Sequence record: PV292302.1 | Direction: 5' to 3' (one strand) | Source: Escherichia phage Jgk1 | DNA: 64,000 bases | Shown: piece after piece, positions 1 through 64,000 of the stretch | How the letters are laid out: each line of letters opens with the position of its first letter | Position numbering within the stretch: position 1 is the first letter of the stretch | Translations under genes and position numbers: made by a program | The notes under the pieces: generated by a model | Told to the model about the DNA's origin: nothing | Database searches by the model: none | What the model saw: only the letters and a program-made list of their open reading frames with translations

Positions 1-56
1 CTAAATTACGTGTATGGCATATTCCACAAGTACCCGGCAAACCTTTCTATGTAGAA

Positions 57-308
57 GTGGACTCTGTAGCCGAAGGTGTTAAGGTCATAAAAACCCTTGC
101 GTTATATGACCAGTTCCAGTTAGATAATAACATTAAAGGTGACTTTTCAAACATGAATGGACTTGATATGTATGACGAAAGTCTTACAGACCAAGACCTA
201 TCTGATATAGGATTAGAAGACCGCTGGATATCCTGGTACTACGAAGATGACAATGAATTCTTTGATGACCCAGAAAGGTATCTTGACTGGCTTGCTACGC
301 AATCCTGA
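57..308 (+). CDS. hypothetical small highly acidic protein (candidate DNA-mimic / anti-restriction)
   Basis: 83-aa ORF, about 21 Asp/Glu versus 5 Lys/Arg; followed by a strong terminator at 360-388; early-region position. Confidence 0.4.
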   Translation: MDSVAEGVKVIKTLALYDQFQLDNNIKGDFSNMNGLDMYDESLTDQDLSDIGLEDRWISWYYEDDNEFFDDPERYLDWLATQS

Positions 309-359
309 TTCTTTTTGTGGGTTGAAAAACCCCTGAATAACATTCCTTTGCTGTCTTTA

Positions 360-388
360 GCCCACCCTTGCGGTGGGCATCTTTTTTT
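360..388 (+). terminator. rho-independent terminator
   Basis: 7-bp GC-rich stem GCCCACC/GGTGGGC with 5-nt loop, followed by a run of 7 T. Confidence 0.6.
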
Positions 389-454
389 GATTATTATGGG
401 CATCCTTAGTCCATCATTCTGTCAAATGAAATCAACCCTTAACCAAGTTAGAAA

Positions 455-483
455 AACCCCAGCATTGTCTGGGGTTTTTTTGT
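455..483 (+). terminator. rho-independent terminator (second of a tandem pair)
   Basis: stem CCCCAG/CTGGGG with 6-nt loop followed by TTTTTTT; about 70 nt downstream of the first terminator. Confidence 0.6.
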
Positions 484-512
484 TTTGGTGTTTAATTAAC
501 TGGAGAGTAAAA

Positions 513-731
513 ATGCAGATTATTGAAGAAAGTATCTATGTACCATTCGCTGATATTGGATGCGGCGAATGCTTCCGTACTCAAAGGGACAACTCGAATA
601 TTTATATGAAAATTGCTCTTCATAATGGCGATGAAACCGCTGTTAACATTGAGAATGGTTGCGAACATGAAATCCTTAATAAGGATACCTTCGAGGTTGT
701 GCCAGTAACAACCAAGGTACATGTTAGATGA
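513..731 (+). CDS. hypothetical protein (72 aa)
   Basis: in-frame ATG at 513 preceded by GGAGAG RBS; the longer ORF 315..731 would cross both terminator hairpins. Confidence 0.35.
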   Translation: MQIIEESIYVPFADIGCGECFRTQRDNSNIYMKIALHNGDETAVNIENGCEHEILNKDTFEVVPVTTKVHVR

Positions 732-1081
732 TGGAAAAGAACCGCAGGAAGACACTCATCGAGCGTCTGCTTGCCCGTATCAAGATAATGGATATGGGCT
801 ATACCGTTAAGGGTCAACCTAGCCTATGCCACATCTGGACTGGTTCCCATTCAGGGAATGGTCGAGGTGGTCAATATGGCAGGATTTCCGTGAATGGAAT
901 TACCTCTGCTACACATATTGTGGCCTATACCCATTATCACGGATACATCCCCTGCAAGATGCAGGTAGACCATCTCTGTAATAACCGTTTGTGCTGTAAC
1001 CCCGAACACCTCGAACTGGTAACTCATCAGGAGAACCAGAAGAGAAGGGCTGCACGCCAAGCCAAAGGTAAAAAGAAATGA
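728..1081 (+). CDS. HNH endonuclease
   Basis: HNH motif ...VDHLCNNRLCCNPEHLELVTHQENQ...; ATGA start/stop overlap with the upstream ORF. Confidence 0.6.
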   Translation: MMEKNRRKTLIERLLARIKIMDMGYTVKGQPSLCHIWTGSHSGNGRGGQYGRISVNGITSATHIVAYTHYHGYIPCKMQVDHLCNNRLCCNPEHLELVTHQENQKRRAARQAKGKKK

Positions 1082-1263
1082 AAGATGAAGCAAAATTTGC
1101 TTTCTTTATTGGTGCTGTAGCTGGAATGTTTTTCATGGGGTTAGGTATGACGCATATCGGCCCCAATTCCAAAGCTAAAATTGATAGCTTAAAGGCTGAA
1201 TGTGAACTTAACATTCCTCGTAATGAATCCTGTGTAATGCAGTTCGTACCGGAGAAAAAATGA
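1078..1263 (+). CDS. hypothetical small membrane protein
   Basis: 61-aa ORF with hydrophobic segment FAFFIGAVAGMFFMGLGM; start overlaps upstream stop. Confidence 0.3.
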   Translation: MKDEAKFAFFIGAVAGMFFMGLGMTHIGPNSKAKIDSLKAECELNIPRNESCVMQFVPEKK

Positions 1264-1445
1264 CCCTAACTCGTACACAACAATCTACCCTGCGAATGAT
1301 TGCAGGTGGTTTAACTCGTGTTGCACCTAATAACAAAACTGCCATTGCTTTGAAGAAAGCTGGGCTGGTTTACCATAAACCTGCTTTTGGTTGGCTCCTG
1401 ACTGATGCAGGGAACCAGAAGCACAAAGAGCTAGTGGGTAAATAA
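1260..1445 (+). CDS. hypothetical protein
   Basis: 61-aa ORF, translationally coupled in the early operon. Confidence 0.3.
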   Translation: MTLTRTQQSTLRMIAGGLTRVAPNNKTAIALKKAGLVYHKPAFGWLLTDAGNQKHKELVGK

Positions 1446-1774
1446 TGAAAACTCTTTTAGCCGTTTTGTTGGTGTCAGCCTCTGTGCTGTCTTTCTCTGC
1501 CAAAGCCTCTGACTCATCAGATAATCTGATTGAGGCTGCTCAGGCATACCTCAATGAACCTATTGCCTATATCCAGCAAGGATACTTCATGGGCATGGTT
1601 CAGTTATATGGTGATAGCACAGAGAACTGCGTACCAGAAGGTCTTCGCTATCGTGAAGTAAACCAACGCGTAGCCCGTGTAATTGCTTATGACGCTAACG
1701 TCGTAACAATGCACTCGTCCTATAAAATCATGGAATACGCTTTCAACAAAGCCTATCCGTGCAAGAAACTTTAA
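1445..1774 (+). CDS. hypothetical secreted protein
   Basis: N-terminal signal-peptide-like segment MKTLLAVLLVSASVLSFSAKA. Confidence 0.4.
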   Translation: MKTLLAVLLVSASVLSFSAKASDSSDNLIEAAQAYLNEPIAYIQQGYFMGMVQLYGDSTENCVPEGLRYREVNQRVARVIAYDANVVTMHSSYKIMEYAFNKAYPCKKL

Positions 1775-1801
1775 TCATTAATTCCTAACAGGAGATGCAA
1801 A

Positions 1802-2149
1802 ATGAGCGACCGTACCCCCTCAACTGATGCCCTGGAAACTCTGGGCATGATTCACTTTAAGCCAGAACATCGTGATGCCATTCACTTAGCTGTTGAACCA
1901 GTGGTAGCTGGTTGCTCCCTGCGTATAGGACAGCGCATTGGTATTGTAAATGGTGTGGCTTACCCTGTTGGATTTAAAATCCAGTATGAAGGTAGTGCCT
2001 GTGAAGTAACTGCTCCTTACCACGGCATCGTTGACCCATTCCTGCCAACAGGACCACTCGAAGGCCAGAAGTTCTGGTTCGTAATGGCTCCACGGATGGT
2101 TACATCCTTACGTCATGTCTGGTCACACCCGGAGTTCCCTGATGAGTGA
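1802..2149 (+). CDS. hypothetical protein
   Basis: 115-aa ORF with AGGAG-like RBS upstream. Confidence 0.4.
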   Translation: MSDRTPSTDALETLGMIHFKPEHRDAIHLAVEPVVAGCSLRIGQRIGIVNGVAYPVGFKIQYEGSACEVTAPYHGIVDPFLPTGPLEGQKFWFVMAPRMVTSLRHVWSHPEFPDE

Positions 2150-2501
2150 ACCATTAGATATTAATGACGCTGCATTATGTGAAGCGTTGTTGTTAATGGG
2201 TGATGAAAAAGCCGTAGCCTGGGCATGGATTCAGGGTTATACCAAGAACCTGCTACAGGAAATTCAAGAGTATCTTGGTGATGTTGACTACGAATATCAG
2301 TCCAATGTCATTCAGGATGAATACGACTTAATGGAACTCGCTGACGGTCACCAGAATGGTAACTGGGGTGATTACATGATTGTTGGTGGACTCTTTGAAG
2401 GTAACGGCGTTGACCCGCTATTCTGGGACAAGTATGCAATTGTCCGTGGTATCCCTCGTGAAGAAGTGTCTGATAGTAACTTCTTCTCTTGCTCCTGTTA
2501 A
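2142..2501 (+). CDS. hypothetical acidic protein
   Basis: ATG at 2142 (MSEPLDIND...) overlapping upstream stop; the ORF-track start at 2115 is a non-ATG codon. Confidence 0.35.
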   Translation: MSEPLDINDAALCEALLLMGDEKAVAWAWIQGYTKNLLQEIQEYLGDVDYEYQSNVIQDEYDLMELADGHQNGNWGDYMIVGGLFEGNGVDPLFWDKYAIVRGIPREEVSDSNFFSCSC

Positions 2502-2512
2502 GGAATTAAATA

Positions 2513-3568
2513 ATGGCAAGTATCGACTCACTTGTTGTGTGTAACTCACGACAGGCTCGTAAGTTTGTTATCCGTACTTTGTTAGCAGGCAACGTTCCGT
2601 TCCTGACTTCATCTCCAGGTATGGGTAAATCTGCAATGATTCGTTCTATTGCAGAAGAATTTGGTATGAAGCTGATTGACCATCGTCTGTCTACTTCTGC
2701 CCCGGAAGACCTGTCAGGTCTGCCTCGTTTTACCTCAGATGGGCGTGCAGAGTTTGCACCATTCAATGACTTGTTCCCTCTGGAAGGGGATAAGATTCCT
2801 GATGGTTATAACGGCTGGCTTCTATTCCTGGATGAGTTTAACTCAGCCAAGAAGGAAGTAGTAGCTGCTGCATATAAACTGATTCTTGACCGTATGACTG
2901 GTCAGAAGAAATTACATGAAAATGTAATGATTGTCTGTGCTGGTAACAAACAAACTGACCGTGCCATCGTTAACCCAATGGGTACTGCAATGCAGTCTCG
3001 TGTGGTTCACTTTGAGATGGAAATGAATTTCGACATCTTTCTTGAAGATGTAATGATTCCTCAGAAGTGGGATGAACGTCTGGTTGCATTCCTTCATGCT
3101 AATACATCGTATCTGCATGACTTCGACCCAGCTCATAAGAACAAAACGTTCTGTTGTCCTCGTACATGGGACTTTGTTAACAAAGACCTTAAGAACCAGG
3201 CTCCTGGGGCTTTACCAGATGAAGATTCCCTCTATTATGCTGGTCATGTTACGGCAGGTAAGGCTACAGAATTCGTACAGTTTACTCAGGTTTATAACCA
3301 ACTGGTCACTATCGAACAGGTAGTTAAAGACCCGAAAAATGCACGATTACCCCAGGACAACAACCTGTGCTGGGCTACTGTTACATATCTCGCTAACAAG
3401 ACTACGGTAGACAATTTCCCAGAAATTGTGGAATACATTCAGCGTTTCAACACGATGACGCATCGTATTCTTTACTTCCGTGCAGCCAGTAAGATGTGTC
3501 CAGATGTCACTGGTTTACCAGAATGGCGTCAGGCTGCTGCTTCCCTGTCTCGTTACTTACACGGATAA
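2513..3568 (+). CDS. AAA+ ATPase, MoxR-like
   Basis: Walker A SPGMGKS, Walker B-like LLFLDEF; RBS AAGGA upstream. Confidence 0.7.
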   Translation: MASIDSLVVCNSRQARKFVIRTLLAGNVPFLTSSPGMGKSAMIRSIAEEFGMKLIDHRLSTSAPEDLSGLPRFTSDGRAEFAPFNDLFPLEGDKIPDGYNGWLLFLDEFNSAKKEVVAAAYKLILDRMTGQKKLHENVMIVCAGNKQTDRAIVNPMGTAMQSRVVHFEMEMNFDIFLEDVMIPQKWDERLVAFLHANTSYLHDFDPAHKNKTFCCPRTWDFVNKDLKNQAPGALPDEDSLYYAGHVTAGKATEFVQFTQVYNQLVTIEQVVKDPKNARLPQDNNLCWATVTYLANKTTVDNFPEIVEYIQRFNTMTHRILYFRAASKMCPDVTGLPEWRQAAASLSRYLHG

Positions 3569-3575
3569 AACAATA

Positions 3576-4748
3576 ATGAACCAGATACCTCAGCACACAC
3601 TTAGCGACGACCAACTGATGCGTGAATATGACCGTATTCAAGCTCAGGCATTCTTAGGTAAGAGTGCAGCTTTCTTTGGTTCGTTGCTGTGTAGCCTTAA
3701 ATTCTCATGGCAGCGTGAGAATTGTGAGACAGCTCAGACCGATGGTATTGAGCTGCAATTTAATCCAGACTTCTTTGTCTGGATGTGCCCAGATGCCAGG
3801 GAAACCGTGCTTATGCACGAACTCTGGCACGTAGCTTATCTTCACGGCATCCGTCAGGGTAGTCGTGATGGAAGCATTTGGAACGAAGCCTGTGACCATT
3901 TCATCAACCTTCAATTAGAAGCTGATGGTTATAAGTTCACTGGCATAGAAGATTGCTGCAAAGACCCACACTATATTGGATGGGTCGAAGAAGACATCTA
4001 CGATGACCTCATGAAGAACCCACAGAAAAGGCGTAAGCCGTCTGGTGGAATCTGTGATGGTCTTGCTGGCGACATGGTTACCCTCGCTTCAGGGTTGTCC
4101 CAGGGTGCTGTCGTCAACAACGTAGTACGTGCAATGCAGCAACAAAAACTAGCTGGTGGAACATTAGCTGGACAGGGTGCAGGGCGTTTAGAGGAAGTGA
4201 TTACTCAGTTCCTTAAGCCTGTAGTTCCGTGGCAGCAAGTCCTAATGGACTTCTTCACTGACATTGATGACACACGGTATACGTGGGCAAGACCTAACCG
4301 TCGGTACACTGATATCTATCTGCCATCTCTGGAAGATGATGAAGGACGTTTAAGACACCTGGTTTACTTCGAGGATGTATCCGGTTCTATTAGTAAGGCT
4401 GATTCTCTGCGTTTCAACTCAGAGGTTGCTTACGTTAAAAGTCAGTTCAATCCTAAAAAGATGTCTCTGGTCACTTTCGACGATATTATTCAGAACGAAA
4501 TTAATATCACCGAGGAGGATTCCTTCGAGGAGATTAAAATTACAGGACGTGGAGGCACTAGCCTCATTCCTGTACGTGACTGGATTATCAAACATAAACC
4601 AACGGCTGCTATCATCTTCTCTGATATGCATGTTGCTCCAATGCAAGAACTCCCGTTTGATATTCCTATCATCTGGGTTTGTTTAGGAAACCGTAGTGCT
4701 ACTGTACCTTTCGGTGAACTCTTACATATTGACCCAGGAATGAAGTAA
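3576..4748 (+). CDS. VWA-domain protein with N-terminal HExxH metallopeptidase-like motif (DUF2201-like partner of MoxR ATPase)
   Basis: HELWH motif and MIDAS-like DVSGS motif; immediately downstream of the AAA+ ATPase; start taken at first ATG after upstream stop. Confidence 0.55.
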   Translation: MNQIPQHTLSDDQLMREYDRIQAQAFLGKSAAFFGSLLCSLKFSWQRENCETAQTDGIELQFNPDFFVWMCPDARETVLMHELWHVAYLHGIRQGSRDGSIWNEACDHFINLQLEADGYKFTGIEDCCKDPHYIGWVEEDIYDDLMKNPQKRRKPSGGICDGLAGDMVTLASGLSQGAVVNNVVRAMQQQKLAGGTLAGQGAGRLEEVITQFLKPVVPWQQVLMDFFTDIDDTRYTWARPNRRYTDIYLPSLEDDEGRLRHLVYFEDVSGSISKADSLRFNSEVAYVKSQFNPKKMSLVTFDDIIQNEINITEEDSFEEIKITGRGGTSLIPVRDWIIKHKPTAAIIFSDMHVAPMQELPFDIPIIWVCLGNRSATVPFGELLHIDPGMK

Positions 4749-5254
4749 TGGTTATCAACGGAAAAGCTCTCTTTCACTCATCCCAACTACTCGATATACC
4801 TGACCGCAAAGTCTCACACCTAGGTGTAAGCTTTGGTCTGGGTGAAGCTGGTTATGATATTCGTATCAAACAAGATATAACCTTCTATCGTTTATTTGGG
4901 TTGATTCCAATGGTGAAAACTGTCGATGGTGAGACGGTAACTCGTCGCTTCGGTAAGTTTGCATTGGCTTCAGCAATAGAGAAGTTCAACATGTCACCGT
5001 CCTGCGTGGCTATCGTTCACGATAAGTCAACATGGGCTAGACGTGCTTTATCTGTATTTAACACCGTAATAGAACCAGGATGGAAAGGGTACCTTACCCT
5101 CGAACTGGTCTATCACGGTCGTAAGAAGTTACATATCCCGGCAGGTTCCGGGATTGCCCAAGTGTTATTCCATTTGGTTCAAGAACCTGCCCATTATGAT
5201 GGCAAGTATCAGAACCAAGAAAACCAACCTGTAGCTGCAAGAAGCAGCAAATAA
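4748..5254 (+). CDS. dcd: dCTP deaminase-like (dUTPase fold)
   Basis: C-terminal region ...IEPGWKGYLTLELVYHGRKKLHIPAGSGIAQV... resembles the bacterial Dcd pattern IDPGWSGCIVLEFYNSGK...; 168 aa. Confidence 0.6.
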   Translation: MVINGKALFHSSQLLDIPDRKVSHLGVSFGLGEAGYDIRIKQDITFYRLFGLIPMVKTVDGETVTRRFGKFALASAIEKFNMSPSCVAIVHDKSTWARRALSVFNTVIEPGWKGYLTLELVYHGRKKLHIPAGSGIAQVLFHLVQEPAHYDGKYQNQENQPVAARSSK

Positions 5255-5263
5255 GGAAAAATC

Positions 5264-5467
5264 ATGTCAGTATTTACTACCAAGACTCAATCCGGTCTGA
5301 AGACAACTGTAGTAGCAGCAAACGTTGCATTTGTAACTTGCGATGAGGGTAAAGCAACTATTCACTTTGCTGGTGGTGCTGTTCTTCCTACTGATGTAGG
5401 CTATGACTCAGTACGTCGTAATGTAGCTAAAGCACTCGGCAAATCTGCCGAAGCTGATACAGAGTAA
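5264..5467 (+). CDS. hypothetical protein
   Basis: 67-aa ORF with GGAAAAA-type RBS. Confidence 0.4.
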   Translation: MSVFTTKTQSGLKTTVVAANVAFVTCDEGKATIHFAGGAVLPTDVGYDSVRRNVAKALGKSAEADTE

Positions 5468-5575
5468 GTAATACCTGGGCTGAAATGAAGCCAAGGCATT
5501 TACCTGAATAGCCCTGCATCGTAGGGCTATTTGGGGAAGTTCCTTCCTTCCATTGCTTATCCATCTCCTATCCAA

Positions 5576-5600
5576 AGCCCACCTAACCGTGGGCTTTTTT
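5576..5600 (+). terminator. rho-independent terminator
   Basis: stem AGCCCAC/GTGGGCT followed by TTTTT; a second perfect 8-bp hairpin lies at 5508-5530 without a T-run. Confidence 0.55.
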
Positions 5601-5616
5601 AATTACAGGAAACGTT

Positions 5617-6042
5617 ATGTTTACTCGTCAATACGGTAAGTCTAACCTCATTGAAATGTTACTGGGTATGGACTTCGGCAAGTTGGAACAAACTGCATTG
5701 CAGATTGGGACAGGAATACATGATTCAATTGTTGTTAGTACCCCAACTGCCCGCAACGATAGTCAAGAAGATGCAATGGTTGTAATGCTGCAATATTTGC
5801 AACAAGGTCTTACTGGTACATTTGCAAAGCAACTACGGGCAGATGAGTTTGAATGTAAACCCACTCCTCACTGCCAGAAACTGGTATACAACATCATTGA
5901 TGGCTTTTGGACTAAAAACTCATTGGGATTATTTGGTTTATACAAAGAACAACTTGATAGGAATCCCAAAACCAAAGACCTGTTTAAAAGTAAAAGCACC
6001 ACTCACCATTACCCGTGGTACAGAAGAGGCAGCAAATACTAA
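5617..6042 (+). CDS. hypothetical protein
   Basis: 141-aa ORF after an intergenic region carrying a terminator. Confidence 0.4.
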   Translation: MFTRQYGKSNLIEMLLGMDFGKLEQTALQIGTGIHDSIVVSTPTARNDSQEDAMVVMLQYLQQGLTGTFAKQLRADEFECKPTPHCQKLVYNIIDGFWTKNSLGLFGLYKEQLDRNPKTKDLFKSKSTTHHYPWYRRGSKY

Positions 6043-6488
6043 TGCGTATCCCATTCTTAAACAAAAGGAAAGTAATTCCGAGTCTATTCCAGAAAGGGAT
6101 TGAGGATGAATTTGCACTTAATAAAAAGGCTCAAGAATACATTGTGACCCTGTTTGTGGGCATTCACTCAAGTGCAGAAGTACCACTCACTTTCATCTTT
6201 GAACAGGTGTTTGTTGTGTACAATCTGGCCTTGTTTTCTGGTTCCCACGAAGTGAGTGACCAAGCTCGCATAGCCCTGCAAAAGCTCCGTAGCGAGTTTG
6301 AGGAGCTAAATACTAATGTTCCATACATAATGGATGCATTTACGTCTGTGGCCTGCTCTAAGGCTCTGCAAATGGGCATTCCAATCTTACAATCACTACC
6401 CCGTAGTGAATTTAAGCTAGCCTATGTGCAAGCCAGAAAATTAACAGAGTCAGGCAATATTTTAACCTACCTTGAGACTCTAAGATGA
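6042..6488 (+). CDS. hypothetical protein
   Basis: ATG at 6042 overlapping upstream TAA (TAATG). Confidence 0.4.
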   Translation: MRIPFLNKRKVIPSLFQKGIEDEFALNKKAQEYIVTLFVGIHSSAEVPLTFIFEQVFVVYNLALFSGSHEVSDQARIALQKLRSEFEELNTNVPYIMDAFTSVACSKALQMGIPILQSLPRSEFKLAYVQARKLTESGNILTYLETLR

Positions 6489-7486
6489 TTAGTGCAAAAG
6501 TGATTGCTGACAGTATCCATTCGGAGACTGGAACACGTATCACAACGTTTGAACTGGTATACCCACGTTTCATTCATAGTGAGTTTATGACTCACCGTAT
6601 CTTCAACCGTAATGCCTCTAGCAGTCGTGCAATCCCTACCGACCGTTTCATTGAACAGGTTCGTACTAGCCCAGTATTTCCAAGCTACTGGGGTAAGAAC
6701 CAGAAAGGTATGCAGGCATTTGAAGAACTGTCTGAAGACCAACGTAGTGATGCAATCTTTATCTGGGACCAGGCTGCGTCCAGTGCTGCTACCTATGCAG
6801 AAATGCTGCGTCGTGGACAAGTCCATAAGCAGATTGTTAATCGCATTCTGGAACCATTCACACACATTCGTGTGGTAGTAACCTCAACCAGCTGGGCTAA
6901 CTTCTACGGCTTGCGTGACCATAAGGACGCACAACCGGAGATTCGTATCCTGGCTCAGGAGATGAAAAAAGCCCATGCTGAAAGTAAACCTACGAACCTT
7001 CACTGGGGTGAATGGCATCTTCCGTATATTACTGCTGCTGATTCTGCTAATGCTTATAATCATTGCAAATATCAACGAGTTACGAGAGATGAGCCAAATA
7101 GTGAGGAGATTTATGGTCTGCTACTGAAAGTGTCTGCTGCACGATGTGCACGAGCTTCCTACAATAACTTTGAAGGTAAGCCATCCACTCTAGAAGAAGA
7201 CCTGAGTTTGTTCTCTAAGCTAGTAGAAGACCAACCTATTCATGCTAGTCCTACTGAGCATCAGGCAACACCTATGCGTCGTTCTATGCCATACGTAAAC
7301 AACATGAACCCATCTACGTGGGAACAAGGTGTAACGTCTATGGATAGAGAAGGCAAATTGTATTCAGGTAACATCCTGGATTTTATCCAGTTCCGTAAAC
7401 TCATTCCTGGCGAAACAATCACAAAGGAATCTGACTATAAAAAACGTTGCGATGAGGTTTTACTTTCTCGTAATGGCAGAGTCTGA
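6485..7486 (+). CDS. thyX: flavin-dependent thymidylate synthase (ThyX)-like
   Basis: motif ...THRIFNRNASSSRAIP... resembles the ThyX RHR-x7-S signature; lies next to dCTP deaminase. Confidence 0.45.
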   Translation: MISAKVIADSIHSETGTRITTFELVYPRFIHSEFMTHRIFNRNASSSRAIPTDRFIEQVRTSPVFPSYWGKNQKGMQAFEELSEDQRSDAIFIWDQAASSAATYAEMLRRGQVHKQIVNRILEPFTHIRVVVTSTSWANFYGLRDHKDAQPEIRILAQEMKKAHAESKPTNLHWGEWHLPYITAADSANAYNHCKYQRVTRDEPNSEEIYGLLLKVSAARCARASYNNFEGKPSTLEEDLSLFSKLVEDQPIHASPTEHQATPMRRSMPYVNNMNPSTWEQGVTSMDREGKLYSGNILDFIQFRKLIPGETITKESDYKKRCDEVLLSRNGRV

Positions 7487-7653
7487 TTGTGTTGTTTGGT
7501 TTGAACAACTATTAAGGCAATCGCAATGTCCGAAGATGATAAAAACGTACTGTGTAACTTTGTTGGACAGTACTGGGATTTATTCCAACAACACTGTGCC
7601 GAATCGGGGGATGACCCTAATCGCATTTATGAAGAATTAGGTGGAGAGCCTGA

Positions 7654-7899
7654 ATGAAAAAGCTCACTATTTACGCAATGATTGCTAGCTGTATCATTTC
7701 ACTGATTTATGTAATTAAGCTTCAGTGGTTCATAGAAACTGATATTCAGTTCTGGCGAATTACTGCCATTAATGCACTAAGTGAGTTTGGTGTACTGTGC
7801 TTCTATTACTACGCTCGTGACTACGAGGCTATTAAGGCGCAGGAGGAACATACTAAACGTGTTATGGGTATGTTCTACGGTAAGGAACCAAAAGAGTAA
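7654..7899 (+). CDS. hypothetical small membrane protein
   Basis: N-terminal hydrophobic segment; followed by a terminator. Confidence 0.4.
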   Translation: MKKLTIYAMIASCIISLIYVIKLQWFIETDIQFWRITAINALSEFGVLCFYYYARDYEAIKAQEEHTKRVMGMFYGKEPKE

Positions 7900-7904
7900 A
7901 CATA

Positions 7905-7930
7905 AGACCTCCTCCGGGAGGTCTTTTTTT
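7905..7930 (+). terminator. rho-independent terminator
   Basis: stem AGACCTCC/GGAGGTCT followed by TTTTTTT. Confidence 0.6.
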
Positions 7931-7956
7931 GATTCTATTAATGTCCGGGAGGACTT

Positions 7957-8283
7957 ATGTTAAACCCTAATATTGTACACAGTAAGACAGGTGAACTTGT
8001 TCCTCTGGACTCTGTAGCTACCGTTGAAGATATTCTGGCTTGCCCAGCAAATATCGCAGCACTTTGTATGTGCATCGTGGAGCTAACTAAAGAGCGTAAG
8101 CTCTGGCTGGAACCAAGCAAAGAGATGGTTCAGGCTGGTTTGGCAGAAGTTCAATCCATGCTAGATAGTTGGGAAGATGATGGCACATTGTCTTATGGAG
8201 CCGCAGATGATATCTCCGATGTAAAAGCATCTGATATGGCTGTATTTGTATTACAAGCTATGGCTGGTAAACGTAATGGCTGA
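7957..8283 (+). CDS. hypothetical protein
   Basis: 108-aa ORF. Confidence 0.4.
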   Translation: MLNPNIVHSKTGELVPLDSVATVEDILACPANIAALCMCIVELTKERKLWLEPSKEMVQAGLAEVQSMLDSWEDDGTLSYGAADDISDVKASDMAVFVLQAMAGKRNG

Positions 8284-8394
8284 TATCTGGTTAGCCTTAT
8301 TAATATTCGTAAGTAACTTCGGAGCGTTATTAGGATTTGCCGTCATATTACTAGCACTATTTTCATAAGCTGCATTCTATCTGGAGAGTTAAAA

Positions 8395-11004
8395 ATGCAA
8401 GTTGCAGATTCACGTCAGTTAACCACCTCAGCAACCCTGGGTGGGCAAGAAGCTATTTCCTTTGGTATCTCGGAAGACCCGGCATTCTTTCAAATCCTGA
8501 GTTCATCCCTATATAACAACCCAAATCTGGCAGTAGTCCGTGAGACTATCTGTAACAGTTGGGATGCTCATATTGAAGCAGGATTACAGCATGTACCTAT
8601 CCTAATTCACCTGGATGAAGATGGCTTCATTCGCTTCCGTGACTACGGTAAGGGCATCCCTACCGATAAAATCGGTGAAGTATACGGCACTTATGGTGCA
8701 TCAACTAAGAAGGCCAATACTGCAACCACTGGTGGTTTCGGTTTGGGCTGTAAGTCTCCATTTGCTTATACGGATAGCTTCCAGGTTACTTCTATGAACC
8801 AGGGTAAGATGTCCATTTATAACGTTACCAAGTCTTCTATTGAGACTAATGGTAAACCGGGCATCATCCCAATCATAACTGGAGTAGATACTGACCAGAC
8901 TGGTCTGGAAGTTAAATTCCAGATTCGCAATGAAGATGTTAACGAGTTCGTTCGTTACATTGAATCCATCGTTTATAACGGCGAGATTAAGGCAGTATTA
9001 CGTCGCCGTGTATTAACTACTCCTGGCGAAATGTCAGAGCAAGACCGTGAATTGCCTGTATTAGGTATGTCTTTTGAGCCTGGTTCATTTGACTTCTCAG
9101 GCACATGGCATCGTAATTACATGGGTAGTCACGCTGTATATGTTCGTTATGGTAACGTCATGTATCCAGCTACCCAAAGCCCAGCTACTGAAGAAGCTCT
9201 GGGGTTAATCCATAACTTCATGAACATCATTGGTGCTTCTCGTATTGTTGTACAAGCTGCACCGTCTACACTGGCTATTGCCCCAAGTCGTGAAACGCTA
9301 TCAAACCAGAAAATGACAGATGATGGTATTACTGATATCTGCGTTAATCTGGTAGATAAACTGGAAGCTTTGTGTAAGGAAAAAATTCCTGAAGCTATTA
9401 AATACATTGAAAAATGTATTAAAAAGGATACCAGTTATAGCTGGTATGGATATCCTAACTTCCTGTATTATCTCAACGACCACATGGTTCGTGGATACAT
9501 GGCATCTAGTTTATGGTCTAAACAGTATAAGCATTACCTTAAGTACTGGGAAAACCTTTCCAATAAACGATTCTTTGAACAACCTGAGTTCCAGGGTTTT
9601 AACTGGAACCAGAACAAAGCAATGAAAGCTCTGCGTAAATCTCGTAGTGGTGGAAACACACGTCCATTGTCCAAATTCTTGCAGCGTTACGCTGTATTAC
9701 CAACACTGGCTAAGTGGGCAACTGCTGGGCATGTGTTCTCTGGATACATCATTGGGCAGGGAATGTATGGTTGTGCTCTATATAAGTACAACATCAGCCA
9801 CTGGCTAAAGCACGCTAGTACTAGCAATATTCTTGGGCTGTTAAAAACCAAGAACGTTGTGATTACACGTCGTATGTCTGACTGTGCTGAATCCTTTGAC
9901 TTCTTCCCTGAATATCACGGTAGTCAATGGCGGGAGGCTTGCGAAGAAAACCCTGGGCATGTTTATAACAAATCTGCCTTAGTAATCCATGTGGGTCCAA
10001 AGGAAATTTATGCTACAGAAGCTGTGGCTAAATGGTCTGCTCTTGGTTATCGAGTTATCGACTTAACCCAAGATAATGACTGGGATGAACCAGCAAAAAT
10101 TCGTAAAAACATTGCCAAGGTAGCGGCTGCTGAGCGTGCTCGTAAAAAACAAGCATTATTAGATGCAGGTATGAAAGGCTCAGAGCCTAACAGACTGATA
10201 TCTATTAATTGCTTAATTGGTGAACGTCTTTATATCAATAATGACCGTAAAACTGCCACTATGCCCTGGATTTCTTATGACTATGCTGCACCGGAAACAT
10301 GGAAGAAAAATAACCATGTGGACGTACCGGAACCAGTGTATTACGTAACTCAGAAGGACATTTACCAAGGTAAGCCGAAAGACAATCCTAGGATTGGCTC
10401 TATGCATACCTGGAATGACCTAACGGAAGAAGTTCGTGCTGTAACTATCATTTGTCGTAATAAGACTGAGATTAACAAAGCCGTTAAACGTGGTGCTGTT
10501 CATCTTGATGATAAACGTTACAAAGAGCTATTTGGTGTAATTACTACCAAAAAGTTCAAAAAGTACGTAACAGAAGAACGTTTAGGCTTCCTGGGATATC
10601 TGAACATGGATAGTGGTGAATGGCATGAACTGTTAAAGATACTGGGTATCAAACATAAAGTCCTCGACTCTATGGTTGACCGTCCAGAGTTTAACTGGGC
10701 TTACGATTTCTTGAATAGCAATCGCTATTATGACCGTGAAAAGTTAGTTCAAATGAAACTGATGGACAATACTGATGGACTTGCTCCATACGTAACGTTA
10801 ACTCATCTGAAGTCATTTAAGCACTTACAAACACTGTGCGATTTAAAAGGTATCTTCCATAGTAGTGAAGTGGGAGGACCATTGTATGGCACTTCCATAG
10901 AAACTGTATTGGATTGGGTTAAAAAACACCCGGAAGATATTCCGGCATATAAGACCCTAATTCGTAATGCAATCACCAAACGTAAAGGTATATACATCCG
11001 ATGA
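8395..11004 (+). CDS. rIIA: rIIA-like protein (GHKL-type ATPase fold)
   Basis: N-terminal Bergerat-fold N-box-like motif LAVVRETICNSWDAHIEAG; 869 aa; followed by a coupled large partner ORF; GGAGAG RBS. Confidence 0.5.
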   Translation: MQVADSRQLTTSATLGGQEAISFGISEDPAFFQILSSSLYNNPNLAVVRETICNSWDAHIEAGLQHVPILIHLDEDGFIRFRDYGKGIPTDKIGEVYGTYGASTKKANTATTGGFGLGCKSPFAYTDSFQVTSMNQGKMSIYNVTKSSIETNGKPGIIPIITGVDTDQTGLEVKFQIRNEDVNEFVRYIESIVYNGEIKAVLRRRVLTTPGEMSEQDRELPVLGMSFEPGSFDFSGTWHRNYMGSHAVYVRYGNVMYPATQSPATEEALGLIHNFMNIIGASRIVVQAAPSTLAIAPSRETLSNQKMTDDGITDICVNLVDKLEALCKEKIPEAIKYIEKCIKKDTSYSWYGYPNFLYYLNDHMVRGYMASSLWSKQYKHYLKYWENLSNKRFFEQPEFQGFNWNQNKAMKALRKSRSGGNTRPLSKFLQRYAVLPTLAKWATAGHVFSGYIIGQGMYGCALYKYNISHWLKHASTSNILGLLKTKNVVITRRMSDCAESFDFFPEYHGSQWREACEENPGHVYNKSALVIHVGPKEIYATEAVAKWSALGYRVIDLTQDNDWDEPAKIRKNIAKVAAAERARKKQALLDAGMKGSEPNRLISINCLIGERLYINNDRKTATMPWISYDYAAPETWKKNNHVDVPEPVYYVTQKDIYQGKPKDNPRIGSMHTWNDLTEEVRAVTIICRNKTEINKAVKRGAVHLDDKRYKELFGVITTKKFKKYVTEERLGFLGYLNMDSGEWHELLKILGIKHKVLDSMVDRPEFNWAYDFLNSNRYYDREKLVQMKLMDNTDGLAPYVTLTHLKSFKHLQTLCDLKGIFHSSEVGGPLYGTSIETVLDWVKKHPEDIPAYKTLIRNAITKRKGIYIR

Positions 11005-13106
11005 AAACTGAAATGTTAACCATCATCGCACTTGCCGTTGATTCCCGTAATCTGACAATGTGGAAACCTGACGGCTACACTGTCATTATCCCACAGGGCG
11101 ACCATCGAGTCGCCCGTATCGTAGCTGAGGCTAAAGAGAAAGGGCTACGCCCAGGTCATCCTGTAGATGTAGATGTTGCTGAAGTTGCTACTATACGTAC
11201 TGAGTTCAACGATGCAGAGAAGAACACTAACGGCCTCGTTAAGTTCTTCAAAATGGCTAAGTCCAAATTCCTGGAGTTTATTCAGGATGGTACAGGCGAG
11301 GATATTGCACCCCTGGTTCCAAATATTAAGTTGGGTTCCCCAACCGAACAATTGGTAACCAAAGCAGTAGATACGTTCGTAGCTGTAAGACAAGCTGTTA
11401 AACCCGTTGAGGTAACTGAAGTAGATGGTGATTACGATGTTCGTAATAACATCATCTGGGTTACTGGTTTTGACAAAAACCATGACCGTGTTTCGCTTAT
11501 CCGCTTCATCATGGACATTACTAACCGTAATACGGAAGATGCTGGACTATTAGCTAATACAGAGTGGCCTATTGCCCTGGCATCGGTAAGTGATGACGTA
11601 GCATTTGAGTACAACAAACGTGCTCAGCAAATCAATGGCGTTAAGTTTATCATTACTGATACAGACACTACACCTGAGGCGTATGTCGAACCAGTAATTA
11701 AAGCCCAACCTGGTGCAAAACCGCAGGTAACTAACAAAGATAAGCTCAATGCTGCATCTGAAAAGCTGCAAGCACTGGGTGCAATCGGCACTGATAATGC
11801 AGACTTCCATAAAGATGTTAAGGCAGACGAGGTTGTCGTTGCTGTTACCCCTGCTGGTGTAGTTCCAGGTGTTGAAAACCTTCAACGTCACCTACGTCAG
11901 GCATCTAAGCTGAAAGATTATAAAGGCTTTAACCGCTTCCTTGAGCGTCTGGCTCCAGTGGTTAAAAACCGTCGTCACTCAGCGGAAGACCTGATGAAGT
12001 TCATGGAAACAGCAGAATTGCCTATTGCAGATGATGGCTGCATTCTGTTCCTGAAACGCCTTAAATACAAACACACAGATGATAGTGGTCGTCGTGTATT
12101 TGTGGATTGTCACTCCGGTAACATCCGTCAGTGGGTAGGCTGTAAGGTACAGGTACGTGAAGACCTGGTAGACCCAGACCGTCGACGCGACTGTTCTAAC
12201 GGCCTCCACGTAGCATCTATGAGTTACATTACTGGCTTCTCTGGTGACGTTACTATTCTCGGTAAAGTTGCACCAGAAGACGTATTTGCTGTGCCAGAAT
12301 ACAGCACTAATAAAATGCGTGTATCTGCATATCACATCCTGGCAGAGCTACTTGAAAAAGAACGTGTAAACGTTAATTCAGGTACGTATCTGTCCAAGAC
12401 TGATGTGGGCAAAGTACTTCTGAATAACGCAATCGTTGGTAACCATAAATCCCCTACTGACCTTGTTGTAGTAGGTGGACATAATGGTAGCAACCTGACG
12501 TATACAACGTTATCGCAAGTGACTCAGGAACAAATCCGTACTGTTGCTTCTAAAGAAGCAATCAATATGGAAGAGAAACTGAACGACGTACTTGCTGCTG
12601 AACCAGTGACACCTGCTGATGTTAAACCTGTAACTGAAACCTCGGTTGAAATCAAACCGCCTAAGGCTCCTACTGTGAAAGAACAAATCTTGGAACTTGT
12701 AAAAGAATTCCAAAATGCAACTTCTCCAGAAGATAAGTTAGCTGCTGCTGACTTGCTGGTAGAACTGCGTGGTAAAGCTAAGAAACCGTGGGGTGCATTC
12801 GGCGTTGATAGTTCAATCGTTGAACGCATTGCTACTGTTCGTGCAATGCACCAAACCCCTGCTGAAGCAAAAGCTAAAGCTGAACCAGTGAAGGTAAGTA
12901 AGCCTAATAAGCCTGCTGCTAAACCTGGTAACGGTAAGCACGCTGATACTATCCGTAGTTGGCTCAACGATAGTGGCATGTCTGATTATCAGAAAGCTCA
13001 TTCTATCCATGACCTGAAACGTGCTGCTAAAAAGTCATACTTTGCACTTGGTCTGTCTCCAGACGAAATCAAAGCTATTGACAAGCTTAAACATCACCTG
13101 AAGTAA
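11001..13106 (+). CDS. rIIB: rIIB-like protein (putative)
   Basis: 701-aa ORF with ATGA overlap to the rIIA-like gene; assignment by synteny only. Confidence 0.3.
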   Translation: MKTEMLTIIALAVDSRNLTMWKPDGYTVIIPQGDHRVARIVAEAKEKGLRPGHPVDVDVAEVATIRTEFNDAEKNTNGLVKFFKMAKSKFLEFIQDGTGEDIAPLVPNIKLGSPTEQLVTKAVDTFVAVRQAVKPVEVTEVDGDYDVRNNIIWVTGFDKNHDRVSLIRFIMDITNRNTEDAGLLANTEWPIALASVSDDVAFEYNKRAQQINGVKFIITDTDTTPEAYVEPVIKAQPGAKPQVTNKDKLNAASEKLQALGAIGTDNADFHKDVKADEVVVAVTPAGVVPGVENLQRHLRQASKLKDYKGFNRFLERLAPVVKNRRHSAEDLMKFMETAELPIADDGCILFLKRLKYKHTDDSGRRVFVDCHSGNIRQWVGCKVQVREDLVDPDRRRDCSNGLHVASMSYITGFSGDVTILGKVAPEDVFAVPEYSTNKMRVSAYHILAELLEKERVNVNSGTYLSKTDVGKVLLNNAIVGNHKSPTDLVVVGGHNGSNLTYTTLSQVTQEQIRTVASKEAINMEEKLNDVLAAEPVTPADVKPVTETSVEIKPPKAPTVKEQILELVKEFQNATSPEDKLAAADLLVELRGKAKKPWGAFGVDSSIVERIATVRAMHQTPAEAKAKAEPVKVSKPNKPAAKPGNGKHADTIRSWLNDSGMSDYQKAHSIHDLKRAAKKSYFALGLSPDEIKAIDKLKHHLK

Positions 13107-13168
13107 CAGCCTGTTCAAGAACCCTCAGTTGAAATATACTGAGGGTATCTTTGAAGAGGAAATGTACT

Positions 13169-13573
13169 ATGTCTAAAGTTTTTCGTTCTAATCGCAAAGC
13201 AACTGATGACGACATCATTAAAATGAATGCCGTTGGTCTATCCCTAGCAACTATCGCAAAGACATTGGGGGTTCACCCTACAACAGTTACTTTGCGATTA
13301 CGTTCTCTCAATATTGAACCTGCTGACACTCGTCGCACATTCATGGAGAACGTGTTACGACCCATGCCTACCCATGTAGCAGACTGGCTTGCAGAGCAAG
13401 TTGGTCCACAGTATGAGATTCGCTCTTACGTTCGTGATTTGCTCATGGAGGCCTACAATAACCGTGATAAATACCAAGAGAGTGCTCATGAGCGATTCCT
13501 TAAACGATACGCTGGTACAAACTCAGAACTGGTTTCTGAAGGCAGTGCCAACTCCGACCCAGAAAAACATTAG
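13169..13573 (+). CDS. putative HTH DNA-binding regulator
   Basis: helix-turn-helix-like segment GLSLATIAKTLGVHPTTVTLRL; ATG at 13169 with GAAGAGGA RBS. Confidence 0.4.
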   Translation: MSKVFRSNRKATDDDIIKMNAVGLSLATIAKTLGVHPTTVTLRLRSLNIEPADTRRTFMENVLRPMPTHVADWLAEQVGPQYEIRSYVRDLLMEAYNNRDKYQESAHERFLKRYAGTNSELVSEGSANSDPEKH

Positions 13574-13943
13574 TACCCAGATTGGTTGCCATCTGGAAGA
13601 AGTAGAAGAAATGCTTCAGACCATTTATCCAAATGGCAATTACGATGCAGAATTGCTGCAACGTGCACAAGATGCCATTACAAATCTGGCAAACCATATG
13701 AAACGTAATGACGATGCCTATCGCATTGACGTTAGTACGAACCTGCTGGATGCACTGGTAGACCAAATTGTTACAGCAACTGGTGTTGGTGTTTTCCTGG
13801 GCATGAATGTCCCTGGAGCGTTGGCAGAAGTCAATCGCTCAAACTACTCTAAGTTCGAAGATGGGGAACCTATCTTCAACGAAAACAAGAAAGTTATGAA
13901 AGGTAAGGATTACACTCCACCTGACTTAACACCATTCATCTAA
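13488..13943 (+). CDS. MazG-like nucleotide pyrophosphohydrolase (putative)
   Basis: EEVEEM acidic motif and C-terminal ...EVNRSNYSKFEDGEP...KGKDYTPPDL; start ambiguous between 13488 and 13611. Confidence 0.35.
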   Translation: MSDSLNDTLVQTQNWFLKAVPTPTQKNISTQIGCHLEEVEEMLQTIYPNGNYDAELLQRAQDAITNLANHMKRNDDAYRIDVSTNLLDALVDQIVTATGVGVFLGMNVPGALAEVNRSNYSKFEDGEPIFNENKKVMKGKDYTPPDLTPFI

Positions 13944-13965
13944 ACCCTCTACGGAGGGTTTTTTA
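13943..13965 (+). terminator. rho-independent terminator
   Basis: stem ACCCTC/GAGGGT followed by TTTTTT. Confidence 0.55.
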
Positions 13966-13977
13966 CTGGAGAAGTAG

Positions 13978-15288
13978 ATGTTTTCCAAATCCACCAAGCT
14001 ACCCCTGAACCAGGGGCAAGAAGCTGTAGCTAAGGAATTCTTTGATTTCCTGCTAGACCCTAACGCCACCGAGTTCAACATTTCTGGGCCTGGTGGTACT
14101 GGCAAGACATTCCTGATGTCTCATCTTATTGATGACACTATGCCAGCCTATATGGATACTTGTTCCATTATGGGGACTAAGCCGTTATACAACGAAGTTG
14201 TTATGACAGCTACTACCAATAAGGCTGCTGAGGTACTGGCTCAGGCTACTGGGCGTCCTACGTCCACATATCACTCTTATCAGGGACTGATTGTTAAGAA
14301 TGACTTTAAGACTGGCGAAACTAACATCGCACCATCTAAGTCATTCGCCATCAAGAAGAACAAAATCATCTTTGTAGATGAAGCTTCTATGATTGACCGT
14401 CAGTTACTGAAATATGCCCGTGAGGGTACTCATCAGAGTAAACTAGTATTCGTAGGTGATGCCAGTCAGTTACTTCCAGTAAAAGAAAATAAATCCCCAG
14501 TCTATGCAGGTAATATCCCAACACACTATCTGACACAGCAGATGCGTACCGATAGCCCAGAACTGAAAGCATTGCACCAGCAATTGCGAGATACAGTTAA
14601 TGGCGTAACGGGATTCCTGCCAATCAAGTGTATCCCTGGGATTATTGACTGGGTTAATGGTGAGGAAATGGAAAAGCTTGTGCTTGAACATTTCTGTAAC
14701 CATACCGATAGCCGTATCGTGGCTTACACCAATGACCAGGTTATTAACTACAATAACTACATTCGTGAAGCTAATGGCTATAAAGGTGAGTACTCCATCG
14801 GGGAAGAACTGGTATCCAACTCTGCTGTTAAGCTGGGGGTTGATGACCGTTTGTCTATTGAACAGGACGTTAAACTCATCGACCAGGACAGCAGTACTCG
14901 CATGATTCGTGTCGTAAATGACATCGAACTAGAAGTGCGAGATAGTACTCTTGACCTGGGTTATGGTGGTATTGTCAGTGAAGTACCAGTACCAACTGAC
15001 CCCGACTACTTTAACCGTCTGGTTAAGTGGTTAGGCAAGGATAAAAACTGGGAACCATACTTCCGTATGAAGGAAACTATTCCTGACCTCCGAGCTACTC
15101 ACGCCTGTACTGTTCACAAATCACAAGGTTCGTCTTACGACACTATTTTCATTGATGCTTCCGACCTCTCAAGTTGTCGCCAACCAGATATGGTTGCTCG
15201 TCTGCTTTACGTCGCAGTATCCCGTGCCCGTAAACGAGTTGTGTTCTACGGTGAACTGGCTCAGAAATATGGTGCTTTAACCTTCTAA
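13978..15288 (+). CDS. SF1 DNA helicase (Dda/RecD-like)
   Basis: Walker A GPGGTGKT, Walker B FVDEASM, C-terminal VHKSQGSSYD motif. Confidence 0.7.
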   Translation: MFSKSTKLPLNQGQEAVAKEFFDFLLDPNATEFNISGPGGTGKTFLMSHLIDDTMPAYMDTCSIMGTKPLYNEVVMTATTNKAAEVLAQATGRPTSTYHSYQGLIVKNDFKTGETNIAPSKSFAIKKNKIIFVDEASMIDRQLLKYAREGTHQSKLVFVGDASQLLPVKENKSPVYAGNIPTHYLTQQMRTDSPELKALHQQLRDTVNGVTGFLPIKCIPGIIDWVNGEEMEKLVLEHFCNHTDSRIVAYTNDQVINYNNYIREANGYKGEYSIGEELVSNSAVKLGVDDRLSIEQDVKLIDQDSSTRMIRVVNDIELEVRDSTLDLGYGGIVSEVPVPTDPDYFNRLVKWLGKDKNWEPYFRMKETIPDLRATHACTVHKSQGSSYDTIFIDASDLSSCRQPDMVARLLYVAVSRARKRVVFYGELAQKYGALTF

Positions 15289-15297
15289 GGAGGACTT

Positions 15298-15828
15298 ATG
15301 CCACAAGTAGGAACTACTACCATCAATCAAATTGCTAACAGCAGTGAGATTGTTAAGCATCTATTCTTTGCTGAACTTACCCGTCTGGATGGTGTCCTTA
15401 ATGGCATCATTGACAAGAATGACCGTACTTACGGTATTGACGTATCAGCAGGATTTATGCATCAAGGCGAATTCTATCAACGTACTAATGCCTCCAGAGC
15501 ACCTACTGCTGGGGAGAGACTTGCCCTTAATCCTGCCCTATGGTCAGCAATGGACAAGTATCTTAAAGCTGCCAGTAAGTTGATTATGGAAGTGCATTTA
15601 GTTAACCAGACAGTCTATCGTCTGGTTCGTGGATGTATGTCCTATCAGGACGTGCGTGATGCTTTACCTGAGTGTCTGGTTGTTCAAGACCAGACGGGAA
15701 ATTATAAAGGGCTGCCTCGTACTCGTGAAGCTGCATGGACTCTTCAAGGCGATGCTATGGCATTAAGCCAGTATAAGAAAGTGCTGCCTGCTATCGAGTA
15801 TTACGCTGCTGCTCACTTAATTTTCTAA
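15298..15828 (+). CDS. hypothetical protein
   Basis: 176-aa ORF between helicase and DNA polymerase. Confidence 0.45.
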   Translation: MPQVGTTTINQIANSSEIVKHLFFAELTRLDGVLNGIIDKNDRTYGIDVSAGFMHQGEFYQRTNASRAPTAGERLALNPALWSAMDKYLKAASKLIMEVHLVNQTVYRLVRGCMSYQDVRDALPECLVVQDQTGNYKGLPRTREAAWTLQGDAMALSQYKKVLPAIEYYAAAHLIF

Positions 15829-15837
15829 GGGAAAGCT

Positions 15838-18417
15838 ATGCGTCACATTACCTCCCAGGATACTGGTAAGTATCCAATTGCAATTCTAAGTACCCGGCTT
15901 GACCGTAATGAGATGATTAAGACCTATCTGTCACCAGATGGGCTTAGCATGGAAGATTTTATCTTCCTTGAGTTACATTCAGCACCGGGTAAGAAGAAAA
16001 CTCCTGCCAAGGAAATGAAGGAGTTTATCGAGCAAGAGTTGCAGGCTGTACTTGATACAGCAGAAACTCAATACATCATTTGTACCGATTCAGATTACTT
16101 CAAAACACTGACTAAGGAAGCAAAAGCAGAAGCTAACTTAGGTTACATCTGCGATTCGGTGTGGGGTAAACAGAAGGTTATCTATGTCCCCAACTACAGG
16201 CAGGTCTTTTATGACCCCCCAGTCGTTCGGGCTAAGATTAAACAAGGAATGGATGCATTGCTTGACCACATTCGTGGGCAGTATGCAGAACCAGGACAAG
16301 GAATTATTGAGTTCGAGGCCTATCCTCAAACACCGCATGAAATTAAAGCCTGGCTTGACCAGTTGCTTGAGATGGATAAGCCACTGGCTATAGACATCGA
16401 ATCCTTCGGTTTAAAGCACTATAACGCAGGCATAGGGACGATTACATTCTGCTGGAGTAAGACACAAGGCATTGCCTTTAACGTTGACTACGAGCCGATT
16501 CCTGGAGCTACAGAAGCACCATACGGTCGTAGAGTAAGGAACGATATTGTTCGTAACTTACTAAGAGACTTCTTCGTTAAGTACATGCAACGGCAGATGT
16601 ATCACAATATCAGCTATGACGTATACATATTGATTTACCAGCTATTCATGAACAACCTGATTGATACGGGTGGTTTACTGGATGGTATGGATATCATGCT
16701 GCGTAATTGGGACTGTACCAAGCTGATTACGTACCTTGCTACAAACAGCTGTGCTGGCAATCACTTAAGCCTAAAGGAACAAGCACAAGAGTATGCTGGT
16801 AACTATGCTCAGGATGATATTAAGGATATTTGTCTCATCCCGAATGACCAACTGTTGCGTTACAACCTCATAGATGGTCTGTGTACCTGGTACACCTATG
16901 AGAAGCACTGGGATACCCTGATTGCTGATGACCAATTAGATGTTTATACAAACATCTTTAAGCCTGCGTGTGAGGACATTATCCAGATGCAACTTACCGG
17001 AATGCCCATGAACATGGACACGGTAAATGAAGTTGCAAAGGAAATGGAAACTGACAGGAACCAGGCACTGAAGACTATCCAGAATTCCATTCTGGTTAAG
17101 AACTTTACCCTGCAACTCCGTCAGGAATGGGTAGACGATAAGAATGCTAAGCTGAAGAAGAAGAGAGTAACACTAGCTGATTGTGACCTGGAGTTTAATC
17201 CTAATTCAGGACCACAACTGCAAAAGCTGCTATTCGAATTTATTGGTTTACCCGTATTAGGGCAGACCAAGAGTAAGCAACCTGCAACTGATGGGGATAC
17301 CATCAAAGCTCTGCGTAGCCATACTAGCAATAATGCAGATAAGGAATTACTAAATGCACTTATCGACTATAAGCTCGTGGATAAGATTATCACTAGCTTT
17401 ATACCAGCTTTCAGGAATGCCCAACCGGGACCGGATGGCTGGCACTATCTGTTCGGCAACCTCAATTTGGGAGGTACGGTATCTGGTAGACTTTCCGCCT
17501 CCGAACCTAACCTACAAACAATCCCATCTGGTTCTAAGTACGCCAAAGCAATTAAACGTTGCTTTGAAGCACCACCTGGCTGGATATTCTGTGGATTAGA
17601 TTTTGCTTCACTGGAAGACAGAATCTCTGCATTGACTACAAAAGACCCACAGAAACTTAAGGTATATACCGATGGTTATGATGGTCACAGTCTACGTGCA
17701 TATGCTTACTTCGGTGAACAAATGCCTGACATCGTAGACACAGTTGAGTCAATTAATTCCATTCAAGAGAAGTACAAGCACTTGCGTGGAGACTCCAAAG
17801 CCCCAACATTCTTGCTTACCTACGGTGGCACGTATATGGGCTTAATGAAAAACTGCGGCTTCCCTGAAGACAAAGCCAAGCTAACAGAGAAACGTTATCA
17901 CGACCTTTATACGGTAAGTGATGCATGGGTTCAGGCTAAGCTAGATGAAGCTGCCAAAGTAGGTTATGTAACTGCTGCATTTGGGTTGAGAGTGCGTACT
18001 CCTTTACTGGCTCAGGTATTACGTGGGACATGTAAGACCCCATATGAAGCAGAGGCCGAAGGTCGAACTGCTGGTAACGCATTAGGACAAAGCTGGTGTT
18101 TACTTAACAACCGTGCTGGTTCCGAATTTATGCGTAAAGTCAGGAAGAGTGAATTCCGTCTGGATATCAGACCAAGTATTCACATTCATGATGCCCAGTA
18201 CTTCATGATTCGTGACAACATGGACACGTTGCAGTACACGAATAAGCATCTCGTTGATGCAGTTAACTGGCAGAACCACCCGGATATTGCTCATCCAGAC
18301 GTTGGTCTGGGTGGAGAATTATCCTTGTTCTACCCAACATGGAAAGATGAAATAGTCATTCCAAATTACGCTTCAGAAAAAGAAGTGTTATCTACAATTC
18401 AGAAGGCATTCGCATGA
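15838..18417 (+). CDS. family A DNA polymerase with 3-prime to 5-prime exonuclease domain
   Basis: 859 aa; N-terminal exo region (AIDIESFGL), motif A-like GLDFASLEDRI, motif B-like KAPTFLLTYGGTY; AAGGGA RBS. Confidence 0.8.
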   Translation: MRHITSQDTGKYPIAILSTRLDRNEMIKTYLSPDGLSMEDFIFLELHSAPGKKKTPAKEMKEFIEQELQAVLDTAETQYIICTDSDYFKTLTKEAKAEANLGYICDSVWGKQKVIYVPNYRQVFYDPPVVRAKIKQGMDALLDHIRGQYAEPGQGIIEFEAYPQTPHEIKAWLDQLLEMDKPLAIDIESFGLKHYNAGIGTITFCWSKTQGIAFNVDYEPIPGATEAPYGRRVRNDIVRNLLRDFFVKYMQRQMYHNISYDVYILIYQLFMNNLIDTGGLLDGMDIMLRNWDCTKLITYLATNSCAGNHLSLKEQAQEYAGNYAQDDIKDICLIPNDQLLRYNLIDGLCTWYTYEKHWDTLIADDQLDVYTNIFKPACEDIIQMQLTGMPMNMDTVNEVAKEMETDRNQALKTIQNSILVKNFTLQLRQEWVDDKNAKLKKKRVTLADCDLEFNPNSGPQLQKLLFEFIGLPVLGQTKSKQPATDGDTIKALRSHTSNNADKELLNALIDYKLVDKIITSFIPAFRNAQPGPDGWHYLFGNLNLGGTVSGRLSASEPNLQTIPSGSKYAKAIKRCFEAPPGWIFCGLDFASLEDRISALTTKDPQKLKVYTDGYDGHSLRAYAYFGEQMPDIVDTVESINSIQEKYKHLRGDSKAPTFLLTYGGTYMGLMKNCGFPEDKAKLTEKRYHDLYTVSDAWVQAKLDEAAKVGYVTAAFGLRVRTPLLAQVLRGTCKTPYEAEAEGRTAGNALGQSWCLLNNRAGSEFMRKVRKSEFRLDIRPSIHIHDAQYFMIRDNMDTLQYTNKHLVDAVNWQNHPDIAHPDVGLGGELSLFYPTWKDEIVIPNYASEKEVLSTIQKAFA

Positions 18418-18710
18418 CCAAAGAAACCGTTATCAAAAAGTATCACTGGATGGTATCAGCACAAGTAGTATTCGTTCTTCCTGACACTCAGGAAGGTAGT
18501 GTTATTACCATGAACACTATGCTACTGACAGATGAACCAGTGGTTAACTATAAGGACATGGCACGAGCACAGCATAGTCTGCGTGTAAGCCTTGACCAAC
18601 GTTTCGATACTGCCGTTGACCTGAAGGACATTGTATTCCTGGCCTTCTCCAACCTGGGTCTGATGTCAGAGCCGGAGTTTGATGCAGGCATGACTGTTAA
18701 AGGTAAATAA
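18414..18710 (+). CDS. hypothetical protein
   Basis: 98-aa ORF coupled to the polymerase stop. Confidence 0.4.
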   Translation: MTKETVIKKYHWMVSAQVVFVLPDTQEGSVITMNTMLLTDEPVVNYKDMARAQHSLRVSLDQRFDTAVDLKDIVFLAFSNLGLMSEPEFDAGMTVKGK

Positions 18711-18711
18711 C

Positions 18712-19368
18712 ATGTCAAAACTCTCCGGTGGACTCAACAACTGGTATGTAGTACCAGTTAAAAATCCCCAGCGGAAAGAGCAAGAGCCATATCAGGCTGA
18801 ATGCGAGGATATCATCCAAGCACTGGGCATGACCTTCGATGAAGGTTGCGCCTTTAAAGCTCTATGGCGAAATGCTGCTGCCCGTATGGGTAATGGAAAA
18901 CCTGGTAATACTGCCGTCTATGACGCAGAGAAACTTGTGCACTATGCCAACCGTATTCTGGCTAAAGAAAGGATTGCTACGATTGTAGCTCCATTTTTCG
19001 AATCAGAAGGAACCTGGTTCACTCCCAACCACGGACATGACCTATTGCCCAACATCCAAATTGAAGTCGAACACTTCATTGGGGGCAAGTCCATCTTGTA
19101 TATGCAAGATGCCCAGTGGGACAACGTTAAGCGATTCCGATACATCAACGGAGTACCTGAACGTCAACCAGAAAGTGGTGACGGAAGCCGACATGTTTCG
19201 GATAAAGCAAGAGATAGTGGCTGGGTTTACCATAACCACCAGCCACAAGTCACCCAACCATACCAGGATGTTGAAGTGGCTTACCGTAATGGTAAGCGTC
19301 GTATTTATTTCAATATTAGTGATGTGAATTGGGAAACGGTCTACAAATACAGGATTAACTACTCATGA
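18712..19368 (+). CDS. hypothetical protein
   Basis: 218-aa ORF. Confidence 0.45.
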   Translation: MSKLSGGLNNWYVVPVKNPQRKEQEPYQAECEDIIQALGMTFDEGCAFKALWRNAAARMGNGKPGNTAVYDAEKLVHYANRILAKERIATIVAPFFESEGTWFTPNHGHDLLPNIQIEVEHFIGGKSILYMQDAQWDNVKRFRYINGVPERQPESGDGSRHVSDKARDSGWVYHNHQPQVTQPYQDVEVAYRNGKRRIYFNISDVNWETVYKYRINYS

Positions 19369-20345
19369 AAGTAACTAATGAACATGATGTAAGCCTAGCC
19401 TTATCAGTCTGGCTCCTGTACGACGAATACGATTACGTCGATAACCCCAAGTACCTATCAGCAACTACATTGCTTAAACCTATTAAGCAAATAGTGATGA
19501 AGCACCGAGTGGACATGAGTAATCAATCCATTGATGTCATGGACTTCACTGCTTCTTCTATGGGTACTGGTCTGCATGACTCTATTGAAAAGTCATGGCG
19601 TAAGGGTTATAAGACTGCACTCAAAAAGCTGGGATATCCTCAGCGAGTTATTGATGCAGTAGTAATCGACCCTACCCCCGAAGACTTTGCCAAGAATCCT
19701 GACCTCATTCCAGTCTATCTGGAGAGACGAGGGCAGAAGGTTCTCAATGGATGGACTATTGGGGGCAAGTTCGACATCGTAACAGAGGGTCTGTTACAGG
19801 ACTTTAAGTCAACCTCAACCTATTCCTGGGTTGCTGGTTCCCGCGATGACGAACATAAGATGCAAGGTAGCATCTATCGCTGGATTCACGATGACATCAT
19901 CACTGAGGATGTAATTCGTATTAACTACATCTTCACAGACTTCATGAAGTACATGGCTGCAAGTAATCCGAAATATCCTGCCCGTCGCATTATGCACAAG
20001 GATATTCCATTGATGCCGTATGAACGTACTGAAGCCTGGATTAGTGAGAAGCTCAACCTCATCGACAAGTTTTGGGATGCACCTGAAAGTGAAATCCCTG
20101 AATGTACTGATGAGGAGTTGTGGCGAAGTGAACCACAGTTCAAATACTTCTCCGATGCTGCCAAGGTAGATGTACCTGGAGCCAGGAGTACCAAGAACTT
20201 TGATGACATGATGTCAGCTCGCCAGTATATGGCTGAGAAAGGTGGCAAAGGTGCAATCAAGGTCGTCGAGGGACAGGTAAAACGCTGCGAGTATTGTGCC
20301 GTGGCATCCATTTGTAAGCAAAGAGAGAGATATTTCCCATCATGA
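19365..20345 (+). CDS. putative PD-(D/E)XK exonuclease with C-terminal Cys cluster (Cas4/RecB-like)
   Basis: C-terminal C-x2-C-x5-C pattern (CEYCAVASIC); sits in a replication/recombination gene block. Confidence 0.4.
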   Translation: MKVTNEHDVSLALSVWLLYDEYDYVDNPKYLSATTLLKPIKQIVMKHRVDMSNQSIDVMDFTASSMGTGLHDSIEKSWRKGYKTALKKLGYPQRVIDAVVIDPTPEDFAKNPDLIPVYLERRGQKVLNGWTIGGKFDIVTEGLLQDFKSTSTYSWVAGSRDDEHKMQGSIYRWIHDDIITEDVIRINYIFTDFMKYMAASNPKYPARRIMHKDIPLMPYERTEAWISEKLNLIDKFWDAPESEIPECTDEELWRSEPQFKYFSDAAKVDVPGARSTKNFDDMMSARQYMAEKGGKGAIKVVEGQVKRCEYCAVASICKQRERYFPS

Positions 20346-22498
20346 GTATTGACCTGACCGGAGTCACTCACCACCCTGCAATTGAAGAAATTGTAGACGT
20401 GCTGTGTAACAAGACACAAAACAACGACAGAGGATTCTTCCGCGTCGAGGTAGCCTATTTCCTGGCTAAAATGGCATCCTGTATGGGTGCAACCATTGTC
20501 ACTAAAGACCGTGGTGACTTACCAGTCAACATCTACGCTATGGCATTAGCAACGTCTGGCTTCGGTAAAGGTCACTCGGTAAATATTATCGAAGATGGGT
20601 TTATGACAGGCTTCCGTAAACGTTTTATGGAAGACACTATGCCCGTCATTGCAAATGACCGCCTGTGGAAAATTGCTAACGAACGTTCTGCACGTCAAGG
20701 TACTGACCAGCAGGAAGAGTTCGATAAGGTGGAGGCTGAGTTTAAACGTGCTGGAGCATACCCGTTTACGTTTGACTCAGGTACTCCACCAGCAGTTAAA
20801 CAACTACGTCATAAGCTGTTAATGGCCGGATGTGGTTCAATCAATCTTCAGATTGATGAAATTGGTTCGAACCTGCTGGCAAACACGGATGTGTTAACCC
20901 TGTTCCTGGAGTTGTATGACCAGGGTAAGGTTAAACAGAAGCTGACCAAGAACACTGCTGAAAGTGTTCGTGGTGAGGAACTGGATGGTAAGACTCCAAC
21001 CAACCTGCTTTTATTTGGTACGCCAAGTAAGTTGCTGGATGGTGGTCAAATCGAAGACCAGTACTATGGCTTCCTGGATACTGGATATGCCCGTCGCTGT
21101 TTCTTTGCGATTGGACATCTAGACAAGCGTGCACATGTGTCGCTGACCCCGGAGGAAATCTACAATAACCTGATTAAACAGGATAATACTCAGGCCATGA
21201 GTAAGTGGGCGAATCGTTTCCACGATTTAGCAGACCCTAACCTGTTTGGCTTCAAGATGGTTGTAGAAGATGCAGTAGGTATCGCCCTGATTGCTTACAA
21301 AATTGATTGTGAGAAACAAGCAGAGGCTATGGCTGACCACGAAGAAATTCGTAAAGCTGAAATATCTCACCGTTACTTCAAAGCTCTTAAGCTGGCAGGT
21401 GCGTTGGCATTTGTAGATGGTAGCTCATTCATTGAGATGCAACATCTGCAACAGGCCATCTTGCTCGCAGAAGAATCCGGGGCAGCGTTCCAGACGATTC
21501 TCAATCGTGAGAAAGCGTATGTGAAACTGGCTAAGTATATTGCTTCAGTAGGCAAAGAAGTTACTCATGCAGACTTGCTTGAGTCTCTGCCATTCTATAA
21601 GAGTGGTAATGCTGCACGTAATGAAATGATGACGCTGGCAACAGCATGGGGCTATAAGCAACACATCATTATCAAAAAGTCCTACAACGAAGGTATTGAG
21701 TTCTTCCGTGGGGAAACTCTTAAGGAAACCAATACTGACGAAATGCTGGTGGCATACAGTGAAAGCTTTGCGTATGACTATATCGGTGAGCGTGTTCCAT
21801 TCGACCAACTTCATGTATTGACCCAGGCTCCTAATATGCACTGGATTAACCACCATGTTAAGAATGGTCACCGTGCCGAAGAAAACGTAATTCCAGGCTT
21901 TAACATGATTGTTATTGACTGTGATGGTGGAGTGCCTTTGGCAACTTGCCACGAGTTAATGAAGGACTATAAGTTTATGACTTATACGACGAAACGTCAC
22001 ACCGATGGTGAGAACCGTTTCCGGCTTATCCTTCCAATGAACTATGAGTTACACCTCGATACTGAGGAATATAAAGAGTTCATGAATAACGTCATGACCT
22101 GGCTCCCGTTTGAGACAGATGAGTCTGCAAACCAACGTGCTAAGAAATGGATGTCCTGCGAAGCTGGTACATACCATTACAACCTCGAAGCACCATTGTT
22201 GGATGTACGTGACTTCATTCCTAGAACCAGTAAGAACGAACAGTTCCAGAACCAGATGAAGGAAGTTCAGTCCCTGGACAACCTCGAACGTTGGTTCGCT
22301 GGTCGTATTGCTTCAGGTAACCGTAATAACCAGATGATTAAGTATGCTCTGGCACTGGTAGACAGTGGCTGGGAATTTAATCAGGTTCAACAATCTGTAT
22401 ATGCATTCAACAAGAAATTGTCGAATCCATTACCAGATGATGAGCTGAACGCAACTGTAATGGTAACCGTAGCGAAGAAATACGCCGGAGCCAAATAA
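20342..22498 (+). CDS. putative DNA primase (possibly primase-helicase)
   Basis: 718-aa ORF with P-loop-like GFGKGHS; position between nuclease and ssDNA-binding genes. Confidence 0.4.
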   Translation: MSIDLTGVTHHPAIEEIVDVLCNKTQNNDRGFFRVEVAYFLAKMASCMGATIVTKDRGDLPVNIYAMALATSGFGKGHSVNIIEDGFMTGFRKRFMEDTMPVIANDRLWKIANERSARQGTDQQEEFDKVEAEFKRAGAYPFTFDSGTPPAVKQLRHKLLMAGCGSINLQIDEIGSNLLANTDVLTLFLELYDQGKVKQKLTKNTAESVRGEELDGKTPTNLLLFGTPSKLLDGGQIEDQYYGFLDTGYARRCFFAIGHLDKRAHVSLTPEEIYNNLIKQDNTQAMSKWANRFHDLADPNLFGFKMVVEDAVGIALIAYKIDCEKQAEAMADHEEIRKAEISHRYFKALKLAGALAFVDGSSFIEMQHLQQAILLAEESGAAFQTILNREKAYVKLAKYIASVGKEVTHADLLESLPFYKSGNAARNEMMTLATAWGYKQHIIIKKSYNEGIEFFRGETLKETNTDEMLVAYSESFAYDYIGERVPFDQLHVLTQAPNMHWINHHVKNGHRAEENVIPGFNMIVIDCDGGVPLATCHELMKDYKFMTYTTKRHTDGENRFRLILPMNYELHLDTEEYKEFMNNVMTWLPFETDESANQRAKKWMSCEAGTYHYNLEAPLLDVRDFIPRTSKNEQFQNQMKEVQSLDNLERWFAGRIASGNRNNQMIKYALALVDSGWEFNQVQQSVYAFNKKLSNPLPDDELNATVMVTVAKKYAGAK

Positions 22499-22554
22499 GT
22501 AAACTGGAGTCTTTCTTTGGTCGGAGAGACTCCTAATCAAACGAGGAAGTAATA

Positions 22555-23310
22555 ATGTCCGAAGAGTTAATTGCCAATGACATGAACACTCAGCTAATCC
22601 TGATTGCAGGATTCTCAGCCAGTGGTAAGTCGGCATCACTTCGTAACCTCAGGAACCAGGAACGCTGGTTATATCTGAATACCGAGGCAGGTAAGCGTCT
22701 GCCATTCCGTAATAAGTTTCAGTCTTACAACATCGAAGACCCTTATCAAATTTGGGAAGCATTCGATGCTGCATCACCTGGTGGTGATATGGTTGATGAC
22801 ATTGATGGAATCATCATTGACTCAGCCACATTCATGATGGATATGCTGGAATCCCAGTATGTACTCCCATCTGCAAATACCCAGAAAGCCTGGGGTGACT
22901 TTGCTCAATTCTTCAAAATCCTGCTGCAACAAAAAGTTGTTAAGTTCGGCAAGCCAGTAATTATTACTGCCCATGCCAAAGACGAACTGGATGAAGCTGC
23001 TGGTGTAATGAAGACATTCATCCCAGTCAAGGGCTCATTGAAAAATAATGGCCTGGAAGCTTACTTCTCAACTGTGGTGTATGCAGAACGAGTAGACATC
23101 AAGGAACTGGAGAAGTACGGCAATAAGATGCTGGAAATTACAGAGGAAGAGCGTGACTTAGGTTATAAGCACGTATTCCAAACCAGACCAACTAAGAAAT
23201 CAGTTGGCAAACGTCTTCGTTCACCAATGGGTATGTTTGAGAAATCAGAAACCTACATTGATAACGATGCTCAGAAACTTCTCGACCACCTGGCTGAATA
23301 CTACGCCTAA
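22555..23310 (+). CDS. RecA-like ATPase (Sak4-like recombination protein)
   Basis: Walker A GFSASGKS near N-terminus, Walker B-like IIIDSA; 251 aa. Confidence 0.5.
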   Translation: MSEELIANDMNTQLILIAGFSASGKSASLRNLRNQERWLYLNTEAGKRLPFRNKFQSYNIEDPYQIWEAFDAASPGGDMVDDIDGIIIDSATFMMDMLESQYVLPSANTQKAWGDFAQFFKILLQQKVVKFGKPVIITAHAKDELDEAAGVMKTFIPVKGSLKNNGLEAYFSTVVYAERVDIKELEKYGNKMLEITEEERDLGYKHVFQTRPTKKSVGKRLRSPMGMFEKSETYIDNDAQKLLDHLAEYYA

Positions 23311-23348
23311 GCGTTTGCCTGGTTGTTAAAAAATTAATAGGAAATCAC

Positions 23349-24146
23349 ATGTCAAATCTGTTCGGTAATCTGAAAGAAAAAACCAAAAACGCTGAAGCTG
23401 CTAAAGACTCCCTGGGTGGAAGTGGCTTCGCTGCTAAAGAATCTGATATCTACACCGGTGACGTTAAAGTCGCTTACGTAGGTAAAGCTGACTCTGGTGC
23501 AGACTGGATGCAACTCATCGTCGAAAATATGAAGACCTCCGATGGTCTTGATGCTGGCGAATTCCGTGCACAAGTGTACTTCACTTCTGGTAAGGATAAA
23601 GGCAATAAGCCTACTTACGAGAAGAATGGTAAAGAGTATTACCTGCCTGGTTATACCGTAATCAATGACATGATGCTCATGGCTACTGGCAAAGAACTCT
23701 TTGAGGCAGACTTCGAAGAGAAGATTGTTAAAGTCTATGACTTTGACCAGAAAGCAGAAGTTAACAAGTCAGTCATGGTTCCAGTTGACCTGATTGGTCA
23801 GAACATTATGTTCGCTCTGGAGAAAGTCATCGAATCCAAGCAGACCAAGGGCGATGATGGTAAGTATTACGATAACGGGGAAACTCGTGAAGTAAACGAA
23901 ATCCAGAAACTGTTCCACCCGGAACTGCTGGTAACTGTCGTTGAAGCTCAGGAAGCTGAGAAGGCAGAGAAAGAACTGACTCCAGAACTGGCAGTATTCC
24001 ATGCTGCATGGTTGGATAAGAACAAAGGTAAAACCCGTGATAAGGCTAGCAAGTCTGCGGGTAAAGCAGGTACTCCACCTAAACCTGGTGCTGGTGGTTC
24101 AAGCTCTGCTCCAGCAGGTGGCAAGTCTCTGTTCGGTAAGAAATAA
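23349..24146 (+). CDS. single-stranded DNA-binding protein (putative, N4 gp45-like)
   Basis: 265 aa with Gly/Pro-rich flexible C-terminal tail ending ...GGKSLFGKK; position next to the Sak4-like gene. Confidence 0.45.
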   Translation: MSNLFGNLKEKTKNAEAAKDSLGGSGFAAKESDIYTGDVKVAYVGKADSGADWMQLIVENMKTSDGLDAGEFRAQVYFTSGKDKGNKPTYEKNGKEYYLPGYTVINDMMLMATGKELFEADFEEKIVKVYDFDQKAEVNKSVMVPVDLIGQNIMFALEKVIESKQTKGDDGKYYDNGETREVNEIQKLFHPELLVTVVEAQEAEKAEKELTPELAVFHAAWLDKNKGKTRDKASKSAGKAGTPPKPGAGGSSSAPAGGKSLFGKK

Positions 24147-24706
24147 TGCAAATCCCAATTCTCGGAGCAGATATTTCACTTCGGAATTGGGGATTAGCAA
24201 GGGGTATGCTGGACATTGAATCCGGTGTGTTTGAGAAGGTAGAACTCAAACTGGTTCAGACTGAAGTTGACCACAACAAGCAAGTCCGAACCAACTCCAA
24301 AGACATTCAAGCTGCTCATGATATCTTCATTGGCGTAAGAGACTGGCTCATTGACGATAAGCCTAAAGCTATCTTCATTGAAGTGCCTGTAGGTTCTCAG
24401 TCTGCTAATGGCATGAAATCCTACGGCTTGTGTGTCGGACTCGTTGGGGCATTCCGTGCATTGGGATGCCCTGTATTCGAGGTATCCCCTACCGAAAATA
24501 AAATTGCACTGGCTGGCAGTAAGACAGCTTCCAAAGACGTAATGATACGTACTGCCCATGAAATCTATCCTGAAGCTAACTGGCTCAAGGATGGTAAGGG
24601 CAAGTTGCTCAATAAGAATGAGCACTTAGCTGATGCTATCGGTGCAATCCATGCTGGAGTTAATCTTCCAGCGTTTCAAAACTTACTGAATATGTTAAAG
24701 GCTTAA
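24146..24706 (+). CDS. RuvC-like Holliday junction resolvase
   Basis: N-terminal ILGADISLRNWGLA (compare RuvC ILGIDPG...) and C-terminal EHLADAIGAIHAG motif. Confidence 0.5.
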   Translation: MQIPILGADISLRNWGLARGMLDIESGVFEKVELKLVQTEVDHNKQVRTNSKDIQAAHDIFIGVRDWLIDDKPKAIFIEVPVGSQSANGMKSYGLCVGLVGAFRALGCPVFEVSPTENKIALAGSKTASKDVMIRTAHEIYPEANWLKDGKGKLLNKNEHLADAIGAIHAGVNLPAFQNLLNMLKA

Positions 24707-24707
24707 C

Positions 24708-25214
24708 ATGCAAATCACATTAAATCATGCCGAAGTAGAAGGTATTCTGGCTGCCCATATCGTAACTGCAATGCCTTCTGTTGAACCAGAAGAAGTAATT
24801 GCGGTTATCATCAACGAAGATGGTTCTGCAACCATTGGTATTGGTGAGGGGGTAGGCTCAGATAATGATACTCCACCCGTGGTAGAAAAACAGAAACGTA
24901 CCCGTGGACCAAATAAACGTAATCCACAGGAAGCAAAGCATCGTCCTGTGAACCAGGAACCAGAAGCTGGGGAACAAACCCCGACTACAGTTGGTGGTCA
25001 GAACGGGAGTTCTACGCCGGAACCTGAAGCTCAGGGCGAACAAGTTGTAACTCCTGAAGAACAGCTGAAGGAAGAAGCAACTGAACAGGCTGAAGAAGCT
25101 GCATCAGAAGAAGCTTCTCAGGAAGCAGGGGTACAACAGGAAGTTCAGGAGGAGAAGGTTGCCGAAGCACCTGCTACTGCTAAACCATCTCTGTTCGCTG
25201 GCCTGAAACGTTAA
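24708..25214 (+). CDS. hypothetical protein with acidic low-complexity C-terminal half
   Basis: 168 aa; Glu/Gln/Pro-rich C-terminal region. Confidence 0.4.
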   Translation: MQITLNHAEVEGILAAHIVTAMPSVEPEEVIAVIINEDGSATIGIGEGVGSDNDTPPVVEKQKRTRGPNKRNPQEAKHRPVNQEPEAGEQTPTTVGGQNGSSTPEPEAQGEQVVTPEEQLKEEATEQAEEAASEEASQEAGVQQEVQEEKVAEAPATAKPSLFAGLKR

Positions 25215-25455
25215 TCTGGTAGGTGGCTCAGAAGCTACTGCTATTTGTGGTAGTGTTCATAATTCTGATGCTATTGCTTATCAGGATTCTGGACGTGTCG
25301 GCTCCATACATAGCCTTTATCATCACTGTCCTTATCCTATGGAAATGGAAATGCAGTGAAAAGTCCGGTGGTGACAAGCCGCCAGATTAATAACAAACCG
25401 AACCAGTGTGCAGGAATACTCTCCCCTGTGCACTGGTTCCAATAGGACGTTAACT

Positions 25456-25860
25456 ATGAACTATGTAAAAGAAATTGATGAGGATGAACCAGTCCTGGTC
25501 AGTAACAAGTATTACTATGCTCCTAGTGAACGCCTTATGTGTAACTCATGCGGAACAGTAAGTAGTAATCATCACATAGGTACTGTATTTCTATGGAAGC
25601 ACGCCAGTTGGCCTAAAGACTGGAATCCCCAATGGGTTACTCTTCATACTTGTAAACGGTGTGGAAGAAATGTTGAGAAAGACTTTAGTCATTCATTCAC
25701 TGACCAAGGTAATTACGAGTGTGACGAAACAGCTGATATTAACAAATGGGAAAAAGAACTCTCAGATTTAGAAGCTGAAGTAGAAGACCTTAAGTTTAAA
25801 ATCAAAAGGGGCAGAGCTCGTTGGGCTGAACTCTGGGAAACAGATGAAGATGCAAACTGA
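25456..25860 (+). CDS. hypothetical Cys-rich (zinc-ribbon-like) protein
   Basis: CNSCG ... CKRCG pairs; ATG at 25456 preferred because the upstream 48 nt form an inverted repeat. Confidence 0.4.
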   Translation: MNYVKEIDEDEPVLVSNKYYYAPSERLMCNSCGTVSSNHHIGTVFLWKHASWPKDWNPQWVTLHTCKRCGRNVEKDFSHSFTDQGNYECDETADINKWEKELSDLEAEVEDLKFKIKRGRARWAELWETDEDAN

Positions 25861-26101
25861 TATCCATCCTATGGAAGAGTACATAGATGCTCTTGTCACT
25901 TGTGAATTAGCCATGATGATGGCTATTAAAGATAAGAAGCAACCTAACTTTTCAGTACGAATGTGTGCTGCCAGGATGTCTCTTAAATGCTCTAACCCAA
26001 TGAACAAGAAGTTGTTTCTTGGAGTGAGCAAAGCTGAATCACCTGCTGCAATGATTTACCATTTCAGAACTATGCTGGATGAGGAAATCTCTCGTGTTTA
26101 A
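25844..26101 (+). CDS. hypothetical protein
   Basis: 85-aa ORF overlapping the upstream stop. Confidence 0.3.
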   Translation: MKMQTDIHPMEEYIDALVTCELAMMMAIKDKKQPNFSVRMCAARMSLKCSNPMNKKLFLGVSKAESPAAMIYHFRTMLDEEISRV

Positions 26102-26279
26102 ATATTTCATTCGATACCAGAATGGAGGTGCTAATTCTTTTGTGGGTGGTAAAGCCCATGAAGGTAAAAAAGCATTTCACATTAAAACAGGTAAATGCAC
26201 TGTACTTGTACCATACGCTTGGTACAAAGATGGTGAAGTTCAAGAATTAGTTGATAAAGCAGATAAGTTTGTAGTATAA
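26079..26279 (+). CDS. hypothetical protein
   Basis: 66-aa ORF ending directly before the tRNA cluster. Confidence 0.3.
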   Translation: MRKSLVFKYFIRYQNGGANSFVGGKAHEGKKAFHIKTGKCTVLVPYAWYKDGEVQELVDKADKFVV

Positions 26280-26289
26280 AGATTTCCAC

Positions 26290-26371
26290 GGGGGAGTAGT
26301 CAAGCGGTCGAAGACGGCAGACTGTAAATCTGTTATCCCACACGGTAGTTCGAATCTACCCTCCCCCACCA
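26290..26371 (+). tRNA. tRNA-Tyr (anticodon GTA), type II with long variable arm
   Basis: acceptor GGGGGAG/CTCCCCC, anticodon arm GCAGA-CTGTAAA-TCTGT, T-arm GGTAG-TTCGAAT-CTACC, encoded CCA. Confidence 0.7.
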
Positions 26372-26372
26372 C

Positions 26373-26447
26373 GGTAAGTTAGCTAAATGGTGAAGCGGCT
26401 GACTGTTAATCAGTGATAGAGTGGTTCGAGTCCACTACTTACCGCCA
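26373..26447 (+). tRNA. tRNA-Asn (anticodon GTT)
   Basis: acceptor GGTAAGT/ACTTACC, anticodon loop CTGTTAA, T-arm AGTGG-TTCGAGT-CCACT, encoded CCA. Confidence 0.7.
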
Positions 26448-26452
26448 TATTA

Positions 26453-26529
26453 CGGAGTTTAGCTCAGTCTGGTAGAGCATCTGCTTTGGGAGCAGAGGGT
26501 CGTAGGTTCGAGTCCTGCAATTCCGACCA
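26453..26529 (+). tRNA. tRNA-Pro (anticodon TGG)
   Basis: canonical D-arm GCTC-AGTCTGGTA-GAGC, anticodon arm TCTGC-TTTGGGA-GCAGA, T-arm GTAGG-TTCGAGT-CCTGC, encoded CCA. Confidence 0.75.
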
Positions 26530-26631
26530 AACAATGCGTCGTTAGCTCAAACAAGGAGAGAGCGTGGGTCCGGTAGCTCCGGGTTAAACCCAAGGTTGGG
26601 AGTGCAAGTCTCCTGCGGCGTACCAAACAAT

Positions 26632-26707
26632 TAGGGGTTAGTTCAGTTGGTAGAACATCGGACTTTGATTCCGAATGTCACAGGTTCGAATCCTGTACCC
26701 CTTGCCA
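26632..26707 (+). tRNA. tRNA-Gln (anticodon TTG)
   Basis: D-arm GTTC-AGTTGGTA-GAAC, anticodon arm TCGGA-CTTTGAT-TCCGA, T-arm ACAGG-TTCGAAT-CCTGT, discriminator G, CCA. Confidence 0.75.
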
Positions 26708-26709
26708 AT

Positions 26710-26785
26710 TGCTTCATAGCTCAGCAGGTAGAGCGTTCCCCTGATAAGGGAGAGGTCACTGGTTCGAACCCAGTTGAAGCAACCA
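26710..26785 (+). tRNA. tRNA-Ile (anticodon GAT)
   Basis: acceptor TGCTTCA/TGAAGCA, D-arm GCTC-AGCAGGTA-GAGC, anticodon loop CTGATAA, T-arm ACTGG-TTCGAAC-CCAGT, CCA. Confidence 0.75.
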
Positions 26786-27834
26786 ACATCCTATCAATGA
26801 GTACACTTGATTGAGGTCAGAAGATGAAATGAAGCTTCTGTAAAATGAATCCACAGAGTGTGCTCTTTGATAGTTTTCGTAAGCGATTATGCGGTTTTTT
26901 AGAAACGAACCAAAAACATAAATGCAAACGATGATGTTGTTCTGATGGCTGCTTAATTGCATAACCATTAGTCAGGAGTGAGTCGTCCTGATTATCAAAC
27001 GACCGTGGAGTTCTCCCGTCCATGTATTAGAAACGGGAGGCCAACTATGACCAGAGTAGCATGGGGCAAATGCACGGTTAGCTGCCGGGATGAGGGTTCG
27101 AATCCCCAGATGGTCAAAGTCCAGACGATATCTGAGTGACTTTAAAAACAGATGGAGCCAGGTGGAATCCCTGGCAATTAATACATACCATTGGCTTTAC
27201 AACACAAGTCCAACAGTTGGGCATAGGGCAGCAACCCTATAATCAGGTGAACGAGAACTTGTCTGGTAGTTGGTATGTAACCCCAACCGTTTCAGAAGAT
27301 GCAGGCAAGACCACGCAGCCCGTTGATAAACGTAGTGGCTGCTGGACAAGATGTAAAACGAGGCGTCGTTACACGCCTATCGTCACCATCTGAAAGGTAA
27401 ACGGTTTGCAACCGTACTAAATTCCAGGATATCAGCACTAGGTATAGCCATAATGTAATGCGCAACAGTTAAGGTAAGCCAACAAGTGTTTGGTTGATGT
27501 AGTCAGGGTTCATGGCCTGATTAGAAGGTTCGATTCCTTCTCCTGGAACCAATTCAAAGTAGCACTGTATCTTTAAATGTTTCCCGGCATTCAAAGCACA
27601 CACCGTGACAGTGCTACCCTGAATTGAAAGAATTATGGGGGCGAGGTCGTTAATACGACGGCGTAAGTACCAGATGAGACTTCTGGACGCCCCTACCACA
27701 TTCTGAACCAGTAAAGAAACATCCGAACTAACTATTAACTCTTAATGAGTGAAATAAGAAGTCCCCAAGGGGTTGGGTGAGATAACGCTATATCTGAGGA
27801 AGCAGGTAAGAATCCTGCATGGTTCACCAGTTAA

Positions 27835-27967
27835 GTCCGTTTAGCTCAGGGGTTAGAGCACGAGAGCCAAAGCATCGTTTCTACTTCGGTAGACAGCCTA
27901 GCTGGTCAAACGACAACGACTCGGTGTGAGGCCAGAGGTCATTGGTTCAAATCCAATAACGGACTCC
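27835..27967 (+). ncRNA. tRNA-like RNA with about 58-nt central insertion (no canonical anticodon arm)
   Basis: perfect 7-bp acceptor GTCCGTT/AACGGAC, canonical D-arm TAGCTCAGGGGTTAGAGCA, canonical T-arm ATTGG-TTCAAAT-CCAAT; the 80 nt between them include a UUCG-tetraloop hairpin and no 5-7-5 anticodon stem-loop. Confidence 0.3.
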
Positions 27968-28200
27968 CTATTAAGCAGTAACACAGTCCTGATTGCATAG
28001 CACTCTAAAGGCATCACTGGTAAGACAGTCCAGTGGCTGTTATATTGAAAACCATACCCCCGACAAGGTGTATGGAGTATGAGCAGACTATAATGCTCGC
28101 TAAGGAAACAGAGAAACGGACTATCAATCCATGTCTGCTTGACTCTTAAAGTGTTTCACTGATTTCCTGCCTAGCCTCGTTGACTGCGTTAAAGTCACTA

Positions 28201-28233
28201 AGTCCCCCTAGCACCACATAGGGGGACTTTTTT
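28201..28233 (+). terminator. rho-independent terminator closing the tRNA / structured-RNA region
   Basis: 9-bp stem AGTCCCCCT/AGGGGGACT followed by TTTTTT. Confidence 0.6.
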
Positions 28234-28271
28234 ATTTGAGTAACTACACTCGTTTCAGGAAAAAAAGAAAA

Positions 28272-28640
28272 ATGAAACTATTAGACTTACCAAATGAAAT
28301 TCGCAACGCAGTTCTTCAAAGTGCTATGCGTGTAATGTCTGAGTCAACAGACATGGCTCACATGTTACAGAAAGCAGACTTGCTACTTAATCATGACTTC
28401 CCTGAACTATCTTCAAGATGCCTATCTGTAGAACAGGCCGAAGAACTCGTAGCCAAAGCCAAATGGATTGCTGAATTCACCAAGGTATTCGAGGTGTTCT
28501 GGGCTAACTCTGGGTATCCTCGTAAGCATTGGCGTAGTACTTTGAATGGTGAGTTATCCACTTGGATTTATGGTGATGAGTGGAAGAATTCAGATGCTGC
28601 ATCAGCAGCTAAATCAAACATCTCCTACTGGGAAAATTAG
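28272..28640 (+). CDS. hypothetical protein
   Basis: ATG at 28272 (MKLLDLPNEIRNAV...); the ORF-track start at 28236 runs into the terminator. Confidence 0.4.
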   Translation: MKLLDLPNEIRNAVLQSAMRVMSESTDMAHMLQKADLLLNHDFPELSSRCLSVEQAEELVAKAKWIAEFTKVFEVFWANSGYPRKHWRSTLNGELSTWIYGDEWKNSDAASAAKSNISYWEN

Positions 28641-28641
28641 T

Positions 28642-29058
28642 ATGGAACTCGAACAACAGATTAAAGAAGCTGGTGCTGATAAAGCTCCACGTATTACCCC
28701 TAACCACATCAAGAGTAAAGTACTTGGTACTTACTTCTTTACTGGCCTGGATGGTGCAGCATCAGTGTTGCCTGATTTGGCAACCATTAAGAACCAGGAA
28801 GTACAGTCACTGTCCTTGCTGACATTCTGTGTACTGGTTCTGGAGAACGGTTTCACTGTTACTGGCGAGTCTGCCTGTGCATCCCCAGAAAACTTCAACG
28901 AAGAAATTGGACGTAAGATTGCCTACGAAAATGCAATCGATAAAGTCTGGTTACTTGAAGGCTACCTCCTTAAGCAAAACCTGCATGAGAAAACTCAGAG
29001 CCGGGAAATGCTCAAGGGTTTCTTGGATGAAGGTGACTGTGCAGGGTGCAAACTCTAA
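28642..29058 (+). CDS. N4 gp49 / Sf6 gp66-family-like protein (putative)
   Basis: pattern ...LTFCVLVLENGFTVTGESACASPENFNEEIGRKIAYENAIDKVWLLEGY... recalled as typical of that family; position just upstream of the vRNAP gene region. Confidence 0.45.
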   Translation: MELEQQIKEAGADKAPRITPNHIKSKVLGTYFFTGLDGAASVLPDLATIKNQEVQSLSLLTFCVLVLENGFTVTGESACASPENFNEEIGRKIAYENAIDKVWLLEGYLLKQNLHEKTQSREMLKGFLDEGDCAGCKL

Positions 29059-29555
29059 TGGAAACTAAAATTCATTTCACCAACTACATTGGAACCAAGT
29101 GTGTAAATGGTTTCCCAATGAACAAGGTTGACTACTGCATACTTCGTGGTTGGGATGTACCTGCTACCGAAGACCCATTAGAAGAAGGTTACTTAGTAGA
29201 GTACCCGGATTCTAAACCTAACCATGAGCAATTCCGTGGTTACATTAGCTGGTCACCCAAGGCTGCATTCGAAGAAGCATACCGTGACGTAGTAAGCGGT
29301 TGTACTTTTGGTCATGCAGTGGAGCTTCTTAAGAAAGGATTCAAAGTAGCCCGTAAAGGCTGGAACGGTAAGGGTATGTATATCTCTTACGTTGCTGCCG
29401 AAGAATGGGCAAGTAGTGAACTGGAACGTCCCTGGTCAAAAGACCTCAAGCCCATCCCTTGGATTGGTATGAAGACTGTAGACGATACATATGTTCCGTG
29501 GTTAGCTTCTCAGTCAGATATTCTGGCAGTAGATTGGGTATTAGCAGAGAGCTAG
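29046..29555 (+). CDS. DUF2829-domain protein (Tad2-like candidate anti-Thoeris) with N-terminal extension
   Basis: C-terminal half carries FGHAVELLKKGFKVARKGWNGKGMYI and ...VPWLASQSDILAVDW..., matching DUF2829 hallmarks from memory; about 80 aa precede the domain. Confidence 0.5.
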   Translation: MQTLMETKIHFTNYIGTKCVNGFPMNKVDYCILRGWDVPATEDPLEEGYLVEYPDSKPNHEQFRGYISWSPKAAFEEAYRDVVSGCTFGHAVELLKKGFKVARKGWNGKGMYISYVAAEEWASSELERPWSKDLKPIPWIGMKTVDDTYVPWLASQSDILAVDWVLAES

Positions 29556-29556
29556 C

Positions 29557-29784
29557 ATGGAAGAACTCATCAAGAAAGGCAGCATGGTAACCAAGCGCTT
29601 TGGTATCCTGGATATACCCAAGAAGTATCGACATAGGGTAATTTTTGGATGTGACTGTCTTTACGTTGATGGCAGATTCTATCCATTAAAAGAGGATGCT
29701 CCACTCATATTGGTTAAACCTATGAGTTACAAAGGGGTTGTTCATATAAAGAACCTGAAAGCATACTCACTATTTGCTGTATAA
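29557..29784 (+). CDS. hypothetical protein
   Basis: 75-aa ORF, last plus-strand gene before the strand switch. Confidence 0.4.
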   Translation: MEELIKKGSMVTKRFGILDIPKKYRHRVIFGCDCLYVDGRFYPLKEDAPLILVKPMSYKGVVHIKNLKAYSLFAV

Positions 29785-29787
29785 AAT

Positions 29788-29815
29788 AAAGCCCCTCTAA
29801 TGAGGGGCTTTTTTA
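29788..29815. terminator. bidirectional rho-independent terminator between convergent transcription units
   Basis: stem AAGCCCCTC/GAGGGGCTT with T-runs on both strands. Confidence 0.6.
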
Positions 29816-29816
29816 T

Positions 29817-32800
29817 TTAGTTAACAATGTTCATCCACGGGTTAAGGTTATGAGCACGAAGCCCTTGACCGAAGCCCCATGAGTAATCCAGTTTGCCCTG
29901 TGCTGCAATACTGAAAATGTTGTCCTGAATAGGCAAACCAACGTTACCAAACATAGTAGGAGTTGGAGCCAACATTGCCATTGCTGCATGGACTGGGTTA
30001 TTACGAACCATAGATACGGCAACCTTAGCTGAACGAATCTTAAAGTTGTAGAACCACATCAGACCCATGCTTTCCATATAACCACGGAAACGACCAGGCA
30101 AACGGTCATAGTTAACGAACTCTTCAGTAACACGTCCAAGTGCTTCTTCACGAGTCTTGCCTTTACGCTTAGTCAGTTCATCATAGATGATTGCTTTAGC
30201 GATAAAGTCAGAGTACTCAACAGTCTTCTGAATACCCTGGAACAATGCAGTATCTTTAGTGATAAGAGCATAACGTCCAGCAGTACGAACAGCCTTAGGC
30301 AGTTTATTAGCCAGTGCATCCATGTACTCGTAAATCTTACCCTCAGTAATGAGAATATCATCACGACCGATACCAGCATCAGCGATAGAAGAAAACTCAC
30401 CTGCTTCTAACAGAGGCCAGATACTCATACGCTTATGACTATCAGTAATGGACTGAATCTCAGCCTTAAGCTTACGAATCTGGTTCGGATTAGTAGCTGC
30501 ACGTAATTCAGCTTCTGCATCAACCTGACGAAGACGAGATTTCAGATACTGGTTAATCTCACTGGTTTTCTGTGGGATACCTTGAGCAATATTCTTCAGA
30601 GGTACACCACGAGCAACCATCTGGTAAAGGTTAGCAATGAAGTTAACCGCAGGTACTACGACCGATTTAACAACAATCAGAGTCTTAGCATCTTTAATCA
30701 GGTTCTGAATAAGGTTCTCACCACCCATAGTGTACTTGTAAGCATTGTTACCCATTGCACCAAGCAGAGCTTTCTTAAAGGTACTCAGTGTCTCCGGTGA
30801 CCAACGACTATTACCAGACCATACATCACCCACAGAAGCAGCACGATAACCAAGTGCATCATTTAGCATGTCACGACGTACCCATAGTTCACCTTCACCA
30901 AACAGGCTTTCAGCTTTACGGCGAGTTTCTGCATTCATCAGTCGCAGAGCATCAGCAGTTACTGGGTCAAGTTTGGAACCAAGAAGGTTCACGTACTGGG
31001 ACTTATTGGATGCAGAGTCAGAGATATCCTTCTCGTACATAGCATGTAAGTTTTCAATCAGTACATCGTTAAACTGCTGTGCTTTGGCTTCTTCAACCTG
31101 ACGACCACGCCATACACCAATTGCTTTGGCAAGATGGTCATCACCAGCAATGTGCTGCAACATGTTAGGGTCAATGGATTGCTCATAAGCAACCACACGA
31201 CCGTTGTTATCGTAAATTGGCATCAGTGGTTCATTACCACGTTCACCACGAGCCAGGGCTTTAGAGATACGTTCTACGGATGGTTTGTCAGTAATACGAC
31301 CTGCAACCATAGCACCCATCGTGAAGCCTGTTCCCATATCAACACCATTAGCAGTATCACGCACGTTCTGAAGGATACCCTGAGAGAACGGGGCTTGTGC
31401 CTGTACTGGTGAGAAGTAGTAGCTGCGAGCACGACCACGGTCAGCAGAGCTACCCTGATAAGCACCTAAACGGGTGTAAGACTTCTCAAGCAGTTCTGAA
31501 TACTGGCTGTCATCTGCAACGATAAGGTTAACACCCTGTTTATTTTCAACAGGAATGTAACCCTTATAGTGGTTAAGAGCAGCACGGTCATCAGCACTGG
31601 CTTTAGTCATCTCGTCTTTACGCTGACCCACCAGATAAGAAGTAGCAAAGTCGATACCATCAGTTTCACTTTGAGCCAGTGAAGATAATGATTCCCGGTC
31701 AGCTTTGCTCATTGCTTCCAGAGCATAGAGGGTAATCAGCTTATCCAGTTTAGCTACATCAACCGTAGACTTAACAGCAGTACGCTCACCCAGCAGACGA
31801 GAGATAGCAGTAGCATTACGAAGCAGGTTGTTACCAACAGTACCATTAATCATAAACTGAGCCAGTTGCTTAGACTTACGGTTAATCAGAGGCCAGTTAC
31901 GACCAGCCTGATTCTGCAAGTCTGCTTCCAGTTTATTAACTTCACGGTCAACAATCTTCTGGTCAGATAGCAGGTCACGAATCTCAGCTAATGACATGGT
32001 ATCACGTAGTACAGCCAGGTCAGTTTTACCCATACCAGTATGCATCGCTTTCCATTCTTCTTTAGTCAGCTTACGGCTGAACTTAGAAGCAATGGTAGTT
32101 GGCAGATGCTCACGGAATTGCTGACGGTCAGCCTGTATCTGAGAACGCACTGCCTTAATCAAATCGTACACAGAAGCATTGCTCTTAGTACGACCAGTAA
32201 GGTCATTAATCAAGTCATGGAAAGGTTGCCATACCTTACCCTGGTTCATTGCTTTCATAACACCTTCAGCAACAATCTGGCCATTCTCTTCAGTAGCTAC
32301 AGCAGCAACCAGTTGTGCAGCATGAGCAGTTGCTTTAACCAGTGGATTTTTAGCAGTCTGTGCAACAGTACGTGCTTTATCCAGAGTGGCATCAGCCAGT
32401 TGAGTAATACCATCAATAACGTACTGATTAGCACGGTCAATAGCATTTCCGGTTGGGGTAGCAACTGAGTCATAGAAGGACTGAGCATTCAGGCTACTTT
32501 CCATAATGGTCTGAGCCAGAGCATCCATACCCTCCTGTACATTAGTAGCTTTACTGTCACCAGCAATGCGAGCATTCAAACTAGCCATTGCAGAAGTACC
32601 AATGTTAGTCAGCATTGCATCAACAGTATTACCAGTTACCTTATCTGCTTTCATGACGGGCATTTCAGCCAGTACATTGCGTAATTCTTCACTTACCATT
32701 GCCAGACCAACAAAAGTAGGCAGTAAGGAAGAACGACCCTGAGCATCAAACTCAATATTGTTAGCACCAGTAATGGTGTCGAACTTCTGCTGTGCGTAGT

Positions 32801-35800
32801 AGCGGTCAGCAGGGTTAGTGCTATTAGGGTCTGCCATGAAACTTTCAACAGTCAGGTTCTTAGTCACATGTGCATAGTATTCCTGTGCACGAGACAGAGC
32901 AGCAGGACTGATTGCAGCTTCAGTAGCGAGAGCAGCAACGATATTAGTAAATAGACGCTGTTCCTGCATGTTCATGGTAAAACCGTGACCCTGTACATCA
33001 CGGGTAACTTTGGTTGCATTAACCAGAGCATCAGAGAATTTACCCTTACGGATATACTGCTGTACTGGTTCATTACCCAGGTAGTTAACAATCAGGTTAT
33101 CAAACGTCTGACCCAGTTCTGCAAGACGGTCATTGTTACCGTAAGCGGTACTATGGAACAGGGTTGTATCTTTGGATACAGCAGCAGTTGGAGCCTGAGA
33201 ACGCATAACTACAGCAGAGTTAAACAGCAGGTTAGAGAACATATCATCAGAGTTAGCAGGTGCTTTCTTACGCCCGAATACCAGACGCTTAATTGCATCA
33301 TACACAGACTGAATCATAGCTTTCAGTGCAGAGGTCTTCTTCTGTTTAGCTGCCAGTTCACGGTTGGTTAAACCCCAAGCCATGTACTCGTTAAGAGCAG
33401 CAGACTTAGCCAGTGCTGGTTCAATGAAGCCATTAGACAGATGTCCATTAATGGTGTTAAGAGCATCAGCATAAGCTTCACGCATAGCTGGAGACTCTTT
33501 ACTAACATCCAGTGTACGGAACTGATTCATCAGGTCTTCAATGTTCTGTACTGCTTCATTAGGAGTACCCTCGTAGTGAGCCAATACGCTTTCGAATGTG
33601 GAAGCGTGAACCAGTTCATGAACCAGGGTTTCCAGTGAATGGGTAACTAGGTAAATGGTTTTATCTTCAAAATTTGTCCAGCCATATGCATTACCTGCTT
33701 CAGCAGCTTCCATATCTTCTGGAGCCGGACGAGTAATGTTCTTCTCAACAGCGTAAGCATCTAGTTGAGCAAGAGTACCGTAGACAACTTTATAGTCTTT
33801 AGCAGCCTGAGACTTTTGAATCTCATTCAGCACTGCTTGCTGTTCAGGAGTCATTTCCTTAAGCAGCTTAGTGATTGCAGTGTTAGACAGCAGACGTACA
33901 CCAGACTTAAGAACACGACCTACTTGTTCCATAGCCGGAACTTCTTTAACTGGTTCTGCTTTATCAGCACGAACAGCATCGCGTCGTTTATTCAATTCTG
34001 CATCGAACAGTTCGTTCAGCTTAGCTACCTGCTGGTCTACAGTCAGACCTTCCAGAATAACCTGCCCATTGTTCACGTAAGGAGAACCAACAGCAGCCAT
34101 TTGGTCAACAGTTGTCTGTACTTGATTCATTACTGTATGACGGATATCCACACCAAGGGCAATGTTACGCAGGTTACGTTCAATCTGAGTAGCAGCCATC
34201 ATCAGGTCTTGGTCGGTTGCACCTTCACGGAGTTCAAACTCCAGAGCAGACTTACCAATAGCTTTCTTGGTTTCATCAGACAACTTAGAGAAGTCAACGT
34301 TCTTCATGAACTTAGCATAAGAGTTATATACATCTTTGATAGGGTTACCCTGCCATGAAGTGTATACAGCTTCGTTAGCTTTTTGACTTGCATCAGTAAT
34401 GTCATTAATACCAATGTTCATACCATCAAAGATTTTGAGAGTATTTTTTGGAGCACCTTTCATAGTAGAAAGGGTCTGCATCATCATCCCATCACCAGTA
34501 CCAATGGTCATGAATGGGATACCAGCAACACCTGCCTGAGATGGTGCATAGATGCTCATTGGCACACGCATACGGTCATCAAAGTTAGTAGCCAGTACCT
34601 GATTAGCAACATCAGTATTCTCACTACCAGCAATGTAGAAAGTCTGGGAACCAGTCTCAATCATTGGAGCCAGAGGAGCTAAGCTAGCCTGGATGTCATT
34701 CAGTTCTTTCTGAGTTAAGAAATCACCCTTCTTCCAGGTAGGGTCTTTTTCTTTTTCTGCCAGTTTGTCTTGTACAGCTTGCTGGAACATGTCTTGCAGA
34801 ACCAAAGACTGAATCTGAGTAGCCTTCTGAAGTTGTTCAGTAGAGTACATCAGACCCTCACCCACAGTATTCTGAATACCAGTACGCATTGGTTCAACGA
34901 ACAAGTGCAGCATATTCTCTTGCAGGTTTTTCAGAGCATCACCTTTAACGGTGAATTTCTGTGGGTCGAGCTTACCTGTGATAGCACCATCGGCTGGCTG
35001 TACTGAGAGCTGGCCTTTACGCATAACAGTTACGTTACCAGTAAGGGCTTCCATAGAATCCAGGAAAGTTTTCAGCATAGCCTCAGCATCGGCCTCAGAC
35101 GCTGCCTCTTTGCCGAACATAGCCATAGCCGGGGAAATGTCCGGGTTCTTAGCACGGGCTTGCAGAACGTCACTGAAGCGTTCGTAGATGGTGTCAGTAA
35201 TTGCACTAACCATCTTGCCAGCAATACCACGAGCACCCGAACCATAAATGGTAATGGTCAGAGGGTTCTTAGCGATACCACGTTTAAGGTCAAGTGACCC
35301 ATCCTCATTCAGGTTAAAGTCCTTGATGAACAAGTCCATTAAGTTCTGAAGGTGATTCATCTGGTTCATTACAGGAACATTGTTACTGTATGCATTACGC
35401 AGTTCATTCAGAGCTTGTTGTAGGCTATTAGTGGATGCTTCATACAGGTCAACGCTGTCATCCTGTGAACGATGTTCGTTCATAGTCTTACCACGCTTAC
35501 CAAAGAACAGACCACCTTTAGCAGTATTGCGAATCCAGTCTGGAGTGAACTTACCACCAGTCATTAATACCATTGCGTTAATAGGACCGTTAGTAACACC
35601 ATCTGCTTCTACATACAGTGGGGTAGTAAACTTAGTCTTATCTTCAGCATTCAGGTAACGGGCATATTCCATCAGAGCCATGAGAGCTACGAATGACTTG
35701 TCTCCACCCAGAGCAGTATCAAGAATACTTACTGCATCAGTAGGCAGATTACCTGACTTATCAAATTCAACCATCATATCTACAGCAGGTTTCAGTTTAC

Positions 35801-38800
35801 CTTCCAGAGCAGTAGTAAGTTTCTCAGACATGGCTTCACGAGACATGTTGTGAACTTTAATACCGAGTGCCTGAGCCAGGCCAACCTGGAAATCAGAGAA
35901 GGTCTGTGAGTTCTGGTTAGAAACATCAATGGTAGAGAATGTAGGTAAGATAGCCTCACGAACCAGTTTACTAGACTGTGGGTTGTTCTTACCAAGCATC
36001 TGCATACGACCAACACGGGTCATGTTGTAAGCATAATGGATAGGGGTTTCCAACCCTGCTTCTTGTTCCTGAACTTGTGACACAACACCAAACAGAGAAT
36101 CATATGCCATAGCTACCGAGAGGTTTTTACCTTCCAGTGACTTAGCAGTATTCACATTCAGTAATTCAGGGTTCAGAGTACCAGCACCCATTAATTCCAG
36201 AATGTTGTCACGTCCCATAGCTTCATAGAACTTAACCATTGGTTCATGAACACGGAACTCAGTAGCCTGTTCTGCTTTCAGGGCAGCTTTCTGTTCAGGG
36301 GTATTCTTAACAGCAGGGTTACGTAGCTGAGTTTGAGCCACGGAAGGTACATCATCACCGAAGTACATTTTCTCTTCTGGTTCCACAAGCACTGCTTCTT
36401 CAATGGCAGTTGGGAACTTGTTGATAGCATCGTTATCGTCAAGCTTCTCAATGGTATACAGACCAATAGTCTTGTTAGAGTCTGGGTCAATCTCAGACAC
36501 ATCAAGCATGGACTCAGTAACTTCACCTATTTCTACCAGAGAGGACAGAATCTCAGTAGCCATAGCCATTGGGATACCTTTGGTATAACCCAGTGGTGCA
36601 TCAGGATTACGATTAAGTCCCCAGTAAGACTCAATCTTTTGAGCCAGGGAGTTAGTAGCTTCGACCAGGGTCTGTGCATTATCAAAACTAGCCAAAATAC
36701 CTTCAGGCAGCAGAGATGCATCAATGCCAGTAATAGCAGCAATGTCTTTGATGTCTTTGGTAGCAGCATTCTGATTAGCAGTTAAACGCCATTGCAGTCC
36801 AGCAAGTACAGCAGTTTCAAGCAACTGGTCATTGAACTTGAAGGTATCCCCATCAGCTTCAACAATGTTCAGTAACTTACCACCAACCCAACGGTTAGCC
36901 TCAGTACCTTCAGCAAAGCGTTTGCCAACATTTTTATTAGCAAGGAACTTAGCCAGACGGTCTGACATGGTATTTTTCAGCTTGTCACCAAAGTCCATCA
37001 GAGTCTTATAACGGGCAATGACATCTGGAGTAAGTGCAGCATTCTCACTCTGAGTGAACGTTTCAAAACGTGCAGCAGAAGACAGTGCCTGACCTACATC
37101 TTTCAGAGGAGACTCAGTACCAACGATACGAGACTTAGGCTCAATTGGAAGACTGAAAGCTTTAAGGAATTGGTTAGGTGTCTTCTCTGTATTATGCAGA
37201 GGATACACATTTTCCATTTCTGTTTTAGCTTCAACAGGTTCCTCAATAGCAATTGCCTTTTCAGACTCTGGATTAGTTACTTCTTCTGATTTTGGTTTAG
37301 TCTCATTAACAGGAGCAGTATTTTCTACCACTGGTTCTGCCTTAGGAGTTACAGTAGGTTTAGCCTCCTGAGTTTTTGCAGGAGTTTCATCAACCTGATT
37401 CACTGGTTCAGTAGTCTGTTGGGATTGAGCAACATCAAGATTGCCTTGACGGAACTCTTTAACCACCTGGGCAGCAGGCTTGTCCAGACGTGAATCCAAT
37501 GAGGTAACTTTAACATGAGAGACATTAAGCTCCGGGTAAGCCGTAGCAAGTGCATTAGCAATATCAGCTACGGTTTTGGCTTCCAGTCCTACTTGCTGGG
37601 CAAACTTAACAGACTTGGTATCGTAAGGATTAACACCGAGTCCAGTACGGCTGCGTACCCATTCACGGGATGGAGAAAGAGCCTCATAATGGACAGACTT
37701 ATTCTTATCCGCATTCCCAGAAACCAAATGCTCATTCAACGCTCCGACCTTATTCTGCATGTGCTGGGCGAACTTCATAAAGTCGTCAAGGTAAGCGGAG
37801 GCCAAATCGAAGTTACCAGAGTTGTACGCAGAGCGAATGCGTTTAGCATGTTGCAACGCAGAGTACTGGCCTTCGTTAGAACGAGACTCATCGGTCTTAA
37901 TTTGTTTACTAACGATGTCCTGAGGTCGTAAACCCAACTCCTCTGCCTTGGTATCGAACTCTCGTGCTCCCTGTAATACAGCAGCAGCAGATTGCAGGGC
38001 AGCACGTTGACGGTTACCCAGAGTAATTTTCCCTTCACTAGCATGTTTCAGAACCATGTTAACTGAATCGGCATCCAGTACTTCTGGAGAGATATCAGCA
38101 GCCATAGCAATATTATCTGCTTGTTGTTGAGTAGTATTCTCAGTAGCCTTCAACTGACCAGCTTCAGCTTGTTCCTGAATCATAGAGTGAATAGCACGGA
38201 AAGCACGAAGTACCTTAGGGGTATTCTGCACGTTAGCCATTAAGCCAGAGAACTGGTCAACAATAGCAGCAGCAGGGCTGTCCTTAGGCAGGTTATTAAG
38301 AGCACCTGGGTCACGATTAATGAAGCTATCCAGTGACATGATGTTGTCATACATGTTCACAGCAGCTTCCATCTGCACGTTAGGGTCTTCGGCAGTATTA
38401 ACCAAATCTGCCATCTTCTGAATAGCATCAACACGGTTAGTAGACTGAGCTACTGCCTCACGAACAACAGGGTGAGCTTGTTCCATTTCCACAGGGTCAA
38501 AGTTAACAGCCTGTGTCAGGTCATTTGCATACTGGTGTGCAGCAGCTTTCTCTTCTGGAGAAATATTCATAGCATCAACAGCATCAGCAACAGTGGTCTG
38601 TGCTTGTTCTGCTTGTTGAGCAGCTTCTTGTGCAGCAGCATTAACCGTAGCATCAGCAACAGGGGAAGCCTGTTCATTCTGCTTAGCAAGGTTTTCACCA
38701 CGTTGAACCAGGATGTTAGTAATTGGGGATGCAGCTTTAGCTACCACATTACCAGCAGCATTAAGACCAGCCAGGGTAGTACGGATAGCAGGACCAGCAG

Positions 38801-40160
38801 CAATACTTGCTGAACCAGCAGCAGCACCAGGAGCTTGAGCAACCCCAGCAGAGCCAAAGCCATAAAGAGCACCCAGACCAGCTTGCTCACCAACACCTTT
38901 AAGAATGTCACGTTTTTCATCGACATTGCTCTTAATTGCACGGTTCTGTGCATACTGACCAGCACCCGATTGAATACCTTCTTCAACCGTCTCACGAAGC
39001 ATGTTGGAGCCAGCACCAGCCAGTGAACCTACCTTCAGTGGATTAAGTTCAAACTTGGATACCAGTGGACCAGTTGCAGCAGCTACAGGAGCAGTGATTG
39101 CAGCAGCATCAATACCAGTTTCAGATGCAGTCTGACGACGTGCCTCATCTGGGGTCATACCATCAGCAATATGCTGTTTGTATAACGGAGACTTAGCCAG
39201 TAGTTCAGAGTGAGGCATCTTCATAATTTCAGATGCAGTTTGTTGATAAGCACCACCAGCTTCCATTGCACCAATAGCAATGGCAGGGGCAGCAATAGTA
39301 CCAGCTTTAATAGCAGCAGTTGCTGGCTTATAGCCAAGCTCAGAAGCGAGAGTAATACCCTTAACGGCTTTCTCACCGAGCATAACTTTACCCAGTGCAG
39401 ATACACCACGAATCAGTGGACCACCTGTAAACAGGGAACCAACACCTTCCGCTAGCCCATCAGTTGCTGCCATCCCATTATCGAGAGTATTGGCAACAGA
39501 GTCGAAAGCGTCACGACCAATGCGAGACAAAGAAGCAACAAGAGGACTTTCACCATCTTTAATTTCCTGGTCATATTTGAATTGGTTAGCTTGTGCAGAA
39601 ATCTGGTTCTGATTAGCTACAACTTTACGGGTTGCATTAAGTGCATCAGACTGTAGACCATGCATCCCTTCATTCAGCCAATCCATTCCAGAAGCAATGG
39701 TTGCCCCAGCATTATCATTGAGTAAACCTGCACCAAGAGCAGCAATGCCCCCAAAGGTATTAGCAACACCAAGACCAACACCAGAAGCAGTATCACCCAG
39801 TGCTTGTGCATTAGAACGTTCCATTGAAAGGTCTTGACGTACTGCATCAGCAGCATTGGCACGACTGTTAAGAATCTGGAATCCTTGCTCAGTACCGTAC
39901 TTAGTAATGATTTCCATAGGGGAGGCTTGCGTAAAATCAGCCTGAAGGGAACCTGGAGTGAAGGCATCAATACCTAAATTACCGACACGACCTGTCTGGA
40001 GATTATAGGCATTCTCTGGGGTTAATTGGAAAGGGCTTTGCCCTTGTTCAGCTTGCTTCTGAGAGGTTGCAGTAGAGACATCGACTTGCTTAGCATTAGT
40101 GATGCTGTCTGCGAAACCTGCCAGACGGTCAAATGTTGACATGGCTTGTTTCCTGTTCAA
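29817..40160 (-). CDS. giant virion-encapsidated RNA polymerase (N4 gp50-like vRNAP)
   Basis: single uninterrupted 3447-aa ORF, terminal gene of the minus-strand late block, as in N4 (about 3500 aa); AGGA RBS. Confidence 0.8.
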   Translation of the reverse strand: MNRKQAMSTFDRLAGFADSITNAKQVDVSTATSQKQAEQGQSPFQLTPENAYNLQTGRVGNLGIDAFTPGSLQADFTQASPMEIITKYGTEQGFQILNSRANAADAVRQDLSMERSNAQALGDTASGVGLGVANTFGGIAALGAGLLNDNAGATIASGMDWLNEGMHGLQSDALNATRKVVANQNQISAQANQFKYDQEIKDGESPLVASLSRIGRDAFDSVANTLDNGMAATDGLAEGVGSLFTGGPLIRGVSALGKVMLGEKAVKGITLASELGYKPATAAIKAGTIAAPAIAIGAMEAGGAYQQTASEIMKMPHSELLAKSPLYKQHIADGMTPDEARRQTASETGIDAAAITAPVAAATGPLVSKFELNPLKVGSLAGAGSNMLRETVEEGIQSGAGQYAQNRAIKSNVDEKRDILKGVGEQAGLGALYGFGSAGVAQAPGAAAGSASIAAGPAIRTTLAGLNAAGNVVAKAASPITNILVQRGENLAKQNEQASPVADATVNAAAQEAAQQAEQAQTTVADAVDAMNISPEEKAAAHQYANDLTQAVNFDPVEMEQAHPVVREAVAQSTNRVDAIQKMADLVNTAEDPNVQMEAAVNMYDNIMSLDSFINRDPGALNNLPKDSPAAAIVDQFSGLMANVQNTPKVLRAFRAIHSMIQEQAEAGQLKATENTTQQQADNIAMAADISPEVLDADSVNMVLKHASEGKITLGNRQRAALQSAAAVLQGAREFDTKAEELGLRPQDIVSKQIKTDESRSNEGQYSALQHAKRIRSAYNSGNFDLASAYLDDFMKFAQHMQNKVGALNEHLVSGNADKNKSVHYEALSPSREWVRSRTGLGVNPYDTKSVKFAQQVGLEAKTVADIANALATAYPELNVSHVKVTSLDSRLDKPAAQVVKEFRQGNLDVAQSQQTTEPVNQVDETPAKTQEAKPTVTPKAEPVVENTAPVNETKPKSEEVTNPESEKAIAIEEPVEAKTEMENVYPLHNTEKTPNQFLKAFSLPIEPKSRIVGTESPLKDVGQALSSAARFETFTQSENAALTPDVIARYKTLMDFGDKLKNTMSDRLAKFLANKNVGKRFAEGTEANRWVGGKLLNIVEADGDTFKFNDQLLETAVLAGLQWRLTANQNAATKDIKDIAAITGIDASLLPEGILASFDNAQTLVEATNSLAQKIESYWGLNRNPDAPLGYTKGIPMAMATEILSSLVEIGEVTESMLDVSEIDPDSNKTIGLYTIEKLDDNDAINKFPTAIEEAVLVEPEEKMYFGDDVPSVAQTQLRNPAVKNTPEQKAALKAEQATEFRVHEPMVKFYEAMGRDNILELMGAGTLNPELLNVNTAKSLEGKNLSVAMAYDSLFGVVSQVQEQEAGLETPIHYAYNMTRVGRMQMLGKNNPQSSKLVREAILPTFSTIDVSNQNSQTFSDFQVGLAQALGIKVHNMSREAMSEKLTTALEGKLKPAVDMMVEFDKSGNLPTDAVSILDTALGGDKSFVALMALMEYARYLNAEDKTKFTTPLYVEADGVTNGPINAMVLMTGGKFTPDWIRNTAKGGLFFGKRGKTMNEHRSQDDSVDLYEASTNSLQQALNELRNAYSNNVPVMNQMNHLQNLMDLFIKDFNLNEDGSLDLKRGIAKNPLTITIYGSGARGIAGKMVSAITDTIYERFSDVLQARAKNPDISPAMAMFGKEAASEADAEAMLKTFLDSMEALTGNVTVMRKGQLSVQPADGAITGKLDPQKFTVKGDALKNLQENMLHLFVEPMRTGIQNTVGEGLMYSTEQLQKATQIQSLVLQDMFQQAVQDKLAEKEKDPTWKKGDFLTQKELNDIQASLAPLAPMIETGSQTFYIAGSENTDVANQVLATNFDDRMRVPMSIYAPSQAGVAGIPFMTIGTGDGMMMQTLSTMKGAPKNTLKIFDGMNIGINDITDASQKANEAVYTSWQGNPIKDVYNSYAKFMKNVDFSKLSDETKKAIGKSALEFELREGATDQDLMMAATQIERNLRNIALGVDIRHTVMNQVQTTVDQMAAVGSPYVNNGQVILEGLTVDQQVAKLNELFDAELNKRRDAVRADKAEPVKEVPAMEQVGRVLKSGVRLLSNTAITKLLKEMTPEQQAVLNEIQKSQAAKDYKVVYGTLAQLDAYAVEKNITRPAPEDMEAAEAGNAYGWTNFEDKTIYLVTHSLETLVHELVHASTFESVLAHYEGTPNEAVQNIEDLMNQFRTLDVSKESPAMREAYADALNTINGHLSNGFIEPALAKSAALNEYMAWGLTNRELAAKQKKTSALKAMIQSVYDAIKRLVFGRKKAPANSDDMFSNLLFNSAVVMRSQAPTAAVSKDTTLFHSTAYGNNDRLAELGQTFDNLIVNYLGNEPVQQYIRKGKFSDALVNATKVTRDVQGHGFTMNMQEQRLFTNIVAALATEAAISPAALSRAQEYYAHVTKNLTVESFMADPNSTNPADRYYAQQKFDTITGANNIEFDAQGRSSLLPTFVGLAMVSEELRNVLAEMPVMKADKVTGNTVDAMLTNIGTSAMASLNARIAGDSKATNVQEGMDALAQTIMESSLNAQSFYDSVATPTGNAIDRANQYVIDGITQLADATLDKARTVAQTAKNPLVKATAHAAQLVAAVATEENGQIVAEGVMKAMNQGKVWQPFHDLINDLTGRTKSNASVYDLIKAVRSQIQADRQQFREHLPTTIASKFSRKLTKEEWKAMHTGMGKTDLAVLRDTMSLAEIRDLLSDQKIVDREVNKLEADLQNQAGRNWPLINRKSKQLAQFMINGTVGNNLLRNATAISRLLGERTAVKSTVDVAKLDKLITLYALEAMSKADRESLSSLAQSETDGIDFATSYLVGQRKDEMTKASADDRAALNHYKGYIPVENKQGVNLIVADDSQYSELLEKSYTRLGAYQGSSADRGRARSYYFSPVQAQAPFSQGILQNVRDTANGVDMGTGFTMGAMVAGRITDKPSVERISKALARGERGNEPLMPIYDNNGRVVAYEQSIDPNMLQHIAGDDHLAKAIGVWRGRQVEEAKAQQFNDVLIENLHAMYEKDISDSASNKSQYVNLLGSKLDPVTADALRLMNAETRRKAESLFGEGELWVRRDMLNDALGYRAASVGDVWSGNSRWSPETLSTFKKALLGAMGNNAYKYTMGGENLIQNLIKDAKTLIVVKSVVVPAVNFIANLYQMVARGVPLKNIAQGIPQKTSEINQYLKSRLRQVDAEAELRAATNPNQIRKLKAEIQSITDSHKRMSIWPLLEAGEFSSIADAGIGRDDILITEGKIYEYMDALANKLPKAVRTAGRYALITKDTALFQGIQKTVEYSDFIAKAIIYDELTKRKGKTREEALGRVTEEFVNYDRLPGRFRGYMESMGLMWFYNFKIRSAKVAVSMVRNNPVHAAMAMLAPTPTMFGNVGLPIQDNIFSIAAQGKLDYSWGFGQGLRAHNLNPWMNIVN

Positions 40161-40203
40161 ACTTATATCGTATGAGAGAACTCACTGTACAGTAAGTGAG
40201 TGT

Positions 40204-40228
40204 AAGAAAAAAGCCCCTAGTGGGGCTT
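40204..40228 (-). terminator. rho-independent terminator upstream of the vRNAP gene
   Basis: minus-strand hairpin AAGCCCC/GGGGCTT followed by TTTTTTCTT, between upstream gene stop (40246) and vRNAP start (40160). Confidence 0.55.
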
Positions 40229-40245
40229 TATTAGTATGAAGTAAT

Positions 40246-42198
40246 TTAGCGAGGTTGCATATAGGCCGGAGTACCTTCTGCAAGTTGACGATAACGTCTA
40301 GCCCTTGCCTCATCTTCATTGGCTCGTGCACGGTCTACAGACGACTGTGACTGGAAGCCCCTTGGAGCCAGGTTAGCTGGGTCAGCTTGTACTTGACCTT
40401 GTGCAGCCTGGAGCATAGCAGCAGCTTTCTTAACGGCCTCTTGTCGTGACGGCAGTAAAGCAACCAATCCAGTCTGACCAGTAGCAATCTTGTTCTGAGT
40501 GTTACTAAGAGCAGCCACAGCATTATCATAGGCCGTTTGTGCACCTTGGATATTTTGAGCAGCTTGAGCACGTCCAAGGTTACGTACACTACCTTCCAGA
40601 GGTTCACCACGGTTAACACCCTCAATAAGCTGGTCTACCTGACGGTCATTCAAACGTAAGCCATTACCAGCCTCGTTAGTAATGAATGGATTAAGTGCAT
40701 CCACAGCACGACTAATATATCCCTCTGGAACGTTAGTAGCAGCACGACGCATAACAGCAGCAGCAAGTGCTGGAGACATATTACCACGCTGAGAAATGTC
40801 ATTCAGACGGGCAACAACCCAACGCTTATCAGCACCCTTGAAGTCACCCTCAAGTAACTTATCTGCTACATCAGTAACAGGAGAGTTATCATTCAGGGAA
40901 CCAAGGAAGTCTGTATTAAGGCTACCTCGGTTATCCTGCATGGAACGGGAACCAATCATGCCAGATGCCAGGGTAGATACAGCCTGATTACCCTGTGCAC
41001 TTTGAATAAGTGCCAGAGGGTCAGCACCTACCTCAGCTTGGGCAATAATAGGCTTAACCTGTTCCCAGGTCATATCCTTGTAAGCACCCGGTGCAGCATT
41101 AGGCAGAGCAGCCCAAGTATCCTTCAGGTTGCCATTCTTACGAGCTTCGAAGATAGCCTTACCTAGCTTCTCCTGGTTCTCAGCAGACATTGGCTGATTC
41201 TGCCAATCTGAACCAAGTACTTTAGGAGCAAAGTCTTTAAGGGTAGCCTGGTTAATCTGATATGCACCGACAGGGGATGCACCCAGATTAGTTTTCATAC
41301 CATCCTGGTGTTGAACTACTTCACCAACACTCATCTGAGTAATTGGGGTAGCAGTAGGGGTAAAGCCATAGGTAGTATCGTAAGGTGAACCTTGCTTAGT
41401 ACCAGCAGTACCTGGAGCAGATGCACCCACACCATTACCATAAACACCCGGATAAGACTGAGCCAGCATAGACTGCAAACGAGCCTGTGCAGTTGGGGAC
41501 AGTTGCTTACTGTAGGCTTCTGCCAACAGACGAGCATCGTTGGGGTTCTCAGCACCACGGGTAATCTGTGACATCACACCAATAGCAGCCTGAGTGTCAG
41601 CATCATTACGCATAGCAACACCCGTATCAAAACGAGTACGTTGCTGGTTAAGTGCCTGACCGCCCTGTCCTTGCAGACGACCTAACATTTCCAGTTGCTG
41701 GTCAGCAGGTAATGCAGACAGTGCATCACGGGTGGATGATAAAGCAGCATTAATACGGGTAGGGTCACCTGTCTGGTATGCTTCACTCAATTGGCGAATA
41801 GCAGGAGAAGCAGCATCCATTGCAGAATCAGTATTCTGCAAACGACCAAAGCGATAAGCATTGTAGTTGTTAGTCCCGGCCTGAGCTTCCTGGTTCAGCA
41901 AAGTACCTGCACGATTATCCAGATTCTCCAGAGTACGCTGGTTAACTAGTGTAGGGTCAACACCATTAAACAGTGCACCAGACGCTAAAGCATTGCGATA
42001 CTCAGTAGGGTCTTGGTACTGCATAGCATTCATCATGACAGCATTGCCAGCATCCTGACGAGCAGCAGTCTGGAAGTTACCCAGAGCATCACTCAATCCA
42101 CCAGTGGCATTACCAATCATGTTTCCAAATGTGCGAATGCTGTCACCAACTCCAGAGAAGTTGGGTGCATCAACATTTCGCCAAGTAATTTGAGCCAT
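40246..42198 (-). CDS. putative internal virion protein
   Basis: 650-aa ORF directly upstream of vRNAP in the late block; Ala/Gln/Gly-rich. Confidence 0.45.
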   Translation of the reverse strand: MAQITWRNVDAPNFSGVGDSIRTFGNMIGNATGGLSDALGNFQTAARQDAGNAVMMNAMQYQDPTEYRNALASGALFNGVDPTLVNQRTLENLDNRAGTLLNQEAQAGTNNYNAYRFGRLQNTDSAMDAASPAIRQLSEAYQTGDPTRINAALSSTRDALSALPADQQLEMLGRLQGQGGQALNQQRTRFDTGVAMRNDADTQAAIGVMSQITRGAENPNDARLLAEAYSKQLSPTAQARLQSMLAQSYPGVYGNGVGASAPGTAGTKQGSPYDTTYGFTPTATPITQMSVGEVVQHQDGMKTNLGASPVGAYQINQATLKDFAPKVLGSDWQNQPMSAENQEKLGKAIFEARKNGNLKDTWAALPNAAPGAYKDMTWEQVKPIIAQAEVGADPLALIQSAQGNQAVSTLASGMIGSRSMQDNRGSLNTDFLGSLNDNSPVTDVADKLLEGDFKGADKRWVVARLNDISQRGNMSPALAAAVMRRAATNVPEGYISRAVDALNPFITNEAGNGLRLNDRQVDQLIEGVNRGEPLEGSVRNLGRAQAAQNIQGAQTAYDNAVAALSNTQNKIATGQTGLVALLPSRQEAVKKAAAMLQAAQGQVQADPANLAPRGFQSQSSVDRARANEDEARARRYRQLAEGTPAYMQPR

Positions 42199-42210
42199 GA
42201 TGGTTTCCTA

Positions 42211-42672
42211 TTAGCGTGACAGTTTATTAGCTTCGATGTAAGCATCAGCAGAAGCCTGGTCACGGTTCTCAGCTACTGCACGGCTACGAGCACGGTCTTC
42301 TAGTGCTGTATTATAAGACTTAATCTGATTGTTCAGGTTAGTGTTAGTAACACTCTTAGTAAAGCTAAGTTGGTCTTTAGCCAGCTTATTAGCCTGGAAA
42401 CCACCATAAATATTGGCTAAGGAGCCAAGTGCACCAAGTCCTAACTGGAAGGTTGGGATATTCATACCAAACTGTCCAAATGCACCTGCTCCACTACCAG
42501 TAGCATTGAATGCTGGGGTATTGGATGCATTACTAGTGAAGTCCATGCCAATAGTCTGACCTGGGTTATAGGCCATAGCTGGACTGGTAAAGTTCTGGTT
42601 GTTCTGCCCAGAGAGCCATGACATGGAGCCAGGATTCTGAGTAGGGTTCCCAGTAAGGAAGTTCAAATCCAT
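42211..42672 (-). CDS. putative virion protein
   Basis: 153-aa ORF in the structural block. Confidence 0.4.
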   Translation of the reverse strand: MDLNFLTGNPTQNPGSMSWLSGQNNQNFTSPAMAYNPGQTIGMDFTSNASNTPAFNATGSGAGAFGQFGMNIPTFQLGLGALGSLANIYGGFQANKLAKDQLSFTKSVTNTNLNNQIKSYNTALEDRARSRAVAENRDQASADAYIEANKLSR

Positions 42673-42685
42673 AGGGATTCTCCTG

Positions 42686-45340
42686 TTACGTATTCAGTGA
42701 TAAATCTAAGGTCATTTCAGAGAAGTTGGTAATCATATCCAGAGACATACCACCAATATCTGAACCAGTCATAGTAGTTCTGGATAAGAAACTATCGAGT
42801 GACTCTATAGATACAAACTGCATGGGGTCAATTACACCTACACCACCAGTACCAAACATCTCTTCATAACGATTGTTAACAGCCATCATATCAGAATTAT
42901 ACTGCTGCATAGTCTTCTCTGCCTGACGGATGATATCAGCAGTAGACGAATTAATGTACTGACTAATGCCGTTACCAACAGCAGAAGTAAGCTGCATGAT
43001 GTTTTGAGCATTCATCATATTGGCTGCCATAGTAGACATGGTTGCACCAGTAGATAAAGCAGTACCTACGTTCATTGCAACTACAGAGGCAATGGCTGCA
43101 ACAATAAAACCAATCTTATCACCAAAGAGCTTTGTAGAAACTTTCTGGATAATTGAGATTAGAACTATAGCAGCAATGGCATTAGCTATAGCCCCGACAA
43201 TAACAGCAGCTAAACCAACAAACCCAAGTGAAGCACCTACTGCACCATACGCACCGAGAATACCCACACCACCTGCACCAAAGGTAAAGATGGAAACAAT
43301 TACTGCCACTACGATAACAGCAATCTTAAAGGCACTTGTCTGATACCACTTCTCTTTTACTTTCTTATACGAGTTCATAATCAAGTAAGTACAAGCAGTG
43401 GACAACTGAGTACTATGAGTCAAAGACATAGAACGGAAGATGGAAGTATTCAACGGGATAATAAATCCAGATTCTTCAGCATCACCCATTGCCTCAGCTA
43501 CATCAGTATCTACAGACTTATTCTTATAAACACGATTCTTATGAGCCAGGCCAAGAATACGTAACTTGGTGTAGGTATTAGGTCCGGTCTGCCAGAGCAT
43601 CTCGAACTCTTGCATAGTGTTACTAGTTGTTGAAACGCTAATCTGCTTAGTAGTTGGGTCAGTACGAATGTTCTTGCGGGTAAGTGTTACATTACCTGCA
43701 TAACGGGTCTTAAGCTGACCCTGTTTGGCTCCAGCCCAACCTTGTCCAGAATGGGAAGTTTCAAATACATAATTCCATGAAATGGACATATCGTACTTGT
43801 ACTTCTTACTACTGCTTACCCTAAACGTCCGTGAAGGAATGGTAGGGAATTCTGGAAGAGGTGGTGGCAAGTCAGTTACTGAACCTCCCCCACTATGGGC
43901 ATTCCACCAGGCAACATAAGCATCAGCAGCAGCATTACCTGCATCAAATCCAGCAATAACTGCTTCCAGTGTTGGATACATTGGGTCAGGTGGGAAAGCA
44001 GCAGTAGCCTTATTAAAGAATCTGTAAATATATTCTTTAGCCGTATCTTCTGGTGTATTCAGAGAACAGCCAAATGAGGTGTAGATATACTGTATATCAC
44101 CAATCTTACTGTTCTTCTTAAGTTCAGTTACTACTTTAGAGAGCTTGCCACCAGTGGCTTTCTTTAAAGCACGGTTACATAAAGGCCAGACATCTGGGTC
44201 TGTTTCTACCCAGGTCTTATTATCACGAATAGGAATGAACGGATAGAATCGTTCATCAGCATCATCTGTATCAAACAAAGCATCCAGTACAGGGTTACCA
44301 CTACCCTGCTTATAGATGAGCATGTTAGGTTGCCCGGCAGCAGACATAATAGTGTCATTGGTTACTGACTGAGAAGTGTACTGAATCTTAACACTTTCGG
44401 TTGTAGTAGTAGTGACGGTAGTCTTAGTGACCCCACCACCAATATCTACAACGGTAGTATTGGACGTAGTGTTATTTACCTTGGTTCCAATTTTTTTATG
44501 AGTCATTACCCTGTTATCTACAACAATAGTTGTTGGGTCGATGTTAGTAGTAAAGCCTCGCTTGTATACCTTGATGTAAGAAGACCACGTATAAGTACTT
44601 GGCGTGTCTGTAGTAACAGTCTCAGAAGGACGTCCATCTGAGTAAGTGGATACAGCAACGACATGCTTATTAAGAGCAGTACTCTCAGGAGTAGTATCAT
44701 CTGATATCTTAGTCCACAAGAAAGTAGATGGCAGTTCAGCCTCAGTATCATATGTGTACAGGGGACCGACTACAGGTGGTTGGGAAGATGGCTCCTTATA
44801 GAATGTATAATCAGCATAGAGATACAAAGCACCCTGAACAAAGTTAGTAGGGGTGAATGTAATAGTGGAACCTCCCTGAGTGGATGTCATTGTGATGAGA
44901 TTAGTATCCTCATCAATATCAATGTCGAATGTCTCATTAACTCGTGTTGGGTAGTTCTGATAAATGTACTGGTCACACCATTCCTGAAAATCAGCAAAGT
45001 CAATTCTAGCTGCCTGCACATAGGTAGTCTCCCCGCTAGGGGGAGTAATCTGTGAAGCTACAACAGTAGGGTCAATGGCTGCCACTACCCCAAGGGAGCC
45101 AGCAGCAAGACCAATTACGCCATCGAAGTGGTTCTTACTCCAGGATGAGAACAGTCTCATACGGATACCAGGTCCACCCATGTAGCTACTGTTAATCAGG
45201 TCAGCCATATCAAACTGCCCCTGTAACATGGAACCAATAACAGTGGTCTTCATGTAGTTAGGGCGCTGGTTGATATCCCCTGCCAGATTATAGGCAGAGG
45301 ATGCTACGTAAATTTTAGTCTTACCACTGAACAATCCCAT
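42686..45340 (-). CDS. putative large virion / DNA-ejection protein with C-terminal hydrophobic helices
   Basis: 884-aa ORF; C-terminal third has several long hydrophobic Gly/Ala/Val/Ile-rich stretches. Confidence 0.45.
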   Translation of the reverse strand: MGLFSGKTKIYVASSAYNLAGDINQRPNYMKTTVIGSMLQGQFDMADLINSSYMGGPGIRMRLFSSWSKNHFDGVIGLAAGSLGVVAAIDPTVVASQITPPSGETTYVQAARIDFADFQEWCDQYIYQNYPTRVNETFDIDIDEDTNLITMTSTQGGSTITFTPTNFVQGALYLYADYTFYKEPSSQPPVVGPLYTYDTEAELPSTFLWTKISDDTTPESTALNKHVVAVSTYSDGRPSETVTTDTPSTYTWSSYIKVYKRGFTTNIDPTTIVVDNRVMTHKKIGTKVNNTTSNTTVVDIGGGVTKTTVTTTTTESVKIQYTSQSVTNDTIMSAAGQPNMLIYKQGSGNPVLDALFDTDDADERFYPFIPIRDNKTWVETDPDVWPLCNRALKKATGGKLSKVVTELKKNSKIGDIQYIYTSFGCSLNTPEDTAKEYIYRFFNKATAAFPPDPMYPTLEAVIAGFDAGNAAADAYVAWWNAHSGGGSVTDLPPPLPEFPTIPSRTFRVSSSKKYKYDMSISWNYVFETSHSGQGWAGAKQGQLKTRYAGNVTLTRKNIRTDPTTKQISVSTTSNTMQEFEMLWQTGPNTYTKLRILGLAHKNRVYKNKSVDTDVAEAMGDAEESGFIIPLNTSIFRSMSLTHSTQLSTACTYLIMNSYKKVKEKWYQTSAFKIAVIVVAVIVSIFTFGAGGVGILGAYGAVGASLGFVGLAAVIVGAIANAIAAIVLISIIQKVSTKLFGDKIGFIVAAIASVVAMNVGTALSTGATMSTMAANMMNAQNIMQLTSAVGNGISQYINSSTADIIRQAEKTMQQYNSDMMAVNNRYEEMFGTGGVGVIDPMQFVSIESLDSFLSRTTMTGSDIGGMSLDMITNFSEMTLDLSLNT

Positions 45341-45349
45341 ACTGGTTCC

Positions 45350-46183
45350 TTATAGGTTGTTGTTCAACTTGATGGTTTCCATAACATCATCAACCACGGA
45401 GTTGGTGAAGCTGTTAGGTGGGTTAAGACCTTCATCAATCGTTTTCTGAGTAATCCAAGCATCAGAATAAATCTTAGCCGCCTTGAGTTCAGAATCACGT
45501 TTGTAGGAAGTAATCTGCTGGGTATACAGTTCTTTCTGTTTACCAATAGAACCAGATACAGCAGCACCATCTGAACGGTTATCCAGAGTCTGTGCACGTT
45601 GTGCTTCAGTCTGTTCCTTCAGTAACTGAAGTTGCTGAGGCAACATACTGTTAACGTTAAACAGTGCAGCACAATAATTCTCAGACTCAGTAGAGAGCTT
45701 GAGCTTGGTAAGAGCATATTCACTTTTAGAAGTAAGAGCCTGGAACTTAGCCAGTACATACTGAGATTTAGCGGTAGCCAGTGCAACACGGGCAGTAACA
45801 GCTTGAATCTGTGCCATAGCAGCAGCCCAGTAAGCTTGGTCACGGCCTAACAGGTATTGGGTAGCATTACCCATACAAGCCTCTAAAGTAGCAATGTATG
45901 CCTTGGTGTACTCACCACCAGTAATACGTCCTTCTTTAAATTCTTGTTTAAGGTGTGCAGAAGCAGACTGCATCAAAGCATCAAACGTACCAGAGCCACC
46001 AACTACACGGGTAGTCAGGTCATCATTAGTAAGACGGGTTACCTCAGTAAAGATGGGAGAATTATCACCACCAGGGATATCCCACTCAGGACCGGACATA
46101 TCAATATCAGGTAAGGTAAAGTCCTCACCTTCAGTAAGAGCAGCCAACAATCGGTTAGCTTCTACCTCAGCACCACATGACAT
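45350..46183 (-). CDS. putative virion structural protein
   Basis: 277-aa ORF in the structural block. Confidence 0.4.
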
Positions 46184-46256
46184 AGTGTTATCCTCTTTAA
46201 AAAGAAACGGCTCACGGAGTTTACCCAGTGAGCCGTGATAAGCTTTAGCTTAACCG

Positions 46257-46892
46257 TTAGTCGTTCAGACTACCAGCAGCAATCTGTGCAGCAGCCAAAC
46301 GATTCAGTTCTTCTTGGGTCAACTGAGGCAGTACCTCAATCGAGAATTCACGAATCCAACCTTGCTCAATACGTGGTTGACCATTCTTACCTTTGAGAAC
46401 ACGGATGTTCTGGAACTTACGGTTCTTCAGGAACTCGTAGATGCAGTAAGGAATGTGGTAACCATCATCGGTAGCTTCACCAAATGGAACGAACTTACGA
46501 ACAGTACCCATGTACTCATTCGCTACGGTAATAATCTCACCCGGCAGGTCTTTCTTTTTAGGGTCGAGGTTCTGAATACGTACACGTACCAGCTTCAATT
46601 GTTCTTGTCGAATCTTCTGACCAAGGGTCATTTTCTTAACTGGTTCCGGGGTATCACCCAGTGGGTTAACAGTTTCTTCTACTGTTACTTCAGGCTCATC
46701 ACTTACCTGTGCAGCTTCGATTTTTTTACGAAGTGCTTCAACTCCAATGTTATTGGAGAATTGAATGTTCATCAACGTTGCACGTTGCTTGAGAACAGTC
46801 AGTTCATCCGGCATTGCAATATCGTTAACGGTATCTTCGTTGCCCTGAACGTCTACTTCTACGTCAGTGGTCGGTTTGTCGTTAATGCTCAT
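46257..46892 (-). CDS. hypothetical structural-module protein
   Basis: 211-aa ORF immediately downstream of the capsid gene. Confidence 0.4.
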   Translation of the reverse strand: MSINDKPTTDVEVDVQGNEDTVNDIAMPDELTVLKQRATLMNIQFSNNIGVEALRKKIEAAQVSDEPEVTVEETVNPLGDTPEPVKKMTLGQKIRQEQLKLVRVRIQNLDPKKKDLPGEIITVANEYMGTVRKFVPFGEATDDGYHIPYCIYEFLKNRKFQNIRVLKGKNGQPRIEQGWIREFSIEVLPQLTQEELNRLAAAQIAAGSLND

Positions 46893-46921
46893 GGTTATAA
46901 TTCCTGTGATTCGTTAATAAA

Positions 46922-46940
46922 GGGGGAGCTTTGCTCCCCC
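46922..46940 (-). terminator. terminator/attenuator hairpin downstream of the major capsid gene
   Basis: 7-bp stem GGGGGAG/CTCCCCC with T-rich flanks on both strands, 19 nt after the capsid stop. Confidence 0.45.
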
Positions 46941-46958
46941 ATTTTTTAATTCAGACTA

Positions 46959-48161
46959 TTACAGTGGAGCAACAGTCTTGATGATTGCCAGACGTTCTGG
47001 ACGCTTAACCAGGATACCGTAGTACCACTTGATTGAACTGAAGCCAGTCTCACCGTATGGGTCGTTACGGTCAGCGGTTTCTTTACCAGGCATCTTAGTC
47101 ATAACGGTAAACTTAACAGACTTACCATCGGTCTGGAAGCCGATAGAGGTAAAGGAATCGTCACCAACAACCAGCATTGGGAACACGTCGTAGTGCTCAG
47201 TACCACCAACGGAAGTAGTACGATAACCTGGGTTAGTAGTTACAGCAGCACCAGCACCTGCCCAATGCAGCATCTCAGGAACCTGGATGATACGGAACTT
47301 GTCGATGGAACCGACTTCACCGTTCATCAGAGTACCAGCATCAGCGTAGTGCTGAATCTCAATGAAAGCTTTGTTACCAAACAGGTCTTTCATTGCCTTC
47401 AGTTCTGGAACCAGTTCAGAACCTACATACATCACACGAGTACCACCGATGACTTTGGTGTCAATCAGACGGGAACCAGTGATGATAGTAGTCTGGGTTG
47501 GGGTACGGTTCTCAGTAAGAATCTGGTCAAGACGCATCAGGTTCTTATAAGAAACAACAGAAGGGGTAGAACCTTCACCAGTAATGGTAGCATCAGAAGT
47601 AGCAGCACCTGCATACAGAACAGTACCAGCAGCAGCCAGCAGGTCTTTTTGCAGAACAGCTTCGGTCAGTTGGACAGCACCGTTCATCAGTTCACGAGAC
47701 AGGTGTTCCATCAGGCCATCATCAGAATCGAAGTCCAGAGATTCCTGGGTGAATTCGTAGAAGAAGCCAAACTTGTGAATAGAACCTTCACGAGCCAGAC
47801 GAGTAAAACCAACACGGTTAACACGACCACCGTTCTCTGTCAGCAGAGGCAGCTTGGAAGTAATGTTACCAATGTCTTTACTTGAGCCATACAGGTTACC
47901 ATTAACGATGGTAGCACCGTTAGCATCAATACCCTGGTCGTTGATGTTCTTATCATCCAGCAGAGGAACATACTCGTAAACCTTAATGGTTTTACCGTAG
48001 TTCTTCGGCATGTTAGTTACAGATGCCAGAGGCATGAAATACTGGTCTTTACGAGACTGGATGATTGCTTTCTTCAACCAGAAGTAAGTATTCATCTGGT
48101 CAGAGCCAGCACCATCAATGCTGGATTTCTGGCCGTCAATCGGAGCGTTATAGTTCAACAT
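46959..48161 (-). CDS. major capsid protein (putative)
   Basis: 400-aa ORF between scaffold-like and portal genes, followed by a strong hairpin; assignment by size and synteny with N4 gp56. Confidence 0.6.
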
Positions 48162-48176
48162 AGTAATCGTTTCCTG

Positions 48177-49394
48177 TTAAAGTCCACCGGGACTCGGTAG
48201 TTTAGCGAAATCTTCATCACTCATAGCGAGTGGATTAACAATCGTAGCGGCTTTAGCTGGTGCAGCCCGACTAGGAGAAGCAGCACTTGCTCGCTCTGAG
48301 TTCGCCAGAGTTTGCTTAGGTTGTGCAACACGAGTCACAACTGGGGCTTTAACTTCTGGCACTGGTTCCGGTTGAACTTGTTTATTCAGGTGGTTGAATG
48401 CACCTTGTCGAGCAAGTAATTCACCAACCTGATTATAAACCTGAATAAACGGCAGTCCATTTGGAACTTGACCGAGCATACGCAGACGATTCACCTCATT
48501 CGTAATAATGTCGTAAATGCCATTTTCACGTTGGGTCTGAATGGTCTGAAGTAAACCACGGTTATTAAACAGAGCATCTTTACTGGCATCATCCCATGTC
48601 TGGCTGATTACACCTAAAGTAGCTTGTCCTTCTGGGGTAGACTTTAAGTCGTCCAATTCGGTTGCAAATGCTGCTTCAGTATCAGTAACACGGTGATTGC
48701 CTGCCTGGTACTTAATTTCATCTTCTGGATTAAAGTCCAGAGGGTCTGTACCAGAGTCTTTCAGCAACTTCTTAATGGCATCTGGATTCTTCTTATCTAA
48801 GTCAATCAGATAAGAAAGTTTGTCCTCATCCATTAAACCGTTGTTTTGTAGCATCAGCATCACCTTACGGTAAGGCTGTAATTCTTGCATCTTACGAGTG
48901 TAGTTAGCACCCATCTGCATCAGGCTAATAGCCTCCTCCGGTGAACGGGGAGTAATCATTTTGCCGTTAGCTTTAAAGGGAGCCATCACCTTCTCGTAAC
49001 CAGCTTTATAGTTGAAGTCAGCAGGCAGACCTTCAGACTGTTTGCCTTCTTCATTCTGTTCCTGGCCTGGTTCAGTAGTAGAAGGTTCAGCTTTAGTAAT
49101 CGGCTTACCGTTACTATCAACTTCATTGTTGACAACTTTATCATCAACTTTATCAGAAGTTAAAGTATTTGCTGCATCTTCTTCAGTAACAACAGGCTCA
49201 GGCTCTACTGGTTCAATAGGTTCTGGTTCTTCAACAGGTGGGACAACTTCCTCAGCAGGAGTCGTTACGCCGTTGGCTTCTGGGTTGTTCTGAGTATCTA
49301 CTACAGTTTCAGCAACTGGAGCAGACATATTCAGAATCTCATCATCCGACATTGCGAAAATGTCGGAAGCTGGTTTTTCAGCTTCCGTAGTCAT
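48177..49394 (-). CDS. putative scaffolding protein
   Basis: 405-aa acidic, Pro/Glu-rich protein encoded between portal and capsid genes. Confidence 0.4.
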   Translation of the reverse strand: MTTEAEKPASDIFAMSDDEILNMSAPVAETVVDTQNNPEANGVTTPAEEVVPPVEEPEPIEPVEPEPVVTEEDAANTLTSDKVDDKVVNNEVDSNGKPITKAEPSTTEPGQEQNEEGKQSEGLPADFNYKAGYEKVMAPFKANGKMITPRSPEEAISLMQMGANYTRKMQELQPYRKVMLMLQNNGLMDEDKLSYLIDLDKKNPDAIKKLLKDSGTDPLDFNPEDEIKYQAGNHRVTDTEAAFATELDDLKSTPEGQATLGVISQTWDDASKDALFNNRGLLQTIQTQRENGIYDIITNEVNRLRMLGQVPNGLPFIQVYNQVGELLARQGAFNHLNKQVQPEPVPEVKAPVVTRVAQPKQTLANSERASAASPSRAAPAKAATIVNPLAMSDEDFAKLPSPGGL

Positions 49395-49411
49395 GGGGTA
49401 TCTCCGGTTAA

Positions 49412-49762
49412 TTAATCTTCTTCGTCTTCAGGTTCAGCACGAACTACATCGAGTTCTTCCTGAATATTAGGAAGTAAGCCAGCCTCTGCTTCGCCAATGC
49501 GAACAGAGAGGTCAAGCCAACGACGTAAGTGACCAGCAGCTTGTGCCATGTTCAATGCATCAGCACGGTTCTCAGCAGAAAGCAGTGGGTCACCAGACTC
49601 CTGCACGTAACGAGCACAATGCTCTACGCAGAATTTATTCAGGATAACCTCACGGAATAGACGGTTACCCAACAGTTTACGAACATCTTCAGCAAATGCG
49701 ATTGCACCTTTAGCTGCTTCAATACGATGTTCTAAACCAGCAATTTCTTGTTCTTTACTCAT
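49412..49762 (-). CDS. hypothetical protein
   Basis: start taken at internal ATG (MSKEQEIAG...) just downstream of the portal stop; the ORF-track version overlaps the portal gene by 119 nt. Confidence 0.35.
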   Translation of the reverse strand: MSKEQEIAGLEHRIEAAKGAIAFAEDVRKLLGNRLFREVILNKFCVEHCARYVQESGDPLLSAENRADALNMAQAAGHLRRWLDLSVRIGEAEAGLLPNIQEELDVVRAEPEDEED

Positions 49763-49775
49763 GTGAAGGTCTGCC

Positions 49776-52046
49776 TTACAGGTTTGAACCAGGACGCAAA
49801 GATGGGTCCAGGTCTGGGTTAAAATAAGAGGAACCAAGTGACTGAGCAGGATTGGTTTGTGCTGCAATATCCCGTTCTTGTGGAGAGGTTCCATTAGTCA
49901 AAGCATTATATCCAACAGCAGCAGATATGTTGGGGGTAGTTTCGCCTTCTTTAGTAGGAGTTGTCAACGCCTTAGTAACTTGAAGGTTCTGATTACCCTG
50001 AGATTGTGCTTTTTGTTTTTCCATATCACGGGCATGTTTAGTACCTGATTCTGTTTCCAGATAATCCAGGTCTTTAAGGTCACCCTCAGAACTAGCTTTC
50101 TTAGCCTGTGCACGGTTAAGTTCAATCTTAGACAGAATCTCTTCATTCTCAAGCTGGGCTTTCTGTACAGCAAGTTGCTTAAGCTGTTCTTCAACAGGGT
50201 CTGGTTGTGGTTTAAAGTTACGTAGTTCATGAGCCAGTTCAGGCATACGCTTAAGCTCTGCAATGCTTGCCATTAACTTAAGGGTAATTTGTGGGTCAGC
50301 ATTTGGACCTACTGTTTGAACCATGAAAGCAAGGTCTTGTCCTTTCTGGTTATCAATCTCAGCAGTATTAATATCAACCTCAATGTCAAAGTTACCTTTT
50401 AAATCTTCTCGGTTAACTTCTACATATTCTTCGTTAGTAATGCGGATAACTTCTTTCTCAGAAAGAAACTCAGCATTCATTGCACAAATTTTTGCACCAA
50501 TGTCTGCCATGCCTTTAGCCATACGACGAAGAATAGCCATCTCACGTTTGGAAGCTGCATCCAATGCACCACGAATACCAGCAGCTACATCACCGTAAGC
50601 ATTACCACTTACGCCGCCAGCGAAAGCTTTTACCCCAGTAAGTGATTCTGCTTCCTGGTTTTGAAGCTGAGCCATAGTAAGAGCAGACTGTGGTAGCTCA
50701 GGGAACTTGTGTTCAATGATTGCCTGAGAAGGGTTGCCCTGCTGAGGGTTATAATCATAATCCTGACCATCTTCATACTTACGACGGTTATAGGTATCCA
50801 GCATACCTTTAGGCATACCACGCTGACCATTAGCACTACGACCTAACAGGTCAATCATCCCACGCATTACAGCACCAAGTACTGCTTGGTTATCGCCAAG
50901 CAACTCAGCATCTGCTTCACCATATAGTTCACGTTTACGAGGCATATATGGAACCACGACAAGGGGGAGCTTACCATCAGGGTATGGATTAAGCTCCATA
51001 CGAATAAGGGTAGTTCCAATCCAGGTAGCAACAATTGGTTGCAGGTCGCCATTACCTTCGGTATCCCAGAATCCCCAATATTCGTAAGCTACAACACGTT
51101 TACGCATTGCATCTTTAAACTGAAAATCACTAGGTGTTTTAGAAGCATGGTCTGGGTCAGTAATTGGGGAAGAACTCTCCCAATCAATCTTATCCAGATT
51201 ATGATAACGGTCAGGTGTCTTCAGTAAGTCTGCTTTGCAGGTTTCAAAAGAGATGACTGCATATAGTGCTTTGTCGAGGTCACCGTTACAGCTTGGGTCG
51301 ATAACCACGTTATTGGGGTTAAGCATTTCGACCGTTGGTCTGTTACAGATAGCCTTTTCAACCTCAACCATTGTAGTGCCCGTTTGGACTGCATATGTAG
51401 CTTCCTCGGTTTCATTGAAGTAATTCACTGCTTCTTTAACATCATCAGCTACTGTCTCTTCATATCCACGAGGGTTTTCTACTTGCAACTGCAAAGCTTG
51501 CTGAAGTATCTGTGCCTGTTCTTCAGTCTCAATAGGGTACAACTGGAACACTGGGGTTTCCGTTTTAACCTTAACAGTCTTACGTTCCCAGCCAATACGA
51601 GCAATACCAGTACCGTCATCACAAATAGAATGGACGTAATCATCTACCAGCTTCACTCGATTAAGTTGAGTACGGAATTGGTAGTTAAGTACTAATTCAT
51701 TTTGACGAGCACACTGTTCATCTTCCCAGGTAGCAGGAGTAATTTTAAATAACTTACTGGATGACAGGAATGGTTCAGATAGTGGAGCGTAACGCCACTC
51801 TGCCTGACGGCGAACCAGTTTAGGTTGGACTTGGGAACGTCCTTTAACCTTGGGTGCTTTATGTTTACCAGATGCTTTCATCAGGTCATTCCAGTCACGA
51901 ATCTCATTCATCAAAGCATCGTGAGCAGGCTTACCAGCTTCCAGGTCACCCTTAAGTGTTTGCAAACTCGGTTCCTTTTTCCAGTTAGTCAGCTTCTCAC
52001 TCTGAGCTGGGTCTGGTAAAGGCTTCATCGTATCTTGATGTTCCAT
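49776..52046 (-). CDS. portal protein (putative)
   Basis: 756-aa ORF upstream of scaffold and capsid genes; AGGAATAA RBS. Confidence 0.6.
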
Positions 52047-52054
52047 GATTATTC

Positions 52055-52576
52055 CTATTCTAATAATTTACGGTCGGCTCGAATTTGGTTACCCAATTCA
52101 ATCAGTTGACTGTCACGGAGTCTAACAGTTGCCCGGAGTTCTTCAACCAATTGTCTGCCTTGTTCAAGACTTGAGTCGAGTCTGGCTGCATGGCTTGCAA
52201 GGTTTCTGCACTCAAGGGTGCTGCCTGAGGCTTGACGTTTATATACTTCGGCTCTCCTTTCAGACTGTTGCATCCGGCTGTCGTAATTACTGCTAATGCG
52301 AGCAAGCTCGCTAGCGTAATTACTTTGAGCCGTCTGCAACCTAGCAGTGAGCATTCCGACTTCATAACTGTGTTGTATACTGAGAACATCATATTCACCC
52401 TTAAGTTTATCGTAAGCTTTCTTATCTTGTAGCTTTTGGGAATCCCACTTTGTCTGGACTTTATGTTGTCCATTGCTGGAACCCCAAAAGTAAACGGTGG
52501 CTACTAGAGCCACCATCAGAAGATAAGGCCAACCCTTAGAGATTAGCGTCTTCATTACATGCCTCCAGTGGCACAT
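52055..52576 (-). CDS. i-spanin (Rz-like)
   Basis: N-terminal transmembrane segment then Gln/Arg-rich coiled-coil-like region; downstream of the endolysin gene. Confidence 0.5.
52102..52365 (-). CDS. o-spanin (Rz1-like lipoprotein) embedded in the i-spanin gene
   Basis: alternate frame wholly inside the Rz-like ORF; signal peptide [31 protein letters not shown] followed by lipobox Cys. Confidence 0.4.
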   Translation of the reverse strand: MKSECSLLGCRRLKVITLASLLALAVITTAGCNSLKGEPKYINVKPQAAPLSAETLQAMQPDSTQVLNKADNWLKNSGQLLDSVTVN

Positions 52577-53174
52577 TACCTATACGATTGGCTACCCATC
52601 CGTAGGTAAAGTCTGGCATATTCAGAGAGGTATAATGGGTAAGCTGTTTACCGTCTAACAGTTTAATCATTACCTGACATGCTGCCACTTTGCCTCGTTT
52701 TTTCTGAAGTGCTTTGTATGCACTAACAGTACCTGCACCGACTTTACCATCAACTTGGATTTTAGGGTAGTCTTTGCCGTCACGGGACATTTCATTTAGT
52801 GACTGCTGGAGCCAACGGGAAGGGCGAGAAACCCCAGTGTTAACACCTGCATCCACTAATTTGTGGGTAATAGCTGGGGAGATATCAGCAAAGGCAACGA
52901 AGTTAGGTTTGAGAACATAGTCATCAATATAAACTTCAGCAGCCATTTCTTTAGTTAAACTACCCATCTTCCCATCCCAACCATATTCCTTAGCAAGGAT
53001 TTCTTTATGGGATTCAGCCACTTTCTGAGTAAGTCCCAGGTTAGTGTGACGTCCTGGGTCTTTCGGGTTATTTACTTCTCCACCCTCCATCATGAACACA
53101 GCCCCCAGGATAGCTGCGACTACTGCACTCACTACACCACCTTTGGTAGCGAGTTTTTGTTTAGCTGTTGCCAT
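52536..53174 (-). CDS. endolysin, GH108-type N-acetylmuramidase with N-terminal signal-anchor (SAR)
   Basis: weakly hydrophobic Gly/Ala-rich N-terminus then EGGEVNNPKDPGRHTNLGLT, matching the GH108 EGG...DPGG.T.fGit motif. Confidence 0.6.
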   Translation of the reverse strand: MATAKQKLATKGGVVSAVVAAILGAVFMMEGGEVNNPKDPGRHTNLGLTQKVAESHKEILAKEYGWDGKMGSLTKEMAAEVYIDDYVLKPNFVAFADISPAITHKLVDAGVNTGVSRPSRWLQQSLNEMSRDGKDYPKIQVDGKVGAGTVSAYKALQKKRGKVAACQVMIKLLDGKQLTHYTSLNMPDFTYGWVANRIGNVPLEACNEDANL

Positions 53175-53424
53175 CTGGTTTCTCCTTAGGCTTCAGTCGA
53201 ATCAGTCTGCCAATAATGTTCAAGGCAAACAGAGAAATAGTAATACCGGAACCATGAGGAATCTGGTCAAGGATGTGCTTAGGTAGACCAGAGAACAAAG
53301 GCTGTATTACATCTATTGCTGAGAAGAGAATTAAACCTACTGCACTAATCTGGATAGAAGCCCATTTCCAGGACTTCTTCCAGTTAGGTACAAGTTCAAC
53401 TCTTTTGGTTAACCTGCGAACCAT
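53161..53424 (-). CDS. putative holin (two transmembrane segments)
   Basis: 88-aa product from internal ATG with two hydrophobic helices; immediately upstream of the endolysin. Confidence 0.4.
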   Translation of the reverse strand: MVRRLTKRVELVPNWKKSWKWASIQISAVGLILFSAIDVIQPLFSGLPKHILDQIPHGSGITISLFALNIIGRLIRLKPKEKPDGNS

Positions 53425-53738
53425 GCAAAAATCTCCCGACGTGTTGCAGCTAAGATACCAATGATTGCACCTGCTGCTGCCCATACCCATTTACCGAAGA
53501 TTCCAGCACCAACCACTTTATGCTTAATGGTAATGAACTCTTCAATAGTAGGTTCGTTTTTAGCCAGACTGTCCTCGACATTTTTAAGACGATTGCCCAT
53601 GTCAGCAACTGACTTACTAAGTTCAACGAGGGATTTTTCTAGCTTTGCCCGGTCTTCCCTCTCTGATTTCTGGTTTTCGAACAAAGTACGAAACCTCTCA
53701 TCCAGTCTGGCAAGCATTACCTCAATAGGGTCAGACAT
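53409..53738 (-). CDS. membrane protein of the lysis cassette (holin/antiholin candidate)
   Basis: 109 aa with charged N-terminal half and C-terminal transmembrane segment. Confidence 0.35.
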   Translation of the reverse strand: MSDPIEVMLARLDERFRTLFENQKSEREDRAKLEKSLVELSKSVADMGNRLKNVEDSLAKNEPTIEEFITIKHKVVGAGIFGKWVWAAAGAIIGILAATRREIFAWFAG

Positions 53739-53823
53739 AATAGTATTCCAATATGTTAATGTGTGTATGTAGAAAGCCCTATATATACTACTACAGATGC
53801 TAGCTCATACACGAGGAAGGGTC

Positions 53824-54438
53824 ATGACTATTAAAGATAAACTTACAGATGGGTATGATGCAATCCCATTAATGAAAGATGGTATAGCTTTGGTTGGGGA
53901 ATTCGGAAAGAAAATCCTAGAAGCTAGGACAGTAGGGGAACTACCATTCTCACCTGCTGAAGAACAACAAGATGCATTCTTGTTAGACCTGTTTACATGG
54001 TCAGGCTCGCAATCTGTGCCAGACGGAACCTGGTTAAACTACTTTGCCTTACCGGGAATGGTTAAAGCACTCAATGGTACGGCAGGACTTACCATCGTAA
54101 ACAACAACCTATTATTTCCAGTACGACAAAAGAATACACAGGTAATGTTCAGTGTACGTATATCAGGAACAGTATCAGGTGGGGCAGGTACTGCTAGGGA
54201 ATGGAGAACACAAACTAGACGTACAGATGGGGTTACCATAGTAGGGTCAGACCCTAGTACAAAAGTACAAGGATTAGATATTACAAACAGAGATGCAGTG
54301 TTAGCCAGTTATACACTTGGACCAAGTGACCCATTTATGGTTACTGGTATTCAACTAGGACTAAATAACATTTCTGGGCAAACTATTACACTTACGAGTG
54401 TATCCGTTCGTATGATGCAGACAGTTAACCCAGAATAG
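53824..54438 (+). CDS. hypothetical protein encoded opposite to the late operon
   Basis: ATG at 53824 with GAGGAAGG RBS; 204 aa, Gly/Thr/Ser-rich; ends at a bidirectional terminator. Confidence 0.45.
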   Translation: MTIKDKLTDGYDAIPLMKDGIALVGEFGKKILEARTVGELPFSPAEEQQDAFLLDLFTWSGSQSVPDGTWLNYFALPGMVKALNGTAGLTIVNNNLLFPVRQKNTQVMFSVRISGTVSGGAGTAREWRTQTRRTDGVTIVGSDPSTKVQGLDITNRDAVLASYTLGPSDPFMVTGIQLGLNNISGQTITLTSVSVRMMQTVNPE

Positions 54439-54444
54439 TATAAA

Positions 54445-54468
54445 GCCCCTCCTAAGAGGGGCATAAAT
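54445..54468. terminator. bidirectional terminator hairpin between convergent genes
   Basis: stem GCCCCTC/GAGGGGC with 4-nt loop; moderate T-runs on both strands. Confidence 0.4.
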
Positions 54469-56268
54469 TTAGCTAATCTGGTACAAGGTTGCTGAACCGT
54501 CATAGATGCACTTCCACAGCGTATGGTGATACTGTGGTATAGGATAATCTACGGAACCTTTAGGGATTAGGTTATTAGAAGCAAACTTAACAACCCCATC
54601 GGCTGTATTAGACGCTATCATTAAATCCCTACCATACGGGGAACCATACACATGAAAAATGCTGACAGCAGCTCCGGTAATTCGGAGATTTGCAGCAGGG
54701 TGCAACTTAGTGAGGTCAATATCTCCAGCAGCAGTAACATCAACAAAGAATGGCTTACCACCGTCAAAACCATTAACTGTAGCACCAGAATCCAGATAGA
54801 TGTTAACACGGGAATCAATAGGTATCTCATTACCTGAACAATGTGCACCACCTACAATCAGACCACCAGCGGTACGTCTTCCATTGGAATCGTTCTCATA
54901 GAACCCAAACTTATTATCTGTTACCGAACCATTAATCACTTGGATACCCCAGAGATTAGTGGAATCTACTGTAGCATCAATACCATAGGTGCAGTTAGTA
55001 ACCTTACCACCTTGAACAACCAACCCATAATTAGATGGGTCACAACGAATGAACTTAACCCCGTTAAAGTCAATGTCTGAACCAGATAGGTATGCAGGTT
55101 TGATAGTGCCTTCTGGAGCTAGGAATACATCCCCGGTAAAACTCATAACACTACCAGTACCAGTAATGAAATACGGTACATCCTTACGAGGAATCCCCAA
55201 CTTACTAGCCAGGTAAGCAACATCCGTAGGAATGAATACGTTGTTACTAAAGAACACCTCATGACTTGCGCCCAAATCAATAGGAGCCTTGGTATAGTAA
55301 AAACGGTCAGCTAGGGTGTTATCACCAACAGGTCTAGCAACCTCAAAGTGACAGTGATTAAAGAACACGAACCATGGGTTACCAAATTTAAGCATGTAGG
55401 GATTAAACTCAAAATGACAACCAGTGAAGTATACGTAGTTACTATCCTGAATCATGGTCACAGCAGGGTTAGTAACATTACCGCTTTGTAGGAAAGAACA
55501 GTTAGTAAAATAGGTATCCTGAATGTACCCAATTTCTAGTGCCTGGTTCGGGAAGAATTGTATGTTAACTCCCTCAACAATACCCATCCAACCAATACCA
55601 TTAAGATACAAACCCACATCACACTGACCATCAACCCCCCAAATAGCAAAATCACGTAAGGTAAGTCCAAAGCAGTAAGCCGAACCAGAATCAATAGATA
55701 ACATTCGACCAGTTGCTACATGGGAGTTAAATACTGTACCTCGTACAGGGGAAGGGGAATGTACAGAAGCTACAGTCCTCAAACCTTGAGCACCCTCACC
55801 ATACATGCACAGAGCGTAATCCACCTGAATAGATTTATTAATTTCATACTTACCAGATGGAGAAAATACAGCATAACCCACCTTAGCAGCATTGATTGCT
55901 GCCTGCGTACCTGCATAATCTTGGCTCTGAGTTAAGCTAGTTACAAATGGATATACCATTTGTGCAGCAGATAGGGTGCTAAACTTTTCACTTAATGGGT
56001 GTAGTTCACCATCCCCTACAGCACCGAAGTCCTTGATATTAATTACATCCGCCAGTTTAAGCTGGAGACTACGTTCAATTGATGCAGCCAATGGGGACAT
56101 ATGCCCAATGTTGGAAGTACCATACTTAGATGCCAGCGTTGCTTTATACTCAGCAAGTGAAGTTAGTGGTGGATACGGTGCAGGCAACAAATCAACAGTA
56201 ATGTTACCTGGTGAATAGGTTAACTTACCGTCACCGACTGTATTGATGTAAACGTTGGCCGGTAACAC
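54469..56268 (-). CDS. tailspike protein, C-terminal segment (pectate-lyase-like beta-helix), split off by a tandem duplication
   Basis: 599-aa ORF with GAVGDGELHPL...AINAAKVGYAVFSPSGKYEINKSIQV; its first about 330 aa are encoded by repeat copy 1. Confidence 0.5.
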   Translation of the reverse strand: MLPANVYINTVGDGKLTYSPGNITVDLLPAPYPPLTSLAEYKATLASKYGTSNIGHMSPLAASIERSLQLKLADVINIKDFGAVGDGELHPLSEKFSTLSAAQMVYPFVTSLTQSQDYAGTQAAINAAKVGYAVFSPSGKYEINKSIQVDYALCMYGEGAQGLRTVASVHSPSPVRGTVFNSHVATGRMLSIDSGSAYCFGLTLRDFAIWGVDGQCDVGLYLNGIGWMGIVEGVNIQFFPNQALEIGYIQDTYFTNCSFLQSGNVTNPAVTMIQDSNYVYFTGCHFEFNPYMLKFGNPWFVFFNHCHFEVARPVGDNTLADRFYYTKAPIDLGASHEVFFSNNVFIPTDVAYLASKLGIPRKDVPYFITGTGSVMSFTGDVFLAPEGTIKPAYLSGSDIDFNGVKFIRCDPSNYGLVVQGGKVTNCTYGIDATVDSTNLWGIQVINGSVTDNKFGFYENDSNGRRTAGGLIVGGAHCSGNEIPIDSRVNIYLDSGATVNGFDGGKPFFVDVTAAGDIDLTKLHPAANLRITGAAVSIFHVYGSPYGRDLMIASNTADGVVKFASNNLIPKGSVDYPIPQYHHTLWKCIYDGSATLYQIS

Positions 56269-56280
56269 AGGTAATCCATA
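55281..56280. repeat. tandem direct repeat, copy 1 (1000 bp)
   Basis: identical to 56281-57280; ORF-track ORFs 55720-55935 and 55976-56218 recur exactly at +1000. Confidence 0.9.
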
Positions 56281-58318
56281 TAGGAGCCTTGGTATAGTAA
56301 AAACGGTCAGCTAGGGTGTTATCACCAACAGGTCTAGCAACCTCAAAGTGACAGTGATTAAAGAACACGAACCATGGGTTACCAAATTTAAGCATGTAGG
56401 GATTAAACTCAAAATGACAACCAGTGAAGTATACGTAGTTACTATCCTGAATCATGGTCACAGCAGGGTTAGTAACATTACCGCTTTGTAGGAAAGAACA
56501 GTTAGTAAAATAGGTATCCTGAATGTACCCAATTTCTAGTGCCTGGTTCGGGAAGAATTGTATGTTAACTCCCTCAACAATACCCATCCAACCAATACCA
56601 TTAAGATACAAACCCACATCACACTGACCATCAACCCCCCAAATAGCAAAATCACGTAAGGTAAGTCCAAAGCAGTAAGCCGAACCAGAATCAATAGATA
56701 ACATTCGACCAGTTGCTACATGGGAGTTAAATACTGTACCTCGTACAGGGGAAGGGGAATGTACAGAAGCTACAGTCCTCAAACCTTGAGCACCCTCACC
56801 ATACATGCACAGAGCGTAATCCACCTGAATAGATTTATTAATTTCATACTTACCAGATGGAGAAAATACAGCATAACCCACCTTAGCAGCATTGATTGCT
56901 GCCTGCGTACCTGCATAATCTTGGCTCTGAGTTAAGCTAGTTACAAATGGATATACCATTTGTGCAGCAGATAGGGTGCTAAACTTTTCACTTAATGGGT
57001 GTAGTTCACCATCCCCTACAGCACCGAAGTCCTTGATATTAATTACATCCGCCAGTTTAAGCTGGAGACTACGTTCAATTGATGCAGCCAATGGGGACAT
57101 ATGCCCAATGTTGGAAGTACCATACTTAGATGCCAGCGTTGCTTTATACTCAGCAAGTGAAGTTAGTGGTGGATACGGTGCAGGCAACAAATCAACAGTA
57201 ATGTTACCTGGTGAATAGGTTAACTTACCGTCACCGACTGTATTGATGTAAACGTTGGCCGGTAACACAGGTAATCCATAAGACTTCTCAGCAACCACAT
57301 CGTAGACAACTTTCATACCATTAAGATACTGAGTAGTGTTAGAACTAAGAATTACTTCAGAATCCTTAACATTAACTGAGCGTGCTATTTCCTGGATGGT
57401 ACGGTCAGACATGATGAAAGTAATAGACTCACCACCAACCTGCACAACCAATTGGTCATTGGTAGCCAATGGCTCCGTCAGTAAAATACGCTGATTAGGG
57501 GCATCTACTGTATAAGATTGGGCAGCCAAACCTTGTACATATCTCAGTCCATTCTTAAAAATAGCCGGAATAGACTGGAAGGTATAAGGAATAGCAATAA
57601 CCTGCTCCCCACCTACAGCATAACCCCCATTGTATAGCCAGTTAACCTGAACCCAATCCGTAATATTAGGGTTGCTTGGTACTGCTGGAGTACCAGCCAG
57701 GAGCAGGATAACCTCATCATCAGCTACTAACGGAGTATCCAAGGTAACAGTCAGAGTAGTAGCATCATAAGTAAAACCTAACGTGTTAATGTAGGTTTCG
57801 TGGTTCTTGATGATGTAAGCAACACCAACAGTTTGAGCGGGAACAGGTATAGTAGTTTCGCCCCCAATAGCCGAACCATTGTTATAGATATAAGGAATGT
57901 AAGAGGAACCATTACCAGAGCCAATGTTTTCCTCAAATGTTCCCGGTACATTAACCAGTAACCATGAACCAGTGGCAGAGGTGTCGTCTGGGATGATGCC
58001 AGTAGTATCGTCAGCTACATACAGATAATCTTTTACTTGCAGCTTACCTGTATTGTCCTTGTCATACAGTCGAGCATAGGTAGCCTTAACAGTTAAAGCT
58101 TTCAACTCTGCTTCTGACTTAACACCCAAAACCATACCGTATTGGTTCAGGAAGTCGTAGATAGGTTTCAGATTACCAAGATTGCAGTAAACTGTACGAA
58201 CCACGTTATATGCGTTGCCAATCATTTTATCGACCAATGGGTCGTTAGAAGTATTGTCGCAATATGGGCTAGTCCAGTCGTTATTTGCATCGAAAGGAGC
58301 ATGTCCTGTCATTTCCAA
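56231..58318 (-). CDS. tailspike protein, N-terminal segment plus one copy of the duplicated beta-helix block, frame-terminated after the repeat junction
   Basis: 695-aa ORF; the final 16 codons after the 56280/56281 junction are out-of-frame sequence. Confidence 0.5.
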   Translation of the reverse strand: MEMTGHAPFDANNDWTSPYCDNTSNDPLVDKMIGNAYNVVRTVYCNLGNLKPIYDFLNQYGMVLGVKSEAELKALTVKATYARLYDKDNTGKLQVKDYLYVADDTTGIIPDDTSATGSWLLVNVPGTFEENIGSGNGSSYIPYIYNNGSAIGGETTIPVPAQTVGVAYIIKNHETYINTLGFTYDATTLTVTLDTPLVADDEVILLLAGTPAVPSNPNITDWVQVNWLYNGGYAVGGEQVIAIPYTFQSIPAIFKNGLRYVQGLAAQSYTVDAPNQRILLTEPLATNDQLVVQVGGESITFIMSDRTIQEIARSVNVKDSEVILSSNTTQYLNGMKVVYDVVAEKSYGLPVLPANVYINTVGDGKLTYSPGNITVDLLPAPYPPLTSLAEYKATLASKYGTSNIGHMSPLAASIERSLQLKLADVINIKDFGAVGDGELHPLSEKFSTLSAAQMVYPFVTSLTQSQDYAGTQAAINAAKVGYAVFSPSGKYEINKSIQVDYALCMYGEGAQGLRTVASVHSPSPVRGTVFNSHVATGRMLSIDSGSAYCFGLTLRDFAIWGVDGQCDVGLYLNGIGWMGIVEGVNIQFFPNQALEIGYIQDTYFTNCSFLQSGNVTNPAVTMIQDSNYVYFTGCHFEFNPYMLKFGNPWFVFFNHCHFEVARPVGDNTLADRFYYTKAPIWITCVTGQRLHQYSR
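56281..57280. repeat. tandem direct repeat, copy 2 (1000 bp)
   Basis: identical to 55281-56280; flanks diverge at 55271-55280 versus 56271-56280. Confidence 0.9.
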
Positions 58319-59013
58319 CCTCGTTTTTCAAATTTAGTATTAGTGAATGAATCAGTGTGACCTACCAGAGCATGGTCGGTAATCTCACCACAGATACTTT
58401 CGTAAAGCTGCAAGTACTCAGCAGCTTTTGCTGTGCTGCCTTCAGTATTGAGTCCGGTGTGGTAGCGATAACCAACCCAGTTCTCTAATGCCGAATAAAG
58501 CGTTTCAGGTAAGTCAACGTACTGACCTTCATCCGTTACTTCCGGGTGACGTGCCTGGTATTGCACATTAAGTGCTTCAAATTTACGAGGCCATATTACC
58601 TGGAGCACATCTGGTCTAGGGGTGAACAAACCCTCACTGTTACTTCCCGTATCATTGAGTGTACGTCTATCCCCACGAGAATCATAGACTTCCAGGATTT
58701 TAATGACGTCTTCCTGGAACGGTTCTTGTGGTGAGTCCATGATGAATGGGTACTGTACCTTAGCTGGGTCGAAATGCTCATAGGAGTAAATCTTCTGCAA
58801 CGGGTAATCTGTACGCCCTTCCTTCATCTCAACAATACAGTTATTAGTCTTCAGTTGGAAACGACTATGTAAACGAGTCAGACCTTCATTGATAAGGGCA
58901 AGCACTTCAGGCTTACCCCACGGTTCAATGCCAATCTTATCGTCAGTGATAAAGCCTGCACTCTTAAGTGTAGTAAGAGCTAAGACTTTATATACCTCAG
59001 ATAACTTTCTCAT
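58309..59013 (-). CDS. hypothetical virion-module protein
   Basis: 234-aa ORF between terminase and tailspike genes. Confidence 0.45.
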   Translation of the reverse strand: MRKLSEVYKVLALTTLKSAGFITDDKIGIEPWGKPEVLALINEGLTRLHSRFQLKTNNCIVEMKEGRTDYPLQKIYSYEHFDPAKVQYPFIMDSPQEPFQEDVIKILEVYDSRGDRRTLNDTGSNSEGLFTPRPDVLQVIWPRKFEALNVQYQARHPEVTDEGQYVDLPETLYSALENWVGYRYHTGLNTEGSTAKAAEYLQLYESICGEITDHALVGHTDSFTNTKFEKRGWK

Positions 59014-59019
59014 AGTTCC

Positions 59020-60624
59020 TCACACAATGTATGAACGTAGTGGGTTAACAGAGTCTTCCTCATCATCATCCCACATCGGGTCACCTTTAGCATCGACCAT
59101 AGTCATACCTGCCTGAGGTTTCCACGGGTTGAGGTAGCCCAACATTGAAATGGTATCAATGCAGTCATCCTTGCCCTTAATGCCGTTGATGGTGGCTAAC
59201 TTAATCTGCCCCATGAATAATCCCATGATAGTAGTGGTACGCATCTCTTCTGGGAAATACATCTTCCCTGCTTTGAACCAGGGAACTACCAAGTTAAATC
59301 GGGACAGCTTAGATGTTACCGGACGAATACCAGGCTGACCACCCTGAGATGATGCAAAGTTAAAGAATACATTACGATTAATCATCTCTTTCTGTAAAAG
59401 AGAGATGAAACCACCTTGCTGTCCTGTAACCTCAACCCCAACGTTTTGTGGTTGGTACTCTTGAACCAGACGAAACAGTTCATCAAAGTTCTTATCCATA
59501 AGCTGGCGAGCAGCCACACCGTCAACCCAGAACCAATCTCCATTAGAACTGTAAGCCCAAACCGAAATAACACTGTAGTCGCTAGTCTGTTTTTCTGAGG
59601 TAGCGAAGTCAGTAGTAATGTAATAGTTGTAGCAGGTCTTCATACGAAGTAACTGCTGACGGCTATACCACTTAATCTCCGAGTCCTGAACCAGTCTCTC
59701 ATCCTCGGAGCTAATACGAAGCATAAGTTCCTGGTAGAAACCAGCTAGCTTCCCAGTTTTAGCTGCCATATCATACTGGTCTTTGATGTACTGATAAGAG
59801 AAACGGTCATCCCATGCACCCTGGAATTCTTCTAGGGAACAAGGAAACTTCTCACATACAGGCCATACGTTGACATCCCATGCACCGGATTCAACTGCTT
59901 CAATGAGGATATCCTCCTTATTAAAGGGAGTACCGTTGAATATTACTTTACGACGTGTAGGGTCAAGTGCGTGGTTCACACCCTTATAGACTGTATCCTT
60001 AATGGCTTCCATGCTTGTCTTAGAGCGAGCATCATCATCACTAACTAAGTCATCAAGAATGCAGAGTGTTGGACGCTTACCAAAAATCTTCGTACCACGA
60101 AGACCAGTCTTAGCACCAAACATCTTAACACCCAGTCGATGTCCTTCAGCATTAATGAACTCTAAGTAGTTATCCGTAAAGGTAGCTTTAGGAATCCATT
60201 GCTGAAGAAACTCACTATTGTTGTAACGGAATTCAATGTTTTTACGTGCAGACTTAACACCGTTATCCATTGAGTCAGACACGTAAATCATACCCTCAAC
60301 CTTACCAAGCCCAGGTAAGTGACCGAACACTGCCAGGAATAAAGTGAAGTACTCCATAAACAGAGTTGTCTTTGCTGCACCACGGAAGCAAAGGTTAGCA
60401 ATGTACTGGTGTGGTGATGTTACCTTATCCAGCATCTTTAAATGCACAGGAGGAGTCTTGTTCGACTCCCCTTCCTTACCATTAACCAGCTTAATAAAGT
60501 TGGCGAAGGTAAGTGCAAATGTGCTTGGCAAGTAGTTGGGTGTGTTAAGTACCGAGTAGTCTACCTGGTCAAGCCATTCATCTAGCTCTTGCTTCTTTAA
60601 TTCAGACATCAGTAATGTCCTCAT
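59020..60624 (-). CDS. terminase large subunit (putative)
   Basis: 534-aa ORF with P-loop-like CFRGAAKTT near N-terminus and acidic nuclease-like C-terminal region; first large gene of the late block. Confidence 0.6.
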   Translation of the reverse strand: MRTLLMSELKKQELDEWLDQVDYSVLNTPNYLPSTFALTFANFIKLVNGKEGESNKTPPVHLKMLDKVTSPHQYIANLCFRGAAKTTLFMEYFTLFLAVFGHLPGLGKVEGMIYVSDSMDNGVKSARKNIEFRYNNSEFLQQWIPKATFTDNYLEFINAEGHRLGVKMFGAKTGLRGTKIFGKRPTLCILDDLVSDDDARSKTSMEAIKDTVYKGVNHALDPTRRKVIFNGTPFNKEDILIEAVESGAWDVNVWPVCEKFPCSLEEFQGAWDDRFSYQYIKDQYDMAAKTGKLAGFYQELMLRISSEDERLVQDSEIKWYSRQQLLRMKTCYNYYITTDFATSEKQTSDYSVISVWAYSSNGDWFWVDGVAARQLMDKNFDELFRLVQEYQPQNVGVEVTGQQGGFISLLQKEMINRNVFFNFASSQGGQPGIRPVTSKLSRFNLVVPWFKAGKMYFPEEMRTTTIMGLFMGQIKLATINGIKGKDDCIDTISMLGYLNPWKPQAGMTMVDAKGDPMWDDDEEDSVNPLRSYIV

Positions 60625-61291
60625 CTTCCCTCACTAGCTTAGAGCCAGCGATTTCTTTGGTTGGGGTTCCCCCTTGAATAGCTTCGATTTGCTTCTGAGC
60701 CAAAGCTTCCAGAGTGTTCTTGAGGTCAGTTAAGCCGGAGCTTTCTCTCAAGTCCAGGTTGATATTAGTAACCTGGTCTTTTGGTTTAGCCAAATGGGTA
60801 AGGATAGAGTTAGCTGCATCACAACGAACCTTTTCACTTACTGCCGTATTCATCAGTTCAACCTGAACGTTAATGGCCTTCTGATAGTTGTCCTGGTTTA
60901 CAATCCACACTGGAACTAAACTTTGTTCCATGATGAGGTTAACCAACTTACCACGATGGTAAGCAGAGACATAAGCACTGATATCTTTCTCACTGGTTCC
61001 ACGAGCAACTAGTTCAGCCTGTCTATTGGGGAATGTCTTGAAGTAGGCGTCCTTGTTCGAATAACCCATATGCTTATAGGTTACATACTGAACTGCATTC
61101 AAGTAGTCATGTACTTTGAACTTACCATCCTTCATTACCCCAGAATATGAAATGAAGTTCTCACGGAATGACTCAGCCAGTAACTGGTCCTGGGTTACGT
61201 TATTGATTGTATCGACCAACTCCTGAGTAACACTGTTCTTGAAGTTGGTTGGTAGTGCATTAACTACCTGCTGTTTAGTAAGTTCACTCAT
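60602..61291 (-). CDS. hypothetical protein (possible terminase small subunit)
   Basis: 229-aa ORF overlapping the terminase start; first gene of the minus-strand late block. Confidence 0.35.
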   Translation of the reverse strand: MSELTKQQVVNALPTNFKNSVTQELVDTINNVTQDQLLAESFRENFISYSGVMKDGKFKVHDYLNAVQYVTYKHMGYSNKDAYFKTFPNRQAELVARGTSEKDISAYVSAYHRGKLVNLIMEQSLVPVWIVNQDNYQKAINVQVELMNTAVSEKVRCDAANSILTHLAKPKDQVTNINLDLRESSGLTDLKNTLEALAQKQIEAIQGGTPTKEIAGSKLVREDEDITDV

Positions 61292-61353
61292 AGTTATCTC
61301 GCTACAAAGTTATGTCTATTAACTAAGATTCTTTTCTTGGGGTGATATACCCC

Positions 61354-61382
61354 TTGAAGAAACCTTATCACACAGTTACACT
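61354..61382 (+). promoter_or_regulatory. candidate sigma70-like promoter
   Basis: TTGAAG, 17-nt spacer, TACACT, about 25 nt upstream of the ATG at 61407; in a divergent intergenic region. Confidence 0.2.
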
Positions 61383-61406
61383 TTAGTCATGATATAGAAA
61401 AAGTTC

Positions 61407-61754
61407 ATGATACTAAAGATAGTATGTAATGTTCCGATGACCTTATTCCCAAAGGAGAGTACCTTGAGAGTCTACATGAGAACCCAAGACAATGAGGACA
61501 AGTATGCAGAACTCGACCACAGTAAGGTTGCATTCATGCCTGGAGATATTCTGATTACTCATACAGAAGAACTCTTCCATGAATTGTCTGGCATGATGAT
61601 TCTTGAAAATCGCCCAAGCGTTACCATAAAAGAACCAGCAGAAAGTTACCTTTTAGAAAAAGGAAATTCTGCTCTTGTGTTCTTCACCAAATTACCTCAT
61701 AGTGTCTCCATCACTCGAAGCAACAACAGCGTTCGGATGACGGTGACGATGTGA
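61407..61754 (+). CDS. hypothetical protein
   Basis: 115-aa ORF, first plus-strand gene after the late block. Confidence 0.4.
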   Translation: MILKIVCNVPMTLFPKESTLRVYMRTQDNEDKYAELDHSKVAFMPGDILITHTEELFHELSGMMILENRPSVTIKEPAESYLLEKGNSALVFFTKLPHSVSITRSNNSVRMTVTM

Positions 61755-61945
61755 TTAGCCATACCGCCCAGTAGACAGTGGCGGTGATTGATTCGGTAGG
61801 GATATATCTGCTACCAATAAATCATGATTAGTAACTGCTACTGTTCAGAAGTTTGCCCGGCTCCTTTGCCTGATTCGTCAGGTCTAACGATACAGCTTAG
61901 CTAGTATCTAGGGGAATTGTCTGAACCCGTGATTGAAAACGGTAA

Positions 61946-61981
61946 GGGGACTAGTCGAAAGGCTAGTCCCCATTTCTTTTT
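61946..61981 (+). terminator. rho-independent terminator
   Basis: 9-bp stem GGGGACTAG/CTAGTCCCC with 8-nt loop followed by a T-rich run. Confidence 0.5.
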
Positions 61982-61994
61982 ATAGGAGTTACTA

Positions 61995-62396
61995 ATGGAC
62001 ATTCATAGCATCAACTTCGACCTGGATGTAGGCAAAGCTTCCATAGAGTTTGCTGGTTCATTATCACTGATAGAAGCAGTATACAAAAATAAAGTTCCCA
62101 TCTACTTACCCAACTGTGACGCATCCCATGAACTAGTTGGGTTGTGGCTTCTCGATAATGTACAGCTAAAACCAGTCATACTAACCAAACCTGTAACCTT
62201 TGACCTAATGGACTTTGGTATGCAAGTAGACGGTAGCTACGTATGGTTCCCTCCCGTACTATTCATTAAATCAAATGAATGGGAGCTGGTGGCTGACCAT
62301 AGTGTTTATGACCATTCATTATCCCTGTACTACAAACCCAAACCTAACTGGAGAAAGAATCCCTATGCTCGTTCAACTAGTATGTCGCTCAGATAA
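61995..62396 (+). CDS. hypothetical protein
   Basis: 133-aa ORF with TAGGAG RBS. Confidence 0.4.
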   Translation: MDIHSINFDLDVGKASIEFAGSLSLIEAVYKNKVPIYLPNCDASHELVGLWLLDNVQLKPVILTKPVTFDLMDFGMQVDGSYVWFPPVLFIKSNEWELVADHSVYDHSLSLYYKPKPNWRKNPYARSTSMSLR

Positions 62397-62721
62397 ACAC
62401 CCCGACTTAGTAGATACCACCATAGAACCATTTGAATGGGACGGTAGCCAATTGGGTATCCCCGTTCCTGTGCTGGTTCCTGACATTGAGTCTTATCATG
62501 AAGTAAGGGGACACCTTACTCTAATGGGTATGGAAGGTGAGGTTATTTGCTTACCTCCCCCATCTGAGTACAAACCTAACGTAGGCACTGTACCTTATGC
62601 ACTCGTTCATTCTGGATACACTGCTAAGTGTGACCCTATTGGTGAACCCGAACCCGGCAAGTTACAGCACCTCTGTTACTACTTTGAGAAGAAAGATGAA
62701 CCTGAATCTGTCACGATTTAA
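62365..62721 (+). CDS. hypothetical protein
   Basis: start placed at internal ATG 62365 (MLVQLVCRSD...), giving a 32-nt overlap with the upstream gene. Confidence 0.35.
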   Translation: MLVQLVCRSDKHPDLVDTTIEPFEWDGSQLGIPVPVLVPDIESYHEVRGHLTLMGMEGEVICLPPPSEYKPNVGTVPYALVHSGYTAKCDPIGEPEPGKLQHLCYYFEKKDEPESVTI

Positions 62722-63007
62722 CTATGACCCTAATAACTTAACTCTAGTAGCCTCGGATGTAGTTGAGTCAGTTTTTGCTGGTGACTTCGCTAACCTTACT
62801 AAAGGGGTTGTTCCCATACTAATGCTGGATACAGAAGCTACTCAGTTATTCCTTATCGAATGCATGATGAGAGGTACAAACTTCAATATCCGTATCATTA
62901 AACCGGATGAACATGTATTCGAGGGTTTATGTTACTTCCTACATGCTAACAACGAATACCCAGACTACGATGATGATGGTTATGTCTGGATAGTGAGGCC
63001 ATTATGA
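62696..63007 (+). CDS. hypothetical protein
   Basis: ATG at 62696 with GAGAAGAAAG RBS (MNLNLSRFNYDP...). Confidence 0.35.
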   Translation: MNLNLSRFNYDPNNLTLVASDVVESVFAGDFANLTKGVVPILMLDTEATQLFLIECMMRGTNFNIRIIKPDEHVFEGLCYFLHANNEYPDYDDDGYVWIVRPL

Positions 63008-63321
63008 GGATAGACGCTGCGCCTTATCCAGTTAATCTGGAGATAGTTACTGATATAGCAGTCTTCAATAAGAAGTATGAAAAGCTGAAGGGATATGCAC
63101 CAGACATTGATGGCTGTAAGGGTTATACCTCTTTTTCCGGTAACAGGGTTCTCATTGGTGTATTTACCGATTCACTTCATACCCTTATCCATGAGTTAAA
63201 CCACTTCTGTCTATGGGTATTTGACTATATCGGTATGCCCGTTAACTCTTCTAACAGTGAGGCTTACTGTTACTACTATGACTACATATTTAACCAAGCA
63301 TACAAGCTGGTAGCTAAATGA
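63004..63321 (+). CDS. hypothetical small protein with HExxH motif
   Basis: 105 aa containing LIHELNHF; ATGA overlap with upstream stop. Confidence 0.4.
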   Translation: MRIDAAPYPVNLEIVTDIAVFNKKYEKLKGYAPDIDGCKGYTSFSGNRVLIGVFTDSLHTLIHELNHFCLWVFDYIGMPVNSSNSEAYCYYYDYIFNQAYKLVAK

Positions 63322-63746
63322 ACTTATTCCTTATATCCCCAATGTCTACTACCCCACTCATGTTAACTGCTGAACAATCCACCTGGGATAGACTCGGTAC
63401 TAACCGTGAGACTGTTTTCTTTGAACCAAGTGAAGAAGCAGACGTATTCATCGGTCACTGTCTTATGGTAGGTAGTGCTTTCCAATTTAAGTCCTTAGCC
63501 AAGCCTACTGAGATATCTGAGATGGATAAGGTATATGTCATGTGCACACACTTTCCTAATGTAGAGACTACCCTACAGGGCAAGTTAATAAGCTTAGCCG
63601 TGGCAGGGGCTACACCCTTACACTATGACTACCCCCCCGGTATGTCACTAGTCGGTGTACTACCCTACCCCACCTTACACGTTACACATGCTCCGCATGT
63701 TATGGACATGTCGTCCTATCACTTAACATTGGAGCTATCAGCATGA
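63318..63746 (+). CDS. hypothetical protein
   Basis: 142-aa ORF, translationally coupled. Confidence 0.4.
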   Translation: MNLFLISPMSTTPLMLTAEQSTWDRLGTNRETVFFEPSEEADVFIGHCLMVGSAFQFKSLAKPTEISEMDKVYVMCTHFPNVETTLQGKLISLAVAGATPLHYDYPPGMSLVGVLPYPTLHVTHAPHVMDMSSYHLTLELSA

Positions 63747-64000
63747 CTACTACTGCTAACGTACGTATGACCGTAGGAACTTTACTCGGTACAGTTAATG
63801 GAGCAGCAACTACTGTTGCAGATACATTTGATACAGCAACTAAAGCCATTGGTATGGCTAACCTGTATGTATCTACTATGGCAGACAAGCAACGTATTCG
63901 TACTAAGCTTGAAATGCATACCTTCGTTAACAAATTAGCTGAAGAAACAGCTATGGTAGAAACTCTTCGTAAGAAGAATATCGAAGAATTCTGCAAAGAT
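63743..64000 (+). CDS. hypothetical protein, 3-prime end outside the window
   Basis: ATG at 63743 with GGAG RBS 9 nt upstream, open to the window end (MTTTANVRMTVGTLLG...); not in the ORF track because no stop is reached. Confidence 0.4.
   Translation, partial: MTTTANVRMTVGTLLGTVNGAATTVADTFDTATKAIGMANLYVSTMADKQRIRTKLEMHTFVNKLAEETAMVETLRKKNIEEFCKD

Follow-up and report, generated by a model that had tools for sequence, protein, structure and literature searches.

A candidate counter-defence factor in an N4-like phage: a truncated, strongly acidic gene of the P22 gp17/N4 gp18 family

Introduction

A phage sequence whose left end encodes a small, very acidic protein, with a strong terminator just behind the gene, raises the question of what such a protein acts against. 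The original prediction, which was made for an 83-codon ORF ending at base 308, was an Ocr/ArdA-like DNA mimic that would inhibit restriction enzymes or other DNA-binding defence proteins. Small α/β DNA mimics do exist. Family membership, gene order and the one genetic phenotype recorded for the family point to a different kind of counter-defence. With a probability of roughly 0.6, we propose that the gene encodes an N4 gp18 orthologue that neutralizes post-injection exclusion by prophages, as P22 gp17 does against Fels-2.

Results

Phage context and limits of the gene

DNA searches place the window (the whole 64,000-nucleotide stretch that was analysed) in an N4-like podophage of the Schitoviridae with Moovirus and Gamaleyavirus relatives. 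The top nucleotide matches are Shigella virus Moo19, St11Ph5 and G7C, and Moo19 is ~86% identical to the window in DNA across parts of the first 3 kb. An ORF of 3447 aa on the minus strand (29817–40160) has the size expected for a virion RNA polymerase. Homology with the Moo19 and N4 loci at the DNA level begins at window base 3. In N4 and Moo19, the orthologue sits after RNAP1, RNAP2 and the decoration protein gp17, at ~11% of the genome, and judging from the aligned sequences the feature probably occupies this N4 gp18 position, with its upstream neighbours lying beyond the window edge. The position, just past the RNAPII genes and gp17, is the early/middle boundary in N4, and a review of N4 transcription assigns gp18 to neither the early nor the middle class.

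The reading frame does end at 308 and an 83-aa ORF with a GTG start does exist in it, but the coordinates and length given for the gene were wrong, as the frame is open back to base 3. Translation of this longer stretch gives 101 residues beginning KLRVWHIPQVPGKPFYVEV (101 codons and the stop are visible), and homology to more than 130 proteins spans residues 1–101. The 18 codons 5′ of the proposed GTG carry the most conserved motif of the family (LRVWHIPQVPGKPF), which, together with the frame open to base 3, indicates that the gene is cut by the left edge of the window. In an alignment of 72 sequences, the family-invariant residues P8, Q9 and F15 all precede the GTG, which must thus be an internal valine codon, and the nearly invariant L2, R3, V4, W5, I7, P11, K13 and V17 likewise lie upstream of it. 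Given that homology and conserved positions extend upstream and that relatives are 104 aa long, the 83-aa ORF is a truncated call.

The closest homologues begin M-[TS]-Q-K-LRVWHIPQVP (more loosely, M-x-Q-K-LRVWHIPQVP). Because they have 104 aa, the true start probably lies outside the window, ~3 codons upstream of base 1. The Moo19 gene starts with a GTG located nine bases ahead of the counterpart of window base 3 in the alignment. Exact look-ups of the products of the two downstream ORFs, and exact DNA pattern scans of viral and metagenome contigs, gave no match from which the missing 5′ end could be read. The window gene may also have a longer form of ~154 aa, as found in a few relatives. 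Two metagenomic N4-like homologues (P0009 and P0011) are called at 154–155 aa with a ~50-aa N-terminal extension, which contains a Walker-A-like GxxxxGKS motif (ITGPQCCGKSR) and may be either a fused upstream small gene or part of a real long isoform; BFVD holds a 154-aa family member from a Serratia phage. Two ORFs on the opposite strand (47–154 and 239–403) were rejected as spurious in view of the strong homology of the plus strand.

Family membership and distribution

The translation matches Pfam PF17420 ("GP17, superinfection exclusion gene product 17") with E 2.1e-42 and 143.7 bits (gathering cut-off 25 bits) over profile positions 2–96 of 98, and PHROG 1510 with E 9e-44. By tblastn over 100% of the query, it is 69% identical to proteins of Gamaleyavirus, U1G and PGN829.1, 63% to that of Moo19 and 62% to P22 gene 17; identity to N4 gp18 is 65% over 96% of the query. 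The conserved motifs LRVW.IPQ.P.K.F and LA.YD.FQ..N.IK.D are both present, and the protein has the consensus residue at every invariant and nearly invariant column of the 72-sequence alignment. Ten columns are invariant (P8, Q9, F15, L32, Y35, D36, F38, Q39, N42 and K45); aromatic, polar and basic side chains predominate among them, and D36 is the sole acidic residue, while K45 is basic. On these sequence grounds, the protein is the N4 gp18 orthologue and a member of the P22 gp17 family, in keeping with the GenBank note on N4 gp18, "similar to P22 gp17".

The best phage matches to the gene are only ~71% identical in DNA, and the closest protein found in database searches is at most ~70% identical. 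Judged by these comparisons, the feature is a new sequence within a well-known family that has been annotated for decades in N4 and P22. The family comprises 1243 clusters at 50% identity (E ≤ 1e-3; 843 at E ≤ 1e-10) and occurs in P22-like and Stx-converting temperate phages, N4-like phages, Kuttervirus and related large myophages, and Bacillus and Gordonia phages. The gene was found in 329 of the 50,697 records searched and is absent from many N4-like phages; scatter of this kind over unrelated phage groups is what mobile accessory and anti-defence genes typically show. Some longer homologues are fused to members of the N4 gp49/Sf6 gp66 family, to DUF6166 or to an RNAP alpha-CTD-like segment. 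These fusions were discarded as a clue to function, as the partners are heterogeneous and may be gene-call fusions.

Terminators and the downstream region

The strong terminator noted behind the gene was recovered by the terminator scan as a 7-bp stem with six G–C pairs followed by a T-run (Table 1). The stem is kept in Moo19 (ACCTCCC/GGGAGGT) and in N4 (GCCCTCC/GGAGGGC), where changes on both sides preserve the pairs, and the intergenic region folds more stably than shuffled controls (z = -5.0). The conserved intrinsic terminator would close the transcription unit right behind the gene. The small hairpin that follows the stop codon has a counterpart at the same position in Moo19 (GGGTT..AACCC) and in N4; it was not predicted as a local hairpin in the MFE fold, and may contribute to a two-hairpin signal for termination or processing. 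An Rfam scan of the region gave sub-threshold chance matches only.

Table 1. Coordinates of the features at the left end of the window.
Feature	Position	Strand	Basis
CDS of the P22 gp17/N4 gp18 family (PF17420), 5′-truncated	3..308	+	open frame, Pfam, PHROG, tblastn
GTG formerly read as start; internal Val codon, residue 19 of the visible 101	57..59	+	conserved residues upstream
Small hairpin GGGTT-GAAA-AACCC just past the stop codon	319..332	+	sequence reading, three-way alignment
Intrinsic terminator GCCCACC-CTTGC-GGTGGGC (360–378), then ATCTTTTTTT	360..388	+	terminator scan; MFE and centroid folds
Second terminator-like hairpin (449–482), 14 pairs, A-run/T-run flanks	449..492	+	terminator scan, fold, alignment

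The second terminator-like hairpin sits in an insertion of ~80 bp that is missing from Moo19 and N4. With this insertion, the hairpin and an unrelated 72-aa ORF (513–731, plus strand; PHROG 7431, function label unknown), positions 389–731 (plus strand) have the appearance of a cargo-swap point; in N4 and Moo19, the gp18 terminator is followed by gp19, a membrane protein, and gp20, a lipoprotein/HflC-like protein.

Several genes further downstream on the same strand also deserve comment. Two overlapping ORFs, 1802–2149 (115 aa) and 2115–2501 (128 aa), both match PHROG 11912, the first at positions 6–110 and the second at positions 143–226 of its 226 positions; since each matches a part of this family, they correspond to one protein in some phages, and the gene in the window, like gp35 and gp36 of Moo19, is either split or joined by a frameshift. 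The second of these ORFs is the second most acidic in the window (net charge -17). A gp24-like ATPase (2513–3568) precedes an N4 gp25-like gene (3579–4748, plus strand), which matches PHROG 1314, labelled "HNH endonuclease". A roseophage paper annotates the N4 gp25-like protein as a member of the vWFA superfamily, and the PHROG label is probably an error.

P22 gene 17 and exclusion by Fels-2

The RefSeq note on P22 gene 17 reads "allows growth on phage Fels2 lysogen", and two papers (PMC6486243 and PMC9409062) say, each with reference to Semerjian et al. 1989, that P22 requires gp17 to overcome superinfection exclusion by Fels-2. This is the only genetic phenotype of the GP17 family, and it has been shown for P22 alone. 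As the phenotype is one of escape from exclusion, the product name "superinfection exclusion" reverses the known role. Our literature search for the molecular target of gp17, or for the Fels-2 factor that excludes P22, returned only restatements of the 1989 phenotype. P22 also encodes ral (restriction alleviation), as a separate gene in the same PL operon as gene 17.

Fels-2 (NC_010463) has a single cargo locus (22639–25335), flanked by the portal gene on one side and the replication region on the other. The locus encodes STM2723.1, a 565-aa AbiU/AIPR protein (PADLOC AbiU, E 2.7e-112; Pfam AIPR, E 8.8e-43) and the sole recognizable intracellular defence gene in the locus, and STM2726, a lipoprotein-like ORF of 243 aa with an LTGC lipobox. 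Both are annotated "hypothetical protein" in NC_010463, and each is a candidate determinant of the classical Fels-2 exclusion that affects P22 17- mutants. Of the two, the AIPR protein seems the more plausible target for a cytoplasmic inhibitor. This exact AIPR allele was found in only 7 of 5426 complete E. coli genomes, which makes it unlikely to drive selection in a coliphage or Shigella phage unless a broader class of proteins is recognized.

This rarity also lends something to a second reading, in which the protein serves host takeover or regulation through a non-defence target, for example a host DNA- or RNA-binding protein, and the Fels-2 phenotype is indirect. The fixed syntenic place beside the phage RNA polymerase II genes in N4-like phages fits such a role, as does the conserved non-acidic motif, which suggests one partner across hosts from Bacillus to Salmonella. 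Against it stand the accessory-like distribution described above, with the gene scattered over unrelated taxa and missing from many N4-like phages, and the growth of P22 17- mutants on Fels-2-free hosts that is implied by the "allows growth" note. We consider a host-takeover role unlikely.

Acidity and predicted fold

The protein is indeed strongly acidic, as had been noted for the 83-aa version (21 of 83 residues Asp or Glu, net charge -16). The visible 101 residues include 22 Asp or Glu and have a net charge of -14 and a pI of 4.05; none of the other 62 putative genes counted in the window is as acidic. Negative charge is concentrated in the C-terminal 60 residues, where the acidic residues lie mostly in loops and helices. 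Net charge is negative in all 72 aligned family members, averaging -13.7 (range -9 to -21). The segment richest in acidic residues (58–74) varies by insertions and deletions and is shortened or missing in distant members.

An AlphaFold2 model computed from the 72-sequence alignment (mean pLDDT 95.3, pTM 0.83) confidently predicts a compact α/β fold of the order β-β-α-β-α-β-α, with strands at 2–7 and 15–19, a helix at 22–41, a strand at 51–57, a helix at 63–69, short strands at 75–86 and a helix at 90–100. The invariant residues map to the β1–β2 loop, the end of helix 1 and the loop after it. A Foldseek search of the model against the PDB returned nothing significant. The best match, ERH (E 0.85, TM 0.37–0.43), was rejected as a fold relative, since a TM of about 0.4 at an E of about 1 is no evidence of kinship, and a search against BFVD returned family members only. 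Searches of PDB chain sequences, with the single sequence and with a profile, gave matches at chance level only.

These results bear directly on the proposed Ocr/ArdA-like DNA mimicry directed at type I restriction–modification or other DNA-binding defence enzymes. The charge, the pI, the rank among window ORFs and the retention of negative charge throughout the alignment are what a mimic of this kind would be expected to show. However, membership of the Ocr or ArdA families found no backing, as Pfam at E ≤ 1 returned GP17 and two chance-level matches and the PDB sequence searches gave no match to either. The predicted fold also spoke against an Ocr/ArdA-like mimic: the model, at a pLDDT of 95, has no fold match among solved structures and no similarity to a solved DNA mimic among the 41 Foldseek PDB matches listed. 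The invariant columns with their single acidic residue, and the loss of the acid-rich segment in distant members, are further points against it, and the genetics do not fit either: P22 has ral beside gene 17, whose phenotype concerns exclusion by Fels-2 and not restriction, and Fels-2 has no evident restriction–modification system beyond an orphan Dam-like methylase. Anti-restriction by DNA mimicry is hence quite improbable. From sequence, a conserved patch combined with an acidic half fits specific protein binding better than an Ocr-like array of phosphate mimics; nucleic-acid mimicry at some other target is possible, because strong negative charge is kept in all 72 aligned members. What survives of the original prediction is counter-defence as such, through homology with P22 gene 17 and its phenotype, and not the anti-restriction mimic.

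No transmembrane segment was found, with a maximum 19-residue Kyte–Doolittle hydropathy of 0.80 (the usual threshold is ~1.6), and the full-length homologues have no N-terminal hydrophobic segment. The gene product is thus predicted to be a soluble protein of ~104 aa with a pI of about 4. It matched none of the PADLOC defence models. A true superinfection-exclusion protein that guards the infected cell against secondary phages, as the label in most GenBank records would have it, is highly improbable, given that the label derives from a P22 phenotype running the opposite way, that the protein has neither the signal peptide nor the transmembrane segment of classical entry-blocking proteins, that no defence model is matched, and that the gene is common in strictly virulent phages.

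Discussion

Neutralization of prophage exclusion is proposed to proceed as follows. The protein would be expressed from the injected genome and act in the cytoplasm, where it would neutralize an intracellular, post-injection exclusion of the abortive-infection type carried by resident prophages. The countered exclusion would have to act after injection, because the product is predicted to be cytoplasmic and would be made only once the genome has entered. The protein would probably act by binding a defence protein stoichiometrically; the β1–β2 loop (IPQVP.K.F) and the end of helix 1 with the next loop (YD.FQ..N.IK.D) make up an invariant patch that could provide the contact surface, and the conserved negative charge of the C-terminal half could assist binding. 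We infer all three elements of this proposal, namely a role like that of P22 gp17, a mode of action through direct binding, and which protein is the target.

A more specific version can be derived from the Fels-2 cargo locus, in which GP17 proteins would serve phages widely as inhibitors of AbiU/AIPR abortive-infection proteins, with the patch docking onto the defence protein and the acidic half filling its nucleic-acid-binding site. We regard this version as unlikely to be correct. If true, the family would contain the first anti-AbiU protein to be known and would offer a way into the mechanism of AIPR proteins, and the link from P22 gene 17 through the Fels-2 cargo locus to AbiU/AIPR, which we infer, is a hypothesis that is cheap to test.

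The broader interest lies in the family itself, which numbers more than 1200 clusters at 50% identity, occurs in very different phages and has a confidently predicted fold without a PDB counterpart. Three annotations can be corrected at the same time: the ORF call was truncated, the protein belongs to an N4/P22 family that is decades old, and its "superinfection exclusion" label is backwards.

Comparison with known systems

Exclusion proteins of the P22 SieA type block entry and are membrane or periplasmic proteins, whereas the window protein has no transmembrane segment (hydropathy 0.80). T7 Ocr and ArdA resemble it in being small and very acidic and in having a counter-defence role, which for the window protein is assigned by homology. 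The window protein shares neither sequence nor fold similarity with them, is predicted to be compact and α/β with an invariant patch that is not acidic, and belongs to a family whose known phenotype differs from restriction alleviation.

The N4-like orthologues, among them N4 gp18, Moo19 gp29 and the proteins of U1G, PGN829.1 and G7C-like phages, belong to the same family and are 63–69% (Moo19, U1G, PGN829.1) or 65% (N4) identical to the window protein. The N4 and Moo19 loci share the downstream terminator hairpin with the window; they continue with gp19 and gp20, whereas the window phage has an extra terminator and the unrelated 72-aa ORF. P22 gp17 (103 aa, PF17420, PHROG 1510) is 62% identical over all 101 visible residues, and the two proteins agree in length class, in net charge (-14 in both) and in the invariant motifs. 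An annotated terminator directly 3′ of P22 gene 17 mirrors that of the window gene. The genomes around the two genes differ: P22 is a temperate Lederbergvirus that carries the gene in its PL operon among ral, c3, kil, erf and abc, whereas the window genome is that of a virulent N4-like podophage with its own RNA polymerases.

Follow-up and report, generated by a model that had tools for sequence, protein, structure and literature searches.

The gp24/gp25-like gene pair of Escherichia phage Jgk1, a candidate ATP-driven chaperone-protease of N4-like phages

What do two adjacent genes, one for an AAA+ ATPase and one for a protein with both an HExxH motif and a VWA domain, do during infection by an N4-like phage? 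The question is raised by positions 2513 to 4748 of a 64,000 nucleotide stretch of Escherichia phage Jgk1 (PV292302.1), the whole of which is called the window here. The pair itself is already known. It is the long-known and universally conserved gp24/gp25 of N4-like phages, two of the 14 core genes of this group (PMC4193335), which have been published as core genes without an assigned function (PMC4193335, PMC2784036). Experimental functional data for DUF2201, the family to which the second protein belongs, or for N4 gp24/gp25 were not found in the literature, nor were such data found for a metallopeptidase of Schitoviridae, for MoxR proteins in virion proteomes or for the middle genes of LUZ7.

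The ATPase

A preliminary description of this DNA had claimed an ATPase with Walker A and B motifs (SPGMGKS). The corresponding open reading frame, ORF A, was found on the + strand, preceded by an AGGA ribosome-binding site 8 nt before its start, and the motifs could be located in it:

2513..3568, + strand: gene 1 (ORF A), gp24-like AAA+ ATPase of the MoxR/dynein/midasin clade, 351 aa
2612..2632, + strand: Walker A (P-loop) SPGMGKS, aa 34-40; G38 and K39 invariant in the alignments
2678..2725, + strand: DHRLSTSAPEDLSGLP segment, strongly conserved, between strands beta2 and beta3
2819..2839, + strand: Walker B LLFLDEF, aa 103-109; D107 invariant
2936..3004, + strand: sensor 1 CAGN (N145) and candidate arginine finger MQSRV (R163), both invariant
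3155..3169, + strand: CPRTW motif; P216, R217 and W219 invariant in the alignments

K39, D107, E108, N145, R163 and R217 are invariant in all 26 ATPases aligned, and K39, D107, N145, R163 and R217 likewise in 14 distant ATPases. The Walker B glutamate E108 is invariant among phages, but is replaced by Asp in a Burkholderia plasmid copy according to a pairwise alignment. CPRTW, where the helical lid or C-terminal domain begins, is a candidate sensor 2. Between beta2 and beta3 (aa 59-100) there is a strongly conserved insertion of 40 residues that is modelled at a pLDDT of only about 50-56. G69 and P71 of the DHRLSTSAPEDLSGLP segment are invariant even when the plasmid and archaeal copies are included in the alignments; the segment appears in the predicted structure as a low-confidence loop with short strands, and its position suggests that it is the helix-2 insert of this clade.

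A structure search finds the nearest relatives of the ATPase in the MoxR/dynein/midasin clade, and not among classical AAA, Clp or RFC ATPases, which shows that the product of gene 1 is an AAA+ protein of this helix-2-insert clade. Sequence profiles are less specific: the generic Pfam AAA model is passed (27.6 against a cut-off of 21.2), the MoxR-related profiles AAA_5 (18.5 bits, cut-off 22) and bpMoxR (12.4, cut-off 27) stay below their cut-offs, and Pfam AAA_3 gives no match. In the PDB, a sequence search with the ATPase has midasin as its sole match (E 7e-5), and sequence and profile searches taken together return midasin and PspF only.

The partner protein

The second gene begins at ATG 3576, 7 nt past the ORF A stop. 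GTG 3480, where the mechanical ORF starts, was rejected as a start; the close homologues all begin at the Met of MNQIPQ (3576). The HELWH and MIDAS-like DVSGS motifs ascribed to this protein beforehand are both present and invariant among homologues:

3576..4748, + strand: gene 2, gp25-like protein, 390 aa, with a DUF2201_N putative zincin metallopeptidase domain, a linker and a DUF2201 VWA domain
3624..4331, + strand: DUF2201_N domain, aa 17-252, from Pfam and predicted structure
3816..3845, + strand: HELWHVAYLH, with HELWH at aa 81-85 (nt 3816-3830); H81, E82 and H85 of HExxH invariant
3882..3896, + strand: NEACD motif; N103, A105 and D107 invariant in the alignments
4290..4304, + strand: RPNRR motif in the linker, which is predicted at low confidence; R242 invariant in 14/14 divergent homologues
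4359..4733, + strand: compact VWA domain, aa 262-386
4374..4388, + strand: MIDAS motif 1 DVSGS, aa 267-271; D267, S269 and S271 invariant
4551..4628, + strand: MIDAS Thr (GGTS, T328) and MIDAS Asp (FSDM, D350), both invariant

Pfam assigns the protein to DUF2201_N (PF13203; 193.6 bits, E 6.6e-57, cut-off 23.2), with a match that spans positions 3-270 of the 271 in the profile, and to the VWA-like DUF2201 (PF09967; 122.3 bits, E 1.6e-35). The predicted core of DUF2201_N consists of three short strands (aa 42-62), the HELWH helix (aa 72-87) and the NEACD helix (aa 99-116). Candidates for the third zinc ligand are D107, which is invariant and lies in the next long helix, and H90, which is conserved in at least 90% of homologues. 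The MIDAS is complete (DxSxS ... T ... D), and none of H81, E82, H85, D107, D267, S269, S271, T328 and D350 varies among 25 close partners or among 14 distant ones at 22-45% identity. When ORF B, the frame of gene 2, was shuffled 20,000 times with its composition preserved, HExxH and DxSxS co-occurred in just 0.1% of the shuffles; because of this, the invariance in homologues and the Pfam E-values, their pairing is not chance.

The C-terminal half has a VWA alpha/beta fold according to the predicted structure of the whole protein: two fold searches with this model gave VWA matches only, with none for the N-terminal domain. In hhalign the family aligned with E. coli SprT/YggI at the HExxH, yet with a probability of just 7%, so that kinship with SprT has no statistical support. 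PDB sequence and profile searches with the gene 2 protein gave nothing significant, and no NCBIfam model matched either protein of the pair. The preliminary reading as a MoxR/VWA pair is borne out by the AAA+ clade and VWA fold found by structure and by the two Pfam families; structural similarity to MoxR and VWA domains, on which that reading had been made to depend, was found for both.

The gene 2 protein is also a member of phrog_1314 (E 1.5e-129), a family labelled 'HNH endonuclease' in PHROGs, and the same product name stands on many RefSeq and pharokka-annotated records. That it really is an HNH endonuclease can be given practically no credence: a Pfam HNH domain is found in 0/25 homologues even at E up to 10, DUF2201_N and DUF2201 cover the whole length, and the C-terminal half has a VWA fold. 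The simplest explanation of the label is an annotation error that has been propagated.

Neighbourhood, orthology and spread

The pair had also been described as lying next to nucleotide-metabolism genes, and this is the case in the window:

4748..5254, + strand: dCTP-deaminase-like gene; its ATG overlaps the gp25-like stop (TAATG)
6485-7486: ThyX
8395-11004: rIIA

The transcription unit of the pair and the dCTP-deaminase-like gene ends at a terminator-like hairpin (5574-5597). N4 gp24, an AAA ATPase, and gp25, a vWFA protein, are placed as in the window, between RNAP2 and the genes for dCTP deaminase, thymidylate synthase, rII and DNA polymerase, and they belong to the same PHROG families as the window pair. 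LUZ7 and LIT1 have genes annotated as 'N4 gp24-like' whose products share 38-39% identity with the ATPase. Judged from sequence, then, orthology to N4 gp24/gp25 is shown by synteny, PHROG families and these N4 gp24-like genes. Shigella virus Moo19 shares 82% nucleotide identity over the region and 89.7% identity for the ATPase, and Gamaleyavirus-type coliphages share up to 85.2% for the gene 2 protein. Gene order is common to the window, Moo19, KPP21 and Ruegeria phage V14. Nothing essential differs between the window pair and those of other N4-like phages, and it is best regarded as a new sequence variant. As for rII, CRISPRi-ART used N4 for this locus only.

Relatives were found in at least 682 phage records, at least 89 plasmid records (30 of the 89 conjugative, 24 mobilizable) and at least about 11,700 protein clusters. 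A contig scan by exact peptide patterns reached close relatives only; several of its matches are phage-sized contigs binned into MAGs. In every context examined the ATPase gene lies next to the DUF2201 gene or no more than about 3.5 kb away from it, which shows that their linkage is obligatory in these contexts: N4-like phages of three subfamilies, jumbo phages, CRP-7, rV5-like phages, cyanophage S-TIM54 and Rhizobium phage TM3_14A, and, outside phages, plasmids and an archaeal MAG. The partner ATPases of DUF2201 proteins are homologous to one another over their full length. With the exception of E108 (Asp in the Burkholderia plasmid), alignments show the putative catalytic residues of all three activities to be invariant from phages through plasmids to the archaeal MAG. 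A three-gene variant on plasmids encodes a protein of about 300 aa between the two genes; neither the window nor any of 12 further loci contains a counterpart of it. Inteins split the NEACD motif at A105|C106 in two homologues (P0261 and P0248), and some ATPase genes appear to be interrupted by homing endonuclease genes. Since such elements are typical of conserved, indispensable sites, this suggests that the pair is important.

A possible chaperone-protease and its clients

The window pair resembles several known systems. In group 2.2 jumbo phages, a MoxR AAA+ protein and a metallopeptidase-vWA protein follow the same three-domain logic, and this architecture has been proposed to act as a chaperone-cochaperone with a peptidase (Iyer et al. 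2021, PMC7824862). The homologues in WPEC3, 7t3, PBECO4 and 121Q match both window proteins; they are longer, at about 27% identity, and neighbour virion and Hsp70-like genes, whereas the window pair neighbours replication and nucleotide-metabolism genes. The characterised systems CbbQ/CbbO, NorQ/NorD, RavA/ViaA, CoxD/CoxE, midasin and ATV p618/p892 share with the window the AAA+ clade by structure, the VWA partner with a complete MIDAS and the pairing in an operon, but sequence similarity is marginal. None of the characterised partners (CbbO, NorD, ViaA, CoxE and others) has an N-terminal HExxH domain, and the window ATPase has its own C-terminal helical domain of about 130 residues, conserved among ATPases with DUF2201 partners. 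In the vWA-MoxR ternary conflict systems described by Kaur et al. (2020; PMC7159879), the vWA protein bears an N-terminal effector, which is occasionally a metallopeptidase, and is accompanied by a MoxR ATPase, as here, and some homologues of the window pair occupy conflict-type neighbourhoods. However, these systems have a third component, and the window pair has no adjacent VMAP, beta-propeller or FtsH-like gene; the similarity to bpMoxR is weak, and it is the invader that carries the pair as a core gene. FtsH, and Cdc48 with Wss1/SprT-type proteases, offer a functional analogy only, that of a motor working with an HExxH protease on a protein that has been captured; the AAA+ clade differs and the window's protease would be on a separate, VWA-bearing polypeptide.

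On balance it is rather probable that the pair is a two-component ATP-driven chaperone-protease, working in the middle phase of N4-like infection alongside the replication and nucleotide-metabolism genes. MoxR-vWA pairs are known to serve as chaperones in remodelling or assembly (listed in PMC7159879). The gp24-like protein would assemble as a MoxR-type AAA+ ring, onto which the gp25-like protein would dock. By analogy with midasin, CbbO and integrin I-domains, the metal ion of the VWA/MIDAS may capture the client by binding one of its acidic side chains; ATP hydrolysis would then remodel or partly unfold the client, which could be cleaved by the HExxH zincin domain at the N-terminus of the gp25-like protein. 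The pair is strongly conserved over Schitoviridae from Alpha-, Beta- and Gammaproteobacteria. This speaks for a client that is itself conserved, either a protein or complex at the core of the phage or a host protein of universal occurrence, and not for a defence protein that evolves fast.

Within this chaperone-protease reading, two kinds of client are both possible, each to be held tentatively. The pair might remove or cleave a host or DNA-bound protein (for instance a nucleoid protein or a factor in replication, transcription or immunity) so that the incoming element can replicate, an establishment function that phages and conjugative plasmids would have in common. In several unrelated phage lineages it is a middle gene adjoining replication and nucleotide-metabolism genes; of the 89 plasmid records with a homologue, 30 are conjugative and 24 mobilizable; the examined plasmid copies adjoin PRTRC, ParB, DUF3991-Toprim and T4SS genes or lie in TA/DUF262/Sir2 surroundings; the archaeal MAG copy adjoins a 1455-aa UvrD-like helicase; and vWA-MoxR modules whose effector is a peptidase are on record as conflict systems (PMC7159879). 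Counter-defence genes, however, are usually accessory and fast-evolving, and this pair is core, its proteins being about 50% identical between distant hosts. PADLOC matched no defence or anti-defence model, giving only a sub-threshold DolB, and the genes for chaperones and virion proteins beside the pair in T4-like and jumbo lineages do not fit. Those neighbours speak for the other client, a capsid or tail assembly or the packaged giant RNA polymerase, with processing of a structural or scaffolding protein. A virion-assembly role has been proposed for the jumbo-phage version, and in Acidianus two-tailed virus the MoxR/vWA pair has been shown to have a role in morphogenesis (PMC7824862 and work cited therein). 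In jumbo coliphage WPEC3 the pair comes after virion structural genes and an Hsp70-like gene, and in cyanophage S-TIM54 it is flanked by Hsp20 and a virion structural protein. Among N4-like phages, some structural genes sit in the early/middle region near gp24/gp25 (PMC4193335), a decoration-protein gene lies within the Moo19 middle region, and a prohead protease is absent from the 14 core genes. Against this, the N4-like pair is on the early/middle strand, from RNAP2 to dCTP deaminase, ThyX and DNA polymerase, distant from the late structural block; in KPP21, CRP-7 and TM3_14A it adjoins helicase or DNA polymerase genes, and plasmids carry homologous pairs without having virions.

It is improbable that the pair is a chaperone for metal-cofactor insertion without proteolysis, comparable to CoxD/E, NorQ/D, CobS/T or BchI/D, which would supply an enzyme of the phage or the host with its metal or cofactor and in which the HExxH would bind metal instead of cutting protein. 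Metalloenzyme maturation is the role of most characterised MoxR-VWA pairs, which counts in favour of this explanation, and CoxE, whose VWA_CoxE model is also matched by 4/25 gene 2 homologues, is the partner of MoxR-like CoxD. A list of such pairs is given in PMC7159879. NorQ, NorD and BchD are among the structural matches of the pair, and the ATPase weakly matches the CobS-like PHROG family 'porphyrin biosynthesis' (E 4e-5). Yet metal binding alone has no need for the invariant E82, the catalytic base of a zincin, and no candidate metalloenzyme is conserved beside the pair across lineages. ThyX is a flavoenzyme and the dCTP-deaminase-like protein catalyses without a metal, which also counts against metal insertion. 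A CobS/CobT or BchI/BchD chelatase was rejected, there being no CobT or Mg-chelatase match in Pfam or NCBIfam. Still less probable is an exclusion or abortive module borne by the phage against competing phages or plasmids. The homologues on pSYSA and a Sphaerotilus plasmid lie in defence-island-like regions, and rII and superinfection-exclusion-like genes share the region in N4-like genomes, but universality as a core gene in Schitoviridae and fixed synteny are atypical for exclusion cassettes, and PADLOC models were unmatched here as well.

The chaperone-protease reading can be carried further, as a tentative suggestion. The pair may be an ATP-driven, MIDAS-targeted metalloprotease used across mobile elements, by phages in their early/middle phase and by conjugative plasmids, which cleaves or strips a single conserved protein, of the host or bound to DNA, and thereby allows replication of the DNA that has entered. 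Such a host-takeover machine, if real, would represent a class not recognised before, and cellular copies in islands of defence type would be the same tool aimed at invaders. The window itself contributes confirmation, correction of the 'HNH endonuclease' label and comparative hints, with no handle beyond those offered by the known orthologues. It is worth noting that gp24/gp25 are among the very few genes common to every N4-like phage, and that Schitoviridae are increasingly used for phage therapy. Identification of the client would close one of the few gaps left in our picture of the core biology of Schitoviridae and would give the large DUF2201 family its first function.

The gp24/gp25-type pair in the Jgk1 genome

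Two adjacent genes of the window, here called A and B, were read in a preliminary description as a MoxR-like ATPase paired with a VWA protein that carries an HExxH motif. Both the observation and its interpretation hold up, and the feature is already known. The window is an N4-like podophage genome, and the two genes are orthologues of N4 gp24 (AAA ATPase) and gp25 (vWFA protein). This pair was noted in roseophages as early as 2009 (PMC2784036). The core gene set of N4-like phages, 14 genes in all, includes both, with their function given as 'unknown', and the same paper, citing Kazmierczak and Rothman-Denes, treats them as middle genes in N4 (PMC4193335). No experimental study of any family member turned up in literature searches. 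The 2.2-kb region has nucleotide-level matches in 71 phage records; the best match is Shigella virus Moo19 (Schitoviridae, Enquatrovirinae), which has 82% identity and a gene order collinear with the window, and ECBP1-, IME11- and St11Ph5-type coliphages reach about 80%.

Features of the locus
449-482; terminator-like hairpin upstream of the gene pair
2513-3568; + strand; gene A, ATPase, 351 aa, good ribosome-binding site
3576-4748; + strand; gene B, DUF2201 partner, 390 aa, ATG 7 nt past the gene A stop
start overlapping the gene B stop (TAATG); dCTP-deaminase-like gene
5574-5597; strong terminator-like hairpin, end of the transcription unit containing genes A and B
6485-7486; ThyX, downstream of the unit
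8395-11004; rIIA, downstream of the unit

The deaminase-like gene and ThyX are the nucleotide-metabolism neighbours that the preliminary description had placed beside the pair. The mechanical ORF start of gene B, GTG 3480, was dropped; since every close homologue begins MNQIPQ, the true start is ATG 3576. Directly upstream of gene A lie two small overlapping ORFs (1802-2149 and 2115-2501), one matching the N-terminal and the other the C-terminal half of phrog_11912 (226 aa); because both halves belong to one PHROG, they are fused in some phages. Moo19 has them as two distinct genes that overlap by 8 nt, and this suggests that the second ORF of the window starts at an internal ATG at 2142. Within 1-12000 there are fewer sigma-70-like promoter matches than expected (10 against 25) and more terminator-like hairpins (18 against 9; among them those at 449-482 and 5574-5597 and, at 7904-7925, one that is bidirectional), a pattern that fits transcription by a phage RNA polymerase. 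Around 30 kb GC skew flips sign, which is what the switch between early/middle and late strands in N4-like genomes would lead one to expect.

Domains and constrained residues

The motifs named in the preliminary description are all present: SPGMGKS at aa 34-40 of gene A, and HELWH (aa 81-85) and DVSGS (aa 267-271) in gene B. Chance does not account for them: HExxH and DxSxS occur together in 0.1% of gene B shuffles, and both are invariant across close and distant homologues. By Pfam, gene B consists of DUF2201_N ('putative metallopeptidase domain', E 6.6e-57) and DUF2201 ('VWA-like', E 1.6e-35). Gene A passes the generic AAA model only (27.6 bits), falling narrowly below the AAA_5 cut-off (18.5 versus 22 bits). 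VWA matches fill both hit lists of fold searches with the gene B model, and when structural similarity to MoxR and VWA domains was put to the test the interpretation held. In the N-terminal domain of gene B the predicted topology runs from three short strands through the HELWH helix to the NEACD helix, an arrangement that would suit a minimal zincin; a profile comparison of the family with E. coli SprT is in register at HExxH, but with a probability of just 7%.

Conservation follows the presumed active sites. In 26 ATPase homologues the Walker A K39, Walker B D107/E108, sensor 1 N145, R163 and a PRxW motif with R217 are invariant, as are H81, E82, H85, H90, N103, D107, the MIDAS residues D267/S269/S271, T328 and D350 in 25 homologues of gene B. 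A divergent set of 14 pairs, with 22-45% identity to the window proteins, was drawn from three Schitoviridae subfamilies, roseophage CRP-7, two jumbo phages, one rV5-like phage, five plasmids, a Mesorhizobium contig and a Methanobacteriota MAG. There too these residues are invariant, except for H90 (at least 90%) and E108, so that ATPase, putative zinc site and MIDAS are all under selection family-wide. On a Burkholderia plasmid (L020 5888-6913) Walker B reads LDD rather than LDE, the catalytic Glu being replaced by Asp, and to judge from the sequence this ATPase may hydrolyse slowly or use ATP in a switch-like manner. Gene B also contains a strongly conserved W..RPNRR..Y.P motif, with RPNRR at aa 239-243 (window 4290-4304) and its R242 invariant from phages to the archaeal MAG. 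The motif, which might serve in docking or regulation, lies within aa 213-258, a linker that the model leaves unplaced (AlphaFold2 pLDDT below 50).

Where inteins home, the sites are typically the most constrained ones in proteins that are indispensable. An intein is present in each of two metagenomic gp25 homologues, supported by Hint/Intein_splicing Pfam matches: a large one in P0261 (701 aa; insert aa 111-414) and a mini one in P0248 (519 aa; insert aa 98-247). The site is exactly A105/C106 (window 3894/3895) in the invariant NxAC/D motif of the putative metallopeptidase domain, with the junctions ...WNFA/C...VVHN/CDIRINN. Insertion at this point argues that the motif is functionally central, and its D107 is a candidate third zinc ligand. 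In phages U1G (MZ394712.1, 9882-11813) and JA-1 (NC_021540.1, 19536-21175) the ATPase match is in two pieces with an HNH homing endonuclease gene annotated beneath, which suggests invasion of the conserved gp24-like gene.

In PHROGs the partner family, phrog_1314, is named 'HNH endonuclease', a label that many RefSeq and pharokka records have taken over (e.g. NC_070850.1 gp38). Gene B has no HNH domain, being composed of DUF2201_N and VWA, and the name is probably a propagated annotation error. The region's real HNH-like gene is probably the 117-aa ORF at 728-1081; its Moo19 counterpart is annotated as an N4 gp22-like HNH.

Occurrence and neighbourhoods

By tblastn the partner has matches in 682 phage records; for the ATPase the number is 823. 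An exhaustive HMMER search gave 11,731 50%-identity cluster representatives at E <=1e-3. In all contexts examined the two genes are adjacent or at most about 3.5 kb apart.

Contexts of the pair
Moo19, Ruegeria phage V14, jumbo phage Cassandra; pair linked
KPP21; pair linked, then SF1 helicase and DNA polymerase
CRP-7; adjoins MazG and DNA polymerase
Rhizobium phage TM3_14A; upstream of DNA polymerase I
rV5-like phages; near rIIA
Jumbo phage WPEC3; after virion and Hsp70-like genes, before DprA and thymidylate synthase
Cyanophage S-TIM54; Hsp20, MoxR, DUF2201, virion protein, ThyX
Synechocystis pSYSA and a Sphaerotilus plasmid; both genes among toxin-antitoxin, DUF262 and Sir2 genes
Methanobacteriota MAG; adjoins a 1455-aa UvrD-like helicase

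Beyond viruses, the pair occurs in 89 plasmid records. Burkholderia, Cupriavidus and Rhodovastum plasmids have a three-gene unit of ATPase, a protein of about 300 aa and DUF2201, located beside PRTRC, ParB, DUF3991-Toprim or T4SS genes. The conserved middle gene (L020 7013-7942; L022 8073-8990; L023 8066-8965) is without a Pfam match or a phage counterpart, and its product could be a client or adaptor. The window ATPase has homologues in the plasmid, archaeal and rV5-type ATPases; for the plasmid and archaeal ones the homology takes in the C-terminal helical domain (27-29% identity, E 1e-31 to 3e-20). ATPase and partner have therefore travelled together.

Within about 1.5-4 kb downstream of the pair, N4-likes have a thymidylate synthase (ThyX or ThyA), and so do the unrelated jumbo phage WPEC3 and cyanophage S-TIM54 (6485-7486 in the window; 8678-9607, 9826-10497 and 8568-9461 in comparison loci L013, L026 and L016), a proximity that may reflect mere shared early/middle timing. 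The A. baumannii 'plasmid' pRBH2-3 (NZ_CP110465.1; L021) is circular, at 75,126 bp as large as an N4-like phage genome, and carries an N4-type block of phage-type RNA polymerase, AAA ATPase, HNH and VWA-like protein; what was deposited under the name of a plasmid is probably the genome of a phage. An N4-like block (ATPase, DUF2201, dCTP deaminase, ..., ThyX) is also found inside large bacterial contigs, namely Mesorhizobium yinganensis contig2 (727 kb; 434,974-448,110), a 297-kb Roseococcus contig and a 123-kb Dyella contig. This is unexpected because the family is regarded as strictly virulent; the explanation could lie in an integrated relative or in faulty assembly.

Possible mechanism and clients

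Known MoxR-VWA systems include midasin, CbbQO, NorQD and RavA-ViaA. Such systems are listed in PMC7159879. Group 2.2 jumbo phages have a MoxR ATPase and a vWA protein with an N-terminal metallopeptidase, the same architecture as genes A and B, and by analogy to the MoxR/vWA pair of Acidianus two-tailed virus these were proposed to be a chaperone-cochaperone for virion assembly with proteolytic processing (PMC7824862). Gene anatomy combined with knowledge of MoxR-VWA systems leads us to regard an ATP-driven chaperone-protease as the probable general mechanism, if by no means a secure one. The analysis establishes the AAA+ and VWA folds, the conservation of the catalytic residues and the linkage of the two genes; the steps that follow are inferred. 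Gene A would form a MoxR-type ring that drives remodelling; interacting with it, gene B would grip an acidic residue of the client through its VWA/MIDAS site and cleave the client with its HExxH domain.

As to the client, two proposals are about equally plausible, and each is held tentatively. A client in virion morphogenesis would agree with the jumbo-phage proposal (PMC7824862) and with the gene order in T4-like and jumbo lineages, where the pair has Hsp20, Hsp70 and virion genes as neighbours. A client in replication, establishment or host takeover would suit the middle-gene position amid replication genes in at least four lineages, as well as the presence of the pair on plasmids. Against a classical counter-defence role stands the fact that these are slowly evolving core genes. 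Metal insertion with no proteolysis seems improbable, and a role in exclusion very improbable. The window adds no new leverage on the client of the gp24/gp25 pair. For the family as a whole, it is conceivable, if doubtful, that the chaperone-protease is a host-takeover protease common to phages and conjugative plasmids.

Follow-up and report, generated by a model that had tools for sequence, protein, structure and literature searches.

Flavin-dependent thymidylate synthases (ThyX) are targets for antibacterial drugs, and their RHR-x7-S motif and Arg78 are regarded as both conserved and essential. In T. maritima ThyX, R78 stabilises FADH- at N1/C2=O (PMC11940539) and forms a hydrogen bond with dUMP (PMC3498832). 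Canonical ThyX proteins, for which we used T. maritima TM0449 (1o26/1kq4), the M. tuberculosis enzyme (2af6) and PBCV-1 A674R (4fzb) as references, carry two helices and the motif H-x-(S/T)-P-x-E-H between the first two strands of the core. In phages, the combination of dcd and thyX forms a standard module for nucleotide supply, and the pairing recurs across N4-like phages, as described previously (PMC11934525). The ThyX-type 'thymidylate synthase' proteins from N4-like phages and from other phage groups (N4 gp30-like; Moo19 gp44, G7C, rV5-like, Pakpunavirus, ICP1 gp193; PHROG 85) are direct orthologues of the 333-aa protein analyzed here; over the full length, it is 87% identical in amino acids to the Moo19 protein, and its identity with the Pakpunavirus, ICP1 and rV5-type proteins is 42-47%. 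The orthologues share its THR motif and its rearranged chain order, and the N4-like phages also share the dcd neighbourhood. Since both genes are already annotated likewise in relatives, the gene pair itself is ordinary; the unusual point, judged from sequence, appears to be a widespread type of phage ThyX in which one part is relocated and one 'hallmark' arginine is missing.

The analyzed DNA is a stretch of 64,000 nucleotides (the window) from Escherichia phage Jgk1 (PV292302.1), with a G+C content of ~43-45%. Megablast matched it to Shigella virus Moo19 (~81% nucleotide identity) and to G7C-like phages, and we assigned it to an N4-like phage of the Schitoviridae. This identity is marked by an ORF for a virion RNA polymerase of 3,447 aa, and the neighbouring rIIA and AAA/VWA genes found with Pfam and PHROG also count toward phage identity. 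Moo19 and G7C carry an upstream imm-like gene that Jgk1 lacks here. The coordinates given in the initial annotation for a dCTP deaminase and a ThyX-like protein, both on the plus strand, were exact (Table 1). The dcd-like ORF shares 1 nt of its start with the stop of the DUF2201/VWA gene that precedes it, and three small ORFs separate the dcd-like ORF from the thyX-like gene. The Moo19 homologue of the first is annotated as 'similar to phage N4 gp27'; the second gave no match in Pfam, NCBIfam or PDB; the third shares 4 nt with the beginning of thyX and is predicted to be a helical bundle preceded by a conserved, disordered leader (MRIPFLxKRK). A terminator-like hairpin and three unassigned ORFs intervene, and in other phage lineages this ThyX occurs without an adjacent dcd; the two genes belong to one pathway, though not necessarily to one operon.

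Table 1. Coordinates of the features in the dcd-thyX region of the Jgk1 window
Feature	Position	Strand	Evidence or remark
dCTP deaminase-family protein (dUTPase-fold Dcd), 168 aa	4748..5254	+	Pfam, PHROG and PDB matches; catalytic residues
67-aa ORF, N4 gp27-like, no assigned function	5264..5467	+	phrog_7594 E=3.6e-22
Terminator-like hairpin, 9-bp stem and T run, between dcd unit and thyX unit	5574..5597	+	Consensus scan, pattern match only
141-aa ORF, no assigned function	5617..6042	+	phrog_12812 E=3.8e-31; stop overlaps next ATG by 1 nt
148-aa ORF, no assigned function	6042..6488	+	Listed from GTG 6015, likely start ATG 6042
ThyX-superfamily protein, 333 aa, rearranged 'THR' clade, N4 gp30-like	6485..7486	+	
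ThyX core, residues 17-170 (T. maritima ThyX 59-200)	6533..6994	+	hhalign family profile vs T. maritima ThyX E=8.7e-5; conservation in 161 sequences
Relocated ThyX N-terminal element, residues 215-263 (T. maritima ThyX 20-63)	7127..7273	+	hhalign sub-profile P=1.6e-6
C-terminal tail, residues 314-333, from 57-nt insertion	7424..7483	+	Absent from 314-aa homologues; pLDDT 43-60, low confidence

The 168-aa protein matched the Pfam family DCD (PF22769) with 60.5 bits (cutoff 27) and phrog_1663 'dCTP deaminase' with E=1.3e-57, while its TIGR02274 score of 76.5 bits lies under the equivalog cutoff of 92.8. Among PDB entries, the Dcd structures 4dhk (E=6.7e-11) and 3km3 (E=1.4e-10) matched it. For residue mapping we used the E. 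coli Dcd sequence checked against 1xs1, of which we take Ser111, Arg115 and Glu138 to be catalytic and the C-terminal Lys178 and Gln182 to bind the triphosphate. In the alignment, S111/R115/E138 correspond to S94/R98/E119 and K178/Q182 to K153/Q157. The phage protein thus shares with the E. coli-type Dcd (1xs1) and the Burkholderia and Anaplasma Dcds (4dhk, 3km3) the dUTPase fold, the catalytic Ser/Arg/Glu and the C-terminal Lys/Gln, but is shorter than these enzymes (191-206 aa). At the position of E. coli D128 it has a Glu, which is also found in 4dhk and 3km3.

The initial annotation had called ThyX from a partial motif match and asked for a profile search. This search recovered the family, with 50.4 bits for Pfam Thy1 (PF02511, cutoff 24.8), and fell short at the stricter level, with 52.5 bits for TIGR02170 against an equivalog cutoff of 87.9. 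The Pfam match spans only residues 20-169, corresponding to profile positions 59-190 of 191, and the C-terminal half alone (residues 171-333) matched nothing in Pfam, even at E<=10. The 333-aa protein also matched phrog_85 'thymidylate synthase' (E=7.6e-112) and has the three-dimensional ThyX fold, at 16-25% identity to canonical ThyX. A sequence search of the PDB returned no solved structure of the THR clade, the best match having E=0.05. Because both proteins score under the NCBIfam equivalog cutoffs, Dcd and ThyX activity are inferred here.

Comparison of a family profile of the THR clade with T. maritima ThyX by hhalign gave two complementary matches, one for the core and one for an element that follows it, so that the equivalent of T. 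maritima residues 20-63 comes after the equivalent of 59-200. This element contains the helices 'SAARCARASY' and 'DLSLFSKLVE' followed by H253-A-S-P-T-E-H259. Both helices, together with the H-x-(S/T)-P-x-E-H motif, appear to be missing from their canonical place between the first two core strands and to lie ~190 residues downstream, and the chain does not follow the canonical linear order of strand, helices 1-2 with H-x-T-P-x-E-H, strand and core. The relocated element, visible only with the family profile or a re-ordered construct, scored 38.9 in hhalign compared to 10.8+/-2.4 (max 24.7) for 300 shuffles. Re-ordering the chain raised the Pfam score from 50.4 to 60.4 bits and the TIGR02170 score from 52.5 to 64.2 bits, the latter still under the equivalog cutoff of 87.9, and widened the Pfam profile coverage to positions 13-190, compared to 59-190 before; with shuffled and reversed controls for this construct, the score was 47-50 bits. 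Between the two matched regions, residues 170-214 gave no hhalign match. Compared to canonical ThyX, the protein has ~100 additional residues with the clade-specific invariants W177-H178-x-P180 and R304. The THR clade would thus have shifted part of the enzyme to the opposite chain end, a rearrangement that may stem from duplication and differential loss, and our literature search found no description of a ThyX chain rearrangement.

The motif was read correctly as THR-x7-S: T36-H37-R38 (6590-6598) is followed, after seven residues from R38, by S46-S47-R48 (6620-6628), and the canonical R-H-R-x7-S is not present. Position 36 is Thr in 158 of 161 diverse relatives, which argues against decay of the motif, and the H, the second R and the S are conserved. 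Several T. maritima ThyX residues have counterparts conserved in at least 95% of the 161 relatives: H79/R80/N85/S88/R90/R147/N169/R174 correspond to H37/R38/N43/S46/R48/R120/N139/R144, and S30/H53/T55/E58/H59 to S225/H253/S255/E258/H259. Within the extended motif (T. maritima H53, S88-x-R90-Y91 and R174), invariance holds for the relocated H253, for S46-x-R48 and for R144, but the position of Y91 is an invariant Ala49. According to hhalign, further replacements compared to the canonical enzyme are R78 by T36, R74 by S32, and N163/R165 by T133/T135. As R78, Y91, R74 and N163/R165 are all replaced, the handling of cofactor or substrate may differ; R304, K115 or H178, all invariant, are possibly substitutes for R78. 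Inteins in relatives are placed exactly after H31, after THR38/F40 and within H253-A-S255, which suggests functional constraint at the ThyX motifs, and the 161 sequences indicate strong purifying selection at the catalytic motifs. Among the scanned long family members (520-650 aa), P0209 and P0178 have the Thy1 domain only, most others carry domains of intein type (intein-splicing, HNH or LAGLIDADG), and no added enzymatic domain was seen in those scanned.

The THR clade is mainly phage-borne and is found in ~1,000 phage genomes, or ~2% of those sequenced. Thousands of metagenomic clusters contain it as well, and it also occurs in bacterial chromosomes. The homologue directly precedes nrdA/nrdB, and has no dcd next to it, in ICP1, Pakpunavirus EPA1 and Phapecoctavirus Schickermooser. 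About 25 Pseudanabaena genomes carry a chromosomal THR-type copy of 275 aa; at one locus, where ORF translations were read by eye, the neighbours resemble cob biosynthesis genes, recO and a transporter, and for this reason the copy does not look prophage-borne. Tentatively, the clade can be described as a rearranged ThyX lineage in which the C-terminal module supplies the equivalents of T. maritima S30 and H53-H59, Arg78 is replaced and possibly compensated, and cofactor handling, reductant or inhibitor sensitivity may differ; in some Pseudanabaena it might be the sole thymidylate synthase. Our literature search found no biochemical study of any THR-clade ThyX.

Taken together, region 4748-7486 probably belongs to a block of DNA-metabolism genes in an N4-like coliphage, whose dcd and thyX pair would shift the host pyrimidine pool from dC toward dT. 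Based on family membership and the conserved catalytic residues, the 168-aa protein would act as a homotrimeric, dUTPase-fold dCTP deaminase converting dCTP to dUTP. For the next step, from dUTP to dUMP, no separate enzyme was recognised in this region; host Dut would carry out the hydrolysis, or the 168-aa protein itself if it were bifunctional. From its fold, its conserved residues and its gene context, the 333-aa protein would act as a flavin-dependent thymidylate synthase, with dUMP, CH2-H4folate and reduced flavin giving dTMP and H4folate, so that host ThyA and dihydrofolate reductase (FolA) would not be needed. A bigger share of dTTP would suit a phage with a G+C content of ~43-45%; that of E. 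coli is ~51%. These considerations support the initial annotation, in which the two proteins channel dCTP toward dTMP, with qualifications concerning the dUMP step, the THR motif and length, and the profile cutoffs. Of its proposed conversion of dCTP to dUMP, the deamination is backed by profiles and catalytic residues, while dUMP as product does not hold for Dcd-family enzymes, which yield dUTP.

The dUMP step would read differently if the 168-aa protein were a bifunctional dCTP deaminase-dUTPase of the M. jannaschii/M. tuberculosis DCD-DUT type, making dUMP directly without need for host Dut. Such enzymes belong to the same superfamily, the M. tuberculosis enzyme (4a6a, 2qxx) matched nearly as well (E ~1e-6) as E. 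coli Dcd (1xs1, E=8.5e-6), a weak Pfam dUTPase match (26.2 bits) was detected, and the 'dCTP to dUMP' wording of the initial annotation would fit. Nevertheless, we consider this rather unlikely, as the top PDB matches 4dhk and 3km3 are deposited as plain dCTP deaminases and the host E. coli provides Dut anyway; we know of no sequence rule that tells mono- from bifunctional dCTP deaminases. As another enzyme for the step from dUTP to dUMP, we considered the ORF at 13389-13943 (PHROG 'nucleotide pyrophosphohydrolase') and rejected it, as it was without Pfam or meaningful PDB support.

At the ThyX step, the protein could use ThyX chemistry on another substrate or with another outcome (methylation of UMP or dCMP, arrest at 5-hydroxymethyl-dUMP, a different flavin or reductant), as a neofunctionalised paralogue rather than a dTMP synthase. 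The model for this is PolB of Streptomyces cacaoi (4p5a), a ThyX paralogue methylating UMP/dUMP in polyoxin biosynthesis, whose match margin over true ThyX chains was negligible. PolB belongs to antibiotic biosynthesis, a context that is absent here, and the 333-aa protein is flanked by DNA-metabolism genes. We regard this reading as improbable. Far more remote is a role of Dcd in feeding dUTP into phage DNA (dU-DNA), with the ThyX-like protein irrelevant or inactive. In PBS1, DSS3_VP1 and PhiR1-37, the synthesis of dU-DNA is indeed supplied by phage dCTP deaminases, but these enzymes have the zinc-dependent cytidine-deaminase fold and are explicitly set apart from the E. coli-type family present here (PMC12697855); we rejected dU-DNA supply as the role of Dcd on account of this different fold. 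Moreover, neither a dTMP phosphatase nor a dTTPase was noticed among the subset of window ORFs scanned, and purifying selection at the catalytic motifs speaks against an inactive ThyX.

With thymidylate synthesis as the preferred reading, the clade is a very large natural group without Arg78 (Thr in 158/161) whose active site would be built from a differently ordered chain. If active, it would amount to a natural test of which residues ThyX truly cannot do without, and the rearrangement would account for profile annotation giving a 'partial ThyX domain' in clade proteins. The THR motif and the length, initially noted as oddities of one gene, are instead signatures of this large clade: rearrangement of the chain accounts for both the incomplete match and the added length. 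The unusual length of 333 aa is nonetheless real, as close homologues have 314 aa. The 19 extra residues arose by a 57-nt in-frame insertion ahead of the stop codon, as seen in the DNA alignment with Moo19 and in the protein alignment, and this C-terminal tail is the only protein-level difference from the phage orthologues.

The 333-aa protein encoded in the window belongs to the ThyX superfamily. However, it departs from canonical ThyX in its RHR motif, the residue corresponding to Y91, its chain order and its equivalog score, and we therefore class it as a variant rather than a plain member. The 64-kb window covers most of the genome of an N4-like podophage (Schitoviridae, Enquatrovirinae) with a G+C content of 42-48%, and it encodes rIIA as well as an ORF of virion RNA polymerase size (3,447 aa). 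Its 4400-7800 region shares ~81% nucleotide identity with Shigella virus Moo19 and ~79% with G7C-like Escherichia phages. An AAA ATPase and a DUF2201/VWA protein are encoded immediately upstream of the dcd-thyX region; within it, the 141-aa and 148-aa ORFs overlap by 1 nt and the 148-aa ORF overlaps thyX by 4 nt. Both focal ORFs lie exactly where the initial annotation had placed them, and its finding, as worded, is correct but ordinary: the closest relatives already carry the annotations "dCTP deaminase" and "thymidylate synthase / FAD-dependent thymidylate synthase".

Features of the dcd-thyX region in the window
Feature	Position	Length	Location
Dcd-like ORF	4748-5254	168 aa	
N4 gp27-like ORF		67 aa	between Dcd-like and ThyX-like genes
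Terminator-like hairpin	5574-5597		between Dcd-like and ThyX-like genes
ORF, no assigned function		141 aa	between Dcd-like and ThyX-like genes
ORF, no assigned function		148 aa	between Dcd-like and ThyX-like genes
ThyX-like ORF	6485-7486	333 aa	

The reading of the first gene as a dCTP deaminase held, with matches to Pfam DCD (60.5 bits, cutoff 27) and phrog_1663 "dCTP deaminase" (E=1.3e-57); the TIGR02274 score of 76.5 did not reach the equivalog cutoff of 92.8. The closest solved structures are dUTPase-fold dCTP deaminases (4dhk, E=6.7e-11; 3km3, E=1.4e-10); E values of ~1e-6 to 1e-5 were obtained for the bifunctional enzyme of M. tuberculosis and for E. coli Dcd. In an alignment with E. coli Dcd (sequence confirmed identical to 1xs1), S111/R115/E138 fall on S94/R98/E119 and, at the C-terminus, K178/Q182 on K153/Q157; D128 is replaced by Glu, as it is in 4dhk and 3km3. 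This alignment of catalytic residues supports a putative dCTP-deaminating activity.

For the second gene, the ThyX assignment proposed from a partial motif match was borne out by Pfam Thy1 (50.4 bits, cutoff 24.8); with TIGR02170, the score of 52.5 fell short of the cutoff of 87.9. The match is indeed partial, since Pfam covers only residues 20-169 (profile 59-190 of 191), and the N-terminal element was detected after the core. In the C-terminal half, "SAARCARASY ... DLSLFSKLVEDQPIHASPTEHQ" resembles the N-terminal "SAVRAARVSF ... DRHLIEYLMKHGHETPFEH" of Thermotoga maritima (Tm) ThyX, the canonical reference, whose sequence was confirmed identical to 1kq4/1o26. A family profile built from 161 diverse relatives was compared with Tm ThyX using hhalign and gave two complementary matches, family 17-170 to Tm 59-200 (E=8.7e-5) and family 215-263 to Tm 20-63 (E=5.4e-5; P=1.6e-6 for the sub-profile alone). 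The latter scored 38.9, compared to 10.8+/-2.4 (maximum 24.7) for 300 shuffles of Tm ThyX and 12.9 for its reversed sequence. As an independent test, we re-ordered the window's protein (Q) as Q1-14 + Q203-260 + Q17-175, which raised Pfam Thy1 from 50.4 to 60.4 bits (profile coverage from 59-190 to 13-190) and TIGR02170 from 52.5 to 64.2 bits (from 61-206 to 18-206), whereas control constructs with shuffled or reversed inserts stayed at 47-50 bits with unchanged coverage. The structural model agrees with this relocation: predicted strands 3-12 and 18-27 make a tight hairpin at the point where helices 1-2 are inserted in canonical ThyX, and helices 206-225 and 236-248 come after the core, as does the H253-x-S-P-x-E-H259 that follows them. 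We infer that the relocated helices are spatially equivalent to the canonical ones.

The unusual length remarked on in the initial annotation is real; close homologues have 314 aa. Given the rearrangement, and given 57 nt that are inserted in frame, compared with Moo19, directly before the thyX stop (window 7424-7483), the surplus is made up of the relocated element, of ~100 clade-specific residues and of a C-terminal tail of 19 residues (KESDYKKRCDEVLLSRNGRV) added by this insertion. This tail is missing from all 314-aa homologues and was modelled with low confidence.

The motif reads T36-H37-R38-x7-S46, as noted initially in place of RHR-x7-S, and with THR the protein genuinely departs from canonical ThyX. 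Across the 161 aligned sequences (identity down to ~42%), T36 is present in 158 relatives, H37 and R48 in all, S46 in 160 and R38 in 157, with Lys in the other four; given this conservation, THR is a clade signature under purifying selection and not decay. Essentially invariant are also N43, R120, N139 and R144 (Tm N85, R147, N169, R174) as well as S225, H253, S255, E258 and H259 (Tm S30, H53, T55, E58, H59). In Tm ThyX, R78 is directed at N1/C2=O of the reduced flavin (PMC11940539) and is among the residues hydrogen-bonding dUMP, and Y91 acts as gate of the active-site loop (PMC3498832). In the THR clade, Y91 is replaced by an invariant Ala49, and R74, N163 and R165 by Ser/Thr at the aligned positions; candidate residues that might compensate are the clade-specific invariant R304, K115 and H178.

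The typical location of inteins is a conserved catalytic motif in an essential enzyme. Among the relatives, several proteins of 520-650 aa contain inteins of the HNH or LAGLIDADG type (P0140, P0144, P0161, P0198, P0211, P0236) at three sites: after H31; immediately behind T-H-R38, or else behind F40; and within H253-A-S255 of the H-A-S-P-x-E-H motif. We count this placement as evidence that the motifs of the THR clade are likely functional.

A HMMER search against 1.84 billion cluster representatives retrieved 5,265 clusters at E<=1e-3 and 2,811 at E<=1e-30. By tblastn, 1,033 of 50,697 phage records encode the protein (994 full length), including N4-likes, Pakpunavirus, rV5/phAPEC8-like, ICP1, phiCbK-like, Campylobacter and Flavobacterium phages; in the N4-like EE36phi1 it is named "N4 gp30-like". 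The gene lies directly upstream of nrdA/nrdB in ICP1, EPA1 and Schickermooser and a few genes downstream of dcd in N4-like phages, a pairing discussed for N4-like roseophages (PMC11934525). GTDB species genomes hold at least 376 copies, ~25 of them in Pseudanabaena, where a rearranged THR-type form of 275 aa is chromosomal at L053 (3986-4813), L060, L063 and ~20 other loci. The copy on the complete chromosome NZ_CP159508.1 (L053) does not look like a prophage, because its neighbours, in ORFs read by eye at this one locus, resemble cob-like genes, recO and a transporter. A ThyX 86% identical to the window's was found on a contig binned in an "archaeon" MAG (L005, JANQNF010000027.1), probably a mis-binned phage, as its 69 kb fit an N4-like genome.

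The distribution across phages and bacteria and the nrdA/nrdB and dcd contexts point to a working enzyme of dNTP supply. Judging by homology, conserved residues and context, Dcd would convert dCTP to dUTP, and the ThyX-type enzyme would convert dUMP to dTMP with CH2H4folate and reduced flavin, releasing H4folate. The intermediate step from dUTP to dUMP is assumed to be carried out by host Dut, or by the phage Dcd if bifunctional, and host kinases would yield dTTP. ORF 13389-13943, which matched phrog_671 "nucleotide pyrophosphohydrolase" (E=5.9e-33) and had neither a Pfam hit nor a meaningful PDB hit, could in principle also provide dUMP. Replacement of contact residues in the THR clade would fit a neofunctionalised ThyX with another substrate or product; such a change is possible, but both the gene contexts and the invariance of the residues at the dUMP and folate sites speak against it. 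A role of Dcd in dU-DNA was rejected, as the characterised Dcds of dU-DNA phages have a different, zinc-dependent fold (PMC12697855). In the literature searched, whose coverage was incomplete and allows no claim of priority, we found neither the chain rearrangement nor biochemistry of the THR clade.

Further observations concern the neighbouring genes. The 148-aa ORF starts with an almost invariant leader, MRIPFLxKRK...L(F/Y)QK (window 6042-6110), predicted to be disordered. In other N4-like phages (P0087, P0092, P0095, P0111) the leader is joined in frame to the ThyX N-terminus, including at a locus without the 148-aa gene (L085, 3501-3580); it is retained with or without the body of that gene. 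In Moo19 and G7C-like phages, the homologues of the gp27-like and 141-aa ORFs are separated by an imm-like gene labelled "immunity to superinfection" (L001, 4139-4399), whereas the window's counterpart (5467-5617) comprises only ~150 nt and holds the hairpin. The protein encoded at 3480-4748, paired with the AAA ATPase (2513-3568), contains DUF2201_N (putative metallopeptidase) and VWA-like domains according to Pfam; its label "HNH endonuclease" in PHROG and RefSeq relatives looks like a propagated mislabel.

Follow-up and report, generated by a model that had tools for sequence, protein, structure and literature searches.

A conserved tRNA-like RNA with an enlarged, internally paired anticodon arm in the tRNA operon of Escherichia phage Jgk1

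The tRNA cluster of Escherichia phage Jgk1 (sequence record PV292302.1, of which a stretch of 64,000 nucleotides, the window, was analyzed) contains a 90-nt tRNA-like gene, here termed X, between the genes for tRNA-Pro and tRNA-Gln. X folds into a complete cloverleaf that ends in an encoded CCA, and its anticodon arm is enlarged by bases that pair with one another. Every base pair of this cloverleaf is kept in a diverged homologue. On balance, we lean toward reading X as a functional, non-decoding mimic derived from a tRNA.

Results

Genomic setting of X

The source phage is an N4-like podophage (Schitoviridae, Enquatrovirinae). The top database match for its tRNA region is Shigella virus Moo19 (~96% identity), and partial matches are found in many Gamaleyavirus phages and Klebsiella N4-like phages. 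No credible ORF is present from 26280 to 28236, a segment that reads as one ~2-kb non-coding RNA operon closing at a terminator (Table 1). Early/middle genes lie on one side of this operon, and gp49-like, Tad2-like, and virion RNA polymerase genes lie on the other. The Tad2-like ORF (Thoeris anti-defence 2-like, PF11195; 29046–29555, + strand; E = 2.6e-23) adjoins an ORF resembling gp49/Sf6 gene 66 just downstream of the operon, 2.4 kb from X.

ARAGORN and Rfam agree on a set of five tRNAs (Tyr, Asn, Pro, Gln, and Ile), all five of which have an encoded CCA. The genes are separated by spacers of 1, 5, and 2 nt, the exception being a 102-nt gap between tRNA-Pro and tRNA-Gln (26530–26631); the tight packing with one gap that a preliminary description of this DNA had reported is thus upheld by ARAGORN. 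The gap is composed of a 6-nt spacer, AACAAT, followed by the 90 nt of X (26536–26625) and a second AACAAT.

Table 1. Features of the non-coding operon and of X, in window coordinates
Feature	Position	Strand	Basis or remark
tRNA-Tyr	26290–26371		ARAGORN
tRNA-Asn	26373–26447		ARAGORN
tRNA-Pro(UGG), upstream neighbor of X	26453–26529	+	ARAGORN; Rfam 66.2 bits
Direct repeat ACCAAACAAT, 10 nt, left copy	26526–26535	+	End of tRNA-Pro plus spacer
X, tRNA-like gene, 90 nt, G1 to encoded CCA	26536–26625	+	Rfam, folds, RNAalifold, covariance model
X acceptor stem, 5' strand GCGTCGT	26536–26542	+	Pairs with 26615–26621; 7 pairs kept in 3 distinct sequences
X D arm, 4-bp stem, 11-nt loop (GCTC-AAACAAGGAGA-GAGC)	26545–26563	+	Sequence; one compensatory change, C-G to U-A
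X enlarged anticodon arm, 28 nt (usually 17)	26565–26592	+	3 compensatory changes in outer stem
X outer anticodon stem TGGGT/ACCCA	26565–26569 with 26588–26592	+	
X inner helix CCGG/CCGG, 4 bp	26570–26573 with 26579–26582	+	
X inner hairpin loop TAGCT, 5 nt	26574–26578	+	
X 3' bulge GTTAA, 5 nt	26583–26587	+	
X variable loop AGGTT, 5 nt, class I length	26593–26597	+	Invariant in alignment; Rfam variable region
X T arm GGGAG-TGCAAGT-CTCCT	26598–26614 (stem 26598–26602 with 26610–26614)	+	One compensatory change, A-U to U-A
X acceptor 3' strand GCGGCGT, discriminator A, encoded CCA	26615–26625	+	CGTACCA invariant in homologues
Direct repeat ACCAAACAAT, right copy, identical to left	26622–26631	+	End of X plus spacer
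tRNA-Gln(UUG), downstream neighbor of X	26632–26707	+	ARAGORN; Rfam 69.3 bits
tRNA-Ile	26710–26785		ARAGORN
Conserved backbone RNA blocks	27120–27185, 27551–27830, 27969–28236		16–24 of ~29 N4-like loci
Intrinsic terminator, strong, 11 bp	28200–28229		

Overall architecture of X

The acceptor stem of X comprises 7 bp (GCGTCGT/GCGGCGT), of which three are G-U pairs in the window and one is a G-U pair in the copy from Klebsiella phage vB_KoxiM_BaqKoxi (hereafter BaqKoxi). Two acceptor pairs change from U-G to U-A among the homologues, and the 3:70 pair is G-C in all copies. The dinucleotide TA links the 5' strand of the acceptor stem to the D arm, and a single G follows the D arm. The GG of the D loop reads TG in BaqKoxi, so G18 is not conserved. 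The T loop is non-canonical, with the sequence UGCAAGU and a G at the position usually occupied by U55; in BaqKoxi it reads TGCAACC.

The outer stem of the anticodon arm closes 18 nt rather than 7, arranged as CCGG-TAGCT-CCGG-GTTAA (CCGGUAGCUCCGGGUUAA). Folded in isolation, the arm adopts the same structure at −10.8 kcal/mol, and its 17-nt hairpin core, GTCCGGTAGCTCCGGGT, is invariant across all copies. Because the 11 extra bases pair one CCGG with a second CCGG, the would-be anticodon GGU is buried: in the predicted fold this GGU, part of a residual CCGGUAA loop, sits in the 4-bp helix under the 5-nt UAGCU loop.

The D arm GCTC-AAACAAGGAGA-GAGC and the terminal GCGGCGT-A-CCA given in the preliminary description are present as described. 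Two of its observations hold in part. The T loop is indeed not of the TTCGA type, but a regular 5-bp T stem around TGCAAGT was overlooked; the acceptor called weak and wobble-rich does contain three G-U pairs in the window copy, but it forms seven pairs, with one G-U in BaqKoxi. The weak acceptor and missing T loop reflect the particular copy in the window and its unusual T-loop sequence, and do not indicate that the arms are absent.

The minimum free energy and centroid folds of X are the cloverleaf in three homologues, and the RNAalifold consensus, predicted independently, is the same cloverleaf with an added U(−1):A73 pair. X matches the Rfam tRNA family RF00005 at 33.6 bits (gathering threshold 29) if a 112-nt stretch is searched alone, the filters dropping the match in a 3-kb search; the neighboring tRNAs score 62–69 bits. 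This alignment spans 26536–26622 and model positions 1–71, with 17 nt inserted in the anticodon loop. Default ARAGORN makes no call on X. Folding z-scores of −0.7 to −1.8 are unremarkable, as is usual for tRNAs. The cloverleaf is beyond chance, given the minimum free energy fold, the RNAalifold consensus, the Rfam score, and a diverged homologue that keeps all pairs. The non-canonical, tRNA-like small RNA that had been considered for this slot is what is found: a full cloverleaf body with an encoded CCA that scores just above the Rfam threshold.

Homologues of X and evidence for selection

A blastn search of 50,697 phage records returns a single homologue of X, in BaqKoxi, where it is unannotated. 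Pattern scans add two near-identical metagenomic copies of the BaqKoxi-lineage X (L007/L073 and L060). The covariance model R1 matches the X homologues at 128–130 bits. In a search of ~90 loci, including 29 N4-like loci fetched via the virion RNA polymerase, R1 finds the BaqKoxi lineage alone (L003, L007 = L073, and L060) and no further copies. Homologue scans of viral contigs, a metagenome, and genomes yield nothing beyond this lineage, one genome-scan hit (L061) not being upheld by R1. An origin of X in host DNA was rejected, as 5,426 E. coli genomes contain neither a match nor a look-alike. No description of X or of its non-coding operon was found in the literature searched.

The window and BaqKoxi copies of X are 79% identical, differing at 19 of 90 positions, an identity about equal to that between the tRNA-Gln genes of the two phages. 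Thirteen of the 19 differences affect paired sites, and all 25 pairs stay intact; when 13 substitutions are placed at random, a mean of 7.9 pairs break, and the probability that none does is ~5e-6. In five pairs both partners differ, with the outer anticodon stem accounting for three and the D and T stems for one each, and three G-U pairs become A-U. Only one in 500 column shuffles matches the observed pairing, and no slid register does. Because two diverged lineages exist, represented by three distinct sequences, the covariation rests on one deep split. With 13 paired-site substitutions and no broken pair, this comparison indicates that X is a structured RNA under purifying selection and neither spacer nor a decaying pseudogene. 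The 18-nt loop region carries one change in 18 nt versus 18 in 72 nt elsewhere, which is only suggestive of conservation of the inner hairpin beyond that of the rest of X.

These substitutions bear directly on whether X could be a dead tRNA gene that arose by slipped duplication in the anticodon loop, or a spacer carried along by recombination, an explanation that we regard as improbable. The CCGG...CCGG insert looks like a local quasi-duplication (TCCGGTA/TCCGGGT), X is absent from most relatives, and its score with the tRNA model is well below those of its neighbors (33.6 versus 62–69 bits). The insert is shared by both lineages and so predates their split, and the 13 paired-site substitutions that followed the split left zero pairs broken, and at 79% identity X is conserved as much as the functional tRNA-Gln of the same phages. 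Of the identities entertained previously, a pseudo-tRNA, if taken to mean a gene in decay, is disfavored by the compensatory substitutions, and a slot that is simply spacer is excluded by the selection on its structure.

Nature of the extra bases in the anticodon arm

X lacks the features of a normal decoder. Its 18-nt loop, eight bases of which are in the CCGG/CCGG helix, contains no U33, and this identity was rejected on the grounds that X has no 7-nt loop, no U33, a G at position 55, and a G18 that is not conserved. The T loop of a decoder is of the U54-U55-C56-R57-A58 type and its D loop carries G18 G19, patterns from which X departs. Under relaxed settings, ARAGORN reports X as tRNA-Thr(GGT) with a long variable arm, the form expected of the type II tRNA that the preliminary description had raised. 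The call is obtained, yet the fold behind it does not stand: across the homologues, the anticodon-stem cells that a type II fold requires are 53% paired, with breaks in BaqKoxi and L007, whereas those of the nested fold are 100% paired. A type II tRNA has an ordinary 17-nt anticodon arm and, after it, a paired variable arm of 11 nt or more; the extra bases of X lie inside the anticodon arm rather than in a variable arm.

In silico removal of 11 nt leaves both lineages with the loop CCGGUAA and the anticodon GGU, a hint that X descends from a Thr-like tRNA. Comparison with 78 tRNAs from the fetched loci leaves the ancestry ambiguous, with Thr(UGU), Arg(UCU), Cys, and Pro tRNAs at 56–67% identity. 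A normal tRNA with a simple insert was rejected, since removal of 11 nt in eight registers gives zero default ARAGORN calls.

In X, the 4-bp helix is directly atop the anticodon stem, with a 3' bulge of 5 nt and a 5-nt loop on the 5' side. The splice motif of intron-containing pre-tRNAs is a 4-bp helix flanked by two 3-nt bulges, or by a bulge and a loop, at position 37/38 (PMC6379350), and the modeled arm of X superficially resembles the relaxed bulge-helix-loop form of this motif. In bacterial pre-tRNAs, only self-splicing group I introns are known, the protein endonuclease being archaeal and eukaryal (PMC6379350). No splicing endonuclease or RNA ligase Pfam family was detected in the 20 ORFs scanned among the window's 61 ORFs of at least 75 aa. 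To our knowledge, the hosts have no splicing endonuclease. A tRNA with a protein-spliced intron is disfavored by the wrong bulge length and by the lack of such an enzyme family in the ORFs scanned.

Taken as a decoding tRNA, X would be a tRNA-Thr(GGU) with an 11-nt intron near 37/38 or a type II tRNA, and we consider this quite improbable. It would account for the relaxed ARAGORN call, for a CCGGUAA loop in both lineages with the sole variable loop base in the removed part, for the likeness of the arm to the relaxed splice motif (PMC6379350), and for the presence of Thr(UGU) and Arg(UCU) among the best global-alignment tRNAs. It is opposed by an anticodon stem that is 53% paired in the type II fold and breaks in BaqKoxi, by the restriction of bacterial pre-tRNA introns to group I (PMC6379350) and the lack of an endonuclease or RNA ligase in the 20 ORFs scanned, and by a bulge of 5 nt rather than 3 with no 5' bulge. 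In addition, the "spliced" form has C33 and G55, and default ARAGORN still makes no call.

Other identities were likewise rejected. No Rfam match to YrlA or bacterial Y RNA is found on X at E up to 10. In YrlA, a permuted tRNA-like module is closed at the acceptor end, and the termini are in a long Ro-binding stem; unlike YrlA, X has its termini at the acceptor stem with CCA. Shuffled X forms duplexes with the remainder of the operon at least as good as the best formed by X itself.

X as an exchangeable cassette

In the comparison with the tRNA clusters of related phages that had been suggested for this slot, the diverged BaqKoxi homologue keeps every pair, and X is absent from the Pro–Gln join of Moo19 and KP8. 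In these two phages and in the BaqKoxi-like contig L007, the join is 6–9 nt long. The window differs from all three by a clean 96-nt indel bounded by the 10-nt ACCAAACAAT repeats, a pattern that an insertion and a repeat-mediated deletion through recombination would explain equally well. The X of BaqKoxi-type phages is found 1.1 kb farther downstream, immediately ahead of a conserved RNA block.

This downstream slot has seven states in the fetched loci: empty (in the relative L071), tRNA-Ile(AAU), X, a 135-nt tRNA-like element termed Z (the state in the window), a pSb-1-type tRNA-like element with a 22-nt anticodon loop, an 85-nt mini element in KP8, and a 144-nt hairpin of the G7C type. The slots between backbone blocks hold interchangeable tRNA or tRNA-like cassettes. 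The backbone blocks, one of which contains a T-arm-like hairpin (GCCAGG-TGGAATC-CCTGGC, 27157–27175), match no Rfam family; they occur in 16–24 N4-like loci, and X and the elements Y, W, and Z in just 3–8. X is dispensable, because the slot can be empty (L071) and most N4-like phages are without X. From these distributions, X is best described as a rare, exchangeable accessory cassette.

Several other tRNA-like elements are visible in these operons. Z (27834–27968) has a tRNA-Ile-like body with the acceptor stem GTCCGTT/AACGGAC, normal D and T arms, and a CCC tail, and in place of an anticodon arm it carries a structured insert of ~80 nt, one part of which is a hairpin capped by UUCG. Among the homologues of Z, in L010/L064 (87% identity) and Pseudomonas phage Littlefix (74%), the acceptor and T stems have changed in a compensatory manner, and the UUCG tetraloop is swapped for GUAA. 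Matches to YrlA and other Rfam families around Z are far below threshold. The annotated "tRNA-Ile" of Moo19 is chimeric, an Ile 5' part being joined to the 3' part of a Z element. W (27422–27551) has the acceptor TTCCAGGA/TCCTGGAA, the T arm GAAGG-TTCGATT-CCTTC, an encoded CCA, and an insert of ~65 nt; its slot in KP8, BaqKoxi, and N4 holds a 67-nt mini version, annotated in KP8 as "tRNA-OTHER". Y (27048–27117) is a 70-nt cloverleaf-like element without CCA that is called as tRNA-Ala(AGC) only at a relaxed threshold, and its L068 homologue differs from it in the anticodon loop. A UAGCU hairpin loop as a functional motif of X, Y, and Z was rejected as not general in relatives, the loop being replaced by UUAACUA in the L068 homologue of Y and missing from the Littlefix homologue of Z.

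The pSb-1-type contig L070 encodes, on its minus strand (8172–8272), a tRNA-like element that is canonical except for an anticodon loop of 22 nt, and KP8 encodes one with a shortened loop for which ARAGORN reports a 2-base anticodon (L002 1583–1657). These two genes suggest that "blinded" tRNAs recur in this phage group. Many Gamaleyaviruses (L062 1756–1834 and relatives; PhAPEC5-type) have a tRNA-Ile with the anticodon AAU and a CCC tail in place of CCA. For enterobacterial systems, neither a wobble-position A nor such a tail is usual.

The main rival to a role in trans is that X is a purely cis-acting processing signal for RNase P and 3' trimming, the excised RNA being a by-product. X of the BaqKoxi type sits between two conserved backbone RNA blocks, and the same slot elsewhere is filled by tRNA-Ile or by tRNA-like elements with enlarged or replaced anticodon arms; a selected body with a free anticodon loop is what would be expected of an RNase P substrate. 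In the window, however, both neighbors of X are normal tRNAs, for which no additional cut is needed, and the slot can be empty (L071). RNase P recognizes minihelix substrates, for which an anticodon stem and hairpin are not required, and so it does not call for the outer anticodon stem, with its three compensatory changes, or for the invariant 17-nt hairpin. We therefore consider a purely cis-acting role unlikely.

A tmRNA-like tag module downstream of X

A tmRNA-like module (26792–27040) begins ~170 nt downstream of X. It comprises a long covarying helix (from 26792), a GNRA-capped hairpin, and a resume-like CAUAAAU|GCA sequence, and it scores 34.7 bits with the Rfam model tmRNA_permuted, below the threshold of 47. 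Its tag ORF (26924–26956, ~300 nt downstream of X) encodes ANDDVVLMAA*; it lacks a start codon, and an in-frame TAG precedes it by eight codons. Across 20 N4-like loci, the final Ala-Ala is encoded as GCT GCT, GCG GCG, or GCA GCC, and the tag varies as ANDNVVLMAA, ANDDVVLMVA, and ANEEAYLMVA. These synonymous Ala-Ala changes and conservative variants imply that the tag frame is translated. A tRNA-like domain with G3-U70 was not found for the module, and default ARAGORN calls no tmRNA, calls at lowered thresholds borrowing the neighboring tRNAs. The literature searched held nothing specific on an N4-like tmRNA or on N4-like tRNA-like RNAs. The module is missing from a 2014 list of phage ssrA genes (PMC4131195).

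X was rejected as the tRNA-like domain of a tmRNA: it has G3-C70 rather than G3-U70 and a regular 4-bp D stem with covariation, and Rfam yields no tmRNA match on it. G3-U70 is the pair needed for alanine charging, and the D arm of tmRNA is degenerate, without a stem. A looser partnership, in which X supplies the missing tRNA-like part and delivers the tag module to stalled ribosomes or titrates SmpB, is very improbable. It draws on a conserved tag frame with synonymous variation and no recognizable tRNA-like domain, on the body of X, which with its CCA and no usable anticodon is like the tRNA-like domain of tmRNA, and on the precedent of mycobacteriophage DS6A, whose RNA is little more than a tRNA-like domain, such RNAs inhibiting tmRNA (PMC4131195). 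The G3-C70 pair and normal D stem of X speak against it, as do the absence of X from most phages with the tag module and the lack of conserved complementarity between X and the module. In its own right, a conserved tag frame without a recognizable tRNA-like domain may be a more important lead than X.

Discussion

Comparison of X with known tRNAs and tRNA-like RNAs

X shares with canonical tRNA (RF00005) the 7-bp acceptor, 4-bp D, 5-bp anticodon, and 5-bp T stems, a 5-nt variable loop, a discriminator A, an encoded CCA, and a place in an operon with short spacers. The main differences are that the anticodon loop of X comprises 18 nt folded as a hairpin, without U33-NNN-R37, that its T loop is UGCAAGU, and that G18 is not conserved.

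Several non-decoding RNAs can be set beside X. An engineered "tRNA scaffold", reportedly described by Ponchon and Dardel in 2007, has a payload in place of the anticodon arm. Similar to X, it is a tRNA body that carries a hairpin in its anticodon arm, and the scaffold is stable and processed correctly; it differs in being artificial, and the "payload" of X is just 11 nt. X is shorter than RNAC and RNAD of phage T4 and, unlike them, is a recognizable tRNA derivative. By description, X and these T4 RNAs share a location inside a phage tRNA cluster; RNAC and RNAD are small, stable, non-tRNA RNAs of the T4 tRNA region with unknown biological roles (PMC3014915). The tRNA-like domain of tmRNA and the DS6A RNA are, like X, phage-encoded tRNA shapes without anticodon function, and molecules of this kind can inhibit or titrate (PMC4131195). 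X differs in lacking G3-U70, in its regular D stem, and in drawing no Rfam tmRNA match. The eukaryotic mascRNA and menRNA are tRNA-like RNAs cut from MALAT1 and MEN-β by RNase P (PMC11693755). They resemble X as non-decoding cloverleaf mimics and, as would be expected of X, as RNase P substrates, and they differ in lying at the 3' end of a long non-coding RNA and in having a small anticodon loop. In the intron-containing pre-tRNAs of archaea and eukarya, as in the modeled arm of X, extra anticodon-loop bases pair as a 4-bp helix on the anticodon stem (PMC6379350); their bulge is 3 nt versus 5 nt in X, where a loop replaces the 5' bulge.

Proposed action of X

As a functional, non-decoding mimic, X would be co-transcribed with the tRNAs in the ~2-kb non-coding unit. 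By established tRNA biology, RNase P would cut X at U(−1)/G(+1), aided by the 12-bp acceptor/T stack and the ACCA sequence, and 3' trimming would halt at the encoded CCA to leave a stable RNA of ~90 nt. Compensatory substitutions have preserved the fold of X, the outer anticodon stem included, in two phage lineages, and selection probably acts on the tRNA shape and the invariant 17-nt hairpin rather than on decoding. More speculatively, the tRNA body could act in trans by engaging a tRNA-binding protein, such as a host tRNA-directed nuclease or other defense effector, a synthetase, or a maturation enzyme, and with its anticodon arm zipped X would take no part in translation and would escape cleavage at the anticodon. 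We favor this role of X as a trans-acting mimic, decoy, or binding platform, speculative as it is, because of the selection on the anticodon stem, the invariant hairpin, the patchy distribution and horizontal mobility of X, the nearby Tad2-like gene, and the precedent that phage tRNAs counter tRNA-degrading defenses (PMC11555353).

A broader and more doubtful proposal is that X, Z, W, the pSb-1-type element, and the "tRNA-OTHER" of KP8 form a set of "blinded" tRNAs that act as counter-defense decoys. Such RNAs would titrate host tRNA-directed nucleases or other tRNA-binding effectors, go unrecognized by the ribosome, and resist cutting in the anticodon loop. Cooperation of X with the adjoining tmRNA-like tag module is less likely than such a decoy set.

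Standard annotation misses genes like X, which is unannotated in BaqKoxi and on which default ARAGORN is silent. An anticodon that is disabled in a tRNA shape that is nevertheless selected fits neither a codon-usage helper nor a counter-measure to tRNA-cleaving defenses. X may point instead to the use by these phages of the tRNA body itself, as a decoy, a binding platform, or a processing handle.
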